Positions 1-64,000 of a DNA stretch of 64,000 nt are shown here, piece by piece. The translations under genes were made by a program, and so were the position numbers. The first letter of the stretch is position 1; each line of letters starts with the position of its first letter. The DNA comes from a bacterium (lineage in GTDB: Archaea; Thermoplasmatota; E2; JACPAO01; JAHFTW01). Below the pieces are notes generated by a model, which made no database searches, was not told the origin of the DNA, and saw nothing but the letters and a program-made list of their open reading frames with translations. The stretch covers positions 520,556 to 584,555 of the forward strand of contig JAZJZE010000009.1 of assembly GCA_040390065.1 (NCBI GenBank). Reading direction: 5' to 3'.

Positions 1-758
1 ACCATGTAGGGGAACGTCTCGAGGACGTGGGCAAAGACCACGATCCAGAGAGTCCACGTGAAGGACATGGGGCTCTTGAAGAGGAAATCCGTGAGCGCGT
101 GGATGGGGCCGTAGGGGCCGTAGAATGACAGCAGCGCCAGGCCGACGACGACGCTCGGCAGCGCGATGGTCAGGTTGCTCATGGCGTCCATGGCCTGCGA
201 TCCGAAGATGCGGCGCCGGGCGGTGGCGTAGGCGATGAGCGTGCCAAGAAACAGTTGCACGCAGACGACCAGGGTGGCCACTTCGAAGCTGCGAAACAGC
301 GGCTGGTACAGGGCGGGCTTGCTGAAGAGTTCCTTGTACCAGTGGCCGGTGAATCCGCCGAGGCCCTGGAAGATGGATGGCGAGAGGCTGAATGCGGCGA
401 CCGTCAGGAGGGGGCCGAGGACGAAGAAGGCGAACAATGCCCAGATGAAGATGGTCCAGGTGAGCCGCCCGACGTTCTGGCGCACCGTCAGCCAAGGGCG
501 CCGTGCGGGGGGAAGGCCGCGCCCGACGGGTTCCCCGGGGCCGGGAGGGCGCGGTGCTGGGCGCACGATGGCGGCCTGAGGCCGGGCGGGTTGAGGGGCT
601 GGCGGCTGTGGGCCCGTGGGAACTGGCGGCCTCGCGGGTGCGGGCGTCGGCGCACGACTTGGGACCGGCATGCGCACGACCGTCGGCGGGCCGGTCTGTG
701 GCGGGCGCGGCGGCGGCTGGGGCGGTGCCCGCGGCGGCGGCTTTGGCTTGGCGGTCAC
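1..758 (-). CDS. ABC transporter permease; C-terminus cut by window edge
   Basis: Absent from the ORF track because it is truncated. Hand translation of the minus strand gives WLTVRQNVGRLTWTIFIWALFAFFVLGPLLTVAAFSLSPS...FLGTLIAYATARRRIFGSQAMDAMSNLTIALPSVVVGLALLSFYGP, which is TM-rich and permease-like. GTG at 758 overlaps the stop of the upstream binding-protein gene (GTGA). In-frame ATG 671 is the alternative start. The N-terminus is Pro-rich. Confidence 0.75.
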   Translation of the reverse strand, partial: MTAKPKPPPRAPPQPPPRPPQTGPPTVVRMPVPSRAPTPAPARPPVPTGPQPPAPQPARPQAAIVRPAPRPPGPGEPVGRGLPPARRPWLTVRQNVGRLTWTIFIWALFAFFVLGPLLTVAAFSLSPSIFQGLGGFTGHWYKELFSKPALYQPLFRSFEVATLVVCVQLFLGTLIAYATARRRIFGSQAMDAMSNLTIALPSVVVGLALLSFYGPYGPIHALTDFLFKSPMSFTWTLWIVVFAHVLETFPYM

Positions 759-1729
759 GCTTTCACCTGGTAGGCCGGCAGTGCGCTTTCCAGGTCTGCC
801 CACATGGACCAGTCATACTCGATGATCCGCGCACCAGTGAGGTCGAGACCAGCCCCCGCATGGCCGGGCACCGTGGGGCGCAGCATGACGCTCGCCAATT
901 GGTCCTGGACGCTGGCGGAGAAGAGGTGGTCGATGAACTGCGCCCCGCCGGGGTGGGGGTGGTTCTTGACGAGCGCAGCGGCAAACAGCACCATGGTCGT
1001 GGCATCCTCGCCGTGGATACGCGGCAGCGTGTATGCGACCTTCGCGCCTTGTTTCTGGTACAGGGACGCCACGGCCTCGTACCCGAGAGTGACGTCGAAC
1101 GAGCCGTCGGCGACGCCGCCGATGTTGGCGCGTGCGTTGGTGGGTTGCACGACGGTGTGCTCGACGGCGCGCTGGCCGGCCTCCTTGTCCAGCGTCTCGA
1201 AGAACATTGCCGCGTAGACGCCATTGTTCGACAGAAGTGGGTGCGGCAGCCCGAAGCGCATTGGCGTGAGGGCGAGGTCCGGTGGGGCGGCGAGTGCGGG
1301 CGTGTAGACCTCGACCAGGGGGCTCTGGGCAAACGCGGTCCAGATCTGGCCGCCGTCAGGGGCGCGCCGTTGCGGCGTGTCGGACTGCTCCGTTCCGGGC
1401 GGCCCCGGGTGCGACTCGAAGATCCCCGCCGCAAACCCCTTTTCCAGGTAGAGCGGCGAGGCGTGCAGGAAGACGTCGGCCTCGGGGCGGTCGCGTGACA
1501 TGAGCACGCGGTAGTACTCGTCGCCAGCGGCCAGGTAGACGAGCTTGACGTGGATGCCTGTCTCCGCCTCGAAGCCGGGGACGATCGCCTTCTCGAGGAC
1601 GTCCTTGAGGGCAGGGGTCGTGTAGATGACCAACGTGTTCCCTTCGACGCGTCGCAGGTCGAGGGCGGAGACGGCCGCGACGGTGAACAACGCCACGAGG
1701 AGCCAGGCGGTCGGGCTAGGTCGCCGCAA
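755..1729 (-). CDS. ABC transporter substrate-binding protein (family-1 SBP, iron(III)/thiamine/polyamine type)
   Basis: ORF of 324 aa. Signal/anchor MRRPSPTAWLLVALFTVAAVSA is followed by LVIYTTPALKDVLEKAIVPGFEAETGIHVKLVY, typical of this SBP family. It overlaps both neighbouring genes, so it belongs to one operon. Confidence 0.8.
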   Translation of the reverse strand: MRRPSPTAWLLVALFTVAAVSALDLRRVEGNTLVIYTTPALKDVLEKAIVPGFEAETGIHVKLVYLAAGDEYYRVLMSRDRPEADVFLHASPLYLEKGFAAGIFESHPGPPGTEQSDTPQRRAPDGGQIWTAFAQSPLVEVYTPALAAPPDLALTPMRFGLPHPLLSNNGVYAAMFFETLDKEAGQRAVEHTVVQPTNARANIGGVADGSFDVTLGYEAVASLYQKQGAKVAYTLPRIHGEDATTMVLFAAALVKNHPHPGGAQFIDHLFSASVQDQLASVMLRPTVPGHAGAGLDLTGARIIEYDWSMWADLESALPAYQVKA

Positions 1730-2603
1730 TGGGCCAGACCTCCACGGATTCGCGCTCGGGGCCCTTCTTCACCATGACGTGCACCTCGTCGCCGACGTTG
1801 ACGGAGTCGATCGACACGGGGATGCGGGCGCCGCCCTGCGCGACCACGTAGCGGTTGCCGTTGCGGTCCTCCTTCACGGTGGCCCTGTGGAAGACGAGCA
1901 TGCGCACGAAGTCTTGCACGAACGGGTGCGGGTTGCGCATCACCGTCTCCGGGTCGCCTTCCACCACGACCTCGCCCTTGTTGAGCACGACGACGTGTTT
2001 GGCAAAGAGGAACGCCTCCTCCTGGTCGTGCGTGACGAGGATGGTCGTGAGCCGGAGGCGCTGGATGATCTGGCGTACTTGGTGGACCAATTCGACGCGC
2101 GTCGTGGCATCGAGGGCCGTGAAGGCTTCGTCGAGAAGCAGCAGGCGCGGCTCGACGGCAAGCACGCGTGCCAGGGCGACGCGCTGCTGCTCGCCGCCGG
2201 ACAAGGTCGCCGGCATGGCGTTGCCCTTGCGTTCCAGCTTCACCAATGCCAGGAGTTCGCCGACCTTCTTCTGGATCGCCACCGGGTCCATGCGGCGGAT
2301 CTTCATGCCATAGCCGATGTTCTCGGCCACCGTCATGTGCGGAAACAGCGCGTAATTCTGGTACACGATGCCGACCTTGCGCTTCTCGACGTGTGTGAGG
2401 GTGACGTCTTGGCCGTCGAAGTAGACGCGGCCGTGGTCCGGGATGAGCTCGCCCAGGATGCAGCGCAAGACCGTCGTCTTGCCACATCCCGACGGCCCGA
2501 CCAGGGACACGATGGAACCAGGCCGCACGTCGAAGCTCACACCTTTCAGGATCTTCTTCGTGCCGAGGCGCTTGTGGATGTCCTCGATGCGGACGCGGGT
2601 CAT
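1716..2603 (-). CDS. ABC importer ATP-binding protein with C-terminal TOBE-like domain (CysA/FbpC/PotA-like)
   Basis: Walker A GPSGCGKTT, signature LSGGEQQRVALAR, Walker B LLLLDEAF, H-loop ILVTHD, and a beta-rich C-terminal tail. Confidence 0.95.
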   Translation of the reverse strand: MTRVRIEDIHKRLGTKKILKGVSFDVRPGSIVSLVGPSGCGKTTVLRCILGELIPDHGRVYFDGQDVTLTHVEKRKVGIVYQNYALFPHMTVAENIGYGMKIRRMDPVAIQKKVGELLALVKLERKGNAMPATLSGGEQQRVALARVLAVEPRLLLLDEAFTALDATTRVELVHQVRQIIQRLRLTTILVTHDQEEAFLFAKHVVVLNKGEVVVEGDPETVMRNPHPFVQDFVRMLVFHRATVKEDRNGNRYVVAQGGARIPVSIDSVNVGDEVHVMVKKGPERESVEVWPIAAT

Positions 2604-2753
2604 GCCCCTCCGCGCGAGCCGAGTGCCAAAGCCGTGCTCATCTGCACCGCCACACGGGTCGCGTCCAAGATAAGGCTGCCGCGGTGGGCAACAATCCTCC
2701 GTCAGGGATGAAACGCGGATGGGCCGCGGAATCCGCGGCGCAGCCGGAGACCG

Positions 2754-3332
2754 TCAGACCTGGCCGGAGCCGTAGTCGGAGGCCATCTTGCGCTGCTCCG
2801 CGCGCCCCGTCTCGGGGTCCTTGAGGCGGCGGCCGTCGAGGACGAGTTGCGCGCCTGAGGGGCCGAAGGCCTTGACGCAGCCGAGGTCCGGCTTGTCCGT
2901 GGCCAATTGGGGGCCTCCCTTCATGCCGATGACCTTGGCGCGGATGTAGTCGCCACAGGCGTATTCCTCGCGCACGTCCTTGATGTAGCGCGCGTCGATC
3001 TTGCTGACGTGCAGCGTGCCTTCGACCTGCTGCAGGATGGAGCGGCCTTCCTTGCCGCGCACGGCGAGGATCTTGACGGAGGCCAGCGTCTCGGGTTTGA
3101 TGTAGGTCACCATGCCGATGACGACGTCTCCTTTCTCGATGGCGGCCACCGACTTGCCGGCGGGCTGCACGGAGAGGGTCATGGTCTGGGGATCCACTTG
3201 CTGGGTGCCGTAGACGGCGGCGCGGATCTGGGTGCCATCGTCGTAGGTGCCGGCGCCTGCGAGGAGCTCCTCGGAGTAAGCCAGCGGCGTGCCGGGTTCC
3301 ACCAGGGTGCCGGGCTTGTCGTTCTTGTCCAT
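2754..3332 (-). CDS. csl4: Exosome complex RNA-binding cap subunit Csl4
   Basis: Last 192 codons of ORF 2754..3962. KPGTLVEPGTPLAYSEELLAGAGTYDDGTQIRAAVYG plus the S1-like core GDVVIGMVTYIKPETLASVKILAV match archaeal Csl4. ATG 3332 is preferred because TTTAAAA (3355-3361) lies about 26 nt upstream. ATG 3380 is the alternative. The upstream 200 codons are an Arg/Ala-rich shadow frame. Confidence 0.85.
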   Translation of the reverse strand: MDKNDKPGTLVEPGTPLAYSEELLAGAGTYDDGTQIRAAVYGTQQVDPQTMTLSVQPAGKSVAAIEKGDVVIGMVTYIKPETLASVKILAVRGKEGRSILQQVEGTLHVSKIDARYIKDVREEYACGDYIRAKVIGMKGGPQLATDKPDLGCVKAFGPSGAQLVLDGRRLKDPETGRAEQRKMASDYGSGQV

Positions 3333-3354
3333 TGCGTCGCCGACGGCCAGCCGC

Positions 3355-3361
3355 TTTAAAA
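3355..3361 (-). promoter_or_regulatory. TATA-like box for csl4
   Basis: TTTAAAA is centred about 26 nt upstream of ATG 3332, which suggests a leaderless or short-leader transcript. Confidence 0.4.
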
Positions 3362-3424
3362 CCGTCCGCTTGGGCGCCATAGGCCATGGCTGTGCCGTGG
3401 ACGGGCCGGCCACCAAGACAAGGG

Positions 3425-3432
3425 AAAAATAG
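3425..3432 (+). promoter_or_regulatory. TATA-like box for the wHTH regulator gene
   Basis: AAAAATAG is centred about 26 nt upstream of ATG 3455. It is divergent from the csl4 box within the 122-bp gap. Confidence 0.4.
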
Positions 3433-3454
3433 CTCGGCGCAGAAACAATGTCCC

Positions 3455-3808
3455 ATGGTGCGCAAGCGCCGCCCTGAACTCCAGACCGCCCTGCAGCGCC
3501 TTGGCGCCAAGCGCGTGGAAGCCGTGCTCGTGTCCCTTCTTGCCCAGGAAGGGGAACTGGGCACCAGGCAAATCGTCGAGACGAGCGGCCTGCGTCAACC
3601 CGAGGTCTCGGTCGGCATGCGCGACCTGCGGCGGCGCGGCTGGGTCGAGGCAGACGCCATCGCGGGCCACGGCAAGGGTCGGCCCATGCACCGCTACCAC
3701 CTCGCCGTCTCGCCGGCCGTGCTGAGGCGGCACTACGAAGAGCAGGGCAAACGCACGGTGGCCGACTTCGAGCAGGCGCTGCGCCTCGTACGCAAGTCAC
3801 TGTCCTGA
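3455..3808 (+). CDS. Winged helix-turn-helix transcriptional regulator
   Basis: Within ORF 3386..3808. ATG 3455 is preferred because an AAAAATAG box (3425-3432) lies about 26 nt upstream. LVSLLAQEGELGTRQIVETSGLRQPEVSVGMRDLRRRGWV is a wHTH core. Confidence 0.7.
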   Translation: MVRKRRPELQTALQRLGAKRVEAVLVSLLAQEGELGTRQIVETSGLRQPEVSVGMRDLRRRGWVEADAIAGHGKGRPMHRYHLAVSPAVLRRHYEEQGKRTVADFEQALRLVRKSLS

Positions 3809-3813
3809 TTCCT

Positions 3814-4494
3814 TCACGCCGTGAGGGTGCGCACGCCACCCGGCTCCGCGACGTAGACTGCACTGCACAAGCCAAGAAACAGGCCGCACGTGACGACACC
3901 TGGGAACGTCTCGAGCTGCACTTCGAGGCGCTCCGGGTCATCGATTCGCGGCCACTTGGCATCGAGGATCGGGTTGCCGTTGTCGGTCAGGATCGTCTGG
4001 CCGGTGGCGTCGCGCCGCAGACGGACGGCCGCGCCCAGTTCCTCCAGGTGCATCTGGACAGGGCGCTTGCCGAAGTCCAGGACCTCCACCGGCAGCGCGA
4101 ACGTGGAGCCGAGATGCTCGACGCGTTTCGAAGGGTCGGCGACGACGACCATCTTGCGGCTGACGCGGGCCACGACCTTCTCGCGGCTGAGCGCACCGCC
4201 GCCGCCCTTGATCAGCCGCAGCCGCGGGTCGAACTCGTCCGCGCCGTCGATGGTCAGGTCGACGCGTGGCGTCTCGTCGAGCGTCGTGAGGCGGATGCCA
4301 AGCGAACGAGCCAGGGCCTCGGATTGGCGGCTCGTCGGGATGCCCACGAAATCGAGGCCCTGCTTGGCGCGGCGGCCGAGCGCCTCGATGGTGAACTTGA
4401 CCGTCGAGCCCGTCCCGAGGCCGACCACCATTCCGGGGCGCACGAGATCCGCTGCGGCCTCGCCGGCTTGGCGTTTGAGGGCGTCCTTGTCCAC
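3814..4494 (-). CDS. rpiA: Ribose-5-phosphate isomerase A
   Basis: Blocks GMVVGLGTGSTV, FVGIPTSRQSE, DLTIDGADEFD and LIKGGGGALSREK. GTG 4494 gives the canonical ~226 aa. ATG 4563 would collide with the divergent start at 4562. Confidence 0.9.
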   Translation of the reverse strand: MDKDALKRQAGEAAADLVRPGMVVGLGTGSTVKFTIEALGRRAKQGLDFVGIPTSRQSEALARSLGIRLTTLDETPRVDLTIDGADEFDPRLRLIKGGGGALSREKVVARVSRKMVVVADPSKRVEHLGSTFALPVEVLDFGKRPVQMHLEELGAAVRLRRDATGQTILTDNGNPILDAKWPRIDDPERLEVQLETFPGVVTCGLFLGLCSAVYVAEPGGVRTLTA

Positions 4495-4561
4495 GCCGTT
4501 GCATGCCCGCGCCGCGTTTGGGGTTGCCGCTTGACCGGCGGACGCAACCTTCAAGCGCCGC

Positions 4562-6016
4562 ATGCCCGGTCGCGGCGTCGTGCGCCTCCACTGGCCCGTC
4601 GTTGCGATGGCTGGACTCATCCTTGCCGGTTGCTCCGCGCCCGCGACGACAACCATGTCGGATGGGCCGGATTCCATGGTCGTTCGCCACGCGTTCGCCA
4701 ACGCGACGACACCCAACGCCGCCCCAGACGGCTTCGGCTCCGAGCCGTCCATCCTCGTCGCCAAGGACGGCGCCATCTACTTCACCACGGTCCTCGGGTC
4801 GGCGCCGCCGTACGACCAGCCGACGCAGGTCGCCAACAAGCGCGGCGACGGCCTCTTCGTGACGCGTGACAACGGCACGACGTGGACGTACCTGGGCAAG
4901 GCCGATTATCCGTTTGGCGGCGGCGATTCCGACCTCGACGAACTGGGTGACGGGACTCTCCTTCTCACCGGGCAATGGCGGCCGAGCGCCATTCCGTCCC
5001 TGCCCGCCGTTGGCGCGCCCTACGTGACTGGAGGCGAATCCGTGTCGCGCTCGGCGGATGGCGGCAAGACGTGGACGGCGTTCCCCACCGCGGGGTACCT
5101 GCCCGACGCCGACCGCAACTGGCTCGCGGTGCGCGACCCCAGCACGGTCTTCCTCGTCTACAACGACGGCGTTGGCGGACTCGAGGTCGGAAAATCCACG
5201 GACGGCGGCAAGACGTGGCTGCCGCCCGTCGAGGTGGCGGGCACATCCGGCGGCCCGGCCAACGGCCCGAACGGCATCGCGGGGGACGCGGTCGTCGACG
5301 CCAATGGAACCTTGTACATCCCCTATGGGCCCGGCCCGGGTGGCGGCACCGTGCAACGCGTCTACACCTCCTCGGACGGCGCGGGGAGTTTCCAGGAACA
5401 CATCGTGCACGCGACGCCGTCGGGCGAGACATCGGGCGCCATCTTCTCGACGATTGCCGTCGACACGGGTGGCGAACTGTACTACGCCTGGGCGGAGACC
5501 CAGGGCGGCGCCATGCGCATCTTCGTCAGCCACTCCGAGGACAAGGCCGAGACGTGGGGAAATCCCATCGTCGTCTCGCCGCCGGGAATGAGCGCGGCCT
5601 TCCCATGGGTCGTGGCCGGGTCGCCGGACCACTTGGCCGTGGCCTACGACGCGGCGCAGGGGACGTTCAAGCCCGACGACGCGCCCGCCAACACGACGTG
5701 GAAACCGATGGTGTCCTTCGTGGACGACGTCCACACGGGCGCAGCCGACACCGTGGCCGTGACCGCCACGCCGAACCACGTCGGGCCCATCTGCACCGGC
5801 GGCACGGGCTGCACGTCGGGCCGCAACCTCGGCGACTTCTTCGAAATGGGCCGCGACAAGTGGGGCCACGTCGTCGTCGTGTGGGCGGATGACACGGGGG
5901 AGGCTCGCACGAACCACGCTGCGGTCCAAGCCATCGGCAGCCTGACGCAGGACATCGAGTGCCCCGCGGCCCAGCACGACGACCGCTGCCGGCCCGCACG
6001 AGCGGCAAGCGGGTAG
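4562..6016 (+). CDS. BNR/Asp-box repeat beta-propeller lipoprotein (sialidase-like glycosidase fold)
   Basis: Lipobox LILAGCS. Five Asp-boxes: TRDNGTTW, SADGGKTW, STDGGKTW, SSDGAGSF, SEDKAETW. Confidence 0.8.
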   Translation: MPGRGVVRLHWPVVAMAGLILAGCSAPATTTMSDGPDSMVVRHAFANATTPNAAPDGFGSEPSILVAKDGAIYFTTVLGSAPPYDQPTQVANKRGDGLFVTRDNGTTWTYLGKADYPFGGGDSDLDELGDGTLLLTGQWRPSAIPSLPAVGAPYVTGGESVSRSADGGKTWTAFPTAGYLPDADRNWLAVRDPSTVFLVYNDGVGGLEVGKSTDGGKTWLPPVEVAGTSGGPANGPNGIAGDAVVDANGTLYIPYGPGPGGGTVQRVYTSSDGAGSFQEHIVHATPSGETSGAIFSTIAVDTGGELYYAWAETQGGAMRIFVSHSEDKAETWGNPIVVSPPGMSAAFPWVVAGSPDHLAVAYDAAQGTFKPDDAPANTTWKPMVSFVDDVHTGAADTVAVTATPNHVGPICTGGTGCTSGRNLGDFFEMGRDKWGHVVVVWADDTGEARTNHAAVQAIGSLTQDIECPAAQHDDRCRPARAASG

Positions 6017-6079
6017 CGTGCACCTTGGATGCGTCCCACGGAACCGACGTACTCCAGCGGGTGTTCAGCGGGAATGGCA

Positions 6080-7507
6080 TCACAACGTGACCGCCGGGCG
6101 GCCACATGGGGCGCAGTCGAACCGTGAGCGGCCTGGAAGAGGCGATGGTGGGCAACGATCGCTTGGACAGCCGGTCGCATACAGCAGGAACCCCGTATGA
6201 GCCTCCATGATGCGAAGGGACAGAGCCGATGTGCCGGTCCTCAAGGCGCATGAAAGAAGCGATTCAGGAACCTGGAGAACGCCGCCGACCGTGATGCGCG
6301 GGACGTCGATGGCCGCGCCGTCAAAATCCAATTCCAGCCTTTCCGAATTGGCCATCTCCGCGCAGGGCGCATAAAAGACCGACAGGGTCACCATGCCCAA
6401 TCCCTTGCCGGCCAGTTGGGGTGGGGGGCCGGCGTCGCCGCGAGTGAGGAAATACGGCTGGGCAGCATCGGCGGGGGCCGTAGGCCTTGGCACTTGAACG
6501 AGGAAACGGATGGATGACATGTCGGAATCCATGACCTGGATTTCCCAATTGTATTGGAACTCATGCCTGAGGGACCCCTGGCCCACGGTCACTTGGTCTC
6601 CGTAGGCACGTGCCCGCACGACGGTCGAGTGAGGATGCTGCTCGAAGAAGGCCGGAATTGTGCCGTCGCAGCCGAAATCGATGGCATGGCAATGATGGGC
6701 GAACCGCAGGGCATCTTCTATTGACACGGGCATCGCGTTGGGTTGTCCGCCAGGCGGGTGGTCTGCATACGTCTCGAGAGGGCCCGCGCCGGGGGCATCC
6801 CAGAGCGATGCGATGGATGGGTCGGCCTGGATTCCTGAATCCGCGTTCCTCGCAACCGAGACCAATGCCCAAATGTAACGTTCTTCAGGGTGCCCGCCCC
6901 GTTCCTGCTCCCTGACAAGGGACAGGGGGACCACGAATCCAGGCGCAAACGAGTAGAGGTACGAGACGTTGAGCAAGGAGCCTTCCTTCTCGAAGGTGAC
7001 CAGGAGCCGCCAGTGGAGGGCATCCAGCACCTCCACCGAGACATCGTAACCCACCCAGGTCGTTGCGTAGAGTTGACCAGGGACAAGATCGACTTCACTG
7101 AAGCGCATTGGCAGAAACGGCAGAAAGGCTTCTACGCTTGGCCACTGGGTTGGCGGATAGAAATTCCCCGGCGTACCGTTGATCGCATAGGCCAGGATTT
7201 CCATTGAATGTTGGGCGAAGTAGTAGGACACGACGTCTGGACCCCTTGTCGCGTCCACTTCCACGGCCGTCGCGTTATGGCCGTGTACGTCCATCACGGT
7301 TTTCTGGACACCGACAAACCGCCATTCCGCGTCTATTGCAGGAGAGGTCAAGAGACTCAGCGGGCCGCTTGCATGGGCAGCGCTTGTGACAGAAAACCTA
7401 GGCAATCCGGCCACAAACACATCGGTACCGGACTTGCCTCCCGAGCAGCCGGAGAAACCAGCGAGAAGGAGGAGCAGGAAGAAAAGGAAGACAACGCGCC
7501 TAGGCAT
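6080..7507 (-). CDS. Hypothetical lipoprotein
   Basis: Within ORF 6080..7600. ATG 7507 gives MPRRVVFLFFLLLLLAGFSGCSG (signal plus lipobox). No family recognised. Confidence 0.6.
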   Translation of the reverse strand: MPRRVVFLFFLLLLLAGFSGCSGGKSGTDVFVAGLPRFSVTSAAHASGPLSLLTSPAIDAEWRFVGVQKTVMDVHGHNATAVEVDATRGPDVVSYYFAQHSMEILAYAINGTPGNFYPPTQWPSVEAFLPFLPMRFSEVDLVPGQLYATTWVGYDVSVEVLDALHWRLLVTFEKEGSLLNVSYLYSFAPGFVVPLSLVREQERGGHPEERYIWALVSVARNADSGIQADPSIASLWDAPGAGPLETYADHPPGGQPNAMPVSIEDALRFAHHCHAIDFGCDGTIPAFFEQHPHSTVVRARAYGDQVTVGQGSLRHEFQYNWEIQVMDSDMSSIRFLVQVPRPTAPADAAQPYFLTRGDAGPPPQLAGKGLGMVTLSVFYAPCAEMANSERLELDFDGAAIDVPRITVGGVLQVPESLLSCALRTGTSALSLRIMEAHTGFLLYATGCPSDRCPPSPLPGRSRFDCAPCGRPAVTL

Positions 7508-7521
7508 GGATGCCCGCACCC

Positions 7522-8730
7522 CTAGACGGGGGAAAAGAGCACGCTCGATCCTTGCGCGAGGACGACCGCGTCGAACGGGGGCTGCGAGTGTGCCGTCCAT
7601 ACGACATCGTCAAATGACCACGCATACGGCCCGACAACCGGCCCTTGCCGTGCCGTCTGGATGTGGATCATTCCGGTTCCTGTCCCGGGCAAGTCGACAA
7701 TCCAGTGATTCGTGCCGTCCCTGAGCAGGCTCAGGTCGCCGTCGACCGGCAGGGTGCGGGTGGCACTGTCTTGCTCTTGGGCCGCAGCCCACGTGTTGTA
7801 GTCCGTCATGCCGGAGGAGACGTCGCTGGCAAGGCCCGCATCACACTTGATTGATCCCGCTCCTCCCGAGTTGTCGAACCAATCATTGTAGCGAATGGGC
7901 CCATACGTGCGGTGGGGAACATGGAACGTGATGCTGGAACGCTCCAGAAAACCAAAGGAACCCCCGCGGTAGGTGACGTTCTGCGTATGGGCGCTGATGG
8001 TGAAATCGTACCAATAGATGTCTCGGGATGGATCGTACTTGCAGTCCGCCGACGGCTGGGAGTCCAATTCCACAACTGGACTGGCGGATCCTGTGTCAAA
8101 CGAAGCCAGGGCAGCAGGCGTGCCCTTTTTCCAGCACGGGTTGTTGAACACCAGGGCAATCTCGAACTCGGCGTTTCCGTTCAGGCCCGGCCCGAGGTTC
8201 GTGCTGTCCGCATTCCCGGCTTGCTGGTCTGGGTCGCATAGGGGTCCAAGTCCGGGCGGAAAGCAAAAGGCGGGAATGGCCGTCGCATGGGTGACAGCAA
8301 GTCCCGGCTGCCAAGATTGCGTAACGGTATCGAAGTACTGTATCTGGCTGACGGCCTGGCAACCCGTCCAAGGCCCGCAGTAGGGGGAGACGGGATGCGC
8401 GGTCGTGCTCCCCCCCGCCGGCGCCGCGAACGTTTCCTGGCGGACGTCACGACCACTCGATGTGGACGAAGTCCAATCAATCGTCGTGGTGACTTTCCAA
8501 TCGGTCGACGACGTGTCGGTGCCGGAGGCCGTCGCAGTCCAAGACATGCCGGTGTCGGTGGCCGAATCACAGCCTCCCACCGTAGGACGAGCGGCCGCCG
8601 TCCCCATTGGCTGGACCAATGCCTGAGTGCCGGGCAGGATGGGGGATGTGGACATCACAACGAGAACTAGTCCAATCAATGCGAGCAGGTGTCGGGCCAC
8701 AAATCCAATCTCCACGGTGCTTCGAAGCAC
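7522..8730 (-). CDS. Hypothetical secreted/membrane-anchored Thr/Ser-rich protein
   Basis: ORF of 402 aa with GTG start and N-terminal hydrophobic segment HLLALIGLVLVVMSTSPILPG. Its stop is 15 nt upstream of the next lipoprotein gene. AAATAA (8753-8758, minus sense) lies about 25 nt upstream. Confidence 0.6.
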   Translation of the reverse strand: MLRSTVEIGFVARHLLALIGLVLVVMSTSPILPGTQALVQPMGTAAARPTVGGCDSATDTGMSWTATASGTDTSSTDWKVTTTIDWTSSTSSGRDVRQETFAAPAGGSTTAHPVSPYCGPWTGCQAVSQIQYFDTVTQSWQPGLAVTHATAIPAFCFPPGLGPLCDPDQQAGNADSTNLGPGLNGNAEFEIALVFNNPCWKKGTPAALASFDTGSASPVVELDSQPSADCKYDPSRDIYWYDFTISAHTQNVTYRGGSFGFLERSSITFHVPHRTYGPIRYNDWFDNSGGAGSIKCDAGLASDVSSGMTDYNTWAAAQEQDSATRTLPVDGDLSLLRDGTNHWIVDLPGTGTGMIHIQTARQGPVVGPYAWSFDDVVWTAHSQPPFDAVVLAQGSSVLFSPV

Positions 8731-8814
8731 CCGTTGCTCGGGGCGGATCGGGTTATTTGGATTAGGTACCTATGACTCATTTGTTCCTAACCCTCCTTTT
8801 TCCTAGGCCTCCCG

Positions 8815-9024
8815 GTGCAACGCTTCATGCCATCCCGGCGCTACACAACCCTGGCCCTCCCCAACGCGCTTGTACAGCGCGTGGACGCATTCGTCCAGGC
8901 GAATGACTGGGGGTACCGAAGCCGTGCCGAAGTTTTCGCAGCGGCTGTCCGGGATTTCTTGAAGGCACACGAAGTAAACCGACCGTCCGGGACGCCGGAA
9001 AGGCCTCCCGCTCCGCGGCGGTAG
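8815..9024 (+). CDS. Ribbon-helix-helix (CopG/Arc-like) DNA-binding protein
   Basis: TTLALPNALVQRVDAFVQ...SRAEVFAAAVRDFL has the strand-helix-helix pattern of RHH proteins. The in-frame ATG at 8827 may be the real, leaderless start. Confidence 0.6.
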   Translation: MQRFMPSRRYTTLALPNALVQRVDAFVQANDWGYRSRAEVFAAAVRDFLKAHEVNRPSGTPERPPAPRR

Positions 9025-9088
9025 TCCGATTGAATCCTTCCGGAGAAAGGGAGGACGGATTCCGGGCGGGCTGCGCCTCCTCCGGCCT

Positions 9089-9712
9089 CTACGGAACGCC
9101 AGGAGCGTGCGTCGCGCGTTCATCCACCGGCACGACGAACTTCAGCGCGGTGTGCGAGGCAGAGATGCGCGCCACCTTGATGTCCTTGAGGCCGGCCGCC
9201 CGGCCGGCAGCCAGCACGTCCGATTCCCGGATGTCGCGCTTTCCCTTGGGGTAGATGACCCACACTCCGCCGGTGTCGCCGATGCGGCTGCGCGCTGCGG
9301 CAAGGCCATCGAGGGCCGCGACGTCGCGCACACCGAAGAACAGGAGGTCGACGGTGCCGCCCGTCCGTGGGATGGTGGCGGTCTTGCCGAGTTCGTTCTC
9401 CAGGGCGCGCGGGACGGCGCCGGTGGTCGCAACGCGCACGCCCTCCTTCACGCCGAGCTTGTCCATGAGGCTTGGCGGCTTGCGGATCTTGTTGGCGAGC
9501 CGGTCGACCTTCTGGCCGAGCGGGAACTCCATGATGAGTCCGTCCACGCGCAACCGCAGGATGCCTTTGGCCGTGGAGACGACATCGATGAGCTTGTAGG
9601 CGACCTCGCCGCGCCGGCCGCCGCTGAAGGTGACGTGGTCGCTTGCGAAGTCGCCCTTGACGTTGACCTTCTGGCCGCCGACGGTGACCGTGCCGGCGAC
9701 TTCGTCTCCCAT
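9089..9712 (-). CDS. DUF3052-like protein with N-terminal beta-rich (PH-like) module, paralog 1
   Basis: ORF of 207 aa. The C-terminal GGVWVIYPKGKRDIRESDVLAAGRAAGLKDIKVARISASHTALKFV resembles DUF3052. It shares architecture and the WV(I/V)YP(K/R)G...ALK(F/L)V motif with 10284..11000. Confidence 0.6.
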   Translation of the reverse strand: MGDEVAGTVTVGGQKVNVKGDFASDHVTFSGGRRGEVAYKLIDVVSTAKGILRLRVDGLIMEFPLGQKVDRLANKIRKPPSLMDKLGVKEGVRVATTGAVPRALENELGKTATIPRTGGTVDLLFFGVRDVAALDGLAAARSRIGDTGGVWVIYPKGKRDIRESDVLAAGRAAGLKDIKVARISASHTALKFVVPVDERATHAPGVP

Positions 9713-9752
9713 GGCTGTTGCCAGGGCGGACGGCTACTTGGAGTGAACGCCG

Positions 9753-10235
9753 CTAACGGCGCATGGGGCGCTTGGCCGGCGTGCCGTGTTCCGGGGAGGC
9801 GTGCGGCGGTTTCCCCAGCCAGCCGATGTCGGCGCCGAGGAAGTCCAGGATGTCGACGGCGAGTTGGCGGTACCCGCCCGGCGCCGATGGCTTGCTGAAG
9901 AATGCCGTGGCGTCCGCCATCATGGACTCGGCCCGGTCGTCGGGGTCCGTCGACGCGGTCAGGATGATGATGGGCCAGCGCGCCAGATTGCCCTCGTGGC
10001 GGATGCGGTCGACGAGGTCGATGCCCGACATGCCCGGCAGTCCGATGTCGACGACGGCAAAACGCGGCCACAACGATCGCGGTGAACGCAGCATGGCGTC
10101 CACGCTGGCCCACGCACCGGCGGCGTCGCCCTGGATGTCGAAGCGGTCGGTGTACCCCGATTGGCGGAATGCCTCCGTGAGAAGGCGCTGGTGCACCTTG
10201 CTGTCCTCGACGATGAGGATCAGGGGCTCTTCCAT
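9753..10235 (-). CDS. Stand-alone CheY-like response regulator receiver
   Basis: Within ORF 9753..10283. ATG 10235 gives MEEPLILIVEDS. The phospho-acceptor context is FAVVDIGLPGMSG, followed by IIILTAS and FFSKP. No output domain is present. Confidence 0.85.
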   Translation of the reverse strand: MEEPLILIVEDSKVHQRLLTEAFRQSGYTDRFDIQGDAAGAWASVDAMLRSPRSLWPRFAVVDIGLPGMSGIDLVDRIRHEGNLARWPIIILTASTDPDDRAESMMADATAFFSKPSAPGGYRQLAVDILDFLGADIGWLGKPPHASPEHGTPAKRPMRR

Positions 10236-10283
10236 GGCAACGGTGAGAACGGCCGGGGCCCTTAAGCGGTTGCCGGCCGCCAC

Positions 10284-11000
10284 TTATGAGGACGCGACGG
10301 GGACGGGGGGCCGCGGCACGAGTTTCAGGGCGGCGTGCCGGCTCGAGACCTGGAGTTCCAGTTCGCCATCGAGGTCGAAGTAGAGACCCGCCTTGGCGAC
10401 GGCCTCCGTGCCGATCTCGCGGTGCCCACGCGGGTACACGACCCAGAGCGTGCCGCCGGATTTCAGCGTCGCGAGGCAGGCACCGATGGACGCCAGGCTG
10501 CGTTCGTCCGAGACCCCGACCACGAGCATGTCGACGCCGGCCGGGGCGCGCACGGCTTCCTGCAGGCGCCGCCGCCGCAACAGCCGATACACCCACGCAT
10601 CAGGCAAGCCAACGACCGCGACGGCGTCACCCTGGCGCGCGCCAAGGACTTCCAGCGGGGACGGGGCGTCTTCCATCTTGCGGGCAAAGCGGCGGGCGCG
10701 GCGCTGCTCCTGCATGTCCATCTTGGCTTCGCCGTCGGGGAAGCGGATGTGGATGTACGACCCGTACTGCCAGACTTCCGTGACGTCCGTGTATGGTAGG
10801 CGGCCTTCAGCGCCGGGGGAGAACGTGATGGCGTAGCGGCCGAGCGTGGCGTGCACCGACTCCGTCGTCCCGCCATGGGTCCACTCGGTGCGTGCCCGGA
10901 AGGCCACGGCCTCGGACTCCACCTCCAGGTATATGGGCTTCGCGGAGACGGACGGCCGACGCCGAAACGTGCCGCGGTCAATCCTTTGCATTGCGCGCAT
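10284..11000 (-). CDS. DUF3052-like protein with N-terminal beta-rich module, paralog 2
   Basis: C-terminal part of ORF 10284..11438, starting MRAMQRIDRG (ATG 11000, or ATG 10991). It ends GGTLWVVYPRGHREIGTEAVAKAG...SSRHAALKLV. The 5' part of the ORF is shadow frame. The start overlaps the trmY stop. Confidence 0.6.
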   Translation of the reverse strand: MRAMQRIDRGTFRRRPSVSAKPIYLEVESEAVAFRARTEWTHGGTTESVHATLGRYAITFSPGAEGRLPYTDVTEVWQYGSYIHIRFPDGEAKMDMQEQRRARRFARKMEDAPSPLEVLGARQGDAVAVVGLPDAWVYRLLRRRRLQEAVRAPAGVDMLVVGVSDERSLASIGACLATLKSGGTLWVVYPRGHREIGTEAVAKAGLYFDLDGELELQVSSRHAALKLVPRPPVPVASS

Positions 11001-11604
11001 CAGAGGAAACGGGGGCCTGCCGGCGGTCCATCCACCATTGGGCGACGGCGATGGCGTGGTTGCCGTGGTACCAGTGCGGGCCCAGGCTGACGCGCTGCGC
11101 CCCGGCCGCCTCGATGGCGCGATATTCGGCCGCGCTGAACGGCACGTGGTCGGAAAGAAGCAGGATAGGGTCTGCCGGCGGCATCCAGGAATCGATGGCG
11201 GCCCCGGCGGGGTCGAGCAGCACGAACGTCCCCTTTCCCTTGAGGTCGACAAGGAGCTCCTCCAGGCCGAAGGCCGCGACGGACAGGCCGCGCTGCACCT
11301 CCTTCCAATCGGGCACGGACCATGACGCCTTGAGGGCCTGCTGCAGGCGCGCCGCCGTGGAGCGCTCGTCCGGGTTGAGCATCTGGATCTTGGCGCCCTC
11401 GATGCGCACGGTCTTCTGGCGCACTGGGCTGCGGGCAAAAACGGCGTAGGATTCGACGTCCTCGCGCAGGCCGTGGCTCAGGAAGAACGCCGCTTGCATG
11501 TTGCGGCACAGCACGTCGACGCGGCCCGCCGCGGCCGATAGTTCGTTCAGGCTCCAGTCGCCCGACGATTCACCGGTGTGCGAGACCGTGACGAAGCGCC
11601 GCAT
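10978..11604 (-). CDS. trmY: tRNA (pseudouridine54-N1)-methyltransferase TrmY (SPOUT, DUF358)
   Basis: C-terminal 208 codons of ORF 10978..12195. GRVDVLCRNMQAAFFLSHGLREDVESYAVF, MLNPDERSTA and LLLSDHVPFS resemble the M. jannaschii TrmY family. ATG 11604 shares a base with the upstream stop (TGATG). Confidence 0.8.
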   Translation of the reverse strand: MRRFVTVSHTGESSGDWSLNELSAAAGRVDVLCRNMQAAFFLSHGLREDVESYAVFARSPVRQKTVRIEGAKIQMLNPDERSTAARLQQALKASWSVPDWKEVQRGLSVAAFGLEELLVDLKGKGTFVLLDPAGAAIDSWMPPADPILLLSDHVPFSAAEYRAIEAAGAQRVSLGPHWYHGNHAIAVAQWWMDRRQAPVSSDARNAKD

Positions 11605-12242
11605 CAGCCCACCGGACGCGCCCAGGCGCCGAGGTCCGAGAGGCGAACCAGCAGGCCATCGGCGTTGGGGCTCGTCGGGGCGGGCGGCCCGTCCTGCTCG
11701 TCGACAAGGAACGTCTCGGCGCCGGATACCCAGAGGTGCCGCGTGGTGAAGACCCGGTCGCAGCAGTCGGCCGTCTGGCGGGTGGCGGGGACCGTGGCTG
11801 GCGCCATGGCCTGAAGGTCGTCGCGGATGGCGGACAAAGCATCTGGGCCCATCATGGCCATGCGGGCGTCGGCCACGAGGTCGCGCCCGCAATCGATGGT
11901 GCCGTTGCGGCCGAGCGAACGAGCAGCCACCTCGAGTGCTTGCTGCACCTCGGCCGCGCACCAGCCCGTGCGGCCCGCGACGCCCCAGGGTTGGCCTTGC
12001 AGCCGCAGGACCGTGCCGTCCGAGAAGACGAGCACGCCGCTTGCGCCCGAGCTCCAGCCCGCGATGCCGCCCGCAGTCCGGTTGACGACGGCGGCGATGA
12101 TGGCGCCCTGCGGGACGCCAGATGGGACGGCGGCGGCGTCGGGGATGAGGGAGCCGTCGGCGAGGCGGCGAACGCCGGTCGGTTCGGACGTACAACCGGC
12201 CAGGATGGGGACGAGGAGGACGGCGACGACGACGAGGCGCAC
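11604..12242 (-). CDS. Hypothetical lipoprotein
   Basis: C-terminal part of ORF 11604..12632. GTG 12242 gives VRLVVVAVLLVPILAGCTSEP (signal plus lipobox). It is translationally coupled to trmY. Confidence 0.6.
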   Translation of the reverse strand: MRLVVVAVLLVPILAGCTSEPTGVRRLADGSLIPDAAAVPSGVPQGAIIAAVVNRTAGGIAGWSSGASGVLVFSDGTVLRLQGQPWGVAGRTGWCAAEVQQALEVAARSLGRNGTIDCGRDLVADARMAMMGPDALSAIRDDLQAMAPATVPATRQTADCCDRVFTTRHLWVSGAETFLVDEQDGPPAPTSPNADGLLVRLSDLGAWARPVG

Positions 12243-12342
12243 AGGCCGCCCAGCGCTGGGGTCCTCATGGCCTTGGCGATGGCGGGGTGCGACGCCGAAC
12301 GCTTCCGGCAACCCTTTGTCCAGGCAGGTGGCTCCAGGAGAC

Positions 12343-12768
12343 ATGGGCGACGCGGACACGCTCTCCCGGTTGCACTTTCCCCGCGGCCTCGAACTCGGCT
12401 TGGCCGGCGGCGTCCTTCTGCGCTTCTCCGAGGTGGAGATCGAGACGAAAGGCAAGCTGCACGAGCCGCGGCCGGACTTTGCCATCCGTCTCGGAGCCAA
12501 ACTGGGCGACGTGCGTCTGCTCGAGATCATGATGCCGGAACTGGGCATCCTTCTGGCGCAAGTGGCGGCCTCCGCTGACCACGAGGATGCAACGCTGGAA
12601 TTGACGGCGGGGCCGCGCCAATTGAAGCGCATCGCCGAGGCCGCGCAGGCCGTGGGGGCCGCGCCGGAGCCGCAGCAGCTTGCCGCCAGTGCCGACTGGA
12701 TGACTGCCGTGTTCGACCTTCCCGCCTACGACCCCGGCTACTTGTCCGTCATCCCGGCCGTGGCTTGA
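12343..12768 (+). CDS. Hypothetical protein (141 aa)
   Basis: C-terminal part of ORF 11827..12768 from ATG 12343 (MGDADTLSRLHFPRG...). Its amino-acid composition looks protein-like compared with the upstream shadow part. No family recognised. Confidence 0.5.
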   Translation: MGDADTLSRLHFPRGLELGLAGGVLLRFSEVEIETKGKLHEPRPDFAIRLGAKLGDVRLLEIMMPELGILLAQVAASADHEDATLELTAGPRQLKRIAEAAQAVGAAPEPQQLAASADWMTAVFDLPAYDPGYLSVIPAVA

Positions 12769-13366
12769 TCCAGTCGCGCAGCAGGTCCATCTGCTGGATG
12801 ACGGACATCCACCCGTCGTCGCCTTGACCGCAATTGAGCCGCGCCATGCGGTCCCCGGCACGGACGATGACCTCGCCGCAGTCGGCGATGCCGACGGGCT
12901 TTGGGTCCTGCGCGCGGGCAAGGGCGGCGTCGATGGCGCGCCATGCGGCATCGCGGTCGCTGGCCGAAAGGGTGGCCGTGCGCACCTCGACGATGCGGAC
13001 CCCATCCGGGCCTCCGGCCGCCCCGTAGATGGTGCCGTCCGAGAACAGGGGCTCGACGATGGGTCGCCACTGTGACAGGTTCTGCGGGATGATGACGGCC
13101 GACTCCGACGCGCCGTTCCCGTTCATGCGGATCTGGTAGCCGACGTACAGCACGTGGCCGTCGCGGTCCAGGCCGACGTACGGCAGCGTCGGGCCGTAGC
13201 CGTCCGGGCCGACGGGGATGAACCCATACGTCCGGCCCTCCTCGACGGCGGGGCCGCCCCACGCCGACCAGGCACCCGCTGCGGCGCCGGGCGTGACGGG
13301 CGTGGTCGAGCCGCAGCCGGCAAGAAGCGTCCCGATTGCGACAATGGTGAGGAGCGAAATGCGCAT
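12749..13366 (-). CDS. Hypothetical lipoprotein
   Basis: Within ORF 12749..13567. ATG 13366 gives MRISLLTIVAIGTLLAGCGST (signal plus lipobox). Confidence 0.65.
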   Translation of the reverse strand: MRISLLTIVAIGTLLAGCGSTTPVTPGAAAGAWSAWGGPAVEEGRTYGFIPVGPDGYGPTLPYVGLDRDGHVLYVGYQIRMNGNGASESAVIIPQNLSQWRPIVEPLFSDGTIYGAAGGPDGVRIVEVRTATLSASDRDAAWRAIDAALARAQDPKPVGIADCGEVIVRAGDRMARLNCGQGDDGWMSVIQQMDLLRDWIKPRPG

Positions 13367-13424
13367 CGACTGGGATGGATGCGCCGGGGCCATGAACGTC
13401 GCGGTTTTGTTGGGGACGTGCCGA

Positions 13425-13766
13425 CTACGCGAGGCGGCTGACGAGTTCCTTGCGGGCCGCCTCGAAGAGGCGTTCCGCCTGGCCGGCTTGGTCCGCCGTC
13501 GGCATTGCCCCGCCCTTGGCTCCCTGCTCCATGGCCTTGCAGAGGGCGGCAAGCTCCAAAGCACCAAATGTCGCGGCCGTCGACTTGAGGGTGTGGTAGC
13601 TGCGCTGCGCCGTCACGATGTCCTTCATGCCGATGGCGGCGCGACCCTCCGCCAACTGCTTCGGGCCCTCTTCAAGGAACGCCTGGATCAGCTCCTTGAC
13701 GACTTCGCGGTCACCACCCATGTCGTCCATGAGCACTCGGATCGCGCCCTCGTCAATTGCCGCCAC
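13425..13766 (-). CDS. Histidine phosphotransfer (HPt) domain protein
   Basis: ORF 13425..13877. SYHTLKSTAATFGALELAALCKAME is the HPt His-containing helix motif (HxxKS..FGA). GTG 13766 is preferred because it removes the overlap with the divergent gene. ATG 13877 is the alternative. Confidence 0.7.
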   Translation of the reverse strand: MAAIDEGAIRVLMDDMGGDREVVKELIQAFLEEGPKQLAEGRAAIGMKDIVTAQRSYHTLKSTAATFGALELAALCKAMEQGAKGGAMPTADQAGQAERLFEAARKELVSRLA

Positions 13767-13837
13767 GCCCGGTGCAAGGGCCTTCCCCCTCAAACCGTTT
13801 CCCCAACGCACAAGTCCCCGCGCCGGCTGGCCTTGGT

Positions 13838-14251
13838 GTGACCGGTCCCCTGAACCTGCGCCGGCACCCGAAGGCAAGCCCCGTTGCAGAGCCGTGGCGT
13901 GATGCGCGCCTCGACGAGGGCTTGCGGCTGTTCAACGAGGGCCATCATTGGCACGCCCATGAAGCGCTTGAACCGCTTTGGATGGGACTGGAAGGCGAGG
14001 AGAAGCTGTTCGTGCAGGGCATCATCATGGCGGCCGCGATGCTCGTGCAGTATGACAAGCGCGTGGAGCGCGGTGTCGCCAACCACTGGGCCAACGTGCG
14101 GCAACGCCTCGCCGCGAGTGCACCGACGAAATGGGGAATCGACGTCGCCGGCCTCCTGGCGCAACTCGAGACCTACGCCAACGCGGCCAAGGACGGGGCG
14201 TGGGGATTGCCCGCCGGGGCTGTCCGCATCACGCGCAAGCCCTTCAGTTGA
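13838..14251 (+). CDS. DUF309 domain protein
   Basis: ORF 13757..14251. LFNEGHHWHAHEALEPLW...FVQGIIMAAA matches the DUF309 signature (FN.G.YWEAHE.LE..W). GTG 13838 is the likely start. Confidence 0.65.
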   Translation: MTGPLNLRRHPKASPVAEPWRDARLDEGLRLFNEGHHWHAHEALEPLWMGLEGEEKLFVQGIIMAAAMLVQYDKRVERGVANHWANVRQRLAASAPTKWGIDVAGLLAQLETYANAAKDGAWGLPAGAVRITRKPFS

Positions 14252-14693
14252 GGCTGCCGGGCTCGTTGCCCGTGGCGACGGGGTAGCCTTCCTCGCGCCA
14301 ACCCTCGATGCCGTTGAGCATCTCCTTGACCTTGAAGCCGAGGCCTGCCAGGCGCAGGGCCCCCTTGGTCGAGGCGTTGCAGCCGACGCCGGCGCAGTAG
14401 CACACGTACGTGGCGTTGCGGTCCAAACGGGCCGTGGACTCGGCCGTGATGTGGCGGTAGGGGAGGTTGACGGCGCCCGGGACGTGACCCTTGGCGTAGG
14501 ATTCCGGGCGGCGGGTGTCGACCACGACGAGTCCGGCGATGCCCTTCTGGACATCCGCGTGCACGTCGCTGGGGTCCGTCTCGAAGGCCAGGCGGGCGGC
14601 GAAGTGGCCGACGGCGAGGGCGGGTTCGGCAGCAGGCGTCTCCAGGACGGCCGAGAAGCGGGCGACGTTGACTGCGGTGGGCACCGTGGTCAT
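14244..14693 (-). CDS. Rhodanese-domain sulfurtransferase
   Basis: ORF of 149 aa. LVVVDTRRPESYAKGHVPGAVNLP plus the active-site loop CYCAGVGCNAS and C-terminal GWREEGYP. Confidence 0.85.
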   Translation of the reverse strand: MTTVPTAVNVARFSAVLETPAAEPALAVGHFAARLAFETDPSDVHADVQKGIAGLVVVDTRRPESYAKGHVPGAVNLPYRHITAESTARLDRNATYVCYCAGVGCNASTKGALRLAGLGFKVKEMLNGIEGWREEGYPVATGNEPGSLN

Positions 14694-14817
14694 GGGGATG
14701 GCCAGGCACGGCCGGCTCTTGAGGATGACGACCCGCGCGTTCGCACGACCGTGAACCTGTTCAATGCTTAACCTCCGACATGATTAAACATGGACACGGC
14801 TCACAGGGGTCCAACCC

Positions 14818-15267
14818 ATGGCCGCAAACCCCTCCGCCGACACGCTTGCCGGGCAGCTCGTCGATACCACGTTGCAGATCCTCTGCGCCATCCGCACCGA
14901 GATGCGCACCAGCACGGACCTCACGATGGCGCAGTTTCGCACCCTCATGCACCTGCACCGCTCCGCCGGCACCAGCCTCTCCGAACTGGCCGACGACGTC
15001 GGCGTGAGCCCGCCCGCCATGAGCAAGCTCATCGACGGCCTGGTGGAGCGCAACCTGGTGGCGCGTACACCGCAAGCCGAGGACCGCCGCCGCGTCGAAC
15101 TGGTCGTCAGCCCCGAAGGTCGCCGCGTCCTCGACCGCGTCCGCCAGGCGGTGCGCGCCCGCCTCGCCGAACGGCTGGCGACACTGTCCGCCGGCGACCG
15201 CGGCGCCATCGCCGCCGCCCTCACGCACTTGGACAACGCACTCGACGCCCCAGAGGTACTCGCATGA
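14818..15267 (+). CDS. MarR-family transcriptional regulator
   Basis: ORF of 149 aa. LTMAQFRTLMHLHRSAGTSLSELADDVGVSPPAMSKLIDGLVERNLVAR...DRRRV is the MarR wHTH core. Its stop overlaps the transporter start (ATGA). Confidence 0.9.
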   Translation: MAANPSADTLAGQLVDTTLQILCAIRTEMRTSTDLTMAQFRTLMHLHRSAGTSLSELADDVGVSPPAMSKLIDGLVERNLVARTPQAEDRRRVELVVSPEGRRVLDRVRQAVRARLAERLATLSAGDRGAIAAALTHLDNALDAPEVLA

Positions 15268-17270
15268 GCGACGCCCGCTCAACGACGCCGGCCCCCACGC
15301 CGGCAGGCGGCCCAGCCGCCGACCCTGGTGCGACGCACAGCAAGCTCAGCCACCGCCAGATCCTCATCATCTTCTCGGGCCTGATGCTCGGCATGTTCCT
15401 GTCCGCGCTGGACAACACCATCGTCACGACGGCCCTGACGAGCATCGTCGGCGACCTCGGTGGCCAGAGCCAGGCGACGTGGGTCGTCACCTCGTACCTC
15501 CTCACGAGCACCATCACGATCCTGATGTGGGGCCGCCTGTCGGACATCTATGGCCGCAAGCTGCTGTTCCAGATCTCCATCGGCGCATTCCTTGGCGCCT
15601 CCGCGCTCGTGGGCCTTGCCAACAGCATGACGTTCCTCGTCCTGGCCCGTGGCCTGCAGGGCATCGGCGCAGGCGGCATCATGAGCCTCGCCTTCGCCAT
15701 CATCGGCGACATCCTATCCCCTCGCGAGAGAGGGAAGTACATGGGCCTCATGGGCTCCGTGTTCCTCTTTGCCATGATCATCGGCCCGCTGCTTGGCGGC
15801 CTCATCGTGGAGCACATGCACATCGGCAACATCGCGCCGTGGCGCTGGGTGTTCTACATCAACATCCCGATCGGCATCCCGGCCTTGTTCATCACGGGCA
15901 TCGTCCTGCGCCTACCCTTCCACAAGCAGCCCGGCAAGATCGACTTCCTTGGCTTCGGCCTCATGGCCCTCGGCACCTGCTCCTTGATCCTGGGCTTGCT
16001 GTGGGCCGGCCAGCCCGCCAGCTGGGACCAATCATACAACCTGCGCTGGTTCCCCGGCGTCGGCGACGCGGCACCCATCGGCGGCGTCGCCCCAAGCGCC
16101 GGCGTCGCCACGTTCCTCGGCGACTGGGTCGTCACGATCCTGCTTGCCGTCGGCGTCGTCGTGACGACGCTGTTCGTCTATAGCCAGGCAAAGGTCAAGC
16201 AGCCGCTCCTGCCGCTCAGCCTCTTCCGCCACCGCACGTACGCCCTCGGCTCCTTCGTGAGCTTCGTGGTGGGCGCCGCCATGTTCGGCGGCTTCGTCTT
16301 CCTGCCCACGTACCTGCAGATGAGCACCGGCGTGTCCGAGACCCTGTCGGGCCTCCTCATGTTGCCCCTCATGGCCGGCATGTTCCCCGCCATGACGATT
16401 TCGGGCATCCTTGTCAGCAAGACCGGCCGCTACAAGATCTGGCCACTCATCGGCTTGCCCGTCGGCGCCGGCGGGCTCCTATGGCTCTCGACCATCGGGG
16501 CATCGACGCCTTTGTGGTACACTGGCTTCGGCATGTTCCTCCTGGGCGCCGGCATTGGCTTCACCATGCAGGTCATCGTCGTGGCCGTGCAGAACGTCCT
16601 CGAGCCGCGCCAACTCGGCATCGGCACGAGCGCCAACACGTTCATGCGCCAGATCGGCGGCGTCGTCGGCATCGGCTTGTTCGGCGCCTACTATGCAAGC
16701 CGCATCATCGCGCTCATCCCGAAGGCACTCGCCGCCGCAGCTGGGGACCCGACCGTCGACCTCACACCCATCAAGTCAGGCTTCCGCGTCGGCCCCGAGG
16801 CCGTGCACCAGTACCACGAGCCCCTGCACAGCATTGTGACCGGCGGCTTTGCGGACACCATCGCGCACATCTTCCTGTTCGCAGCACCCGTGATGCTGCT
16901 CGGCTGGGTCGCCGTCTTCTTCCTCAAGGAGATCCCCCTGCGCCAGACCCGCAGCGTCGGCGGCGCCGCAGCGATGGAAGGCGGCCACGCACCCGATGCG
17001 CCATCAGCGCCGGCTTCGACGCCATCGCCCACGCCCGCCGCCCCGGTCCTTGCCGCGAGCGTTACGGCACGGAATCCAAACAGTGGCAACGGCCACACGA
17101 ATGGGGGCGGCACACCAGCGCGGCCCAGCCACGCCATTGCGCCGACCCCGCACCCGTCCGTCACGCTCCGTGAGCGCCCGGCGCAGTCCGCGTACACCAT
17201 CGACGAACTGCACCGCCGCGTCGACGCCATCCCGCATCCGACGCAGCGCCCGATGCGCCGCCGGCGCTAG
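15264..17270 (+). CDS. MFS drug/H+ antiporter (DHA2, EmrB/QacA-like) with Pro/Ala-rich C-terminal tail
   Basis: In frame with ORF 14790..17270. ATG 15264 gives MSDARSTT... It contains LSALDNTIVTTALTSIVGDLGG and GRLSDIYGRK motifs and many TM segments. The last ~90 aa are low-complexity. Confidence 0.9.
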   Translation: MSDARSTTPAPTPAGGPAADPGATHSKLSHRQILIIFSGLMLGMFLSALDNTIVTTALTSIVGDLGGQSQATWVVTSYLLTSTITILMWGRLSDIYGRKLLFQISIGAFLGASALVGLANSMTFLVLARGLQGIGAGGIMSLAFAIIGDILSPRERGKYMGLMGSVFLFAMIIGPLLGGLIVEHMHIGNIAPWRWVFYINIPIGIPALFITGIVLRLPFHKQPGKIDFLGFGLMALGTCSLILGLLWAGQPASWDQSYNLRWFPGVGDAAPIGGVAPSAGVATFLGDWVVTILLAVGVVVTTLFVYSQAKVKQPLLPLSLFRHRTYALGSFVSFVVGAAMFGGFVFLPTYLQMSTGVSETLSGLLMLPLMAGMFPAMTISGILVSKTGRYKIWPLIGLPVGAGGLLWLSTIGASTPLWYTGFGMFLLGAGIGFTMQVIVVAVQNVLEPRQLGIGTSANTFMRQIGGVVGIGLFGAYYASRIIALIPKALAAAAGDPTVDLTPIKSGFRVGPEAVHQYHEPLHSIVTGGFADTIAHIFLFAAPVMLLGWVAVFFLKEIPLRQTRSVGGAAAMEGGHAPDAPSAPASTPSPTPAAPVLAASVTARNPNSGNGHTNGGGTPARPSHAIAPTPHPSVTLRERPAQSAYTIDELHRRVDAIPHPTQRPMRRRR

Positions 17271-17758
17271 TAACGGTCGCGGATACGCCTGGCCGGCACG
17301 CCCGCCCAGAACTCGCCGGCCGGCACGTCGCGGTTGACCAAGCTCATGGCTCCGATCACGGCGCCGTCGCCGATTGTGACGCCGGCGAGGATGGTGCAGT
17401 TCGCGCCAATCGACACCGCCTTGCCGATGTGCACGTCCCCGAGCTGGTACGTCCCATGCGTGTACCCGTGCGAGAGGATCGTGGTGTTGTAGCCGATGAC
17501 GCAGTCGTCGCCGATGTGGATGCGACCGGGGAAGAGCACGTCGATCTGCGCGTCGAGCCCAAGGCTCACGTCCCGGCCGATGTGGGCCCCGGCCACGCGC
17601 GCAAACCCTCGCCGCGCGGCGTACCACGGCATGCGGTTGGCGGCGCGCAGCCACACCCAGTTCCAGCCGACGCGCCAGCGGCTGACGTCGCGAAACGAGT
17701 ACAGGAGGCTGTTGCGAGGCCCGCGGCTGGGGCGGACCTCGACGCCGGGATGGGGCAC
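17267..17758 (-). CDS. Hexapeptide-repeat (left-handed beta-helix) acyl/acetyltransferase
   Basis: ORF of 163 aa with IHIGDDCVIGYNTTIL, VHIGKAVSIGANCTILAGVTIGDGAVIGAMSLV and PAGEFWAGVPARRI. Confidence 0.85.
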   Translation of the reverse strand: MPHPGVEVRPSRGPRNSLLYSFRDVSRWRVGWNWVWLRAANRMPWYAARRGFARVAGAHIGRDVSLGLDAQIDVLFPGRIHIGDDCVIGYNTTILSHGYTHGTYQLGDVHIGKAVSIGANCTILAGVTIGDGAVIGAMSLVNRDVPAGEFWAGVPARRIRDRY

Positions 17759-17766
17759 GCTCGGCC

Positions 17767-18792
17767 ATGGGCAGCGCGCTATATGGCGATGGAGGCGCTT
17801 CGTTCCAAGCGGTCCACCAGCGCATATGTATAGGCCCAGGGCCGGTGGGTTGCGTGGCCGAGGGTTCTCTTCTGGAGTTGCAGGGCTTGACGCGGCACTA
17901 CGGCGCCGTGCGTGGCGTCGGGCCCATCGACCTCGAACTGGCTCCGGGAATCCACGGCCTCTTGGGACCCAACGGCTCCGGCAAGACGACGCTCATCAAG
18001 ACCATCCTCGCGTTCCTGCCGCCGACGTCCGGCCGCTGCCGCGTCCTCGGGTTCGACATCGCGACCCAGGCGATGCAAGTCCGTCGCCTCGTCGGCTACA
18101 TGGCCGAGAACGACGTCGTCGTGCCCGGCCTGAACCCGGCGCAGACCGTCCGCCTCGCCGCCGAATTGTGCGGCATGTCGCCGGCCCGCGCCCACGAAGC
18201 CGCCGCCGAGGCACTCCAGGCCGTCGGGATGGGCGAGGAGCGCCTGCATGCCCCCAATCGCTTGTCGACCGGGCAGCGCCAGCAGGTCAAACTCGCAGCC
18301 GCACTGGTCCACGCCCCGCGGCTCCTCATCCTCGACGAGCCCACCAACGGCCTCGACGCGCGCGCCCGTCGTACCATGCTCGACCTCATCGCCGAAGTGT
18401 CGCGCGAGAAGGACATCTCCGTCATCCTGTCGACACACATCCTGCCTGACGTCCAAGCCGTCTGCCAGGACGCCGTCGTTCTGCGCGAGGGCCAGCTCGT
18501 CGCGGTCGAACCCGTGCAGGCGCGCCTGGTCGAGCGCCACGCCAACCGCACCTGGTTCGACGTGCAGGCGCTGGGCGGAGCCGATGACTTCCTCGACGCG
18601 TGCAAGGCGGCAGGCCTGACGGTGCGCGCCGGCCACGCCGGGCCACAGGTCGCAGCCAAGGACGCTTCGCAGCTTCTGCAACTGGCCACGAAGGCCGGAT
18701 GCGTCCTCAGCCGCGTCGTGCCGGCGACGGTCGGCGTGGAGGAAGCGGTCCTCGAACGGCTCGAGCCAGACCGCCTGGCGGTGCGCCCATGA
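17767..18792 (+). CDS. ABC transporter ATP-binding protein (ABC-2 type) 1
   Basis: Walker A GPNGSGKTT, signature LSTGQRQQVKLAAAL, Walker B LLILDEPTNGLD. GTG 17854 is an alternative start. Confidence 0.9.
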   Translation: MGSALYGDGGASFQAVHQRICIGPGPVGCVAEGSLLELQGLTRHYGAVRGVGPIDLELAPGIHGLLGPNGSGKTTLIKTILAFLPPTSGRCRVLGFDIATQAMQVRRLVGYMAENDVVVPGLNPAQTVRLAAELCGMSPARAHEAAAEALQAVGMGEERLHAPNRLSTGQRQQVKLAAALVHAPRLLILDEPTNGLDARARRTMLDLIAEVSREKDISVILSTHILPDVQAVCQDAVVLREGQLVAVEPVQARLVERHANRTWFDVQALGGADDFLDACKAAGLTVRAGHAGPQVAAKDASQLLQLATKAGCVLSRVVPATVGVEEAVLERLEPDRLAVRP

Positions 18793-19739
18793 AGACGCAA
18801 GTCGAGACACGCCGCCTGCGGACGTGGGAGGCCGACGCCGGCTACGTCCCGCAACGGGCGTGGCGCGTCATCATGAAGTACGGCTACCTGCGCATGGCGC
18901 GCACCTGGTTTCTTGCGACCCTCGGCATCGGCATCGTCATCACCGAAGTCCTCCTTCTTGCCGGCTTGTCGCGCAGCATGGTCTCGGCGACCACCGCACC
19001 AGACCCGGGCACCATCCTTGCCACGGTCTTCTTCTTCCTCGCCGTCGCCGTCGTCGCCCTGATCCTGGTCGGCGCGCCCCTGTTTGCCGATGACTTGCGC
19101 TTCAACGCGCCGCTCTTCTACTTCAGCCGGCCGCTTCGCCCAGACGACTACCTGCGCGGCAAGGCAATGCAGATGGTCAGCCTGCTCGCGGCCTTGGCGC
19201 TCCTTCCCACATTGGCGCTCATGGTTCTCGGCATGCTCCTCGGAAGCACAGCCGGGACGCCGACGGACTTTGCTGGCAACCCTCTTGCGGGCGATGCTCT
19301 TGCTGCCTACAACGCGACGCACCTCACGGGATTTGCCGACTGGCTGTACGCCACCGCCGTCGTGGGCGCCGGCGTCGCGGTCGTCCTCGCGTTTGGCATC
19401 GCCGTGACCCTATGCGCGTCGGCCTACACGCGCCGCGGCTGGCACGCGGGACTGGCCGCCTTTGGATTCCTCGGCGCCTGGAGCGTCATCGGCGCCATGG
19501 CCAAATTCGGCGCGAAGGGCGCATACGAGAGCCTGTTCGGCCCCTTCGGCTGGATCGGCCTCGTGCTCGAGCGGCCCATGACGATGCGCTTCCACAGCTC
19601 GTCGCCCAATCCTGCCGACGCCGTACCGGAAGGATCCGGATTCGCCGTCGCCATCGCCTACGGTCTGCTGTTGGCAACGACCCTCATGCTGCTTGGCGCC
19701 ACCGTGCGCCGCATCCGCCGCGTGGAGGCCATCCTGTGA
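18789..19739 (+). CDS. ABC-2 type transporter permease 1
   Basis: In frame with ORF 18600..19739. ATG 18789 overlaps the ATPase stop (ATGA). Multi-TM protein (WFLATLGIGIVITEVLLLAGL...). Confidence 0.75.
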   Translation: MKTQVETRRLRTWEADAGYVPQRAWRVIMKYGYLRMARTWFLATLGIGIVITEVLLLAGLSRSMVSATTAPDPGTILATVFFFLAVAVVALILVGAPLFADDLRFNAPLFYFSRPLRPDDYLRGKAMQMVSLLAALALLPTLALMVLGMLLGSTAGTPTDFAGNPLAGDALAAYNATHLTGFADWLYATAVVGAGVAVVLAFGIAVTLCASAYTRRGWHAGLAAFGFLGAWSVIGAMAKFGAKGAYESLFGPFGWIGLVLERPMTMRFHSSSPNPADAVPEGSGFAVAIAYGLLLATTLMLLGATVRRIRRVEAIL

Positions 19740-20659
19740 ACGCCAAGCCCCTGGCATTCCAGGACGTCACCTGCCGCTTCGGCGACGTGGTCGCCTTGAA
19801 CCGCGTCACCTTGGAGCTCGACCCAGGCGTCACCGCGCTGGTGGGCCCGAACGGCGCCGGCAAGTCGAGTTTCATGAAGGCGGCCACCGGTCACGTGCAA
19901 CCCGTCCTGGGCGCCGTCACCGCGTTTGGCCAACCCGTCTGGGACAACCCGGCCGCAATCGGGCGCATGGGATTCGTGCCGGAGCAAGACGCATTCTACG
20001 AACGCATGACCGGACCGGAATTCGTCGCCAGCCTCGCTATGCTGTCCGGCATGTCCAGTGGCGCCGCCCGCCAAGCCGCCGAAGCGGAACTGACGGCGCT
20101 TGGGCTCGTCGACGGCTGGGAGCGCCCCATCAAGACGTACTCCAAGGGCATGCGGCAACGCGTCAAGCTCGCGCAGGCCCTGGTGCACGGCCCGGACCTC
20201 CTGTTCCTGGACGAACCGCTTCTCGGCTGTGACCCCATCGCGCGCCGGCGCATCCAGGACCGCGTGCAGAGTCTTGCCAACGAAGGCTGCACCATCCTCA
20301 TGGCCAGCCACATCCTGCCCGAAGTCGAACGCCTCACGCGCCGCATCGCCGTGCTTGCGGCCGGCCGCCTCGTCGCGCAAGGCGACGCAGGACAAGTCCG
20401 GGACGCGCTGACACAGATCCCAAGCCGCGTGCGCATCCAGACCTCGGCGCCACGCGTCGTCGCAGCGGACCTGTCGTCGTGGGACGACGTGCAGTCCGTA
20501 CGCATCCACCGCGGCGCCGTCGAACTCGAAACGTCGCGCCTCAAGGCAACGCTGGAGCGCCTGCACGGCGAACGCGGCAAGGCGTGGGGCCTGCAGGGCA
20601 TCGAGACCATGGACGCCGACCTCGACAGCCTGTTCGGCTACCTGGCGGAGGGGACCTGA
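19736..20659 (+). CDS. ABC transporter ATP-binding protein (ABC-2 type) 2
   Basis: In frame with ORF 19412..20659. GTG 19736 overlaps the permease stop (GTGA). Walker A GPNGAGKSS, signature YSKGMRQRVKLAQAL, Walker B LLFLDEP. Confidence 0.9.
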   Translation: MNAKPLAFQDVTCRFGDVVALNRVTLELDPGVTALVGPNGAGKSSFMKAATGHVQPVLGAVTAFGQPVWDNPAAIGRMGFVPEQDAFYERMTGPEFVASLAMLSGMSSGAARQAAEAELTALGLVDGWERPIKTYSKGMRQRVKLAQALVHGPDLLFLDEPLLGCDPIARRRIQDRVQSLANEGCTILMASHILPEVERLTRRIAVLAAGRLVAQGDAGQVRDALTQIPSRVRIQTSAPRVVAADLSSWDDVQSVRIHRGAVELETSRLKATLERLHGERGKAWGLQGIETMDADLDSLFGYLAEGT

Positions 20660-21546
20660 TGGCTGGCACGACCTCCAAGGCGGGTTTCCTCGCCGGCATC
20701 TTCCACCCCGAACTCGTGCGCTTCAGCTTCCGCGCCTTGCGGCAGAACCGCAAGTTCCTCTTCGCACTGCTTGCGAGCCTCGTGCCACTGGTCATCGGCA
20801 TCGTGATGTTCGCCAACGAGGCGTCAACGCAGAACAAGCCCGGCAGCGTCTTCCTGCCACAGTACACCGGCGTCGTCGGCGGCCTCATCCTCACTGGCAC
20901 CGTGCCCTTCGTCGCCCTCCTGCTTGCCGGCGGCATGCTCGCCGACGAGGTCGAGGACCGGACGCTCACGTATCTCCTGGTCCGGCCGATTCCGCGCCGC
21001 GTGCTGTACGCCTCCAAGGCGCTGCCCGTCATCCTGACGGCCGCCGCCCTCGGCGCCGTGCAGGCACTGCTCTTCGGGTTGTGCCGGCTCGCAGCGGCGC
21101 TGACGTGGGGCATGCACACGCAGATCCCCTACAAGCTGGCAGTACCCGTGCCGGATCCGCCGACCATCGGGGCGCCGCTCCTGGTCTTGCAGGTCATCCC
21201 CGTGGCCATGGTCGCCGCGGCGCTGGTTGCGGCCCTCTTCGCGGCGCTCTTCGGGCTCGTGAGCCTTCTCACGACCCGCTTCCACTTCCTTGCCAACCTG
21301 ATCATCTTCCTGGCATGGGAAGTCCCCTTCGGACACCTCGGCGGCGCCTCGAGCTACCTCACCATCACGTACTGGGGCCTCTCCATCGCGGGCTCCCTGG
21401 ACCCGACCATCGGCGGCATGACGTCCGCGGACGCCAACGTATTCGTCGCCGTCGGCTGGATGCTCCTGTGGACCGGAATCTGGGTATGGGTCGGAATGAA
21501 ACGGATTCCCAAGCGGAACTTCAACATCACGTCCGCCGCGACGTGA
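20659..21546 (+). CDS. ABC-2 type transporter permease 2
   Basis: In frame with ORF 20479..21546. ATG 20659 shares a base with the upstream stop. Multi-TM protein containing EDRTLTYLLVRPIPRR. Confidence 0.75.
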   Translation: MAGTTSKAGFLAGIFHPELVRFSFRALRQNRKFLFALLASLVPLVIGIVMFANEASTQNKPGSVFLPQYTGVVGGLILTGTVPFVALLLAGGMLADEVEDRTLTYLLVRPIPRRVLYASKALPVILTAAALGAVQALLFGLCRLAAALTWGMHTQIPYKLAVPVPDPPTIGAPLLVLQVIPVAMVAAALVAALFAALFGLVSLLTTRFHFLANLIIFLAWEVPFGHLGGASSYLTITYWGLSIAGSLDPTIGGMTSADANVFVAVGWMLLWTGIWVWVGMKRIPKRNFNITSAAT

Positions 21547-21672
21547 CGGGTTCGCGAGGCTCACCCGTCATGTCGTTCGCACACGGATGCCCACGCTGGG
21601 GCCTTCCCGGCCCCAGACCCCTGGGCGGAGACGGCGGCCGGTCGGCATCGCGCCACAACATCGCTGCGCCGC

Positions 21673-21698
21673 ATGCTGGCCGGCAAGCCGGCCAGCAT
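21673..21698. terminator. Perfect 12-bp palindrome ATGCTGGCCGGC-AA-GCCGGCCAGCAT
   Basis: Read directly from the sequence. It lies in the convergent intergenic region 127 nt after the ABC-2 permease stop. Function as a terminator is speculative. Confidence 0.3.
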
Positions 21699-21830
21699 AC
21701 GTGACTGGCGAACCGTCGCTGCGCTCCGGTTCACCAGCGCTCGCTGAGGATGCTCGGCTGCTACCCTCCGGGTCCGCGTTGACAAGCCGGCCGCCGAGGC
21801 CAGCCGCGCAGGGAGGTCATCACGCGTTCT

Positions 21831-21857
21831 GTTCCATCTGTTTCATCTGTTGACCAG
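21831..21857 (+). repeat. 9-bp-phased array GTTCCATCT GTTTCATCT GTTGACCAG
   Basis: Read directly from the sequence. It lies in the 322-bp convergent gap between the ABC-2 permease gene and pyrF. It shares ATCTGTTGACCAG with 45143-45170. Confidence 0.7.
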
Positions 21858-21868
21858 TCGTCGGCGCG

Positions 21869-22729
21869 TCACCGAAACGGCATCTCGGCCGCCAACTTGT
21901 GCGCCGCCGTCTGCACCTGCTTGCGCCAGTCGGGACCCTTGCCGGCTTGCAGGATGGTGCGGCCGACGTTGACGACCGCGAACCGGCCCTTGCCGTCGCC
22001 GCCTTTCTCGAGGCTCGTCTTGGCATCGCCGCCCTGGGCGCCGACTCCAGGAATCAGGAGCGGGACGCCGTCGCCGCAGATGCCGCGCAGTTGAGCAAGC
22101 TCGTCGGGATAGGTCGCGCCGGCGACGAGTCCGAGGTTGTGGAATTCGCGGTCCCACTCCATTGCCTTGCGCGCGACGGCCTGGTAGAGCGGCATGCCGT
22201 CAACCTTCAGGTCTTGGAAGTCGCCGGCCGACGCGTTGGAGGTGCGCGCCAGGAGAAAGACGCCCTTGTCGGCGTAGCGGGCAAACGGCTCCACCGTATC
22301 GCGGCCGAGGTAGGGCGTCACCGTCACGGCGTCGGCGCCGAGTCCGTCGAATGCTGCCTCTGCGTACTTCGTCGCCGTGTTGCCGATGTCGTTGCGCTTG
22401 CCGTCGAGGATGACGGGGAGTCCCGGCGGCATGGATTCGATGAGGCCGTGCAGCGCGTCGTGGCCGATATCTCCGAGGGCTTCAAAGAAGGCCGCGTTGG
22501 GCTTGACGCAGCAGGCGACGTCGGCGACGGCCTCGACGACGGAGTGGCAGAACTCCAGAGTGTCCTCCTCGTGCAACTCCTCGGGGAAGTGCTGCGGGTC
22601 AGGGTCGATGCCGACGCAGAGCCACGAGTTGGCCCGTTTCGCGGATGCGACGAGACGCTCGCGGAAAGACTCGGCCACCACGATTGGCGATGCTGTGGCC
22701 TGCCTAAGGGGTTTGGGGACCGCCGCCAC
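21869..22729 (-). CDS. pyrF: Orotidine 5'-phosphate decarboxylase (type 2)
   Basis: ORF of 286 aa with LCVGIDPD, CCVKPNAAFFE, VILDGKRNDIGNTA, DAVTVTPYLG and LIPGVGAQGG. GTG 22681 is an alternative start that avoids overlapping the upstream gene. Confidence 0.9.
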   Translation of the reverse strand: MAAVPKPLRQATASPIVVAESFRERLVASAKRANSWLCVGIDPDPQHFPEELHEEDTLEFCHSVVEAVADVACCVKPNAAFFEALGDIGHDALHGLIESMPPGLPVILDGKRNDIGNTATKYAEAAFDGLGADAVTVTPYLGRDTVEPFARYADKGVFLLARTSNASAGDFQDLKVDGMPLYQAVARKAMEWDREFHNLGLVAGATYPDELAQLRGICGDGVPLLIPGVGAQGGDAKTSLEKGGDGKGRFAVVNVGRTILQAGKGPDWRKQVQTAAHKLAAEMPFR

Positions 22730-23798
22730 GCGGCCAAACGGCGGCGGCCCAGGTGGCGTCCGGGCTCGGCGACGCCACCGAAGTCACGAACCGGCCTTCG
22801 GTCCCTCGTGTCGAAGGCGGAGGGAAGCCAAGGAAACAGAGGGCGCCTTCCACAGTGGGGGTCAGTGCAGGTGGACAGGCGCACAGGGACCGAGAGGATG
22901 AGATGTACAGAGGATTGTTGACGTCGCGAAACTCGGCGTCGAACGTCATGAAGGGCTGGAGGCTCGAGGCAAAATGATGCAAGCCGTCGTCCATGGTCGC
23001 GTTGTAGGGATGCATCCGGCCCATTTCCCAATGCGCCATGCCGGGGTACGGCCTCGGGTCCCGGATGGCGATGCCGGTGGGCGACGCCAACGAGAAGTAC
23101 GGAGTGGCACTGTGGCTCACGCGCATGACGGCCCGGAAGGTCAAGTCCTCCGGATTAGGAGCCGGGCCCCCGTCGCCCACTTTACCGACGGTCCAGACCG
23201 GAGCAACATCGTCGATGGTCCAGTTGTCACTGGCCGCATGGAAACCTCCCGACGGCTCCGCCTGAGCAGGAGTCCAATTCGCCGGATACAGGACCCCGAG
23301 GAGCCACGGATTTGGGTCAGTCAGATCGACGGGAAACCTCACGAAGCCAGCAGACGGGCCCGTCCATGTGAAGAAAACCGAGGCGTTCTCCGTGCGAAGC
23401 TGCACGGCGCCGCGGACCTCATCGTGCGTCAGCCGCGTAGCGTTGTACAGCACTCCAATCTGGTGACCCAACAGATCCGGCGGCTCGTCGGGCCGGACGG
23501 GCGTTCGACCGTAATACGTGTACCAATCGGGAAAATCGGCCCCGACGGGGAGGCGTTGATCGTCGAACGTTAGGCAGGACCAATCCAGGGGTGGATGCGC
23601 CTCGACGAGAACGTCTACGATGGAGTGCGGCCGTGGTTCGCAAGTGACGTTGGTCCCGCCGGGCAAGGACGGGCATCCAACGTATGCCGCCATCGGCTGA
23701 ACATTGCCCAAGGGGGGCGATGACTGTTGGGGCGTACCGGTACAGCCGCAAACGACGACAGCGACGGAGAGGACGACGCCCAACCGGCCCGCACGCAT
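22704..23798 (-). CDS. Hypothetical lipoprotein
   Basis: Within ORF 22704..23987. ATG 23798 gives MRAGRLGVVLSVAVVVCGCTGTP. TTTAAG (23823-23828, minus sense CTTAAA) lies about 27 nt upstream. Confidence 0.65.
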   Translation of the reverse strand: MRAGRLGVVLSVAVVVCGCTGTPQQSSPPLGNVQPMAAYVGCPSLPGGTNVTCEPRPHSIVDVLVEAHPPLDWSCLTFDDQRLPVGADFPDWYTYYGRTPVRPDEPPDLLGHQIGVLYNATRLTHDEVRGAVQLRTENASVFFTWTGPSAGFVRFPVDLTDPNPWLLGVLYPANWTPAQAEPSGGFHAASDNWTIDDVAPVWTVGKVGDGGPAPNPEDLTFRAVMRVSHSATPYFSLASPTGIAIRDPRPYPGMAHWEMGRMHPYNATMDDGLHHFASSLQPFMTFDAEFRDVNNPLYISSSRSLCACPPALTPTVEGALCFLGFPPPSTRGTEGRFVTSVASPSPDATWAAAVWPRGGGPQTP

Positions 23799-23822
23799 GC
23801 GGCCTGGATTTGGCCGCGCCTG

Positions 23823-23828
23823 TTTAAG
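23823..23828 (-). promoter_or_regulatory. TATA-like box for lipoprotein gene 22704..23798
   Basis: CTTAAA (minus sense) is centred about 27 nt upstream of ATG 23798. Confidence 0.35.
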
Positions 23829-23935
23829 GGAATTGGCCAAGCCGTGCGAATAGGTGGCGAAGACAACAGGTGGCGGGAGCCCACGTCGGCCCGGGCGGCC
23901 GCCACGGGCAGGATTATGTTCTGTCCGGCCGTCGA

Positions 23936-24553
23936 ATGGCCATGGCCCCGGACCTGGCGTTCCATCCCCTTCGGGAACACCAGGCATCTCCCGCGCGGCT
24001 GGCGGAACTCCTCACGGAGGCGAAGGCCGTCCTGTTGGACCGAGGCATGGCCGACATGGAGGAATACGGGGACATGCTCAAGTGGGGCCTGCCGCGCTGC
24101 GACGGCAAGTGCCGCAGCATGCACGTCTACCACCCCGATTGGTGCAGTTTCAGCGACCGGTTCCGCGGCACCATCCACTACCACGGCGGCGCCATCCGCG
24201 GCACGCTGCTTCTCGGCGGCTTCGAGCACTCCATCTACGAGGCGACGCGCGACCCGCAGGGCGACCGCTTCCACAACGGCGAGGCCTACCGCCTCACCAG
24301 GCACACCCGATTGCAGAGCGCCGGCACGACGTACGACTTGCCCGCGATGGTACCGCACTGGCTGAAGCCGACTCGGCTCACCCTGACCAACTTCGAGGAA
24401 GACGACAACGGCCTCATGGGCGACCTCGTCAATCCAGCCGCAGACGTCGACATCGACGAGCACCGGTGGACGCAGGCGCAGGCGGATGCGTTGCTGCCCG
24501 TGCTGCTCGAGTTCATCGATGCGAAGCTGGCCGAATTGACCGTCCTGGCTTGA
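23936..24553 (+). CDS. Hypothetical protein, possibly cupin-like
   Basis: Within ORF 23870..24553. ATG 23936 is preferred because GATTATG lies about 21 nt upstream. GTIHYHGGAIRGTLLLGGFEH is a His-rich beta motif. No family confidently recognised. Confidence 0.55.
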   Translation: MAMAPDLAFHPLREHQASPARLAELLTEAKAVLLDRGMADMEEYGDMLKWGLPRCDGKCRSMHVYHPDWCSFSDRFRGTIHYHGGAIRGTLLLGGFEHSIYEATRDPQGDRFHNGEAYRLTRHTRLQSAGTTYDLPAMVPHWLKPTRLTLTNFEEDDNGLMGDLVNPAADVDIDEHRWTQAQADALLPVLLEFIDAKLAELTVLA

Positions 24554-24664
24554 GGCGGCCCGGACAGGCCCCTCGGCGCCCGGAGGCGACGAGGGGCACA
24601 TCTTGGCCGTCGAAGCGGAGCGTCCGCGACGCTGAGACGGCGTAAGTGTGAATCGCGAAGCGAT

Positions 24665-25048
24665 TCACATCTTCGTGATCATCTGGCGGCCCATCGCCAC
24701 GATGTAGGAGACGTCGGCGCCGGCCACGAGGCCTTCGGCGAACTCCTCGGGGACCTGGATGTCGAAGGTCTCGAAGGATTCCTTGTCCATGAGTTGCGCC
24801 GTGCCGGCGTGGAACGAGAGAAGCTGCGCCTGGCGGCGGTCGACGATGGGGACCCAGACCTTGTCCGAGACGGTGCCCAGCAGGGTGCGCTTGGCGTTGG
24901 TGAAGATGCTGCGGGCCTCGATGCGGGCCTTCGAGGCGCCGTGCTTGCCCGGCTTGGACTTCTCGATGGAGTCGATCTTGCACGGCTCGTCGTCGATCAA
25001 CACGAAGCGGCCTTCCTTCAGTTCGCGGATCTCCGCCTGTTCCTTCAT
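24665..25048 (-). CDS. eif5a: Translation initiation factor 5A (aIF5A)
   Basis: Within ORF 24665..25069. Hypusination loop SKPGKHGASKARI and FVLIDDEPCKI. ATG 25048 (MKEQAEIRELKEG) gives the canonical length. Confidence 0.93.
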   Translation of the reverse strand: MKEQAEIRELKEGRFVLIDDEPCKIDSIEKSKPGKHGASKARIEARSIFTNAKRTLLGTVSDKVWVPIVDRRQAQLLSFHAGTAQLMDKESFETFDIQVPEEFAEGLVAGADVSYIVAMGRQMITKM

Positions 25049-25098
25049 ACGGCTCCTCGGGCCGGGCACAGTTGGGGGTTGATAAAGGGTTTCGAGGG

Positions 25099-26175
25099 CT
25101 ACGCCGGCTGGACGCCGTTCGTGGCCGGCGTAAAGGTCGTGCCGAAGAGCAGTGGGGAGGGGTAAGGATGCGCCGGCGCCGACCAGTCGTATTGGAAGGA
25201 CCAGGGTCCAAATTGTCGAGAGAACTCCAGCTCGATGATGCCGGGCGGAGCGACGGTCTCCACGGTTCCATCCGGGCGGACATATCTTGCATGGCCGTCC
25301 GTGGCGTTTTCCAAGCCGGTTCCTTGCGGGCCCACCGAGGAAAACGGCAGGAAGCCAAGGACGAGGGTTTTCCCGTCAATTCCCAGCGAGCGGTCGAGTT
25401 GCACCATGGCGCTGGCCTGCACATCGTAGCCGGCCGATGCGGCGCCGACTTGAGCACCCTGCTGGGCATCGCTTCGTTTCGCAAGAAAGACTCCCTCCGC
25501 GTCGCCGTAAGAAACCGACAAGGCAGTGTTGTTCCAGTGGCCCTGCAGGGTTGGGGGGGCCGCAAGCTCCGTGGACAGCAGCATGAAGATGTGCCCAAAT
25601 GCGTCTGGGCCGCACATGCGTTGCGCCGCTTTCCATCCCTCGCGGGTTACGTCAACAACGAGGGATATCCTGCTTCCGTCGGTCCCCTGGAGGATGCCCA
25701 TGTCAGGCCCGGGTCCTGTGGCGTTGGCTTGCTTGGCGCCTGCCCCGACCCAGACGGCGGTCATCGGTGGCGCTCCAGTCGTGAGCTCGGACATCATGCC
25801 CCAACAGTCGCGCCATTCCGCTCCTTGCAACCTGGGCCCGCCAAATCCCACCGTAAAAATCTGGTTGGTCGTGGACTTCGGGGGCATCGTCCAATTGACC
25901 CACAACCGCAGGTCGCCATCCATATGGTCCCCTCCGGCGGGAAACGAAATGTCAATCCAAACCAATCCCGGAACGGTTCGGCGCAGGGTTCCGCTGGTGG
26001 GAATGAGTTGCGGCGTATCGTGTCCCTGATTGGTCCCCGCGACCACTTGGGTTGCCGGCGCCCTGGAGGAGTCGGATTCTGGCGGGAGGCTCGCTTCATT
26101 GGTAGGCCGGTGGGCGCTGCAGCCTGCCAGCACGAAACCAAGGAAGAGGAGGGGGAGGAGCAGCCGGCCTAGCAT
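25099..26175 (-). CDS. Hypothetical lipoprotein
   Basis: ORF of 358 aa with MLGRLLLPLLFLGFVLAGCSA (signal plus lipobox). No family recognised. Confidence 0.65.
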   Translation of the reverse strand: MLGRLLLPLLFLGFVLAGCSAHRPTNEASLPPESDSSRAPATQVVAGTNQGHDTPQLIPTSGTLRRTVPGLVWIDISFPAGGDHMDGDLRLWVNWTMPPKSTTNQIFTVGFGGPRLQGAEWRDCWGMMSELTTGAPPMTAVWVGAGAKQANATGPGPDMGILQGTDGSRISLVVDVTREGWKAAQRMCGPDAFGHIFMLLSTELAAPPTLQGHWNNTALSVSYGDAEGVFLAKRSDAQQGAQVGAASAGYDVQASAMVQLDRSLGIDGKTLVLGFLPFSSVGPQGTGLENATDGHARYVRPDGTVETVAPPGIIELEFSRQFGPWSFQYDWSAPAHPYPSPLLFGTTFTPATNGVQPA

Positions 26176-26621
26176 GTTGCCGTGGCCGTCTGTTCGGCGC
26201 CGTCGGAGGGATCAACCACAAGGTGGAAGTGGCCGATGATTGAGGCATAGGCCGTAATGGACTCCCCCGTGTTCATGAGGTGGCTTGCGGCGCCGTCCTG
26301 GTGCGTGCCAGGGTCGATTGCGCCCGGTACGTTGACGCCCGTTGTGTGGGTGTAGTATGAGACGCCGTATTCGTAGTCATAATCGGCGAGGGTCGACGAG
26401 CCACTGACGCTTGTGAACCACTCGGCGCTGCAACCGCTTCCGTAGGGGTGCAGGATGACCCAGGCAACGGCAGTGGTGGTGATGCACTGGGCAGGAGGAG
26501 TGCCGTAGAGAGTCTGGCAGATAGTGGCTGCGTCCGGCGTCCCGGACACCGGCAGCGCCGTCAATACGAGCATTCCCATTGCAATCAAGCCGAACATCCT
26601 GGGCATAGAGTTGTTGGTCAT
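26169..26621 (-). CDS. Hypothetical small secreted protein
   Basis: Within ORF 26169..26714. ATG 26621 gives MTNNSMPRMFGLIAMGMLVLTALPVSG (signal peptide). The upstream part of the ORF reads through a C12 homopolymer. Confidence 0.55.
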   Translation of the reverse strand: MTNNSMPRMFGLIAMGMLVLTALPVSGTPDAATICQTLYGTPPAQCITTTAVAWVILHPYGSGCSAEWFTSVSGSSTLADYDYEYGVSYYTHTTGVNVPGAIDPGTHQDGAASHLMNTGESITAYASIIGHFHLVVDPSDGAEQTATATC

Positions 26622-26665
26622 TGCGTTTGTCCTGACCCCACCGTGAGGCCAAACGCTGCCAAGGC

Positions 26666-26677
26666 GGGGGGGGGGGG
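26666..26677. repeat. G12 (C12 on the coding strand) homopolymer
   Basis: Counted in the sequence. It sits between an ATAGATA TATA-like element (minus sense, about 26679-26686) and the ATG at 26621. Confidence 0.9.
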
Positions 26678-26775
26678 TATCTATCTGCCGGCGAGATGAC
26701 TGGAACGATTCCAACAGCAGGCCGCCTCCCGACCGATTCGAGAACGCTTATCCTCCGCCGCCCAGGTGGTCGCCT

Positions 26776-28314
26776 GTGGCAGGAGGGCGGCTGCGAAGTC
26801 TTGGCGTCCTGGTCGCCGTCGCAATCGTCGCCGTCGCGCTCGGCCAGGCCCAGACCAGTGGCCCTACGGATCTCGAATCGTCCCGTTGTTGGACGTGCCA
26901 CAAGGTCGGCGGCACTGTCGAGGGCACGCCGCTCAAGGTGATGTATTCCCTGCATCCGCCGGGCAGCCTGGCGCTAGCCCCGGGGACGCCGACACCGCTC
27001 AACCTCGAGGTGCGCAACGACTGGCTGGCAAACCTGCACAACATCGTGGGCACCCTTGACTTGTCGAAGGCGCCGTCGCTGGCGTTCCAGCCGCCGCCCG
27101 CGCCCGTGACTGGCGTCCACGTCGACGGCTCGCTGCCGTTTACCGCGACGCAACTCAACCAGCCGGAACGGACGACGGTGCTCAAACTGCCCGTGCCTGC
27201 TGGCGCCACGGACATCCGCGTCACGCTGTCGCCCACGCGCACGACGGGCGCCGACGCCCCCGACCTTGCTCTGCGCATCTGGGGCGACGGCATCTTCGCG
27301 CAGCCCGCCACCGCGCGCTCCGTCGACAACGCCGGAAAGGGCCTGCCCGAGGTGTTCCACACGAAGGACGCGGACACCATCGGCGCGCTGGGCTACGGCA
27401 ACTGGTCGGTGGCGGCCGTGCAAGCCGGCTTCTCGACGAAGCCCGATGCCGCGGCACTCGAGGAGCAGGGGTTCAGCATCGCCATCGACGCCTGGTTCAA
27501 CCTGACCGGCGACCGGACGCAATTCGTCGGCTCCACGGCGCGCCTCGACGGCAAGAGTGACGGCCCTCACTCGACCACTCTGACGTGGAACCTTTTCGTG
27601 CGTGCGCCGCCACACGTCGGCGAAGAGCTCGTGTTCACCGTGAACGCCGTCGCCTCGTTCCAGCATCCAGCACAGTTCAACGCCGTCGACGACTGGGCCT
27701 TCACCCAGACGCTGCACGTGCCCATCCAGCCACCGCCCCCCACGACGGACACCGGGGGACCACCGCCGCTTACGAACATCCAACTCAACACGACGCCCAC
27801 GCCGGACACCGCGTTGGAGGTTGACCATCTGGTCATCACGGAGAAGGCCGTCGGCGAGGCGGTCGGCTACTTCACGGCCTTCGTCATGGTCGTGAGCCTC
27901 GTCACGGGCGGAATCTTCGGCAGCGCCAGTCGCCGCGGCCTGAACCGCATCCTCACCAGTGCCCAGCGCCGCATCGCCTTCCACAACCTCACGAGCTACC
28001 TCATCCTCATCGCCGCCGCCGCACACACGTACTTGTTCATCCACGAAGCCGAATTCCCATGGACCTTGGGCTTGCTGTGGGGTGGCCTCGGCATCCTCGC
28101 ACTTGCAGCCCTTGGCGTGACGGGGGCATGGCAATTGCCGCTCATCCGCAGTTGGCATTACGGCCCCTGGCGCGTCGTGCACTACACGTGCGCCGTGCTC
28201 GCAGTCGTGTTCACCCTCCTGCACATGGGCCTCGACGGCATCCACTTCACGAACCTGCAGAAGGACGTAGGTTGGCAAGACCCGGTCGGGAAGTGGCTCG
28301 GCACCACCGCCTAA
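26776..28314 (+). CDS. Membrane redox protein: signal peptide, one CXXCH haem-c motif, large extracellular region, C-terminal 4-TM four-His (di-haem-b-like) domain
   Basis: ORF of 512 aa. CWTCH at residues 38-42. C-terminal helices contain FHNLTSYLILIAAAAH and HYTCAVLAVVFTLLH, each a His pair 14 residues apart. Confidence 0.7.
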   Translation: MAGGRLRSLGVLVAVAIVAVALGQAQTSGPTDLESSRCWTCHKVGGTVEGTPLKVMYSLHPPGSLALAPGTPTPLNLEVRNDWLANLHNIVGTLDLSKAPSLAFQPPPAPVTGVHVDGSLPFTATQLNQPERTTVLKLPVPAGATDIRVTLSPTRTTGADAPDLALRIWGDGIFAQPATARSVDNAGKGLPEVFHTKDADTIGALGYGNWSVAAVQAGFSTKPDAAALEEQGFSIAIDAWFNLTGDRTQFVGSTARLDGKSDGPHSTTLTWNLFVRAPPHVGEELVFTVNAVASFQHPAQFNAVDDWAFTQTLHVPIQPPPPTTDTGGPPPLTNIQLNTTPTPDTALEVDHLVITEKAVGEAVGYFTAFVMVVSLVTGGIFGSASRRGLNRILTSAQRRIAFHNLTSYLILIAAAAHTYLFIHEAEFPWTLGLLWGGLGILALAALGVTGAWQLPLIRSWHYGPWRVVHYTCAVLAVVFTLLHMGLDGIHFTNLQKDVGWQDPVGKWLGTTA

Positions 28315-28357
28315 AGGTTGAAGGGCAACCGTCAAGAGCCACCGCGCCCCATGGCGG

Positions 28358-29848
28358 ATGGCCATGCCGCCCGCCGCACCCACGACGACGGCGGAGGAGC
28401 CGCCCGCGGAAGGCGGGCTGCGGCGCGACCTGAACCTCTTCGGCGCCGTCTCGATGATCGTCGGCATCGTGATCGGCTCGGGCATCTTCATCGGTGTCAA
28501 CCGCGTGGCAGCCGGCGCCGGGTCGCCTTGGCTCATCATCCTCGTCTGGGTCATCGGTGGCCTTCTCACCTTGATGGGCGCCTTGACGTACGCGGAACTG
28601 GGCGTCATGTTCCCCCGCGCCGGCGGTCCGTACGTGTTCCTTCGCGAAGGACTCGGCCCGCTCCCCGCGTTCCTTGCCGGCTGGACGACCTTCACGGTCA
28701 ACCTCGCAGGCTCCGCCGCGGCTCTTGCCCTGGCCTTCGCGACGCAGTTCAACCAGTTGCGCCCCGGCGGCTGGATGCCGCTGTTTCCCGACCACCCGGA
28801 ATGGTCGGCCAAGATCATCGCAGCCTGCGTCATCCTGCTCATCGCGATCCTGAACTACTTCGGCCTGCGCCTCGGCGGCAACGTGCAGAAGTCGCTGACC
28901 GTGCTGAAGGGCACCCTCATGGTCTTCCTGGCAGCGGCGGCCCTCTTCTGGTTGGGCAACTCCGCGTCCCCCGTGCCGGGCCTGTTCGACGCGCCAGCAT
29001 ACCAGACGCAGGCCGCGGCCGCCGCCCCCGTCATCCATGAGGGTTTCGACCTCGCAGGATTCTTCGGACTGGCCCTCGTCGCAGCGCTGTTTGCGTACGA
29101 CGGCTGGACCAACGTCACGACCGTCGGCTCCGAGATCAAGAACCCGTCGCGCAACCTGCCGCGCGCAATGCTCCTCGGCATCGGCGCGGTCATCGTGCTC
29201 TACATCCTCCTGAGTTTCGGCTACATGCATGTCCTCGGCCTGCAGGGCTTCGCGGACGGCAAGTTCGCCGGCTTCGGCGACGCGAGCAAGGTCGCAGGCA
29301 ACACCGCCTCCGTGCTGTTCGGGGACGCCGGATTGCGCATCGTCGCCGCCACCATCCTCGTCTCGGTGCTTGGCAGCCTGAACGGCATCACGATTTCCGG
29401 GCCGCGTTACTACTACGCCATGGCGCGCGACGGGCTCTTCCCGCGCTTCTTCGGCGGCGTCAACCGGCACCATGTCCCCGGCCACTCCATCTGGGGGCAA
29501 GCCATCCTGAGCGTGCTGTTCCTGCTGTTTCTGGACTTCGACCAGCTCACCAACAACGTCGTCTTCGTCTCGCTCTTCTTCTACTCCCTGTGCGCCGTGG
29601 CTCTCCTGGTCCTGCGCCGGCGCCGCCCCGACTTGCCACGACCGTACAAGGTGCCGCTCTATCCCTGGATCCCCCTCACGTACATCGCGGCGAGCATGCT
29701 CTTTGCCGGCTACCTCACTTACCAAGCGGTGCTCGACGCAAGCGGCATGGCGTACCGCTTCCTCGGCCTCGCCATCATCGCGGCTGGCGTCCCGATGTAC
29801 TACGCCTTCCGCTGGTACTACCGCCGCGGGACGCCGCAGCCCAACTAG
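28358..29848 (+). CDS. APC-family amino acid/polyamine permease
   Basis: ORF of 496 aa with LFGAVSMIVGIVIGSGIFIG, TYAELGVMFPRAGGPYVFL and about 12 TM segments. Confidence 0.9.
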   Translation: MAMPPAAPTTTAEEPPAEGGLRRDLNLFGAVSMIVGIVIGSGIFIGVNRVAAGAGSPWLIILVWVIGGLLTLMGALTYAELGVMFPRAGGPYVFLREGLGPLPAFLAGWTTFTVNLAGSAAALALAFATQFNQLRPGGWMPLFPDHPEWSAKIIAACVILLIAILNYFGLRLGGNVQKSLTVLKGTLMVFLAAAALFWLGNSASPVPGLFDAPAYQTQAAAAAPVIHEGFDLAGFFGLALVAALFAYDGWTNVTTVGSEIKNPSRNLPRAMLLGIGAVIVLYILLSFGYMHVLGLQGFADGKFAGFGDASKVAGNTASVLFGDAGLRIVAATILVSVLGSLNGITISGPRYYYAMARDGLFPRFFGGVNRHHVPGHSIWGQAILSVLFLLFLDFDQLTNNVVFVSLFFYSLCAVALLVLRRRRPDLPRPYKVPLYPWIPLTYIAASMLFAGYLTYQAVLDASGMAYRFLGLAIIAAGVPMYYAFRWYYRRGTPQPN

Positions 29849-30645
29849 GGCACGAGTCCCCGCAGGGCCGCCGAAACTTGGCCGTACTCCCACGGCGACA
29901 CCTGGGTTGCGGTCCGAGCCCCGACTTGCAGCTGCTCCTGCACTTGCGTGATGGCTGCGGACGGCAACCCGAGGTCGCCGGCAAGGGGAGCAAGGCTGTG
30001 CCGCAGCGTCCGCTTGCGCGCCGACCAGGCCGCATCGAGGACGACATCGAGCAACGCGAAATCCACGGTCGGGTCTGGCGCCTTCGGCACGACGGCGACG
30101 ACATGCGATGCCACGTCGGGCGGCGGATGGAAGTCGTGCCGGCGAAGAGGGAACAGCGCCTTCGACTTGGCCCGCAACGCCATCTGCACGGTGAGTTTGC
30201 CATAGGCCTCGTCGCCTGGCTTCGCGGTCAAGCGCTCGGCGAGTTCGCGGGGCATGACCAGCACGGCGCGGCCGAAACCGTGCTCCAGCAGGCGCGCAAG
30301 AAGACCCGGAATGATGCGGTAGGGCGGATTTGCCACCACGGCGTCGATGCGCGCCGGCAGCCGGACCTTGAGGGCGTCACCGGTCGTCACGGTCAGACCC
30401 GGAAGGGCGAGTGCCTCGAGGGACTGCGCCAGGGCCGGCGCCTTCTCCACGGCGACGACCGACCCGCCTGGAGCGACGCCCGTGCACAGCAGGCGCGTGA
30501 TGGCGCCGGCGCCGGCCCCCACGTCGAGGACGTGCTCACCGGGCCGCAGCGCAGCGGCCTCGACGATGCGCGCCACCGCCGACCCGGCCGGGTCGAGGAA
30601 GTGGGCGCCGCGACTGCGCCGGTCGGGGTCGGTGCGCTTCGCCAC
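29845..30645 (-). CDS. rsmA: 16S rRNA (adenine1518/1519-N6)-dimethyltransferase KsgA/Dim1
   Basis: C-terminal part of ORF 29845..31182. HFLDPAGSAVARIV, the SAM motif VLDVGAGAGAITRLL and VVANPPYRI. GTG 30645 or TTG 30660 is the start. Confidence 0.88.
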   Translation of the reverse strand: MAKRTDPDRRSRGAHFLDPAGSAVARIVEAAALRPGEHVLDVGAGAGAITRLLCTGVAPGGSVVAVEKAPALAQSLEALALPGLTVTTGDALKVRLPARIDAVVANPPYRIIPGLLARLLEHGFGRAVLVMPRELAERLTAKPGDEAYGKLTVQMALRAKSKALFPLRRHDFHPPPDVASHVVAVVPKAPDPTVDFALLDVVLDAAWSARKRTLRHSLAPLAGDLGLPSAAITQVQEQLQVGARTATQVSPWEYGQVSAALRGLVP

Positions 30646-30697
30646 GCCGCGGGCAGGCAACCCAAGACCTAAACCCCCTCCCCGTAGTGGCGCAAGC

Positions 30698-32407
30698 GTG
30701 GCCCCGGCCGAGGAGCATGACCCGCTGCAACTGGCGATGCTGCTGGCCGACGCCGCGACGGTGGCGTGGCGTCGCATCGCGGACAACAGCGACCGGCACG
30801 ACAAGGTCGGCCTCGGCGCCGGGGGCAACCTCACGTCGAAGGCCGACTTGGAACTCGAGACCGCGATTCTTGCCAAGGCGGCTGAACTGGGCCTGACCGT
30901 GCTGTCGGAGGAGGTGGGCCTGGTCGACAAAGGCTCGCGCCTCATCGCCGTCGTCGACCCTCTCGACGGCTCCCGCAACGCCGGCCGCGGCATCCCGTTC
31001 CATTGCACGAGCATCGCCATCGGCGACAAGGGCGGCGCCCTCTCGACGCTGCATGCCGGCGTGGTTCGCAACCTCGTGACGGGGGACACGTACACGGCCG
31101 TGCGCGGCAACGGGGCATGGTGCAACGGTAAGCCCGTCAAGCCGTCGCCGTTCCACGCTGATGAAGTCATGGTTGGCATCATCGCCGACTACTCGGACAC
31201 CGAGATTGCCGAAGCGCACGCCAACCGCAACCACCACATCCGCGACCTCGGCTCTGCGGCGCTGGAGATGTGCCTCGTGGGGACCGGCGCGATGGATGCC
31301 TTCATCGTGCGCAAGCCGTGGCTGCGCGTCGTCGACATCGCCGCCGCGACCTTGTTCGTGCGCGAAGCGGGCGGTTCCGTCCATGATCCACTCACCGGTC
31401 GCGACCTGGAGGTGCCCTTCGACATGTCGGCCCGCTGCGCCGTGCGCGCCGCCCACAGCGCCGAGGCACGCCAGGCCGTCTCGGGAATGCGCTTGCCCGT
31501 GCGCACACCGTCCGGACGCATGACGGGGCCACTCTTGCGCGGCGAGGCCAGCCTCGACGAGCCCGGGGCAATGCCGCTTGTGTGGGCCCTGGTCGGCAAG
31601 GCCGGGATTCCCCACATCCGCAAGGAGGCAACCTGGGTGCGCGACCACCTGCGGCAACGCGGCCAGACCGTCCTCGTCGAGCACGACCTCGCGGCAGCCT
31701 TCGGCGACAAGCCGCACACCTTCGAGGAGCTCGACCGCCTCGCGGACATCTTTCTCACCGTGGGGGGCGACGGCACCATCCTTCTCGCGCTGTCGCACAC
31801 GGACAAGCCCATCTTCGGCGTCAATGCAGGCGCCATCGGTTTCCTGTCCGAACTCGAGCCGCCGCAAGCCGCGCAAGGCATCGACCAGGTCATCCGCGGC
31901 GACTACCGCATCGAGGAACGCGACAAGCTGTCCGCCTGGCTCGACGAGACACGGCTGCCCGACGCCACGAACGAGGTGACGCTGCAGACGAGCCGCATCG
32001 CCAAACTCATCCGCTTCCAGATCACGGTGTCGGGGGAAATGCTCGACACGCTGCGCGGCGACGGCATCATCGTGTCCACGGCGACCGGCTCGACGGGCTA
32101 CGCCATGTCCGTCGGTGGGCCCCTCGTGCATCCACTCGTGCACGGCACCGTACTCGCCCCGATTGCGCCCTTTCGCCTCTCCGCTCGGCCCTGGGTCGTC
32201 CCCGCCGACGCCGTCGTCGAGGTCACCCTGCTCGACCGTGACTCCGCCCAAGGCGAGCAGCAGGCGCGCGTCGTCGTCGACGGCCAGCACGGCTTCGACA
32301 TCGCGCCCGGCGCCAAGGTCCGCATCGCGCCCTCGCCGCGCAAGGCTCGCTTCATCCGGCTCGGCTCCGGCTTCTACGAACGTGTGCGTACCAAGTTGAC
32401 GAGGTAA
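30698..32407 (+). CDS. Bifunctional NADP phosphatase (IMPase-like) / NAD kinase, MJ0917-type fusion
   Basis: In frame with ORF 30347..32407, starting at GTG 30698. The N-terminal half has IMPase motifs (VLSEE, VVDPLDGSRN, WLRVVDIAAA). The C-terminal half has NAD kinase motifs (LTVGGDGTIL, NEV, DGIIVSTATGSTGYAMS). Confidence 0.88.
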   Translation: MAPAEEHDPLQLAMLLADAATVAWRRIADNSDRHDKVGLGAGGNLTSKADLELETAILAKAAELGLTVLSEEVGLVDKGSRLIAVVDPLDGSRNAGRGIPFHCTSIAIGDKGGALSTLHAGVVRNLVTGDTYTAVRGNGAWCNGKPVKPSPFHADEVMVGIIADYSDTEIAEAHANRNHHIRDLGSAALEMCLVGTGAMDAFIVRKPWLRVVDIAAATLFVREAGGSVHDPLTGRDLEVPFDMSARCAVRAAHSAEARQAVSGMRLPVRTPSGRMTGPLLRGEASLDEPGAMPLVWALVGKAGIPHIRKEATWVRDHLRQRGQTVLVEHDLAAAFGDKPHTFEELDRLADIFLTVGGDGTILLALSHTDKPIFGVNAGAIGFLSELEPPQAAQGIDQVIRGDYRIEERDKLSAWLDETRLPDATNEVTLQTSRIAKLIRFQITVSGEMLDTLRGDGIIVSTATGSTGYAMSVGGPLVHPLVHGTVLAPIAPFRLSARPWVVPADAVVEVTLLDRDSAQGEQQARVVVDGQHGFDIAPGAKVRIAPSPRKARFIRLGSGFYERVRTKLTR

Positions 32408-32409
32408 CA

Positions 32410-32955
32410 ATGGGCCTCTTCGGCCGCAAACGGAAGTTGCGTGAACGCGTCATCCGCGCCGATTACCGCAACTTGCCGGAGGAGGAGTGGACGGACGACG
32501 AGTACGACCATTGGCTGCAGTCGCTCACCGACCAGGAGTATTGGGAGTACTGGGAAGACTGGAGCAAGGAGGCCGTCGAGCATCCGACCATCAAGGGCGT
32601 CCGACGCTCGGTGCTGCAAATGGCCGCCGAATGCGCCAAGGCGAGCTACCCGCAGGAGTTCGGCTCCATGCTTCGCGTCGAGAAAGGCATCATCACAGAA
32701 CTCATCCTCGTCCCCGGCACCATCCAGGGCGACCGGCACGCCATCTTCCAGTTCCAGATGCTTCCCGTCGACCGCAGCATCAACGGCACGCTGCACAGCC
32801 ACCCGAGTCCGCACCCGTATCCGAGTGACGCCGACTTCGCGCTCTTCGAGAAGTATGGCTCCATCCACATCATCTACGGCCACCCCTACGGCCCGGAGGA
32901 TTGGCGCTGCTACGACCACACGGGGACGCCGACGAAGCTCCGCATCCTGGACTAA
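32410..32955 (+). CDS. JAB1/MPN/Mov34 (JAMM) metalloprotease with acidic Trp/Tyr-rich N-terminal extension
   Basis: ORF of 181 aa. EFGSML (Glu) plus GTLHSHPSPHPYPSDADF give the E...HxH...S..D JAMM motif. Confidence 0.8.
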   Translation: MGLFGRKRKLRERVIRADYRNLPEEEWTDDEYDHWLQSLTDQEYWEYWEDWSKEAVEHPTIKGVRRSVLQMAAECAKASYPQEFGSMLRVEKGIITELILVPGTIQGDRHAIFQFQMLPVDRSINGTLHSHPSPHPYPSDADFALFEKYGSIHIIYGHPYGPEDWRCYDHTGTPTKLRILD

Positions 32956-34442
32956 GTGTATCCTTCCGAGCGCGGGTCGGGCCGGACCATGTTGGACAAG
33001 AGCGAGTCGCCGATGAGCTGCTTTGCCAGCACGGGGTCGCGGTCCATGCAGGCCTTCAGGCTCGCGGCGGCCTTGGTGGCTTCACCGCGCGCCGCGTGCA
33101 CGCAGGCCCACAGGTAGTCGCGTGTGGCGTCGCTCCCCCGCCAACCCTCGAGGGTCTGCGCGGCGGCCTCGCTCCGGTCGGTCAGGAGTTGCGCGACGGC
33201 GAGCTGCGTGCGCACCGCGGCGGCGTAGCGCCGCAGCCGGAGCATGCGTGGCTTGGTCGCAGCGATCACGCCCTCGTAGTCGCCCGCCTCCATGGCGAGC
33301 TTGGCAGTGGCGAGTTGCCGCAGGGTCCGCCGGTGCAGCGACCAGGCAGCGGCGGCCGCGGCGGCGACGACGACGAGGGCGACCGTCGCCGTCGGGAGGA
33401 TGGGGAACCCGGAGGGGGCGGACCCAAAGGACGCCGGCCTGCCGTCGACGGACGCGGCCGTGGGGTTGCCCTTGACGTCCAGGAGGAAGGATCCCGCCTG
33501 CAATCCGGAGAACTCCGTGACGAAGCGCCCCTCGAGCCAGTCGCCGTCGCGCAGCGTGCGCACGCCGTCCGCCGTGGTGACCGTCCCCTGCGGCGTCTCC
33601 AGCGTGATGCGGCCGTCCACGGCTCCCGAGACGGGGCGAAGCTCCAAGCCCGTCGCGGATCCCACGGGCATGATGGCGTCCAGCGTGGCCCCGTGCACCT
33701 CCAGGAAGATCTGGCGCTCCTCGTAGCGACCGACGGTGTCGTAGCCGCCCGCCGAAGGGACTACTGGCTGGTATTGGTAGCCCGATGTTGCCGTGACGAC
33801 GTCCCCGCCGGACGAAATCGAGACGTCCCACTCCCACAGGGTGATCGCGAAGTCACCCTCGATGCGCACGTCGCGCAGCCCGTCGTTGCCGATGGCCACG
33901 CCCGGCAAGGCCCCGGCCTCGAGCGACGGGCGGTCCGTTGGGACGCGGCGTGCCGGCTCCTTGGCGACCGCATCGGTCGGTGCCAGGTTGGCCGAGATGG
34001 CCTGCGCGTGGACCGTGGGAAGCGGACGTCCCGGCAAGGGCGCCACGAAGAACAAGAAACCTTGCCGGACTGCGCGCGTTGCCAGATGCACATCCGTGAC
34101 GTCGAGGGGAGGCTCGGTGTGCCGGTCTGGGGCGCCGGCGTACGGGCTGCCCATGGCCGTCTCGACGTCTGTCTCGAGATGCAGGGTCCGGGCAGACAAG
34201 CGCAGCTGTGCCGGAGGCAGGCGTGAGGCGGGTGCTGGTTGGGGCGGGCCCAGCGGCAACGGCAGACTGACGGGCACATCCGGATCCCCGGTCGAGTGGA
34301 ATGCGGACAGGGAACCATCCACGGTGACCGACCCACCCAGCGAGGCGCCGGCGACGTTGGCCTGCAGGATGGCTGGCGGACCCTCGCCCGATGCCAAGGG
34401 CAGCATGAGCACGAGGGTGAGGAGTGCGGCCTGGAAGCGCAT
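32952..34442 (-). CDS. Hypothetical type-I membrane protein (signal, large ectodomain, one TM, helical cytoplasmic tail)
   Basis: Within ORF 32952..34541. ATG 34442 gives MRFQAALLTLVLMLPLASG. The TM segment is ATVALVVVAAAAAAAW and the tail is TPR-like and helical. It begins 2 nt after the FN3 gene. Confidence 0.6.
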   Translation of the reverse strand: MRFQAALLTLVLMLPLASGEGPPAILQANVAGASLGGSVTVDGSLSAFHSTGDPDVPVSLPLPLGPPQPAPASRLPPAQLRLSARTLHLETDVETAMGSPYAGAPDRHTEPPLDVTDVHLATRAVRQGFLFFVAPLPGRPLPTVHAQAISANLAPTDAVAKEPARRVPTDRPSLEAGALPGVAIGNDGLRDVRIEGDFAITLWEWDVSISSGGDVVTATSGYQYQPVVPSAGGYDTVGRYEERQIFLEVHGATLDAIMPVGSATGLELRPVSGAVDGRITLETPQGTVTTADGVRTLRDGDWLEGRFVTEFSGLQAGSFLLDVKGNPTAASVDGRPASFGSAPSGFPILPTATVALVVVAAAAAAAWSLHRRTLRQLATAKLAMEAGDYEGVIAATKPRMLRLRRYAAAVRTQLAVAQLLTDRSEAAAQTLEGWRGSDATRDYLWACVHAARGEATKAAASLKACMDRDPVLAKQLIGDSLLSNMVRPDPRSEGYT

Positions 34443-34443
34443 G

Positions 34444-34965
34444 CTACACCGGAAGCGGGAACAGGCAGGACACATGGACGTCGTAGTACGGCGGCGACGT
34501 GTAGACGCTTGCAACACTGCAGTGGGGGTAATTGTCGACATCCTTGTTCGTGACGGGGAGAGACGGGATGCTTTCCGAGGGCGCGGCGCTGCCGTACGTC
34601 GCCGTCACGAAGTAGACGTAGGTGTCCGCGTCGTCGGCCCACGCATCGTGGACGGAAGTGCGCGCCGGGTTGAGCTGGATGGATATCGTCTGGCCCTCCT
34701 GGTCCGGCCCGGGGACTCGGTAGACGGTGTATCCTGTCAGCGGCAGTCCGCCGACGTTGCTTGGCGGGTCCCAACTCACGCGGTAGCCGGCGTTGGCCGC
34801 CGTGATGGTGACGTTCTGCGGCGCGTCCAGCGATTGGCCGCCGTAGGCGTCGATCGTGTACCCATCCGAGTCGTCGACGGAGATGGACAGGTCGGCCGTC
34901 GCGGTGGGAGCCGCCAAGAGCGACACGACCAAGGCGAGGGGTGCAAAGACGGCAAATCGGCGCAT
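34444..34965 (-). CDS. Secreted fibronectin type III domain protein
   Basis: ORF of 173 aa. Signal MRRFAVFAPLALVVSLLAAPTATA. APQNVTITAANAGYRVSWDPP...PLTGYTVYR is an FN3 signature. Confidence 0.7.
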   Translation of the reverse strand: MRRFAVFAPLALVVSLLAAPTATADLSISVDDSDGYTIDAYGGQSLDAPQNVTITAANAGYRVSWDPPSNVGGLPLTGYTVYRVPGPDQEGQTISIQLNPARTSVHDAWADDADTYVYFVTATYGSAAPSESIPSLPVTNKDVDNYPHCSVASVYTSPPYYDVHVSCLFPLPV

Positions 34966-35106
34966 GACACATCACCCAGATGGAGCGGCTGGAGGAGCAG
35001 GTCGGTGGTATATGACGCGATGCTCCGCGGCAGCGTCCATGGGGGGAAACCACGAGCAAGCATTTTTGTGTCTGAAGGCAGTGTCCCTGGCCACGGGTCG
35101 GCCGCC

Positions 35107-35589
35107 GTGACACGCCTTGACGAGACGAACGTCCAGCTTCTGCTGCTCCTTCAGAAGGACGGCCGCATGAGCGTTGCTGACCTTGCCACGGCCGTCGGCC
35201 GCTCCGAATCGACGGTCCGAGAGCGCATGGGTTCGCTGGAGCGCGAAGGCTTGCTGCGCGGCTACCACGCGGACATCGACTGGTCACGCGCCGGCCTCCC
35301 CGCAAGCGTCGTCCTGCACGCCCGCTGCGACCCGGCCAAACTGCCGGAACTCCGGCGCCGCCTTGCCAGCCTGCCCAACGTGACGGCGGCCTCCGTCGTC
35401 ACTGGGGACCGCCCGCTCATGGCCCACCTCCAGGTGCGCGACATGCAGCACCTCCGGGAAATCCTGCAACGCAGCCTGCCGGACCTGGTTGCGCCCGAGG
35501 CCCGAGTCGTGCTCGAGTCGCTCGTCGACTGGCGCCCACCCACCGTGCCCGGCGCCGGCGCCGACCTCGACCCTCCAAGCCGCGGGTAG
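35107..35589 (+). CDS. Lrp/AsnC-family transcriptional regulator
   Basis: C-terminal part of ORF 33793..35589 from GTG 35107. LDETNVQLLLLLQKDGRMSVADLATAVGRSESTVRERMGSLEREGLLRGY plus a RAM-like C-terminal domain. Confidence 0.85.
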   Translation: MTRLDETNVQLLLLLQKDGRMSVADLATAVGRSESTVRERMGSLEREGLLRGYHADIDWSRAGLPASVVLHARCDPAKLPELRRRLASLPNVTAASVVTGDRPLMAHLQVRDMQHLREILQRSLPDLVAPEARVVLESLVDWRPPTVPGAGADLDPPSRG

Positions 35590-35604
35590 CCAGGCGGCGT
35601 CGCG

Positions 35605-36597
35605 TTGGGACAGGCTTGGGAACCTTGGGCGGCGGCCGCGTTCGCCCCGATTGCCGTATGGGTCCTGTGGCGGTTGCAGATCCTGTCCGTCGAGCTGCTT
35701 CGCTGGCGCCTCGTCAAACTGGCCGGCTGGCGCGGCACCCGCTGGCTCTACTCCATCGTGTCCTGGTTCGGCGTCTTCCTGCACGAGCTCAGCCACGCAA
35801 GCGTCCTACTCTTGTCCGGCCACGGCGTGAAGCAGTTCCGCGCCGGCGTCGAGCAGGGCCATGTCCTTCCGACGCGCATGCGGCGCGGGCCCATCGCGTT
35901 CCTGTCCTTCCTCCTGGCTGCGCTGGCGCCGCTCTTCATCCCGCCCGCCCTCGTCCTGGGAGGCCTCCTGCTCCTGGTGGACCCCAACCTGCTTGGGCTC
36001 CAAGACGGCGGGGCGGGCCTGCAAGGGGCCGTCGACGTGCTGCGCCATGAGTTCGTGGACTTCCCGGCAGCGCTGGCGCGCGCGCTCGCCGGCCTCGACC
36101 TGGCCGCGTGGCCGCAAGCGGTGGTCTTCGCCCTCGTGCTCGTTGGGATGCCCTCTTCGCGCCCCAGCCACATCAAGGGCAGCCGGTTCCACGGCACCTC
36201 CGACGAAGGCGACGTGGCCGTCTTGCGCTCGCGCATCCGGCAGAACCCCTTCATCTTCATCGCCTTCCTTGCGGTCCTGTACGCGGCATATTTTGCGGCG
36301 ACGGCCGTCGCCGCTGCAAGCCGGCCGTACTGGTTCGCGTTCGAGGTGCTCTGGGCCATCGCGCTCACCGGCATCGTCCTGGCGGTCGCCGGCGCCGTCT
36401 GGTGGACGCTCACGGGCCTGATGGCGCGCACCATCGCGCCGTTCGGTTGGCTAGGCCCCCTCGCGTTTGTGGCCTCCCAGGTCGTCCTGCGCGCACCGCA
36501 CACGCTGTCCGTGGTGCAGGTCAACGGCCTCAGCGTCGCCATCTGGGCCGGCGTGGCCCTGGCCCTCCTCGTGCTCTTGCCACGCCGCCGCGGCTGA
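35605..36597 (+). CDS. Polytopic membrane protein with HExxH motif (putative intramembrane zinc metallopeptidase)
   Basis: ORF of 330 aa with TTG start. FLHELSHASVLL sits in or next to a TM helix, and at least 6 TM segments are present. Family assignment is uncertain. Confidence 0.55.
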   Translation: MGQAWEPWAAAAFAPIAVWVLWRLQILSVELLRWRLVKLAGWRGTRWLYSIVSWFGVFLHELSHASVLLLSGHGVKQFRAGVEQGHVLPTRMRRGPIAFLSFLLAALAPLFIPPALVLGGLLLLVDPNLLGLQDGGAGLQGAVDVLRHEFVDFPAALARALAGLDLAAWPQAVVFALVLVGMPSSRPSHIKGSRFHGTSDEGDVAVLRSRIRQNPFIFIAFLAVLYAAYFAATAVAAASRPYWFAFEVLWAIALTGIVLAVAGAVWWTLTGLMARTIAPFGWLGPLAFVASQVVLRAPHTLSVVQVNGLSVAIWAGVALALLVLLPRRRG

Positions 36598-36641
36598 AGC
36601 GGTTGCAAGGCCTTATTCCGCCAACACCGGTGGACTTCCTG

Positions 36642-37409
36642 ATGGCAGGGCCGCCACTCTTGCCGGGTGAGCACGAGGAGTTGCGGTTGCGCCCTGCCGC
36701 CGCTGGCTGGCTCGGTCGTTACGCCCAGGCGCTGGTTCCGGCAGTCGGCGGCTTGGCGTTCTGGGCCCTCGCGGCGTGGCGCGGTGTCTGGGAGAACCCG
36801 CAGGCCAGCGCCCCCGACTGGCAGTTCTGGCTGCATTTCTGGGGCGACGACCAAGCGCTCGCATTCTACGTCGTCCTCGCCCTCGTGGCGTTCTGTATCG
36901 TGCATTACCTCCTGCGGCGACGCGTGCGCGCCTTCATCGTGGGCACCGCGGCGCTCCTTGCCATCATGGCGGGCTCCTCCATCTTCCGTGGCCTGCACAT
37001 GCCGACGAGCACGGCGCTGCCCATCCTTCTGGCCTGCCTGTCTTTGCCGGCGCTTGCCTGGGCAGAATGGCGTCGCCGCAACACGTGGTACCTGTTCACC
37101 AACCTGCGCTTTGTCGTGCGCACGACGGGCCCGCTGCGGCGCGAGGAGTCGGTGCGCCACCAGGACCTCGTCGACTTGCAGGCCCGCCCCGGCATGGGCG
37201 ACGTGGGCGCCCTGGTCCCGGTCCTCGGCCGCGACGCCGCCGCCTCGGGCGCCGCGGCCCCCCGCCTGCAGGGGATCCGGCCCTTCGCCCGTCTCAAGCC
37301 GTTTGCCGAACTCCTCGTGCAGCGCGCCACCGCAGGCGACTACCTGCGCGCCGAGGAACGGCTCGACCAACGCATCGCCGAAGCCCGCTCCGCGCTGCAA
37401 CGGCGCTAG
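36642..37409 (+). CDS. Membrane protein with bacterial-type PH (bPH_2/YdbS-like) domain
   Basis: In frame with ORF 36108..37409, starting at ATG 36642. LLPGEHEELRLRP is the typical bPH_2 N-terminal motif, followed by TM hairpins and a soluble beta-rich part. Confidence 0.6.
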   Translation: MAGPPLLPGEHEELRLRPAAAGWLGRYAQALVPAVGGLAFWALAAWRGVWENPQASAPDWQFWLHFWGDDQALAFYVVLALVAFCIVHYLLRRRVRAFIVGTAALLAIMAGSSIFRGLHMPTSTALPILLACLSLPALAWAEWRRRNTWYLFTNLRFVVRTTGPLRREESVRHQDLVDLQARPGMGDVGALVPVLGRDAAASGAAAPRLQGIRPFARLKPFAELLVQRATAGDYLRAEERLDQRIAEARSALQRR

Positions 37410-37412
37410 CGC

Positions 37413-37775
37413 ATGCCCCCGGAGGCAAACCCTAAGTGGGGCATCGGAGTCAAGCCACCCGTGCCCTTCTGTCCGAACTGCAAGAAGCTGGTCTACCCGG
37501 TAGCCGGCAAACTGCAGTGCAAGAACCCTGCCTGCGGCTGGACGTCGGAAGGCCCCGGGGCGAGCAACATCCACCGCACCGAGTCCAACGAGGGCAAGCG
37601 CCGTGTCGTCTTGGAGGAGAAGGTCGAGGCCCGCCCGGAGCAGGTGACGACGTGCCCGAAGTGCCAGCACGACAAGGCGTACTTCCACCTCATGCAGACG
37701 CGGCGCTCCGACGAACCGCCCACGCAGATCAACGAGTGCACCAAGTGCGGGCACTCCTGGCGCGACTACGGATGA
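37413..37775 (+). CDS. tfs: Transcription factor S (TFS / RpoM-like transcript cleavage factor)
   Basis: N-terminal Zn ribbon CPNC...CKNPAC. C-terminal ribbon CPKCQHDKAYFHLMQTRRSDEPPTQINECTKCGHSW carries the acidic SDEP loop. Confidence 0.92.
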   Translation: MPPEANPKWGIGVKPPVPFCPNCKKLVYPVAGKLQCKNPACGWTSEGPGASNIHRTESNEGKRRVVLEEKVEARPEQVTTCPKCQHDKAYFHLMQTRRSDEPPTQINECTKCGHSWRDYG

Positions 37776-37789
37776 CCCAAGGCCGCACT

Positions 37790-38335
37790 TCAGCGTGAAC
37801 GCCGCGTGACGCGGCGCGTCGTGGTATGCGTCCGGCGCACGCCCCGCACCGGCCGACGCGAGATGCTCTTGGTCTTGCGGGTCACGACCTGCTTGCGTCC
37901 GCTCGACGTGCGCTGCACGACGGAATCCGTGCGCACGGTGCCTTGGACGATGGAGCCGTCGGGCTGCCTAAGCGCCGAGCGGGCGATGCCGGTGTATTGC
38001 GTGGTGCCAGGCGCGACGGGCGGCAACGTGACGGCCGTCGGCTGCTCCGCTGCGGGCGCTTCCGTCTCGGCCTGTGCCGTGTAGACCCGGCGGCGCGCCG
38101 GCCGCGCGGACGGCCGGTAGGTCTCGACAACGGTCACGCTTGCCGGCGTCGCCCTTTGCGTGTGCCGCTGGTTGGCGGAACGGGCCGTCAGCAGCAGGGC
38201 CGCCACGATGACGAGGCCGACGCCACCAAGGATGTACGGCGCCCATGCGAGACCGGTTTGCATGGCCACGAGGACCACCGCCACGGCGACGAGGGCGATG
38301 CCGAAGAACCAGAGGACACCGCGCGCAAAGCTCAT
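37790..38335 (-). CDS. Hypothetical membrane protein with basic C-terminal tail
   Basis: ORF of 181 aa. Two N-terminal TM helices are followed by a Thr/Arg-rich tail ending RRTHTTTRRVTRRSR. Confidence 0.55.
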   Translation of the reverse strand: MSFARGVLWFFGIALVAVAVVLVAMQTGLAWAPYILGGVGLVIVAALLLTARSANQRHTQRATPASVTVVETYRPSARPARRRVYTAQAETEAPAAEQPTAVTLPPVAPGTTQYTGIARSALRQPDGSIVQGTVRTDSVVQRTSSGRKQVVTRKTKSISRRPVRGVRRTHTTTRRVTRRSR

Positions 38336-38388
38336 GATGGACCCTCGGCGCGCTGCGTTTAATGCGTTTTCCCCGCGTCGCGGCCGAC

Positions 38389-38586
38389 CTATACGTCGCT
38401 TGCGGCCGCGGCAGGCATGGCCGGCGCCGTCGCGGCGGTGGCGGGCACCACGGACAGGCCGTCGCCATCCTCGACGCGCACCAGTCCGCTTTGCTCCGGC
38501 CGCCGGACGTGGTAATGCGCAGCGCCGTACGTGAGGCCGACCCGGGCTGCGATTTCGCCGAGCCTTGCGCCTCGAGGCCGTTTCAT
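38389..38586 (-). CDS. Small helix-turn-helix protein (65 aa)
   Basis: C-terminal part of ORF 38389..38778 from ATG 38586. ARLGEIAARVGLTYGAAHYHVRRPEQSGLVRVED looks like a wHTH. Confidence 0.5.
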   Translation of the reverse strand: MKRPRGARLGEIAARVGLTYGAAHYHVRRPEQSGLVRVEDGDGLSVVPATAATAPAMPAAAASDV

Positions 38587-38604
38587 AACTGCCAGGGTGC
38601 CTGC

Positions 38605-38703
38605 GTCATTTTCCGGCCTTCGCAATCCCGTTGCGGGCGGCCGCCGGCGGGCCGGCAGCCCGCCAAGGCCGCCCGCGACGGGAGTGTGTGGCCGGAAAAT
38701 GAC
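38605..38703 (+). other. 99-nt near-perfect extended hairpin in the 486-bp ORF-free region upstream of pcn
   Basis: Outer stem GTCATTTTCCGGCC / GGCCGGAAAATGAC (14 bp). Middle stem CCCGTTGCGGGCGGCC / GGCCGCCCGCGACGGG (16 bp, one G-U on plus). Apical stem GGCGGGC-CGGCA-GCCCGCC (7 bp). Confidence 0.7.
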
Positions 38704-39072
38704 CCGGAGGGCGCGCCGCTTTACGGCGGATGGCGTCGTCGGAATTGCCTCGGCGTGGCGGTGCCACGTGGTCGGCAACTCCTCCTAGCCCTCCTTGCAA
38801 ACCGGCGCGCGCAGGCTTCCTGGAAGTTATGAAACAGCCTCTACTGTCGCGACGGGGACGACCGCCAGCCTCAGGGTTGCAAGGGCACAGAGGGCCAGGG
38901 TCGCACGGACCATGGAACTGAACCATCCGAATGCGATTCTAAAGGAGTTTGGTCATCCCCTGAGTCGCCCAGCTTGCCCGCGCGGGCCACGGCCTCCATG
39001 TGAAACCATCCCTCGCCTGTTGCTTACGCTTAAGTCCGAACCTCCTTTGGCTCGGCCAATCCCGGTGCGTTC

Positions 39073-39810
39073 ATGTTCAAGGCCAAGGTCAAAGTCGAAG
39101 TCCTCACCACCGTTCTCAATGCCGTGTCGACGTTGGTGGACGAGGCCAAGATCCAGTTGACGCCGGAAGGCCTGAACCTGAAGGCCGTCGACCCCGCCCA
39201 CGTCGCCATGGTCGACCTCAGCCTTGGCAAGAAGGCCTTCGCCGAGTACAAGGCGACGGACATGGACATCGGCGTCGACCTCGACAAGCTGAAGGACATC
39301 CTCAAGCTCGCCGGCGGCCAGGACACCATCGACATCGAGTACAAGGAAGACGCGCACAAGCTGGTCTTCAAGATCGGCCACGTCACGCGCCGCATGTCGC
39401 TCGTCGACACGGCCAACATCAACGACCCGAAAGTGCCAAACCTCAACCTGCCCAACCAAGTCACGGTCCTGGCCCGCGAACTGAAGAACGGCATCCGCGC
39501 CTCGGAGGCCGTCTCCGACCACATCGCCCTCGTGGCGCACGGCAAGTCGTTCGAGCTCCTCGCCGAAGGCGACACGGACCAGGTTCACCTCAAGCTCGAG
39601 GGCGACGATATCATCAAGATCCAGGCGCCGGACAAGTCGCGCAGCCTCTTCTCGCTCGATTACTTCAGCAACATGGCGAAGGTCGTCGGCGACGCAAGCG
39701 CCATCACGCTGCACCTCGGCTCCGACTACCCCGTCCGCATCGAGTTCGACATCGCGGACGGGGCGGGACACATCGTGTACCTTCTGGCGCCGCGTATCGA
39801 GAGCGAATAG
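39073..39810 (+). CDS. pcn: DNA polymerase sliding clamp PCNA
   Basis: ORF of 245 aa. MFKAKV...LNAVSTLVDEAKIQLTPEGLNLKAVDPAHVAMVDL, the two-domain repeat and the C-terminal YLLAPRIESE are typical of archaeal PCNA. Confidence 0.95.
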   Translation: MFKAKVKVEVLTTVLNAVSTLVDEAKIQLTPEGLNLKAVDPAHVAMVDLSLGKKAFAEYKATDMDIGVDLDKLKDILKLAGGQDTIDIEYKEDAHKLVFKIGHVTRRMSLVDTANINDPKVPNLNLPNQVTVLARELKNGIRASEAVSDHIALVAHGKSFELLAEGDTDQVHLKLEGDDIIKIQAPDKSRSLFSLDYFSNMAKVVGDASAITLHLGSDYPVRIEFDIADGAGHIVYLLAPRIESE

Positions 39811-39812
39811 GC

Positions 39813-40196
39813 ATGCGGGCCGCCGCGGGGCTCTGCGTCGTCGCCGCCCTGCTTGTCGCCGGTTGCTCGGGCGGCAGTTCGCCGACCCTGGACCGCACCT
39901 TGCCGGGCGCGGCCCACATTTCCGGCTCCGGGTTCTCAACGAATGTCCAGACGGACCATGTCCAGTGCGCCGCCCACGGGCACATGGATGTCCATACCAA
40001 CGGTTTCGGCACCTTGACCGTGGATTTGCGCGACGCATCCGGTCGCTTGGTCTTCACGGTCACGACCGTAAATCAAGGCGAGACGACCCGTCACGAGGAC
40101 GTCAACGGCACGGCCGGAGTCTGGACGCTGACGGTCGACCCGGGCGCGCCCCACTACCAGGGCGACTTCGACGTCAAGCTCGACTGCAAGGTCTAA
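39813..40196 (+). CDS. Small lipoprotein, paralog 1 of a tandem triplet
   Basis: In frame with ORF 39000..40196. ATG 39813 lies 2 nt after the PCNA stop. MRAAAGLCVVAALLVAGCSGG; ends GVWTLTVDPGAPHYQGDFDVKLDCKV. Confidence 0.7.
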   Translation: MRAAAGLCVVAALLVAGCSGGSSPTLDRTLPGAAHISGSGFSTNVQTDHVQCAAHGHMDVHTNGFGTLTVDLRDASGRLVFTVTTVNQGETTRHEDVNGTAGVWTLTVDPGAPHYQGDFDVKLDCKV

Positions 40197-40246
40197 GCGG
40201 CACGCCGGCCCCCTAGATTCATGAGGCCTCTCACGATGGCGAGGAC

Positions 40247-40657
40247 GTGCGCGCCCTGGCGACCCTGCTCGTGCTATTGTCCGTTGCCGCCTTCACGTCG
40301 GGCTGCGCCTCCCCACAACCCGAGAACCTCTCCGGCCACTACGCCTACATCGACTGGAACGAATCGACCCAGTCGTGCACCAACAACAATTGTGATTACG
40401 GCACGAACAACCGCGTCCTCACCTACAACGTGACCTGCGGACCCGACCCTATCCTCAGTTGGGACCTCAAGAACTGGATCCACGGCTCCATGGTCGTGCG
40501 CGTCCTCGACCCGACCGGCGCGCAGGCGGACAAGCGGACGTTGTCCAGCAACAGCCACGGCTCCGCGCCCATGCACGGCCCGGGAGGTGCGTGGACTCTG
40601 GAAGGCACGAGCCACGACGCCAACGGCAACTTGCAGGTCCGGCTGACCTGCGCGTAG
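40247..40657 (+). CDS. Small lipoprotein, paralog 2
   Basis: ORF of 136 aa (GTG start). MRALATLLVLLSVAAFTSGCAS; ends GAWTLEGTSHDANGNLQVRLTCA. Confidence 0.7.
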   Translation: MRALATLLVLLSVAAFTSGCASPQPENLSGHYAYIDWNESTQSCTNNNCDYGTNNRVLTYNVTCGPDPILSWDLKNWIHGSMVVRVLDPTGAQADKRTLSSNSHGSAPMHGPGGAWTLEGTSHDANGNLQVRLTCA

Positions 40658-40688
40658 GTTCAAGAGACCCTCTCATGATGAGCGGGGC

Positions 40689-41066
40689 ATGCGTGTCGCG
40701 GTCGTCGCCATCGTCGTCCTCCTGGCCGGTTGCTCGGCGCCCCTCCGGCTGCGCATCGACGTCCATGACTCCTACGGTGGCACGACGACGATCAACGGCG
40801 ACGTCCGCTACAACCCGACGGGCCACCAGCAGGACTACACGGCCTCGTGTGGCGGCACCGGCCACCTCAAGGTCGGCCTGTCCGAGTACCATCTGGGCGG
40901 AGCCGCGTTCGTGGCCAAGGACGCCGGCGGCATCGTCCTCGCGGAGATTCACCTCAACCAGGTGGACTCGCAGGAGCGCGACATCTCCGGCGGAGCGGGG
41001 ATGTGGCTGGTCCACGTGGGCCTGGACCGCTTCAACGGCGCCTTCGACTTGCAACTCTCCTGTTGA
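40689..41066 (+). CDS. Small lipoprotein, paralog 3
   Basis: ORF of 125 aa. MRVAVVAIVVLLAGCSAP; ends GMWLVHVGLDRFNGAFDLQLSC. Confidence 0.7.
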   Translation: MRVAVVAIVVLLAGCSAPLRLRIDVHDSYGGTTTINGDVRYNPTGHQQDYTASCGGTGHLKVGLSEYHLGGAAFVAKDAGGIVLAEIHLNQVDSQERDISGGAGMWLVHVGLDRFNGAFDLQLSC

Positions 41067-41107
41067 CCCCCCCAAAGTCTGAAGGGGAAAGCCGGCGTGG
41101 CCCAAGC

Positions 41108-42235
41108 GTGGCCGACCTGGTCCGCCTGGCATTCTACCCGTTCCTGCCGGAGGTGCGGGACGCGGTGCGCGAGGCCGGACCTGACCTGGATGCGGTGCTT
41201 CGTTCGCCCCTGTACCAGGGTGTGCGCAGCCGGGCGGTGCAGCGCGTCGAGGGCGCGCTCGGCGACGGCTTTGGCCCGGCTCAGGTCGTCGACGAACGGA
41301 CCGGGCTCCTCGAACTCCTCTCCATCCCGGTCGCGCGCATGCTCATCGTCCTGCTCGGCGAGAAAGGCGTCGTGCCGCGCTACGCCGCCGCCGAAGCCCG
41401 CCTCGTGCATGACCGCATCGTCGCCGACCACGACGACGAAGCCGTCGTGCAGGCCGCCGCCGCCCTCGGCATCCCGGCCGAGGGAACAGACTCCGTATGG
41501 CGGATGCACTTCTCGGCCTACATCCGCCTGGCTCCCGTGCACTTGCCGCAATGGAAGCTGCTGCGGCGGCCCGTGCAGGCCGGCAACGTGTGGCTGGACC
41601 GCAGTGACATGGCGAGACTCATCGAGGAGGCCTTGAAGCGCCGCATCGCGGACGACCTCGATGCAGAGCGGGCCAAGCCGCTGCCGGAGGAGGTCAAGGC
41701 CGCCCTCGCCCCGTTGGTCGAGCGACTTGCTCCGCGGCTCGAGGAAGCGCGCGAAGCGTGGAGCCAAGGCGACTTCGGTCCCGTCAAGCCCGAGTTGTTC
41801 CCGCCGTGCATCAAGGAGATTTTCGAGTCCCTGAAGCGCAGCGAGAACGTGCCGCACCACGGCCGCTTCGCCTTCGCCACCTTCCTGCACACCGTTGGCT
41901 GGAACTCCGAGGCCATCCTGGATTACCTTGCATCGACGCCGAACTTCGACCGCGAGAAGTCACGCTACCAGATCGAGCACGTGACGGGCGGCAAATCCGT
42001 GCAGGCGTACACGCCACCCGGCTGCGGCACGATGCAGACGAACGGCGTCTGCCCCCTGGCCAAGCGTGACGGCTTGTGCTTCAAGATCAAGCATCCGCTC
42101 AGCTACTACCGGGCGCAACTCAAGTTCAGGGCGCGTGACGAGGAGAAGGCGGCGGCGATTCTGGCTGCGACGACCCCGTCACAACCGCCGATACCGCCGA
42201 TGACGCCGAACGCCGCCTCGGAGGTTAGGCCGTGA
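41108..42235 (+). CDS. priL: DNA primase large (regulatory) subunit PriL
   Basis: In frame with ORF 40847..42235, starting at GTG 41108 (VADLVRLAFYPFLPEV). The C-terminal Fe-S domain has FPPCIKEI...YTPPGCGTMQTNGVCP...DGLCFKIKHPLSYY. Confidence 0.92.
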   Translation: MADLVRLAFYPFLPEVRDAVREAGPDLDAVLRSPLYQGVRSRAVQRVEGALGDGFGPAQVVDERTGLLELLSIPVARMLIVLLGEKGVVPRYAAAEARLVHDRIVADHDDEAVVQAAAALGIPAEGTDSVWRMHFSAYIRLAPVHLPQWKLLRRPVQAGNVWLDRSDMARLIEEALKRRIADDLDAERAKPLPEEVKAALAPLVERLAPRLEEAREAWSQGDFGPVKPELFPPCIKEIFESLKRSENVPHHGRFAFATFLHTVGWNSEAILDYLASTPNFDREKSRYQIEHVTGGKSVQAYTPPGCGTMQTNGVCPLAKRDGLCFKIKHPLSYYRAQLKFRARDEEKAAAILAATTPSQPPIPPMTPNAASEVRP

Positions 42236-42247
42236 CGCCGACGGAAC

Positions 42248-42320
42248 GAACCACTGAAACCACTGAACGCACTGAAACGCCGGACGGTAGTTCAGTGGGT
42301 TCAGTGAGCTCAGTGGTTAG
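42248..42320. repeat. Inverted pair of triple 9-bp repeats (CACTGAA x3 / TTCAGTG x3)
   Basis: CACTGAA at 42253, 42262 and 42271. (T/C)TCAGTG at 42291, 42300 and 42309. The arms can pair over about 24 of 30 positions. It starts 13 nt after the priL stop. Confidence 0.8.
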
Positions 42321-42505
42321 GGCGGCGGTGCCGCGTGGTTGACGCCCCCCGAATCGCCCAGAACACTGAGCGCGTTGAACGTGTCGTGGGTAGCCCAGTG
42401 AAGTCCGTGCGTTCGGTGGCTCGGCCGGGGTCCAGACGGAGCACCGACAGTGGAAAGGGAGGGTTGAGCGTTGTCTCGAGGCCGTATGTTCCGCGGGCGA
42501 CGTTC

Positions 42506-42847
42506 ATGTTGCGGCTGGCCTCCGTACTACTTGCGCTCGTCAGCGTGACTCAGATATTGGTCTCCCTTGCGCGCCTTTTCTCCCTTCGCCCTTGGGCGAT
42601 TGGCTTCTTCATCTCTGGCCTCCTGGCCGGATGCGCGGCGTGGGGCGCCTGGAACAGCAAGGCTTGGGCGCGCTGGGTGAGCTACGCGAGCCTGGCCGTG
42701 GCGGCCGCGGCGACGGCAATTGGTAGCTACGGACAGTCATGGGCCTGGCTGGCCTGGTGGTGGTGGGCCGGGTCGTACCTCTGGCCTGAATTGGCCTTGC
42801 ATGCCGCGATGATCCGTCGCCCCTTGGCCGAGGTGCCGCGTGCCTGA
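42506..42847 (+). CDS. Small Trp-rich membrane protein (113 aa)
   Basis: Within ORF 42335..42847. ATG 42506 gives MLRLASVLLALVSVTQILV, with 3-4 TM segments. It overlaps the priS start by 8 nt. Confidence 0.55.
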   Translation: MLRLASVLLALVSVTQILVSLARLFSLRPWAIGFFISGLLAGCAAWGAWNSKAWARWVSYASLAVAAAATAIGSYGQSWAWLAWWWWAGSYLWPELALHAAMIRRPLAEVPRA

Positions 42848-44216
42848 CGCATCCGATTCGTCGGTGAAATCGGTGGTTCCGCCCGAGGCGAAACCAACCG
42901 CGCCCGAGCAACCTCCAGCTAAACCTCCGCAGCCCACCACGTTCCCCCCCGCCGTCGCGAAGACGATTGACTGGCTGCAAGGCCAATACGCCGATTGGTA
43001 CCGCGACAACCCGCCACCGATGCCGGACCGCTTCACGCGCCGCGAATTCGGTTTCATCCTGTGGCCAGACAAGCCGGGGCCGCCGCCATTTGTCCGGCAC
43101 CGCGCGTACGAGAACGCCGATCGCTTGCATTGGTACTTGCAGAAGCAGGGTCCGCACTCGGCGTACTACTCGACGGCGTACTACCGCCGGCCGGGCGAGA
43201 TGAAGATGCTCGACAAGCAGTGGCTCGGCGCGGAACTCATCTTCGACTTGGACGCCGACCACCTCGTCGAAGCCGAGAAGGCGAAGGCGGAAGGCCACGA
43301 GATGCCGCTGGCCGAGCAGCTCGCACTCGTCAAGACGCAGTTCAAGCGCCTTCTTGACGAATTCCTCTTCGGCGACTTCGGCCTCGGAGAAGACGACGTG
43401 TGGATCACGTTCAGTGGCGGCCGCGGCTACCACGCCCACGTCATCGAGGAGCGCCTCATGCAGTTGGATTCCAAGGCGCGGCGCGAGATCGTCGACTACA
43501 TCACCGGCAAGGTGCCGACGGAGAAGGGCACCGAAAAGCCGGACCTGTCGCTGTTCATCACGGAGACCACCGTTGCCGCGGATTCGTTTGCCGGACGCAC
43601 CAAGAAGCTCACTCAGGAGCGCATGGCGCCGGCGGGGACGCCCGGATGGCCCGGTCGCCTTACGCGCACGCTGGCCCAGACGTTGCGGACGCACGTGCTC
43701 GATGCCGAAAAGAAGGACGCCAAGCGGTGGCTCACCAGCATGGACGGCATCGGCGAAGGCGGGGCCACGAAGTTCATCGAGCGCTTCGATGAGAAGTCCC
43801 TGGCCCGCATCGAGCAAGGGTTCGTCGACCAGGGCCCAGTCATCCGTCGCATCTGTTACCACGTCCTGCAGCAGGCCACGATCCCGATGGCCAAAGGCGA
43901 GACGGACGAGCCCGTCACGGCGGACACGAAGCGCCTCATCCGCCTGCCGGGAAGCCTGCATGGCAAATCGGGGCTCAAGGTCGTGACCTTGCGCCGCGAC
44001 GACTTGGACGCCTTCGAGCCGCTGCGCGACGCGGTCGCGTTCAGCATGGAGCCGACGCGCATCGTGCCCCGCAACGACGCCGAGATGACGCTGGCAGGGG
44101 AACGCGTCGTCGTGAAGAAGGGCGAAGCCGTCGACGTGCCGAAAGCGCACGCCGTCTTCTGGCTGGCGCGCCAAGGCGGGACGATTTTCCAGGAGCAGCC
44201 GTCCACCAACCGTTAA
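42840..44216 (+). CDS. priS: DNA primase small (catalytic) subunit PriS with Pro-rich N-terminal extension
   Basis: ORF of 458 aa (GTG start). The catalytic motifs ELIFDLDADH and ITFSGGRGYHAHV are present, plus RLIRLPGSLHGKSG. Confidence 0.93.
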   Translation: MPDASDSSVKSVVPPEAKPTAPEQPPAKPPQPTTFPPAVAKTIDWLQGQYADWYRDNPPPMPDRFTRREFGFILWPDKPGPPPFVRHRAYENADRLHWYLQKQGPHSAYYSTAYYRRPGEMKMLDKQWLGAELIFDLDADHLVEAEKAKAEGHEMPLAEQLALVKTQFKRLLDEFLFGDFGLGEDDVWITFSGGRGYHAHVIEERLMQLDSKARREIVDYITGKVPTEKGTEKPDLSLFITETTVAADSFAGRTKKLTQERMAPAGTPGWPGRLTRTLAQTLRTHVLDAEKKDAKRWLTSMDGIGEGGATKFIERFDEKSLARIEQGFVDQGPVIRRICYHVLQQATIPMAKGETDEPVTADTKRLIRLPGSLHGKSGLKVVTLRRDDLDAFEPLRDAVAFSMEPTRIVPRNDAEMTLAGERVVVKKGEAVDVPKAHAVFWLARQGGTIFQEQPSTNR

Positions 44217-44240
44217 ACGCCCGGTGCCGCTCAAAGGGTC

Positions 44241-45065
44241 GTGGCGGAAGAGGGACGCGATGCACCCCGGCAGGGCACGCACACCTCCGCCCGACCGGCC
44301 GCAACCGACGCGGAGAAGGAGGCGGTCTCCTACGAGATGCTGCAGGACCTCCTGCGCTCCGAGCGGCGCAGCAACAAACTCATGCCGGTGACGGCGCGCT
44401 TCTGGTTCCTCGTGCGCGAATTCCTGGAGGCGGTCACGAACGAGTTCCGGGCCGAGCAGGCGAAGGACCCCTTCAGCCGCAAGGTCATGCTTCTGACGGA
44501 CGAAGTCAAGAACGCTCGTCACGCCGCCGAGTCGCTTTGGGCTTTGCGTGAACGCAAGCTCGCAATGTTGGCCCTGGCTGCGACGAAGGACCGCAAGCGC
44601 CCGGAAGGTGTCACGCCCGACGAGGCCGAACTGTACGATGGCTTCCTGCAGGCGCTTGGAACCGCCCGCACGCGGTTGTTCGACGGCCTCCTGCCGCCGC
44701 CCACGCTCCAGCCGCCGCCCGTCCCGGTCCCGAGTCCCGCACCCGGCGCGACGACGGCGCCGCCCGTGCAGATGCCGATCCAGGAGCCGCCGCGGCCTGA
44801 CGCGAAGGCCCCAGTCATGTCGGTCCCGGTGGCACCGCCTCCTCCCGCGACGGCAGCCGGCGGCCCGGGTGTCCACGTCGTCCCCCACGACACCACCCAA
44901 ACCGTGCAGATGGTCACCATCCGGGCCCTCGGCGACATTCCGCCTTTCGTCGGCCCCGACATGCAGACGTACCTGCTCAAGGCCGGCGACCTCGCAACGG
45001 TCCCGCCGAGCATCGCGAACCTGCTGGTGAGGCGAAACAAGGCGGCCATCGTCAACATGGGCTGA
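44241..45065 (+). CDS. gins51: GINS complex subunit Gins51 (Gins15) with long Pro-rich A-B linker
   Basis: ORF of 274 aa. The A-domain has YEMLQDLLRSERRSNKLMPV...FLVREFL...EVKNARHAAESLWALRERKLAMLA. The B-domain has VTIRALGDIPPFVGPDMQTYLLKAGDLATVPPSIANLLVRRNKA. It sits directly after priS, as is usual in archaea. Confidence 0.8.
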   Translation: MAEEGRDAPRQGTHTSARPAATDAEKEAVSYEMLQDLLRSERRSNKLMPVTARFWFLVREFLEAVTNEFRAEQAKDPFSRKVMLLTDEVKNARHAAESLWALRERKLAMLALAATKDRKRPEGVTPDEAELYDGFLQALGTARTRLFDGLLPPPTLQPPPVPVPSPAPGATTAPPVQMPIQEPPRPDAKAPVMSVPVAPPPPATAAGGPGVHVVPHDTTQTVQMVTIRALGDIPPFVGPDMQTYLLKAGDLATVPPSIANLLVRRNKAAIVNMG

Positions 45066-45142
45066 ATCCGCCCGCTCGGGTCAACAGATGCTCGAGATGA
45101 CGACGGCTTTTCCGTCACGACTTCGCCTCCGTCGTCGGCATC

Positions 45143-45170
45143 GGTTTCATCGGTTCAATCTGTTGACCAG
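45143..45170 (+). repeat. 9-bp-phased array GGTTTCATCG GTTCAATCT GTTGACCAG
   Basis: Read directly from the sequence, 78 nt downstream of the gins51 stop. Near-copy of the array at 21831-21857. Confidence 0.7.
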
Positions 45171-45202
45171 GAGTCGTCTCGGGGGCGACGCGACATCACC
45201 TC

Positions 45203-45210
45203 CAAATAGG
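45203..45210 (+). promoter_or_regulatory. TATA-like box for ORF 45233
   Basis: CAAATAGG is centred about 26 nt upstream of the ATG. Confidence 0.35.
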
Positions 45211-45232
45211 CCCGCGAAACTCGCCGAGAACG

Positions 45233-45580
45233 ATGCCCGACCGCACCCCCTTCCGCAAGCAGCCGTTCTCGGATGAGGAAGCGGAGAAACTGTACCACAA
45301 CTCGCACGACCTTCGCGAGATGTACACGCGGGAGAACACGGAACGCCGCCGCGCCGGGGCGCACACGCTTCGCCGCTACCTGACGACGGCGCAGGATAAG
45401 CTTCTCACCGCCCACATGACGAAGATCCGCGACGAGTACGAGACAGCCAACAACGACGACGTCGTCGTGGTGTTCGTGCAGAAGGCCATCGCCGAGGGAA
45501 AGACAGCCGAGTTTGCTCCGCAGCTCGTGGAGTATGCGAAGAAGGCCGTCGTGCCGAAGCGGACGACGCCGGTATACTAG
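45233..45580 (+). CDS. Hypothetical protein (115 aa)
   Basis: ORF 45233..45580. CAAATAGG (45203-45210) lies about 26 nt upstream of the ATG. The protein is helical and charged. No family recognised. Confidence 0.6.
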   Translation: MPDRTPFRKQPFSDEEAEKLYHNSHDLREMYTRENTERRRAGAHTLRRYLTTAQDKLLTAHMTKIRDEYETANNDDVVVVFVQKAIAEGKTAEFAPQLVEYAKKAVVPKRTTPVY

Positions 45581-45711
45581 TCGGCGTTCAGGCTAAATAC
45601 CACCTCCGTGTCGCCAACCTTGCCTTCCGTAGATTTCCCCGCCACCGCATCCCTTGGGAGCGGACGTCGGGACAGTCTTCGCCGTTGGAAGGCCGGCGAA
45701 GGTGTGATACC

Positions 45712-46008
45712 ATGAAACTCCCCCGCACCGTGAAGCGGTACTGCCCTTCGGCCAAGTGCCAGAAGCACCAGGACCACGACGTCGAACGCGTCAAGAAACG
45801 CCGCGCCAGTGAACTCAGCTGGGGTCAGAGGCGGTTCCGCAAGGTCACCTCCGGTTACACGGGTTTCCCCCGTCCGAAGCCCGAGGGCCGCGAGAAGCCG
45901 ACGAAGCGCATCTTCCTGAAGTACGTCTGCAAGGTGTGCAAGAAGGCCCACCAGCCGGCCGCCTTCCGCGCCAAGAAGTTCGAACTCATCGAGGTGAAGG
46001 GCAAATGA
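45712..46008 (+). CDS. rpl44e: 50S ribosomal protein L44e
   Basis: Within ORF 45685..46008. ATG 45712 gives [22 protein letters not shown]...CKVCKKAH (Zn-ribbon Cys pairs). Confidence 0.93.
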
Positions 46009-46181
46009 CCGCAATCCGTGCTCAATTCGTGAAAGTGAAGTGCGGCGACTGCGGCAACGAGCAGATCGCCTTCAACCGCGCGGCCACCAAGGTCAACTGC
46101 CTCGTCTGCGGCGCAACCCTTGCGACGCCGACCGGCGGCGAGGCCAAGTTCAAGGCGGAAATCACGCACACGTTCGATTAG
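46005..46181 (+). CDS. rps27e: 30S ribosomal protein S27e
   Basis: Within ORF 45936..46181. ATG 46005 overlaps the L44e stop (ATGA). [38 protein letters not shown]. Confidence 0.93.
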
Positions 46182-46197
46182 TCTTGCGTCCAACGGT

Positions 46198-46319
46198 GTC
46201 CAGGTTTGGCCCTTAGCGCAAGCTCGGCCAGCATTGGAATCCACAGAATCCTGCGTCGAAGCGCTGTCAAGGTTTGGCCCCCGCGCCGAGCTCGCCCAGC
46301 ATTGGAATCCACCGAATCC
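46198..46319 (+). repeat. Two ~54-bp direct repeats (46198-46251 and 46266-46319)
   Basis: GTC(C/A)AGGTTTGGCCC..GC.C.(A/G)AGCTCG(G/C)CCAGCATTGGAATCCAC(A/C)GAATCC occurs twice, 68 bp apart, between the convergent rps27e and membrane-protein genes. Confidence 0.8.
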
Positions 46320-46360
46320 ACAGAAAGTAGCGGGCGGTTTCGGTGGATTCAGTGGATTCC
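46304..46360 (-). terminator. 18-bp-stem hairpin built from GGAATCCAC 9-mers; candidate 3'-end hairpin
   Basis: GGAATCCACCGAATCCAC (46304-46321) pairs with GGTGGATTCAGTGGATTCC (42-60 of the same kb). The single C-A mismatch on plus becomes G-U on the minus strand. It lies 19 nt downstream of the minus-strand stop at 46379. Confidence 0.4.
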
Positions 46361-46378
46361 TGTTTCAGTGGGGCCGCG

Positions 46379-46846
46379 TTAAGCCAGCAATAGGACGGCG
46401 GCCGTGAGGCCAATCCCAGCGACAAAGGTCCACCAAAGGAGGCTCTCCCGATGCCCCGCGCGGCGCCATTCCTCGGACGGCACGCCCTCCTTCATCGCTT
46501 GCATCAGCCGGAAAGAACTGGCCAAACCCATGGCGATGAACGAGCCGCACAGAGCCCAGCCTGCGGCGACGGCTATCCATGCGGCCCAGGCGGCACCCTC
46601 GGGCTTGACCCACACCGCTACGACGACGAGGCCAACGAGCAGGAAAATCGGGTAAAGCCCCCAGAACCAGACGCGGTCGCGACGCCACAATGCTTCGACG
46701 CGAGCGTCGTTGTCGGCGCGGAAGTCGACACGCCATACACCGAAGCGTTCGCGTTCGAGGCGGATCTGGCGGCCATGGGCCTTGGCCGAGATGAGGATCA
46801 GCGCGAGAGTGGCGACGGTTTCGGCGGCCAGGGCCCAATCGCGCAC
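46379..46846 (-). CDS. Hypothetical membrane protein
   Basis: C-terminal part of ORF 46379..47062 from GTG 46846 (VRDWALAAETVATLALILI...), with 4 TM segments. The longer ORF would overlap the aIF2-alpha start. It lies antisense inside the conserved S27e/aIF2-alpha pair. Confidence 0.55.
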   Translation of the reverse strand: MRDWALAAETVATLALILISAKAHGRQIRLERERFGVWRVDFRADNDARVEALWRRDRVWFWGLYPIFLLVGLVVVAVWVKPEGAAWAAWIAVAAGWALCGSFIAMGLASSFRLMQAMKEGVPSEEWRRAGHRESLLWWTFVAGIGLTAAVLLLA

Positions 46847-46904
46847 AACCCTGGAGAAAACCGGTCCCCTAAAGCCTGATATCAGAGACGCTTCTCCCCA
46901 AACC

Positions 46905-47708
46905 GTGGCTAAACTCAACCCCTTCCCTGAGGAGGGCGAACTCGTCGTCGGTACCGTGCGCGAGGTGCAGAACTTCGGCGCCTTCGTGACGCTCGAGGAG
47001 TACAAGGGCAAGGAGGGCTTCTGCCACATCCGCGAAGTCGCTCCGGGTTGGGTGAAGCGCATCCGCGACTACGTGCGCGAGAAGCAGCGCGTCGTGTGCA
47101 AGGTCATGGGTGTCGACGCCAAGAAGGGCCATATCGACCTCAGCATCAAGGCCGTCAACGACCACCAGAAGCGCGAGACCATCCAGGCGTGGAAGAACGA
47201 GCAGAAGGCGGACAAGTTCCTCGAGATCATGGCGGAGCGCGAGAAGACCACGGTCGAGGCGCTCATGGCCACGTTCGGCCGCGACGTCATCGCCAAGTTC
47301 GGGACACTTTACCAGGCCTTCGTCGAATCCGCCGAACTCGGCGCAGAGGCGCTGGAGCAAGAGGGCCTGAAGGGTCCGTGGGTCGCGTCGTTCGTGGCGT
47401 TCGCGCAGGAGAACATCCAGGCGCAGTTCGTCGACATCGCCGGCTACGTGGACATCCAGAGCCCCCTGCCCGACGGCGTGAAGCACGTGTCCAAGGCGCT
47501 CAAGCAGGCGGAGAAGTCCGAGTTCGAGGACGTCACCATCGAGGTCGCCTACATGGGGGCGCCGCACTACCGCGTCACCGTCCGAGCGCCCGATTTCAAG
47601 ATTGCCGAGACGGAATTGGAGAAGGCGGCGGAGCGCGCCGTCGACGCCATCAAGAAGGCGGGCGGGTCCGGCTCCTTCCACCGCGAACTCGAGGTCAAGA
47701 AGGCCTAG
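46905..47708 (+). CDS. eif2a: Translation initiation factor 2 subunit alpha (aIF2-alpha)
   Basis: In frame with ORF 46710..47708, starting at GTG 46905. S1 domain FPEEGELVVGTVREVQNFGAFVTLEEYKGKEGFCHIREVA, then the helical and alpha-beta domains. The 267-aa length is canonical. Confidence 0.92.
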   Translation: MAKLNPFPEEGELVVGTVREVQNFGAFVTLEEYKGKEGFCHIREVAPGWVKRIRDYVREKQRVVCKVMGVDAKKGHIDLSIKAVNDHQKRETIQAWKNEQKADKFLEIMAEREKTTVEALMATFGRDVIAKFGTLYQAFVESAELGAEALEQEGLKGPWVASFVAFAQENIQAQFVDIAGYVDIQSPLPDGVKHVSKALKQAEKSEFEDVTIEVAYMGAPHYRVTVRAPDFKIAETELEKAAERAVDAIKKAGGSGSFHRELEVKKA

Positions 47709-47709
47709 G

Positions 47710-47886
47710 ATGACGAACGCCCTCATGCGGTATTGCGGCACCTGCTCCGAGTACACGCTGAAGGAGGCCTGCCCGCGCTGCGGCGGCAAGACGGCGCAGA
47801 AGACGCCGGCCAAGTTCAGTCCCGAGGACCATTACGGCGAGTACCGACGCAAGCTCAAGAAATTGGATGCGTCCGAGAAGGCGTAG
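47710..47886 (+). CDS. nop10: H/ACA RNP protein Nop10
   Basis: Within ORF 47602..47886. ATG 47710 lies 1 nt after the aIF2-alpha stop. MRYCGTCSEYTLKEACPRCGGKT...PAKFSPEDHYGEYRR. Confidence 0.92.
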   Translation: MTNALMRYCGTCSEYTLKEACPRCGGKTAQKTPAKFSPEDHYGEYRRKLKKLDASEKA

Positions 47887-47898
47887 GGCATCGGTCCA

Positions 47899-48319
47899 TC
47901 GAAACCAACCAACTTGCGGCCACGTCAACCTCCGACGGCGGCGACGCGCACGAGGTGGCCGCTTGCTTGAGTTTGGGCGGCCTGGAAAAACAGTGAACCC
48001 CATGAAACGGCAGGCGACAGGACATCGGTTTCCCTGGGTTCGGGTGGTGCACTATTTTCCGCGGCCTCCCACACTCAGCGACGCCCCGCAAGCAAGATGA
48101 ATCCCAGCCCCCCCGGCGGCCCCCGCGCGCTCGCTACGCATCGCGCACTGGCCTCGCCCTCGCACGCCCGCGCTGCGCTGCGGGCTGCTCGCCCCGACCG
48201 GGGGCCCGCTTCGCCTTTCCTCCATTCCCTCAAGGCGTCGGCGCCGTCGGAGGACGACGGGAATGGCTCGGTGGCTTGGACAAGCAGGAATCAGTCCAAT
48301 CCGTGCAATCCGTGGTTCG
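47899..48319. repeat. Left copy of long inverted repeat (IR-L)
   Basis: Reverse complement of 54268..54736. Identical blocks include 48063-48085 = rc 54550-54572 (23 nt), 48243-48270 = rc 54327-54354 (28 nt) and 48088-48106 = rc 54529-54547. The centre is diverged and carries indels. Confidence 0.85.
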
Positions 48320-48331
48320 CGTGGGCGACGG

Positions 48332-49288
48332 CTAGTGCGCCATGCGTGCCAACTTTTCCGCCTTCGTTGGCTGGTGCACGTGCGTGATGAGGTGCGTCCA
48401 TGCGAGGAGCCGCACGAGCCATGCGCCGGTGTCGACTTGCCACCATTTCATGCCGATGTAGGCGGCGTTGGGGAAGGCGTGGTGGTTGTTGTGCCAGCCT
48501 TCGCCCCAGCCGAAGATGGCGACGATGGGGTTGTTGGCGCCGCGGTCGTTCGTCTTGAACGGGCGGCGGCCCGACATGTGGCCGATGGAGTTGACGCTCC
48601 ACGTCGTGTGGTGCATGAGGCCGACGCGGATGAGGCCGCCCCAGACGAAGCAGTCGAAGGCGCCGGCAAGCGTTCCGTAGGCGAGGTAGCCGATGATGGC
48701 GGGCAGCACAAGAGAGAATGTGGTCCAGAAGACCCAGGTACGTGTGAAGAACGCGACCACCTTGTCCTGCATGAGCTTCTCGTAGGCGAGTCCGCCGTAG
48801 ACCATGCGGTCCTTGAGCATCCATCCCATGTGTGCGTGCCAGAAGCCTTCCAGTGGGCTGTGGGGGTCGCCGGGCCGGTCGGCCTTGGCGTGGTGGCGCA
48901 GGTGCGTTGCCGCCCAACCGGCTGGCGGGCCTTCGAGGGCCATCGTGCCGGCCATGAGGAGTCCGATCTTCGCGGGGGTCTTGGCGGTAAAGGCGCGGTG
49001 GGTGAGCATGCGGTGGAAGCCGACGCTGACGCCGAGGCCGGTCAGGAGCCAGCCGCCGATGAGGAGGCCAATCTCGAGCCAGCCGACGCCATGGCCCCAG
49101 AGGCGCCACCCGGCGTAGCCGAGGGCCAGCAGGGGGAGGAAGACGATGACCAGGATGAGGAGCTTGCCCCACCACGGGTCGTGGCCGAAGGGGAACGGGT
49201 CCTGGCCCTTGTGTTCGCCTTCGTGGGCCGTCTGGTCCCACTCCTGTTGTTCGGGGTCTTGGGCGTGCGCTTGGTTCGACATGGGCAT
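48332..49288 (-). CDS. Membrane acyl-CoA/acyl-lipid delta-9-type fatty acid desaturase
   Basis: ORF of 318 aa. Three His boxes: HRMLTH, HLRHHAKAD and HNNHHAFP. TM hairpins are present. Confidence 0.88.
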   Translation of the reverse strand: MPMSNQAHAQDPEQQEWDQTAHEGEHKGQDPFPFGHDPWWGKLLILVIVFLPLLALGYAGWRLWGHGVGWLEIGLLIGGWLLTGLGVSVGFHRMLTHRAFTAKTPAKIGLLMAGTMALEGPPAGWAATHLRHHAKADRPGDPHSPLEGFWHAHMGWMLKDRMVYGGLAYEKLMQDKVVAFFTRTWVFWTTFSLVLPAIIGYLAYGTLAGAFDCFVWGGLIRVGLMHHTTWSVNSIGHMSGRRPFKTNDRGANNPIVAIFGWGEGWHNNHHAFPNAAYIGMKWWQVDTGAWLVRLLAWTHLITHVHQPTKAEKLARMAH

Positions 49289-49482
49289 CCCTCCTGAGAG
49301 TCATCCGGAGGGCTGCTAACCGGGCGGACGCTGCTTCCAGATTGAAACCTATGTTCGCTGTGGAAGTGGTTAAGGCCGGAGGTTAGGGGAACGGCTGCTG
49401 GTATCCTGCGCGACACCAAGGAGGTCTCCCGGCCGAGAAGAAACGAATGTGGAACGAGGGGAAGAGGAAGCGTTGGAGGTTC

Positions 49483-50232
49483 TCAGTCGTCGCCCTTGGC
49501 GTGGCGGCTGCGCTCGTCTTCGGCGTCGCGTTCGCGCATGCGCTCGCGGCGTTCGTCGTCGTGCGGCCGGTCGCCCTTCTCGCTCTCGAGATGCAGGACG
49601 GGCTTCAGCATCCACTTGCCGTTGCCGGTCTGGTGGAGGCTGCGGTCGAGGTCGAAGTCGATGGTGAGCTTCGTCTCCTTTCCGTCGTCGACGGTGAAGT
49701 GTCCCTTGATGCGCAGGTTGTGGCCCGGCACGGTCACGTTCGCCGTGCTGCCATCCTTGAGCGTGAGGCTCGCGGAGTCGACGGTGAGGCGGATCTGGTT
49801 GTAGGCGCCGACGGGTACGTCCGCGTCGCCCAGGAAGGCGCTTGCCGAGCCGTTGAAGGCCAGCAGGTCGACCGTGGTGGGCTTGTCCATGACCGTGATC
49901 CAGGCGCTCTCGTTGTCCGTGTCGTTGTCCTGTTGGACCTCGATGCTGATGGCGATGCGGCCGTGACCCGGTGCGGCGGAGACGTTGGCGCGCGCCGATT
50001 CATCGTCGCGTTCCTTCTCCTCCCGCTCCTGCTCCTCGCGTTCGGAATCGTTGTCGGTCTGGTGCAACTGCACCTTGCTGAACGTGACGTACACATGCGT
50101 CACGTCGTCGGTGGGGGCGTCCTTGACGAAGACGGAAGCCGTGCCCGTGGACCCGCTGGCTGACATGCAGCCGGCAAGGGCGGTGACTGCCAACGTCGCG
50201 ACGAGGGCGATGCCGATGGTTCGATGGTTCAT
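49483..50232 (-). CDS. DUF4382-like lipoprotein with acidic insert and tail
   Basis: C-terminal 249 codons of ORF 49483..51714 from ATG 50232. MNHRTIGIALVATLAVTALAGCMS, VFVKDAP, VDLLAFNG, PVGAYNQIRLTV and DFDLDRS. The rest of that ORF is a shadow of aspS. Confidence 0.7.
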   Translation of the reverse strand: MNHRTIGIALVATLAVTALAGCMSASGSTGTASVFVKDAPTDDVTHVYVTFSKVQLHQTDNDSEREEQEREEKERDDESARANVSAAPGHGRIAISIEVQQDNDTDNESAWITVMDKPTTVDLLAFNGSASAFLGDADVPVGAYNQIRLTVDSASLTLKDGSTANVTVPGHNLRIKGHFTVDDGKETKLTIDFDLDRSLHQTGNGKWMLKPVLHLESEKGDRPHDDERRERMRERDAEDERSRHAKGDD

Positions 50233-50330
50233 GTTGTTCGCACCTGCCTTGTCCCTGCGCGGGACGGCATATAGGGCATATCGGTCATTTGTCGAAGAAA
50301 CGCGCGATGGCGGTTGCCGCAAACGAAAGT

Positions 50331-51701
50331 CTACGGCGTGACCCGTGTCACGTCGCGCGGGAACAGGATTGCTTCGCGGATATTGGGCAATCCCAGCATC
50401 ATCATGAGAATCCGTTCGATGCCGATGCCGCAGCCGCCATGCGGTGGCATGCCGTACTTGAACGCCTCGAGGTAGGCCATGAAGTCCTTCGGGTCGAGAC
50501 CCCAGCGCCGGATGCCTTGCTCCAGGAGGACGGGGTCGTGGATGCGTTGGCCGCCGCTGATGAGTTCGACGCCGCGGTAGTCCAGGTCGAAGCCGCGGCA
50601 CAGGCGTGAGTCCATCGTGCCGTCTTCGGGCATGACGTAGAACGGCTTGGGGGCAAGAGGCCACTTCGTGATGAAGTAGAAATCGTGGCCCTCGCGCTTC
50701 ATGGCACGCCACAGCACTTTCTCGGCGGCGCTCCCGATGTCGTCGCCGAACTTCAGTTCCGCCATGCGCAAGTCGGCGTCGAGGTCCGCGGCCTTGAGTT
50801 CCTGGTTGATGATGGCAAGCGCATCCTCGTACGGGACGCGGCGGAAGGGTTGGCGCGGCACCTTGACGTCGGCGCCGAGGACGGCGACCTCGTCCGGCGT
50901 CTCCGTCACGACTTCGGCCCAGATGTGGCTGAGGAGCCCCTCGATGCTCTGCATGACGTCCTCCTCCGACTCGATGAAGGATTGCTCGATGTCGAACGCC
51001 GTGGACTCGTTCAGGTGCCGCACCGTGTTGTGCTTCTCGGCGCGGAAGTACCAGCCGACCTCGAAGACCTTGTCCAGGCCGCCGGCCATCATCATCTGCT
51101 TGTACAACTGCGGGCTCTGCGCGAGGTACACCTTCTTGCCGAAGTAGTCGAACTTGTAGGTGTCCGTGCCGCCCTCCGACGAGGCTCCGAGGATGTTGGA
51201 GGTGTGGATCTCGGTGAAGCCGTTGGCGCGCAGCCACGTCGTTCCCGCCTCGATGACCTTGGCGCGGATGGTGAAGATGGCCTTGCTGCGCGGGCCCCGC
51301 AGGTCGAGGAAGCGGTGGTCGAGGCGCGTGTCGAGGCCGGTCTCGATCTTGTCGTCCCAGACGGCGAACGGCAGCGGCGTCGCGGCGGCGTTGAGGACCT
51401 TTCCGCCCGTGGGGATGACCTCGAAGCCCGCCTTCGCCTTCTCCGTCTTCTGCACGAGGCCGGTGAGGCTCACGACGGATTCGGGTGTGAGGGCGACGAT
51501 CTGGTCGAAGAGCGCACCGAGGCCCTTGCCCTGCATCTCCTCCTTCTTGCACACGAACTGCACTTGCCCTGTCCGGTCGCGAAGGACCAGGAATGCCATG
51601 ACGCCCTTGGCGCGCACGGCGTGCACCCAGCCAGCAAACGTCTGAGTCGTGCCGAAGTGCGCGGGCGTGACCTGGCCGCAGCCGAGGGTTCGGAGGGTCA
51701 T
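50331..51701 (-). CDS. aspS: Aspartyl-tRNA synthetase, archaeal type
   Basis: ORF of 456 aa with OB-fold N-terminus, FLDLR, class II motif 2 YFRAEKHNTVRHLNES and motif 3 GGCGIGIERILMMMLG. Confidence 0.95.
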   Translation of the reverse strand: MTLRTLGCGQVTPAHFGTTQTFAGWVHAVRAKGVMAFLVLRDRTGQVQFVCKKEEMQGKGLGALFDQIVALTPESVVSLTGLVQKTEKAKAGFEVIPTGGKVLNAAATPLPFAVWDDKIETGLDTRLDHRFLDLRGPRSKAIFTIRAKVIEAGTTWLRANGFTEIHTSNILGASSEGGTDTYKFDYFGKKVYLAQSPQLYKQMMMAGGLDKVFEVGWYFRAEKHNTVRHLNESTAFDIEQSFIESEEDVMQSIEGLLSHIWAEVVTETPDEVAVLGADVKVPRQPFRRVPYEDALAIINQELKAADLDADLRMAELKFGDDIGSAAEKVLWRAMKREGHDFYFITKWPLAPKPFYVMPEDGTMDSRLCRGFDLDYRGVELISGGQRIHDPVLLEQGIRRWGLDPKDFMAYLEAFKYGMPPHGGCGIGIERILMMMLGLPNIREAILFPRDVTRVTP

Positions 51702-51743
51702 CGCGAGTTTGCACCCGATGCGGCGCTTAAGGGCAGCGGCGCC

Positions 51744-52313
51744 TTACTTCGCCTTCTTGCTGGCCGCCTTCGGGGTTGGCGGGGCTGCGGGTGGGGCAGC
51801 GGCCATGGGCTGCGCGGCGGGACGAGCCATCATGAGTTGCACCATGGGCCAGGCGAGGACGAGGCAAAGCGCCGCGGCAAACAGGGTGAGGGGCGCCGCG
51901 CCGCCGTAATCGGATGCCGGGGTCGTGAAGGCCAGGATGGCCGTCAAGGCTGCGATGGCAAGCCCGGCCTGGAACAGCCAGGCGGGCGACAGCGACGGCC
52001 GGCGCACGTACAGGATCACGCCGACGGGGACGAGGCAAGCCAGGACCGTGAGGGCAAGGCGGATGTCGCCGACGCTGGGGATGATGGTCTTGTTGTTGCC
52101 GTAGACCGGGAAGTTGAGGAGCGGGACGAGGCCGACGAGAAGGGTCACAATTCCCAGGACGAGGTTGGTTCGGCCACGGGAAAGCAAGACGAGAACCCCG
52201 GTCACCATGATGGCCGCCACGTCGACCAGCGGCACGACGTCCCCGCCGACGACAAGGGATGCCGCGCCAAGGACGGCGCACACGGTTCCAGCAATGGGCA
52301 GGGCTTTGCTCAT
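51744..52313 (-). CDS. Hypothetical polytopic membrane protein with Ala/Pro/Lys-rich tail
   Basis: Within ORF 51744..52445. ATG 52313 gives MSKALPIAGTVCAVLGAASLVVGG, with 5-6 TM segments. Confidence 0.6.
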   Translation of the reverse strand: MSKALPIAGTVCAVLGAASLVVGGDVVPLVDVAAIMVTGVLVLLSRGRTNLVLGIVTLLVGLVPLLNFPVYGNNKTIIPSVGDIRLALTVLACLVPVGVILYVRRPSLSPAWLFQAGLAIAALTAILAFTTPASDYGGAAPLTLFAAALCLVLAWPMVQLMMARPAAQPMAAAPPAAPPTPKAASKKAK

Positions 52314-52448
52314 GCCATCAGATTGACGACCGTGATAGAAACGCTTCGCACGCGACGCGGCGGCACGAAACGGACGGCCGGCGCATCTGGGCTGAACCGA
52401 ATCGGCGCGTTCCATGCGTGGCAGCCCGGAGAGCAATCTGCGCAAGAT

Positions 52449-54107
52449 TCACTCGCGGTTGCCCTTGAAGCCCTCGCTCCAGAACACCATGACGAGGATC
52501 CATGCGACCAGGATGGCTCCGGCGCCGAAGAGGAATTGGCCGACGCGCGCCGACGGCGCCGCCGACGAGTAGACGAGGGCGAGGCCGAGGACCAGCGCGG
52601 CGGCCATGATCGTGAACCCGGTCTTGAGGATACCGCGGCCTTGCGCTGACTTGATGCCCTCGAGGCCCGCGACCTCGACGCGCGTCGTGAGTTCGTTGCG
52701 CTCGATCTTGCGCAGTACCGTGTTGAGGGTGTGCGGCAACGTCCGGCCGAACTTGAGAAGCTCTGTCAGCGCCTCCTGCACCATCTCCTTCTGCGCGCCC
52801 GGGCTGGAGATGTTCTTCCAGGCGACGTCGGCCACGAACGGGTCGAGGACCTCCACGAGCTCGAAGTCGGGGTCGAGGGTTCGGCAGATGCCCTCGAACT
52901 GGAACAGCGCCCGCGTGATGAGCGCGAAGTCCGGGGGCAGGAGCATGCGGTGGCTGCGCGCCAGGCCCACGATGAGGTCCATGAGGACCGGGTCGGCCAC
53001 CGAGACCTGCTCCCGGTCGATGTAGTCCATGATGCGCTCGACGTCGGCGCGCAACCGCTTGGAATCGACTTCCGCCCGCTGGTCGCAAAGGTCGAGGATG
53101 GCTTCGACGGTCCCTTCCACGTGGCCGCCGCCCAACGCCGTGATGAGTTGCAAGATCGTCTTCGCGCGGCGCTCCGAGACGATGCCGACGGCGCCGAAAT
53201 CGAGGAAGGCGACGACGTTCCCGGGCAGGATGAGGATGTTGCCCGGCGACGGGTCCGCGTGGAAGACGCGGTCCACGAAGATCTGCTTCGCCATGGATTC
53301 CGTGAGAATGCGCGCCACACTCGGCCCGTCGACGCGCGACAGGGCAAGGGGCCCGGTGAGCTTCACGCCGTCCATGAACTCCATCACGAGGACCCGCTTG
53401 CTGCACAGCTCAGGGACGACTTCCGGGATGCGGACCTTGCTGTTGCCACGACAGTTGTCCGCAATGCGCTGCGTGTTGCGCATCTCGTAGCGGTAGTCCA
53501 GTTCGCGCTCCATCATGAGGCGCAGCTCCTCCAGGTGGTCGGATGGTTGCCAGACCCGCGAGCCGGCGAAGGTCTTCTCCACGAAGGTGACCAGCCTCCG
53601 GAGAATGCGGAAGTCGGCCTCCATCTCCTCCTCGATGTCCGAGTGCTGCACCTTCACCGCGACGCGGCGTCCGTCCCGGAGTGTCGCCTCGTGGACTTGC
53701 CCGATGGACGCGCTCGCGATGGGAACGGGGTTGAATGCGGCGAAAACCTCGCTCGCGTCGCGGCCCAACTCGGCGCGGATGATGCGGGCCACCTCGTTTG
53801 GCGACGTGGCCGGCGCCTGGTCGTACAGCTTACGGAACTCCTCGACGTACTCCTTCTCCAGGAGATCGGGGCGCGTGGCCAGCAGTTGGCCGAGCTTGAT
53901 GAAGGTCGGGCCAAGTTGCTCGAGGAGCTTCCGGGTCCGCACCGGCGCGGGCTCCAGGTTCTCGGGCTGCGCCTTGCCGCGAAGGACCGTCGACAGGAGT
54001 CCCCACGCGTTGTTGCGAATCAGGATGGTGAGGATCTCGTTGAAGCGCGAACGACGGCGCCGCACGGCGAGGGCTTCCGCGACGGCTTCGGGCACGGTGT
54101 GGGCCAT
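52449..54107 (-). CDS. ubiB: ABC1/UbiB-family atypical protein kinase
   Basis: Within ORF 52449..54326. ATG 54107 gives MAHTVPEAV. LGPTFIKLGQLLATRPDLL, ASASIGQVHEA, VAVKVQH, HADPSPGNI and two C-terminal TM helices. Confidence 0.9.
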   Translation of the reverse strand: MAHTVPEAVAEALAVRRRRSRFNEILTILIRNNAWGLLSTVLRGKAQPENLEPAPVRTRKLLEQLGPTFIKLGQLLATRPDLLEKEYVEEFRKLYDQAPATSPNEVARIIRAELGRDASEVFAAFNPVPIASASIGQVHEATLRDGRRVAVKVQHSDIEEEMEADFRILRRLVTFVEKTFAGSRVWQPSDHLEELRLMMERELDYRYEMRNTQRIADNCRGNSKVRIPEVVPELCSKRVLVMEFMDGVKLTGPLALSRVDGPSVARILTESMAKQIFVDRVFHADPSPGNILILPGNVVAFLDFGAVGIVSERRAKTILQLITALGGGHVEGTVEAILDLCDQRAEVDSKRLRADVERIMDYIDREQVSVADPVLMDLIVGLARSHRMLLPPDFALITRALFQFEGICRTLDPDFELVEVLDPFVADVAWKNISSPGAQKEMVQEALTELLKFGRTLPHTLNTVLRKIERNELTTRVEVAGLEGIKSAQGRGILKTGFTIMAAALVLGLALVYSSAAPSARVGQFLFGAGAILVAWILVMVFWSEGFKGNRE

Positions 54108-54267
54108 GGCCTGCGTCGGTTTAAGAAAGAAGGGGGCGGCGCCCGCCCCGACTTCTCCACAGATTTCGCGGAATCGTCGGTCTGCATTCGGGCGAGCTCT
54201 TGCACGTCCTGCACGCACTCCGACTGGGAGCAGATTCCGCCGATTGACGTTCAGGCCTGCTCCGGTT

Positions 54268-54736
54268 CGAACCACCGAACGCACAGAACATACCGAACCG
54301 CCGGGGAACCTACGTGTCCAAGCCAACGAGCCATTCCCGTCGTCCTCCGACGGCGGCGACGTCGTGAAGGAATGGCAGGAGACTGGGGCGACGCCCGGTC
54401 AACCGACGCAACGGACGCAACCGACACCGACGAGCCCCCGGCCGGGGCGAGCGACTGCGCCGCGAAGCGCGCAGAGCGAGGGCGTGGCAAGCCGCGAGGC
54501 GAAGCCGCGGCGAGGGCCGCCGGGGGCCTGGGATTCATCTTGCTTGCAGGGCGTCGCTGAGTGTGGGAGGCCTCGGAAAACAGTGAACCACCCGAAACCA
54601 GGGAAACCCATGTCGTGTCTCCTGCCCTTTCATGTGGTTCACTGTTTTTCCAGGCTGCCCACACCCCACTATGCGGCCACCTCGTGCAAGTCGCCGGCGC
54701 CGCAGGATGATGTGGCCGGGAGGTGGTTGGTTTCGA
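54268..54736. repeat. Right copy of long inverted repeat (IR-R)
   Basis: See IR-L. It contains an internal palindrome, GGAAAACAGTGAACCAC (54575-54591) against GTGGTTCACTGTTTTTCC (54634-54651). Confidence 0.85.
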
Positions 54737-54789
54737 CCGACGGCTTCGGCGTCCCAACGCCCAGCCGGCCGAGGCTCCCCCTCCACCCG

Positions 54790-55720
54790 AAGCAAGTCTT
54801 ATCCAACCGGCTGCAAAGGAAGCACAGGAAGCGTGCAGCCGGGGCCGCACCCGTAGCGAGCTTTCCGGAAAATGCCCTTAATCCCCCGCCCATTCAGGGT
54901 GTTTGCCCGCGCAAGCGGGTAACGGTCATCGCGGTGGGAGGGGCTGGAAACGGCCTCCCCGACGCCCGAGGGTTCGGAGCAATCCGGATCCGCGGGCGCG
55001 CCGGGACCGGCGGGGTGCACTTCGGTGTTCTCCCCCGTCGGCGACGGCACTCGGCGTCCCGCAAGGGACGTCGCGGCACTGCGATGGATGGGCCGCCTTC
55101 GGGTGGTCCTTCGCCGTGCACCAACCGCACCATCGTCCTCCCTCGTGGAAGGCGGTGATGGGATCCAGTCGGGAAACCGGCCGGAGAACGACGCGCTTTG
55201 CAAGAAGCGTGATGCGGTGGATCGTCTGGCATTCGGGTCAGGCTGTTCTTCTGGCCGCAAGGTCGGGCCCCGCGGACTTGTTCCGTGGACGCCTCGGGTC
55301 ATCATCCGGGAAGATGCATGGGACTCTGCATCCGCCCCACACCAAACCAGGCATGCGTCTGAAGAGTTGCAGGCTTTCGGCAACGACGCGCTGCACGGCA
55401 AACCGCAAGGCAAGCCGACGGCATGACCTGATCCAAACGGGATTGCCCTTCGGGGCAAGCGGCCCGCCACTTCGGAAACGAAGAAGGGCCTAGGCGACCG
55501 AGTACGGTCCCGGAATGGATGCCGCCGACCCTCCGGGGAAGGCGACCGCGCATCGCAAGGTTCGCGGGGAACGGCAACCCGCAAGGGTGGCCGTGGCGTG
55601 GCGCCGCAAGGCGTCGGAACTGGCTTCGGCCAGACTGGCAGGGGGTCCGGGCAAGGTCAAGCCCGATCCGGGAAACCGCAAGGCGACCCGGGTCTCCGCT
55701 TGCGTGGGCAACCTCTTCTC
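54790..55720 (+). ncRNA. Candidate large structured RNA (~930 nt) of unrecognised class
   Basis: No credible ORF in any frame. At least 13 local hairpins are capped by GCAA (8), UUCG (4) or GAAA (1) loops when read on the plus strand. Nine stem positions are G-U on plus and would be C-A on minus. Boundaries are approximate. It ends in the pyrimidine run CTCTTCTCTCT. Confidence 0.5.
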
Positions 55721-55721
55721 T

Positions 55722-56963
55722 CTAGGCCGCGGCCATTCGGTAGACCGCGCCGCCGTGGTCGACGACGTAGATGTCGCGCTGGGCGTCTTCGCCGAACGAG
55801 CTGACCTGCAGAGCCGTTTCGAGCACGACGCGCGGCGTCCAGGTCGTGCCGGCTTTCGTCAAGGCCCAGATTGTTCCCGAGCAGTAGTCGGCGTACAGAT
55901 ACGCGCCGGCGAGGGCCGGCACCGTCGAACCACGGTACACGTACCCGCCCGTGATAGAGCAGCGCCCGCCGTCGTGACTGTACTCGGCGACCGGCAGGAC
56001 CGCGCTCGACGCGTCGACGTCGTCGCGGAATGGATGCGCGCCCTCGAATGCGTTCCAGCCGTAGTTGGTGCCGCCGCGGCCGGGCTGTTCCAGGTCGACT
56101 TCCTCCCATTGGTTCTGGCCGACGTCGCCAATCCACAAGTCGCCGGTCTGCGCGTCGAAGCTGAAGCGCCAAGGATTGCGCATGCCGTAATCCCAGATCT
56201 CACCGCGGCCCCCGCCGTTGGCAAACGGATTGTCGCTGGGGATACGCGGCACGGTTCCCGCATGGGCGTCGCCCGGTGGCCCGATGTCAATGCGCAGGAT
56301 TTTTCCCAGAAGCGTGTCGAGGTCCTGGCCGTTGCCTTGCGGGTCGCCCCCGGATCCGCCGTCGCCCATGCCGACGTAGAGCATGCCGTCCGGTCCAAAG
56401 GCGACCATGCCGCCGTTGTGGTTGGCGTACGGCTGCGCGATGGACAGGAGTGTGCGCGTCTTCACGGGGCCGACCGTCCCGCCAGCGAGCCCCCCGACCA
56501 TCTGGTACTCGACCACCTGAGTGTCGCCGCGCAAGTCGGTGTAGTCCACGACGAAGCGAGCATCGCCGGTTGCGAAACGTGGATGGAAGGCAAGACCCAG
56601 CAGACCCTGCTCGGCGCCGCCGCTCACTTGTCCCCGCAAGTCCAGGAAGTGCTGCGTCGCGCCGGGCGTGGCACGCGGCATCGAGACGACGAGGCCGTCC
56701 TGCTGGACGATGTAGAGCGTCCCGGACCCGGGGGCTTCCGTGACGAAGAGGGGCTGCGAGAGTCCGTCGATGATTTGGACGAGCTTCATGACGGGGCCGC
56801 CGCCTGGGAGGGACGACGTGGGAGTGGACGAGGACGCCGCGCCGCCGCTCGACCCGTACGGGCCGCCGTTGCATCCCGCGAGGGCGACCGCTGCCAGGAC
56901 GACGAGGACGCGCACGACGGCGCAGCGATCGACGCGGGTTTGGCCCTTGCGGCTCGGCCCCAC
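55722..56963 (-). CDS. PQQ-dependent sugar (glucose/sorbosone) dehydrogenase-like beta-propeller lipoprotein
   Basis: ORF of 413 aa. Lipobox LAGCNGG, then GLLGLAFHP, NHNGGMVAFGPDGMLYVGMGDGG, RNPWRFSFD and WIGDVGQNQWEE. GTG 56915 is an alternative start. The annotated start lies inside a duplicated coxII 3' fragment. Confidence 0.85.
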   Translation of the reverse strand: MGPSRKGQTRVDRCAVVRVLVVLAAVALAGCNGGPYGSSGGAASSSTPTSSLPGGGPVMKLVQIIDGLSQPLFVTEAPGSGTLYIVQQDGLVVSMPRATPGATQHFLDLRGQVSGGAEQGLLGLAFHPRFATGDARFVVDYTDLRGDTQVVEYQMVGGLAGGTVGPVKTRTLLSIAQPYANHNGGMVAFGPDGMLYVGMGDGGSGGDPQGNGQDLDTLLGKILRIDIGPPGDAHAGTVPRIPSDNPFANGGGRGEIWDYGMRNPWRFSFDAQTGDLWIGDVGQNQWEEVDLEQPGRGGTNYGWNAFEGAHPFRDDVDASSAVLPVAEYSHDGGRCSITGGYVYRGSTVPALAGAYLYADYCSGTIWALTKAGTTWTPRVVLETALQVSSFGEDAQRDIYVVDHGGAVYRMAAA

Positions 56964-57025
56964 AGCCCTACGAAATCGTCACGGTGCCATGCATTCCCGC
57001 ATCGAAGTGCCCGGTGATGTTGCAC
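56952..57025. repeat. 74-bp direct repeat, copy 1 (copy 2 is 57101-57174)
   Basis: The copies differ at 2 positions and are offset by 149 bp. Copy 2 is the genuine 3' end of coxB plus 16 nt of flank. Confidence 0.9.
56968..57025 (-). pseudogene. Orphan duplicate of the last 18 codons plus stop of coxB
   Basis: It translates to CNITGHFDAGMHGTVTIS*, identical to the CoxII C-terminus, with no upstream coxB sequence. Confidence 0.75.
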
Positions 57026-57116
57026 GCACGAGGGGGGCTGCCGCTGCGGCGTCCGCCGCAGCTCCGCCCCCTTCGAACCCCCCGCGTGGGGCCTCGCCGC
57101 GCTCGGCCCCACAGCC

Positions 57117-58493
57117 CTACGAAATCGTCACGGTGCCGTGCATGCCCGCATCGAAGTGCCCGGTGATGTTGCACCACATCTCCCAGTTGCCCTTCATGTC
57201 CGCCGTGGGCACGAAGAGGAATGAGCCGGTCGAGCCGCCCGCAATCGTCGCCGAGCTGGCAAGCACGTTGCCGCCGTGGGTGCCGATGTACAGGTTGTGC
57301 GGAATCGTGTGCACGTCCTTCAGGGTCACGAGGTACGTCTTGCCGACCGTGAAGTCAACGTGGTCCGGGATGAGACGGAACTCGCCCAGGCGGACCTCGG
57401 TGAGTTCCGCGTGGACGATGTTGAACGTGACGTGCGCCACATGGCCCGCGGACTGGACGCCTAGGACGGGCGAGCCCGATGGTGGAACGTCGACCGCGAA
57501 GAACGCTTGGCCACCTGCAGGCACGCTGTTTGGACCGGCACCTGCCAGAGTAGCCGACGGGAACGGCTGGTCGTTCCACGTGATGTTGGCCGGCTGGGCC
57601 GTCGGGTTCGTCACGTTCAGGATGATGCGCGCGCCACTCACCACCGTCTGGTCGCCCGTCAAGGAAAGGCCGGTAGCCGTGATCGTGGCGTCGTAGTCCA
57701 TGACGACGGAGGCGGCGGGCTCCATGGCCTGCAGCTGGTGGTGCAGAAGCCACATGTCGTACATGGGACGCGGCACCGACTTGATGGCGGCGTGCATGTA
57801 GGCGTGGCCCGGATTGAGGCACATCTTGTTGCACTGCACCAGGTAGTCGCCCTCGGGGAGGCTTACCGTTTGATCGTTGTACTTGTTCGCCCCAAGCGGG
57901 TTGGCGTCGACGAACATGACGTAGGCGCGGTTGGCGTCCAGCACTTGCCAGGCGTGGATGACGTCTGCCGACGTGATGTTGAATCGGATGGGCTCGTCCC
58001 GCGGCACCCAGAACGTGTTGGCCGCAGACACCGGGCCGCCCGTGAGGTCGGCCGGGGATTCGACGCGCACGTTGTGGCCGTAGTCCGCCTCCCAGTTCCA
58101 TTGGCTGGCCGTGATGCGGATCTCGATGTGCACGTCCTTCGGGTCGATGCCGTGGTCGAGCTGGACGAGGCCGCCATAGGCCGCGTAGCCGATCCACAGC
58201 ACCATGATGAGAGGGATGACGACCCAGGTGATCTCTGCATTCAAGTTGTGGCGCTCCTTCTCATGCGTCGCGCGGCCGTGGCCCGACCCTTCGCGGAACC
58301 GCACGATGACGACGACGAGCCACACGAAGACGATGGTGAAGACGATCGTGCCAAGCAGCGCGATGGTGTTGTACAGGCCCTCGACGAGCTGGCCGCGCGA
58401 GGTCAAGGCATGGGGCATGCCGAAGCCGGCCGACGCCGGCGCCGCCAGGAAGGCCACAAGGAGACTCAGGAGGGCGGGGAAAAGCTTGCGCAT
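57117..58493 (-). CDS. coxB: Cytochrome oxidase subunit II (CuA) fused to about 200 aa of extra cupredoxin-like domains ending in a type-1 copper site
   Basis: ORF of 458 aa. CuA ligands: H180 and C221-x3-C225-x4-H230-x2-M233 (VIHAW...QCNKMCLNPGHAYM). The C-terminal site is HTIPHN...WCNITGHFDAGMHG (C-x4-H-x4-M). Confidence 0.88.
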   Translation of the reverse strand: MRKLFPALLSLLVAFLAAPASAGFGMPHALTSRGQLVEGLYNTIALLGTIVFTIVFVWLVVVIVRFREGSGHGRATHEKERHNLNAEITWVVIPLIMVLWIGYAAYGGLVQLDHGIDPKDVHIEIRITASQWNWEADYGHNVRVESPADLTGGPVSAANTFWVPRDEPIRFNITSADVIHAWQVLDANRAYVMFVDANPLGANKYNDQTVSLPEGDYLVQCNKMCLNPGHAYMHAAIKSVPRPMYDMWLLHHQLQAMEPAASVVMDYDATITATGLSLTGDQTVVSGARIILNVTNPTAQPANITWNDQPFPSATLAGAGPNSVPAGGQAFFAVDVPPSGSPVLGVQSAGHVAHVTFNIVHAELTEVRLGEFRLIPDHVDFTVGKTYLVTLKDVHTIPHNLYIGTHGGNVLASSATIAGGSTGSFLFVPTADMKGNWEMWCNITGHFDAGMHGTVTIS

Positions 58494-58596
58494 GGCGCTT
58501 CGGGCGGCGCACGGGAGGGGGGTCCAAAAGCGTATGGTTCACTGCGCGCACGCCTGCGGCACTGCCGGGGAGTCAACACCGTTTTGAAGGTGTCCT

Positions 58597-60267
58597 GTGT
58601 CGCGGCACCCGACCATGTCCGCGGCCCAGTTCGTCCTCGGTGAATCCAGCCACCCCCGCAAGGGCCTGAAGCGCTGGCTGACGACCACGGACCACAAGGA
58701 AATCGGCATCATGTACCTCTGGGCCGGTTTCATCTTCTTCATCCTGGGCGGCATCGCGGCTCTCCTCATGCGCCTCGAGCTCTACCAGCCGGGGCTGCAG
58801 TACGTGACGGGCCAGCAGTTCAACGAGCTGTTCTCGCTGCACGGCACGACGATGGTGTTCTTGTGGATCATGCCGGCCCTGGCGGGGCTTGGCAACTACT
58901 TCGTGCCCATCATGATCAAGGCCAAGGACATGGCCTTCCCGCGCGTCAACGCCCTGTCGTTCTGGCTCATCCCGCCCGCCGGCCTGCTGCTGTACATCCC
59001 GCTGGTCCTCAAGGGCGTGGACTTCGTCAACGTCACGTGGGTCGGCTACCCGCCGCTCTCGACGGACCTCCCCGGCGTCGGCCTCGACATGTGGCTCTTC
59101 GCCCTCATCCTTCTCGGCATGGCCTCGACGATGGGCTCCGTCAACTTCCTGGTCACCATCTTCAAGATGCGCGGCCCCGGCGTGACACTGCACAACATGC
59201 CGCTCTTCGTCTGGGCGCAACTGGCGACATCGGTCCTGCTCGTCTTCTCGCTTCCCGTCGTCACCGTCGCCTTCGGCATGCTCCTCATGGACCGCGACTT
59301 CGGCACGCACTTCTTCAGCGGTGTTGCCTCGGGCGCCGAGCCGATCCTCTACCAGCACCTGTTCTGGTTCTTCGGCCACCCCGAAGTGTATGTTCTCATC
59401 ATTCCGCTGATGGGTGTGGTGAACGAGGTCATCCCGAAGTTCAGTCGCCGCCCCGTCTTCGGCTACACGTCGATGGCCTACGCCATGCTGGGCATCGCCA
59501 TCGTCGGATTCCTCGTCTGGGCCCACCACATGTTCACGACCGGCATCAACCCGACCGTGCGCGCCGTCTTCATGTTCAACACAATGCTGGTCGGCGTGCC
59601 GACAGGCATCAAGGTGTTCAACTGGCTCACGACCATGTGGGGCGGCCAGATTAGCTTGCGCGCTCCCATGAAGTACTGCCTGGGTTTCATCTGGCTGTTC
59701 GTGATCGGCGGCATCACGGGCGTCATGCTCGGCGCGATTCCCGTCGACTACGCCCTGCACGACTCGTACTTCGTCGTGGCGCACTTCCACTACACCATGG
59801 TGGGCGGCGCCGTCTTCGGCATCTTCGCGGGAATCTACTACTGGTTCCCCATCCTCACGAACGGCCGGATGTACAACGAGCGCATGGCCAATTGGCACTT
59901 CTGGCTCATGTTCATCGGCTTCAACATGACATTCTTCCCGCAGTTCCTGCTCGGCCTCAACGGCATGCCGCGGCGTGTCGTGAACTACGACGATGTCGGC
60001 GACATGGTTCCGCTCAACCAGATCAGCACCATCGGGGCGTTCATGATCGGCCTCTCGGTCCTGATCTTCATCGTGAACTACTTCTACAGCATGGCGAAGA
60101 ACGTCCGCGTCACCACGGATCCGTGGGGGGGCGCGCGCCACATCGAGTGGAAACTGTGGGAGGAGGGCCGCGTCGTTCTAGGCCAGGGCCTCATCACGGA
60201 CCACGAGCCTGAGCCGCTTGCAGTGCAAGAGGCTCGCAAGGTCGCCCGCTTGGAGGCGCCGCTATGA
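58597..60267 (+). CDS. coxA: Haem-copper oxidase subunit I
   Basis: ORF of 556 aa with TTTDHKEIGIMYL, WFFGHPEVYVLIIP, VWAHHMF and 12 TM segments. Confidence 0.96.
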   Translation: MSRHPTMSAAQFVLGESSHPRKGLKRWLTTTDHKEIGIMYLWAGFIFFILGGIAALLMRLELYQPGLQYVTGQQFNELFSLHGTTMVFLWIMPALAGLGNYFVPIMIKAKDMAFPRVNALSFWLIPPAGLLLYIPLVLKGVDFVNVTWVGYPPLSTDLPGVGLDMWLFALILLGMASTMGSVNFLVTIFKMRGPGVTLHNMPLFVWAQLATSVLLVFSLPVVTVAFGMLLMDRDFGTHFFSGVASGAEPILYQHLFWFFGHPEVYVLIIPLMGVVNEVIPKFSRRPVFGYTSMAYAMLGIAIVGFLVWAHHMFTTGINPTVRAVFMFNTMLVGVPTGIKVFNWLTTMWGGQISLRAPMKYCLGFIWLFVIGGITGVMLGAIPVDYALHDSYFVVAHFHYTMVGGAVFGIFAGIYYWFPILTNGRMYNERMANWHFWLMFIGFNMTFFPQFLLGLNGMPRRVVNYDDVGDMVPLNQISTIGAFMIGLSVLIFIVNYFYSMAKNVRVTTDPWGGARHIEWKLWEEGRVVLGQGLITDHEPEPLAVQEARKVARLEAPL

Positions 60268-61235
60268 GCAGCGTTCGCGCCGGCATGGACATCGGGAAGG
60301 ACGGCGCCGCCCTCGCAGCCGCCATCGACGCCCGCGGCCAGGCTGCGCACCCCAACGACGACCACGCCATGCACCTGCCGCACGGCTCATGGTGGCCGTT
60401 CTGGCTGGCCCTCAGCATCTTCCTCCTTGGACTCGGCATCATGGCCGTCGGGCAGGGGCTGCACATGACGCCCGCCGACGGCGCCGCCGCCGTGGCCGAG
60501 CACCGCATCCTCCACCCGTCGATGCCCAGCATGTTCGCCCTGGCCGTCCTCGGCCTCGGACTGTTGGCCGTCGTCGGCAGCCTGGTCGGCTGGTTCGTCC
60601 AGGACTACCACTGGTGGGACAGCAAGACGGGCACCGGCACGACCATCCCGCGCGCCGGCACGCTCCTCTTCATCAGCTCCGAAGTCTTCCTCTTCGGCGC
60701 GCTGTTTGCCAACTACTTCACGTTCAAGGCGTCGCACCCGACGTTCTGGCCCGACATCACGACGGAAGGCGGCGAAGCGTTCTCGCTGCCGGTCCTGAAG
60801 ACGTTCATCTTCAGCATCTTCCTGTTCTCGTCGTCGTACACCGTCCACCAAGCCGAGAAGCACTTGCTTGCCGGCCGCCACCGCAAATTCGTCAACTGGT
60901 GGGGCCTCACCATCCTGCTCGGCCTCGTGTTCCTGGGCGGCCAGGTCAACGAATACATGAACCTCATCCGCGAAGGCCACACCCTGGGCTCGTCGCAGTT
61001 CATGACCGCATTCTTCATCCTGACCGGCACGCACGGCCTGCACGTCTTCGGCGGACTGTGCATCCTCACCGTCATGTGGGTGCGCGCCATGAAGGGCCAG
61101 TTCTCCAGCGAACGCCACGCGGGCCCGCAAGTCGCGGCCATGTACTGGCACTTCGTCGACCTGGTCTGGGTGTTCGTCTTCGGCATCATCTACCTGCTGA
61201 ACGTGCACGACTGGAGCAAGGTGCTGTCCTTCTAG
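60264..61235 (+). CDS. coxC: Cytochrome oxidase subunit III
   Basis: ORF of 323 aa that overlaps the coxI stop. LFISSEVFLFGALFANYF and GTHGLHVFGGL...YWHFVDLVWVFVF. It has an extended N-terminus. Confidence 0.9.
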   Translation: MSSVRAGMDIGKDGAALAAAIDARGQAAHPNDDHAMHLPHGSWWPFWLALSIFLLGLGIMAVGQGLHMTPADGAAAVAEHRILHPSMPSMFALAVLGLGLLAVVGSLVGWFVQDYHWWDSKTGTGTTIPRAGTLLFISSEVFLFGALFANYFTFKASHPTFWPDITTEGGEAFSLPVLKTFIFSIFLFSSSYTVHQAEKHLLAGRHRKFVNWWGLTILLGLVFLGGQVNEYMNLIREGHTLGSSQFMTAFFILTGTHGLHVFGGLCILTVMWVRAMKGQFSSERHAGPQVAAMYWHFVDLVWVFVFGIIYLLNVHDWSKVLSF

Positions 61236-61237
61236 CC

Positions 61238-61450
61238 ATGAGCGAACGCGCCAAAGTCACGAACCTCATCCGCTGTATCGCGGTCTTCGTCTCGATCCCC
61301 ACGATCACCATCGGACTCGTCCTCTACCTGTACGACCCGGCCGCCCACGCGTACCACATGGCGGCGTTCCTGGTCCTCGGCGCCGTCTCGCTCGTCGTCG
61401 TGGCCGTGGCGCCAAGACTCGCGGCGCGCTGGGTGCCAGAGGATGCCTAG
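61238..61450 (+). CDS. Small two-TM membrane protein (possible oxidase subunit IV)
   Basis: In frame with ORF 60218..61450. ATG 61238 lies 2 nt after the coxIII stop. MSERAKVTNLIRCIAVFVSIPTITIGLVLYLY... Confidence 0.55.
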   Translation: MSERAKVTNLIRCIAVFVSIPTITIGLVLYLYDPAAHAYHMAAFLVLGAVSLVVVAVAPRLAARWVPEDA

Positions 61451-62496
61451 CGCCTTGCCTCCTTGACGCCATCCACCCAAATTGTGGCGGCAAGCTTTGG
61501 CCCACTCGGGCCCACGAGTCCCCAGTGCCTCTCGGCTTCACCGAAGTGTTCGGCAGTGCTGCTGTCCGGAGTGTCCAGCCACGAACGGTAGAGGATGGCC
61601 GTCACGTTGAGGTCGCGTAGCTCGTCGAGTCCCCTGAAGAAGCCTTCGAGGCCGAGGGCTTGCGCCATGTCGGCGCCCGGGTAGCTGGACATGCCGACGT
61701 CCTGGATCAAGACGGGTTTGCTAAACAGCCGCCGCAGGTCCTGGACGGCGGACTTCGTCGATTCGAAGACGCCGTTGTAGTCGTCGCGGCCGTTCGTCGC
61801 ACGTCCGCCAAGAGCCTGGACGCCCACCCAGTCGCTTGCCGCAGCCGCGCGGTCCCACGTCGACCACGCGGCCCGGTTCCAGTTGCCGAAAGCCAGGACC
61901 ACGGTGGCTTGTGGATACGCGGCATGCAGGTAGTCCGCCTTCTCGGCCAGGTACCCATCCAGCGGCTCGTAGGTCGCGACGGAGCCCTTGTTGAACTCGG
62001 TTTCCAGGATGACGAGAGCCGGCTTGCCGTGCAGGTGTTTGTTCATCGTCTCGGCGAGCGCCACGGCAAGGCGTTGCCAGCCCGCCTGGTCCTTCGCGAG
62101 GCCATGCGTGGGCGATGTGCAGCCATTCTCCAGGCACGACACGGACATGTCGTCGCCCCAGTAGTAGAAGTGGATGGCCGGTGTGACGTTGTTGGCGTAC
62201 AGGTCGTCGAGGATGCGGTTCGGATCACGCCACCCGTGCGCGAGGTTCCACGGGCCGATCCACAGCGTCGCGTAGTCGGGTCGCGCTCCTGCCTCCGCCT
62301 GCAGTCGCCACGTCGGCGCGTCCATGCCGAAGCGGATGGGCGGGTCGGGGACCGGCGGTCGCGCTGCGTGGGCGACGGGCTGCACGTCGGGCGCCGCGTG
62401 AAACACGGCCACGGAGAAACCCGCAATGACAAGCAGCGTCGCGACGGCGACGAGGGCGAGTCTGGCGTCCATGCCAAGGAAGGGTCTTGCCGCCAT
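61447..62496 (-). CDS. Membrane-anchored/secreted TIM-barrel glycoside-hydrolase-like protein
   Basis: ORF of 349 aa. N-terminal anchor LALVAVATLLVIAGFSV. VILETEFNKG (candidate catalytic Glu) and LIQDVGMSS. The family call is tentative. Confidence 0.5.
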   Translation of the reverse strand: MAARPFLGMDARLALVAVATLLVIAGFSVAVFHAAPDVQPVAHAARPPVPDPPIRFGMDAPTWRLQAEAGARPDYATLWIGPWNLAHGWRDPNRILDDLYANNVTPAIHFYYWGDDMSVSCLENGCTSPTHGLAKDQAGWQRLAVALAETMNKHLHGKPALVILETEFNKGSVATYEPLDGYLAEKADYLHAAYPQATVVLAFGNWNRAAWSTWDRAAAASDWVGVQALGGRATNGRDDYNGVFESTKSAVQDLRRLFSKPVLIQDVGMSSYPGADMAQALGLEGFFRGLDELRDLNVTAILYRSWLDTPDSSTAEHFGEAERHWGLVGPSGPKLAATIWVDGVKEARR

Positions 62497-62575
62497 CGCT
62501 TTTCCTCTTTTGCGAACGGGGCGCGGGGCGTCAAGGTTGCGACGCGCCTGTCCCTGCCGCGACGGGCCTTGTCCC

Positions 62576-64000
62576 TCAAGGGTTATCGGCGACGACGGCC
62601 GACGCCGCCCGGTAGGAGCGGCGCGTGAGGAAGTAGAAGGGGATGCCGACTGTGATGATGGCCAGGTCGACCAAGGCCTTGTACCGGTATCCCGCCTGGT
62701 CCTCCGTCCACCACAAGGCGGCGACGACGATGGCCAGGCTCGTCAGGCCGAAGAGGACGGGGATCACGGCGCCGCCGGGCGTGCGGTAGCCGCGTTCGAT
62801 GTCCGGGCGCAGGCGGCGCAGCCTCAACCAGGCCGCTGCCGTAAGGACGTGGAACAGGAACACCGCAAAGATGACGCTCGCCACGAGTGCGTCGTACAGG
62901 CCCGACATGACGAGCAGGCAAGCCCAAATGGCGCACAAAGCCGAGCCGTAGGCAGGTGTGCCGTGGCGCGGGTCCAACCGCGCCATGCTGCGCAGGAAGA
63001 GACCCTCCTTGGCCTGCGCGTAGGCGATGCGGGGGGCGGTCATCACGTAGGCGTTTGTCGTGCCGAAGATGGACACCAAGGCAATCGTGCCCACGAGGCC
63101 GAAGCCGACGGCGCCGAGGGCGTTCTCCGCGGCCTTGCCAGAAAGGTAGTCCGTGCGCGTGGCTGAGATGCTCAAGGCGTCCGGCAGTGACACGGCGTAC
63201 AGGCTGGCCGCTGCAACGGCGAGGTAGATGGCCGTCGTCACGAGGGGGGCCAGGGTCAAGGCAAGGGGGCCATCGCGCTTCGGGGAACGCATCTCGTGCG
63301 CAACGTACGTGGCCATGTACCAGCCGTCGTACGCGAAGAGGATCAGGAGCAGGCCGAGCATGAATCCCTGCACCGTGTCGCCCGTCGAGAACGGTGTGCC
63401 GTCGGCGTGCAGCGGCGTGCCGGGCGACAGGAGGTGCCCTGCGCCGTGGTAGAAGGCGAGCACCAGGACGACGACCAAGGCCAGGCCAGCGGCCTTGGCG
63501 AAGGTGCTCACGTTGCTGATGAATGCCCCGAAACGGACGCCGTACCGGTTGATGACGGTGAGCAGGATGATGATCGCGATTGCGAGGAATGCTTGACCGT
63601 ACGGCGGAATCGTGAACAGCAGCGTGCCATCCCCCGGCGTGAGCTTGTGCACGTCGTGCGCCACGAGGAGCTTGGAGCCACCGGCGACGACGTCGACGGC
63701 GTATCCCGGCAGCGCCACGAAGCGGGCGGCCACCGTCGCGAAGGCGGCGGCCACGGCGGCGATCGTCCCGGTCTGGATGACCCAGAAATTCGTCCACCCG
63801 AAGAGGTAGGCCGGGAACGGCCCGAAGGCTTCCTTGAGGTAGACGTACTGGCCGCCTGCCTTCGGGTACATGCCGGACAGTTCGGCGACCGTCATCGAGC
63901 CGAGGACCGTGAGGGCGGCGGCCACGAGGAAGATGCCCATCACCCACAACGGCGACGGCAGCAGGCCGAGCATGTCCGCAGGGAGGATCATGATGCCCGA
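62576..64000 (-). CDS. APC-family amino acid permease; N-terminus runs off the window
   Basis: ORF 62576..63991 stays open upstream (..SGIMILPADMLG), so the start lies beyond 64000. AELSGMYPKAGGQYVYL and about 12 TM segments. Paralog of 28358..29848. Confidence 0.88.
   Translation of the reverse strand, partial: SGIMILPADMLGLLPSPLWVMGIFLVAAALTVLGSMTVAELSGMYPKAGGQYVYLKEAFGPFPAYLFGWTNFWVIQTGTIAAVAAAFATVAARFVALPGYAVDVVAGGSKLLVAHDVHKLTPGDGTLLFTIPPYGQAFLAIAIIILLTVINRYGVRFGAFISNVSTFAKAAGLALVVVLVLAFYHGAGHLLSPGTPLHADGTPFSTGDTVQGFMLGLLLILFAYDGWYMATYVAHEMRSPKRDGPLALTLAPLVTTAIYLAVAAASLYAVSLPDALSISATRTDYLSGKAAENALGAVGFGLVGTIALVSIFGTTNAYVMTAPRIAYAQAKEGLFLRSMARLDPRHGTPAYGSALCAIWACLLVMSGLYDALVASVIFAVFLFHVLTAAAWLRLRRLRPDIERGYRTPGGAVIPVLFGLTSLAIVVAALWWTEDQAGYRYKALVDLAIITVGIPFYFLTRRSYRAASAVVADNP

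Follow-up and report, generated by a model that had tools for sequence, protein, structure and literature searches.

A probable large structured non-coding RNA of an undescribed class in a small clade of Thermoplasmatota

Comparison of four homologous sequences indicates that positions 54789-55715 of a 64,000-nucleotide stretch of archaeal DNA, referred to here as the window, hold a conserved, non-coding, structured RNA on the plus strand. We consider it likely that this is a stand-alone non-coding RNA of an undescribed class that acts in trans as an architectural RNA, with both transcription and mode of action being inferred. The interpretation offered in a preliminary description of the window, namely a large structured RNA of unknown class in an archaeon, is thereby largely supported. 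The archaeal host was confirmed, in that the closest named relatives of the UbiB protein belong to Thermoplasmatota metagenome-assembled genomes (MAGs), and eIF2-alpha and Nop10 are encoded in the window. Neighboring genes encode UbiB, AspRS, a fatty-acid desaturase, the dehydrogenase GSDH and cytochrome oxidase; the GSDH gene is convergent to the RNA, whose 3' edge abuts the GSDH stop codon at 55722. The RNA would be approximately 810 nt long if it starts at its closing helix (54905), and approximately 885 nt if it starts near 54826. It has the descriptive features of large "ornate" non-coding RNAs: more than 500 nt, covarying helices, no coding function, and no match to rRNA, RNase P, SRP or intron RNAs.

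Homologues were reached through spurious antisense ORFs that had been called on the RNA (P0121 and P0122) and through a walk along a syntenic contig. Four distinct versions, all from related Thermoplasmatota that are uncultured, were obtained, in the window, L085/L086, L087 and L091, with pairwise nucleotide identities of 67-76% over the full length. The limits of the homology block coincide with those drawn in the preliminary description, and the 5' edge lies exactly at GAAG despite different upstream DNA in each sequence. Between the window and L091, true intergenic DNA nearby can be aligned over only about 100 of 681 nt, whereas the RNA aligns from end to end. The region had been described as free of credible ORFs, which proved correct in substance: at a GC content of 66%, long open frames are to be expected and do occur (on the minus strand, one of 261 aa, for example), and none of them matches Pfam or is conserved as a frame among the homologues. 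Insertions and deletions were multiples of three in only 1 of 19 and 2 of 24 cases, and substitutions were distributed evenly over codon phase, so that the protein-like conservation that would have argued against an RNA was not seen. The only relatives found in protein databases were the antisense artefacts P0121 and P0122.

Folding of the region is strongly strand-specific. In a scan for GNRA or UUCG loops closed by at least four contiguous pairs, 15 capped hairpins were found on the plus strand between 54903 and 55633, with 2 more further left in the gap, and none was found on the minus strand across 54000-55800. The rest of the window contains 39 such hairpins per 62 kb on the plus strand (0.63/kb) and 35 per 64 kb on the minus strand. 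Eleven of the 13 hairpins claimed previously were recovered, at the same positions or a few bases away. The other two (55547-55566 and 55668-55691) were omitted by this strict scan because their stems are interrupted, and 55668-55691 is a conserved helix in the alignment; several hairpins not previously listed were also found, such as 54940-54957 (GAAA), 54970-54991 (GCAA) and 55168-55181 (GAAA). RNAfold gave -486.6 kcal/mol for the plus strand of 54790-55720 (z = -6.46, equaled by 0 of 20 shuffled sequences), compared with z = -0.27 for the minus strand, and local z-scores fell below zero on the plus strand alone from about 54850 to 55650. In the four-sequence consensus structure, G-U cells numbered 99 and A-C cells 16, with nine pairs being G-U in all four sequences. 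Fold energies and the excess of G-U over A-C thus agree with the earlier assignment of the plus strand as the RNA sense.

Conservation and covariation, which had been proposed as a check, both supported a folded RNA. A consensus built from three sequences contains 287 pairs, and 92.7% of its cells are paired, versus 36-43% when partners were slid; 54 pairs show double changes, versus 24.3±3.5 in shuffled alignments (reached in 0 of 500) and 4-11 in slid controls. In the four-sequence consensus, 95% of cells are paired over 235 pairs, and 50 pairs show compensatory changes versus 3-16 in slid controls. A common fold of about 40 helices is kept through many compensatory substitutions. At least seven loops remain within the GNRA family while their sequence varies (GAAA/GAGA, GCAA/GCGA and GCAA/GAAA). 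These comparisons draw on no more than four distinct sequences from a single genus-level clade; relatedness is not corrected for in the shuffle control, and the structure was derived from those very sequences. Of the two controls, sliding is the fairer, and a 3- to 15-fold excess persists against it. The closing helix and a number of core helices are invariant, which leaves them unsupported either way. A long-range pairing suggested previously between 55081-55087 and 55130-55136 is lost in the homologues and was discarded: 55077-55086 pairs with 54927-54936, and 55131-55157 forms a covarying hairpin of its own. By inspection, no conserved kink-turn, 11-nt tetraloop receptor, bulge-helix-bulge or group II domain V was found.

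The consensus fold consists of three domains enclosed by a terminal helix of 12-14 bp (54905-54918 with 55696-55709). This helix is kept in all four sequences, including changes from G-C to G-U and from C-G to U-G, with no double changes, and a local GCAA hairpin (54905-54920) is an equally compatible alternative to it. Domain I (54927-55086) is closed by the long-range helix 54927-54936/55077-55086 and comprises a GAAA hairpin (54937-54960; loop GAGA in L087), a variable arm (54963-55040) in which eight pairs have compensatory changes, and a GCAA hairpin with an invariant loop (55050-55075). Between domains I and II lies a UUCG-capped hairpin (55087-55112) with double compensatory changes in 5 of its 11 pairs. 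Domain II (55114-55321) is closed by 55114-55120/55315-55321 around seven helices; its helices H14-H20 include 15 pairs with compensatory changes, and the loops of its hairpins vary within the GNRA family (55164-55185, GAAA/GCAA; 55192-55211, GCAA/GCGA; 55250-55267, GCAA/GAAA).

Domain III (55322-55658) is closed by the helices 55322-55329/55651-55658 and 55334-55338/55642-55646, and has at its core a three-way junction (55348-55430), whose joining strand, CUGAAGAG, is rich in purines. A covariance model built on 55331-55461 gave 139-157 bits for every homologue and 18.7 bits for 55525-55636, marking the latter segment as a diverged internal duplicate of the domain III core. The UUCG hairpin at 55443-55458 is replaced in L091 by a GCAA hairpin with a different stem. 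A module hairpin follows domain III at 55665-55694, with a GCAA loop above a 2-bp stem that an A-rich internal loop separates from an 8-bp stem; the module occurs in three copies in all, the others being at 55395-55417 and 55571-55593. The stem of the copy at 55665-55694 is invariant in all four sequences, and its loop is GCAA in three of them and GAAA in L087.

A TATA-type promoter of its own is inferred for the RNA from sequence. The putative promoter P1 (54789-54822) consists of a BRE/TATA-like box, GAAGCAAGTCTTATCC (54789-54804), conserved in four different upstream contexts, and a spacer of about 17 nt. Within the 5' region, variability is greatest in this spacer (54806-54822), and near-invariance returns at CACAGGAAGCG. 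Boxes of the CTTAA type are situated 30 nt ahead of the UbiB and AspRS start codons in the same genome. Transcription is predicted to start at about 54824-54828; because there is no transcript evidence, the RNA ends, the promoter and even expression itself are inferences. The highly conserved segment that follows (54823-54904) contains a second TATA-like box, GCCCTTAATCCCC (54874-54886), which lies 30 nt before the closing helix and resembles the AspRS promoter GCCCTTAAGCGCC. Identity between the window and L091 is 86% over 54789-54904, compared with 73-83% for flanking coding genes and 67.6% for the RNA body, and the helices predicted within 54823-54904 have no support from compensatory changes. 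Whether this segment is an RNA leader or promoter DNA is unresolved. At the other end, homology ends in a pyrimidine-rich tract, AACCUCUUCUCU (55710-55721), that abuts the GSDH stop codon; its equivalent in L091, UCCUCUUCUUGUUUUCUCU, is also located just ahead of the GSDH stop. This tract is likely the 3' end of the RNA or a terminator, the terminator function being inferred.

The whole 1.6-kb gap between the UbiB and GSDH genes had been noted as unusual. Its right-hand 930 nt is accounted for by the RNA, and its left half turned out to be something else, namely one arm of an inverted repeat that bounds a genomic inversion. This arm (54270-54745, about 470 nt, no strand assigned) lies outside the RNA and has its partner at 47873-48339; it contains a long hairpin (54561-54597/54628-54664) whose local z is about -6 on both strands. 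A 70-aa ORF at 54399-54611 was considered as a small gene in this part of the gap and dropped as unconserved. The block of genes between the repeat copies is inverted relative to L091, L003, L089 and L090. Synteny anchored on UbiB showed that the RNA does not adjoin UbiB in L001-L004, L089, L090 or L092, and its adjacency to UbiB in the window is a result of the inversion. Once the inversion is undone, the order desaturase, RNA, convergent GSDH is common to L091 and the window. The same desaturase-RNA order is found in L085, where the RNA is co-directional with the desaturase gene and begins 44 nt past its stop codon. No conserved protein gene was found to accompany the RNA.

The known distribution of the RNA is narrow, and the next clade lacks it at the loci examined. 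It is absent from the syntenic site of L089, whose UbiB is 70% identical and where a PaaK-like gene stands instead, and from all other loci examined (loci only, not whole genomes). A 497-aa ORF without Pfam match at the L089 site was considered as a hidden, diverged homologue, and this reading was rejected: capped hairpins are few, the two strands fold with similar energy, and the ORF carries an adenylate-forming-enzyme motif and matches PaaK weakly. No second copy was found in the window, there is one copy per 64-kb window, and only two clusters of spurious ORFs were found among 1.84 billion representatives. A scan anchored on GSDH over 185k species genomes returned 80 loci (best identity 54%), none of which had the RNA; GSDH is exchanged too widely to be a suitable anchor. 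A concatenated six-frame translation had no match among 5.8 billion proteins, although low-complexity words probably swamped candidates. Frame-corrected pseudo-protein patterns picked out 600 stretches in metagenomes, all of them false, and a conserved 21-base DNA pattern gave no matches in a collection that evidently lacks even the JGI contig of L085 itself. Scans of viral contigs and IMG/VR with five conserved patterns turned up a single match (L088), due to chance, and blastn against phages and plasmids gave no match. The absence at the L089 site and the finding of only two spurious-ORF clusters make it possible that the RNA is a young, dispensable, lineage-specific element.

Several other explanations of the region were weighed. 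Palindromic DNA repeats of the REP or MITE type, or a decayed protein-coding gene, could be suspected from the 16-nt inverted termini (54903-54918 and 55696-55711), which can be read as terminal inverted repeats, from the recurrence of short motifs such as CCGCAAGG, and from the long open frames on both strands. DNA palindromes, however, fold alike on both strands, as 54561-54664 does, whereas the RNA region is strongly strand-asymmetric. Compensatory changes preserve pairing, including G-U; frameshifting indels are frequent, without codon-phase signal; and neither further copies in the window nor Pfam or protein-database relatives, apart from the antisense artefacts, were found. This explanation is effectively refuted. 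It is also hard to credit that the region is a highly divergent or expanded RNase P RNA, SRP RNA or rRNA-derived fragment that Rfam models fail to recognize. In its favor, Rfam 15 gave no match in the whole window at gathering thresholds, which leaves the window without any other RNase P or SRP gene, and an octamer, GUCCGGGC at 55645-55652, recalls what we take to be the consensus of the RNase P P4 strand. At E ≤ 10, only noise was obtained for 54000-55800 and the L085 and L087 homologues (miRNA-like matches on the long hairpin, and RNaseP-T), so that the proposed Rfam check revealed no family in either the window or the homologues. The RNaseP-T match (55582-55631, 50 nt) is non-significant, with 14 bits against a gathering score of 60 and E = 3.6; it lies where the RNA is least conserved and has no counterpart in the homologues, and the RNA does not qualify for RNase P clan CL00002, for which a model match with the conserved P4 regions is the criterion. 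The archaeal RNase P, SRP and rRNA models found nothing at E ≤ 10 in three loci. The length of the RNA, 810-890 nt, is 2-3 times that of RNase P and SRP RNAs. A universal RNA would also be expected to turn up in other Thermoplasmatota, whereas the spurious-ORF and profile searches found none there.

Also improbable is that the RNA is a ribozyme, or a mobile element of intron type without an ORF (such as a degenerate group II or group I intron or another self-processing RNA), that has spread between loci, although size, multi-domain build and terminal helix are reminiscent of large ribozymes. In L085 and L087, the RNA lies just downstream of, and co-directional with, a gene, as class C group II introns do, and the upstream gene varies: a desaturase gene in L085, L091 and the window, and in L087 a CPBP-family gene, past whose stop codon the RNA begins at 58 nt. 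No group I, group II or ribozyme model, however, matched at E ≤ 10; inspection disclosed no domain-V-like hairpin; no reverse transcriptase (RT), maturase or endonuclease gene was found near the RNA at the loci examined; and the RNA interrupts no gene and is single-copy per 64-kb window. Because the order desaturase, RNA, GSDH is common to L091 and the window with its inversion undone, and desaturase, RNA also to L085, inheritance looks vertical. A further possibility is a cis element, that is, a very long structured 3' UTR of the desaturase mRNA or an antisense or termination-control RNA for GSDH, given that the RNA starts so close to the desaturase stop in L085 and that its 3' end is 11-17 nt from the convergent GSDH stop in the window and L091. 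We give little credence to this reading. In the window, the desaturase gene is 6 kb away across the inversion and the RNA is nonetheless intact; the upstream gene in L087 is not a desaturase, and no GSDH was found in the 376 nt downstream of the RNA in L085. In addition, the conserved block opens with its own promoter-like box, and about 40 helices with conserved GNRA loops far exceed what a terminator or UTR would need.

The remaining reading, a stand-alone structured RNA, invites comparison with known large RNAs. The likeness to GOLLD, ROOL and HEARO proposed previously is one of size and style only, as no model of these families matches; the RNA does not belong to the GOLLD, ROOL, OLE, HEARO/IS605-family omega RNA or Intron_gpII families as judged by their models. 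No TnpB/IscB-type nuclease gene is present at any of the four RNA loci. Like GOLLD, the archaeal RNA has a length of about 800 nt, several domains, many stable hairpins, no protein gene linked to it, a patchy distribution and an unknown function. GOLLD, which forms RNA-only nanocages, is bacterial, is borne by prophages and phages, and is often found near tRNA islands (PMC12286853). In contrast, the archaeal RNA is chromosomal and lies among housekeeping genes, has no tRNA in its 64-kb window, has no match in phage, plasmid or viral collections, and matches GOLLD in neither sequence nor structure; the phage context or tRNA cluster typical of GOLLD/ROOL is lacking. ROOL (rumen-originating, ornate, large), of about 580 nt, is also structured and without an identified protein partner. 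It is thought to act as an RNA-only complex and is phage-associated and rich in pseudoknots (PMC12286853), whereas no pseudoknot is established in the archaeal RNA, to which the ROOL model does not match. OLE (ornate, large, extremophilic), at about 600 nt, is likewise large, chromosomal and highly structured; it is confined to Bacillota and genetically linked to protein partners such as OapA. Near-invariant sequence stretches among covarying helices are found in OLE, together with a kink-turn (PMC9723947). A similar pattern is seen in the 5' leader and three-way junction of the archaeal RNA, which differs from OLE in its Thermoplasmatota host and in lacking a model match, a partner gene and, by inspection, a convincing kink-turn. 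Archaeal RNase P and SRP RNAs, which apart from rRNA are the only large structured RNAs known to be widespread in archaea, resemble it as stand-alone genes with their own promoter (inferred here), a terminal helix joining the 5' and 3' regions, and GNRA loops; unlike it, they are smaller by a factor of 2-3, matched by models, endowed with universal conserved regions and not restricted to one small clade.

On the basis of these features, an archaeal BRE/TATA promoter belonging to the RNA itself, where the conserved block begins, would drive its transcription, and the 12-14-bp helix would clamp the start of the RNA body to its 3' end. The three multi-helix domains may then pack together as the many conserved GNRA tetraloops dock with helices, either within one molecule or between copies, with a compact, nuclease-resistant particle as the outcome. 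Such a trans-acting architectural RNA might, like OLE, ROOL and GOLLD, serve as an RNP scaffold or assemble as RNA alone. For sequence-specific contact with a protein or nucleic-acid partner, the most promising site is the 5' leader of about 80 nt, which is nearly invariant and shows no supported pairing. Tertiary contacts, multimerization and protein partners are pure analogy in this model. A bolder proposal, which we regard as unlikely though conceivable, is that this is the first archaeal self-assembling "ornate" particle made of RNA only or dominated by RNA, or else a new large ribozyme; an RNA of about 850 nt with a dozen GNRA loops, three repeated loop modules and a duplicated three-way junction would then build a multimer, with the invariant 5' leader as its functional or recognition arm.

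So far the RNA is known from no more than four genomes of one clade, and expression and functional data are lacking altogether; both restrict the value of the finding. As a practical warning, the "hypothetical proteins" P0121 and P0122 in public databases are antisense translations of the RNA, and such ghost proteins may be used as handles for finding structured RNAs in metagenomes. We know of no class of large, intricately folded RNA described in archaea beyond rRNA, RNase P RNA and SRP RNA, and the "ornate" giants OLE, ROOL and GOLLD are bacterial or phage-borne. "Ornate" RNAs were recently shown to form unprecedented RNA-only assemblies (PMC12286853). Since no described family matches it, the RNA reported here is a candidate archaeal counterpart of these large bacterial RNAs. 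An archaeal RNA of approximately 0.85 kb with about 40 helices would offer structural biologists a new GC-rich fold, probably a very stable one, and would carry the "ornate" phenomenon into the third domain.

The UbiB gene (52449-54107, minus strand) and the gene of the glucose/sorbosone-dehydrogenase family (GSDH; 55722-56963, minus strand), the PQQ-dehydrogenase gene of the preliminary description, are separated by 1.6 kb, and that description had proposed that the right-hand part of this gap encodes a large structured RNA on the plus strand. A mechanical scan for hairpins with GNRA or UUCG loops and closing stems of at least 4 pairs found 15 on the plus strand of 54903-55633 and none on its minus strand, against about 0.6 (plus) and 0.55 (minus) per kb in the rest of the window. 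The plus strand of 54790-55720 was predicted to fold at -486.6 kcal/mol (z = -6.46), compared with z = -0.27 for the minus strand, and sliding-window z-scores fell below zero on the plus strand only, at about 54850-55650. The hairpin-dense region is thus real and far above chance. The proposed sense strand is also borne out, because G-U cells far exceed A-C cells in the consensus structure (99 versus 16) and nine pairs are G-U in all four known sequences.

Homologues were not recovered by synteny anchored on UbiB or GSDH, by a six-frame protein search, or by two metagenome scans. The successful route started from the antisense strand, where a 261-aa open frame at 54799-55584, compared with a collection of 1.84 billion protein representatives, matched two "hypothetical proteins", P0121 and P0122. 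Opposite these frames, their contigs carry the element itself (L085 and L086, mutually identical, and L087), and a fourth version was obtained from a close relative's contig extended to 10 kb (L091 14115-14985), where it lies between a desaturase gene and a convergent GSDH gene, exactly as in the window once an inversion is undone. The four versions share 67-76% pairwise nucleotide identity. Homology spans 54789 to about 55715, almost exactly the interval originally delimited, and the upstream DNA is unlike in every genome. The public entries P0121 (L085 615-1298) and P0122 (L087 173-997) are antisense translations of the RNA and not genes; the 258-aa and 223-aa ORFs called at L091 13405-14890 overlap the RNA or a repeat region and are probably artefacts.

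Consensus structures obtained with RNAalifold comprised 287 pairs (about 40 helices) for three sequences and 235 for four. Standard pairs occupied 92.7% of cells with three sequences (36-43% when the 3' partners were slid by 1-3 columns) and 95% with four. Changes on both sides were seen in 54 and 50 pairs, respectively, against 4-11 and 3-16 in the slid control, and column shuffles of the three sequences gave 24.3±3.5, reaching 54 in none of 500. The four sequences represent one small clade, and the structure was tested on the sequences from which it was built; the shuffle control takes no account of phylogeny, the slid control being the fairer comparison, and the excess of compensated pairs over it is decisive. 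Hairpin loops are kept by type while their sequence varies (GAAA/GAGA, GCAA/GCGA, GCAA/GAAA), and one UUCG hairpin gives way in L091 to a hairpin with another stem and a GCAA loop. A length divisible by three is found in only 1 of 19 and 2 of 24 indels, and the substitutions favour no codon phase. When the window is compared with L091, about 100 of 681 nt of truly neutral intergenic DNA can be aligned, whereas the RNA aligns over its full length. These data demonstrate a conserved, non-coding, plus-strand fold.

The body of the RNA is closed by a helix of 54905/7-54918 with 55696-55707/9, which is kept in all four sequences with one-sided changes only and has a local GCAA hairpin as its alternative. 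Within it lie domain I (54927-55086), a linking UUCG hairpin with strong covariation (55087-55112), domain II with seven helices (55114-55321), and domain III (55322-55658), the core of which is a three-way junction (55348-55430) that includes CUGAAGAG, a purine-rich strand that is conserved. A long-range helix suggested earlier (55081-87/55130-36) is not conserved. R1, a covariance model built from 55331-55461 (the core of domain III), scored 139-157 bits on every homologue; elsewhere in the same RNA it matched 55525-55636 with 18.7 bits, which indicates an old internal duplication. A module of stem, A-rich internal loop, 2-bp stem and GCAA loop occurs three times (55395-55417, 55571-55593, 55665-55694); duplication seems to have enlarged the RNA.

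In this genome, UbiB and AspRS each have a CTTAA-type box 30 nt 5' of the start codon. The conserved block opens with GAAGCAAGyCTTATCC, followed by a poorly conserved 17-nt spacer and near-invariant sequence from 54823, which would fit a BRE/TATA, spacer, transcript pattern with a predicted start near 54826. The other candidate, a second box (GCCCTTAATCCCC, 54874-54886), is very similar to the AspRS promoter; transcription from it would begin where the closing helix does, at about 54905-54907, and the distance between this box and the helix is the same in all four sequences. The choice is undecided; we lean towards the first box and regard the second as possible though weaker. The 116 nt of 54789-54904 are the most conserved of the locus (86% identity between the window and L091, versus 73-83% for flanking protein genes and 67.6% for the RNA body), and since the helices predicted there lack support, this stretch is constrained at the sequence level. 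It contains a tandem AGGAAGC ... AGGAAGC repeat, with the same G-to-A change in both copies in L085. At the other end, homology runs out in a pyrimidine-rich tract in both the window and L091, with the stop codon of the convergent GSDH gene 11-17 nt further on. In L085, the roughly 370 nt that follow the RNA (1-376, RNA-sense strand) lack the GSDH gene. They contain several UUCG/GAAG loops and further strong hairpins, one of them with a 13-bp stem (CCAAAAUGGG.../...CCCAUUUUGG) and a U-run after it; a second RNA, or a 3' extension confined to this lineage, is possible.

The gap as originally outlined is only partly RNA: its right-hand 930 nt or so are, whereas the left half (about 54270-54745) is a repeat arm with an inverted second copy at 47873-48339 (76% identity over about 440 nt). 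Such repeats of about 470 nt flank a 6-kb block containing the desaturase, AspRS, a 215-aa protein and UbiB, and L091 has its own pair in the same two places (3671-3990 / 13305-13691). The block is oriented in the window, as in the contig of P0006, oppositely to the relatives L001/L091, L003, L089 and L090; UbiB therefore adjoins the RNA in the window only through inversion. Repeat copies are 72-76% alike within a genome, while only about 100 nt can be aligned to the orthologue in another genome, which suggests recurrent recombination or gene conversion, i.e., an invertible segment. Inside one copy, a long hairpin of almost perfect pairing, its arms 37 nt each (54561-54664; z about -6 on both strands), gave rise to spurious Rfam miRNA-family matches; because its second copy (around 47950-48080) has uncompensated changes, it resembles a palindrome of the DNA more than a conserved RNA.

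The host is an uncultured archaeon (window GC, 66%). The window's UbiB, P0001, is deposited under the organism name "bacterium"; its nearest named relatives, however, are Thermoplasmatota and Thermoplasmata MAGs, and the window encodes eIF2-alpha and Nop10 of the archaeal type, so the MAG seems to carry the wrong domain label. In both the window (55722-60267) and L089 (17205-21641), a relative with 70% UbiB identity, minus-strand genes for GSDH and for a COX2 that has a C-terminal cupredoxin domain are followed by COX1 and COX3 on the plus strand, a conserved arrangement. Among 185k species genomes, the best matches of the GSDH protein were only 54% identical and mostly from Chloroflexota, which hints at horizontal exchange.

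No Rfam 15 family reached its gathering score anywhere in the window, and at E<=10 the gap and two homologues yielded nothing above noise, so that GOLLD, ROOL, OLE, HEARO, RNase P, SRP, group I/II introns and rRNA are excluded as families. A divergent universal RNA is disfavoured by the absence of RNase P, SRP and rRNA matches, and a ribozyme or mobile intron by the lack of a group I/II intron match and of a nearby reverse transcriptase (RT); genes for a recombinase, RT or nuclease are missing beside the RNA, and no other protein gene is conserved with it. A cis-regulatory UTR or antisense RNA fits poorly with the window, where the inversion separates the desaturase from an intact RNA, and with L085, where GSDH is missing downstream. 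The strand asymmetry of the fold (z = -6.46 versus -0.27) argues against a DNA repeat, and the indel lengths and absence of codon-phase bias against a decayed gene.

The RNA was found in four genomes, with AspRS about 91% identical to the window's where measurable. It is absent from the syntenic site of L089, where a PaaK-like gene stands instead, and was undetected in any other locus examined and in the phage, plasmid and viral collections searched; protein collections hold only two spurious-ORF clusters. Because of this narrow distribution, the RNA is either young and lineage-specific or too fast-evolving to follow by sequence. The literature searched contained no description of a comparable archaeal RNA.

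The initial proposal of a large structured RNA in an archaeon stands. A new class of such RNA is credible, its structure being well supported, and its transcript and function so far unsupported. We infer, without transcript evidence, that the RNA would be an independent transcript, the many conserved GNRA loops of which may dock into helices to form a compact particle, with the invariant leader as a putative specific contact site. This particle may serve as an architectural RNA that works in trans, be it an RNP scaffold or an RNA-only assembly, like the precedents OLE, ROOL and GOLLD (PMC12286853, PMC9723947).
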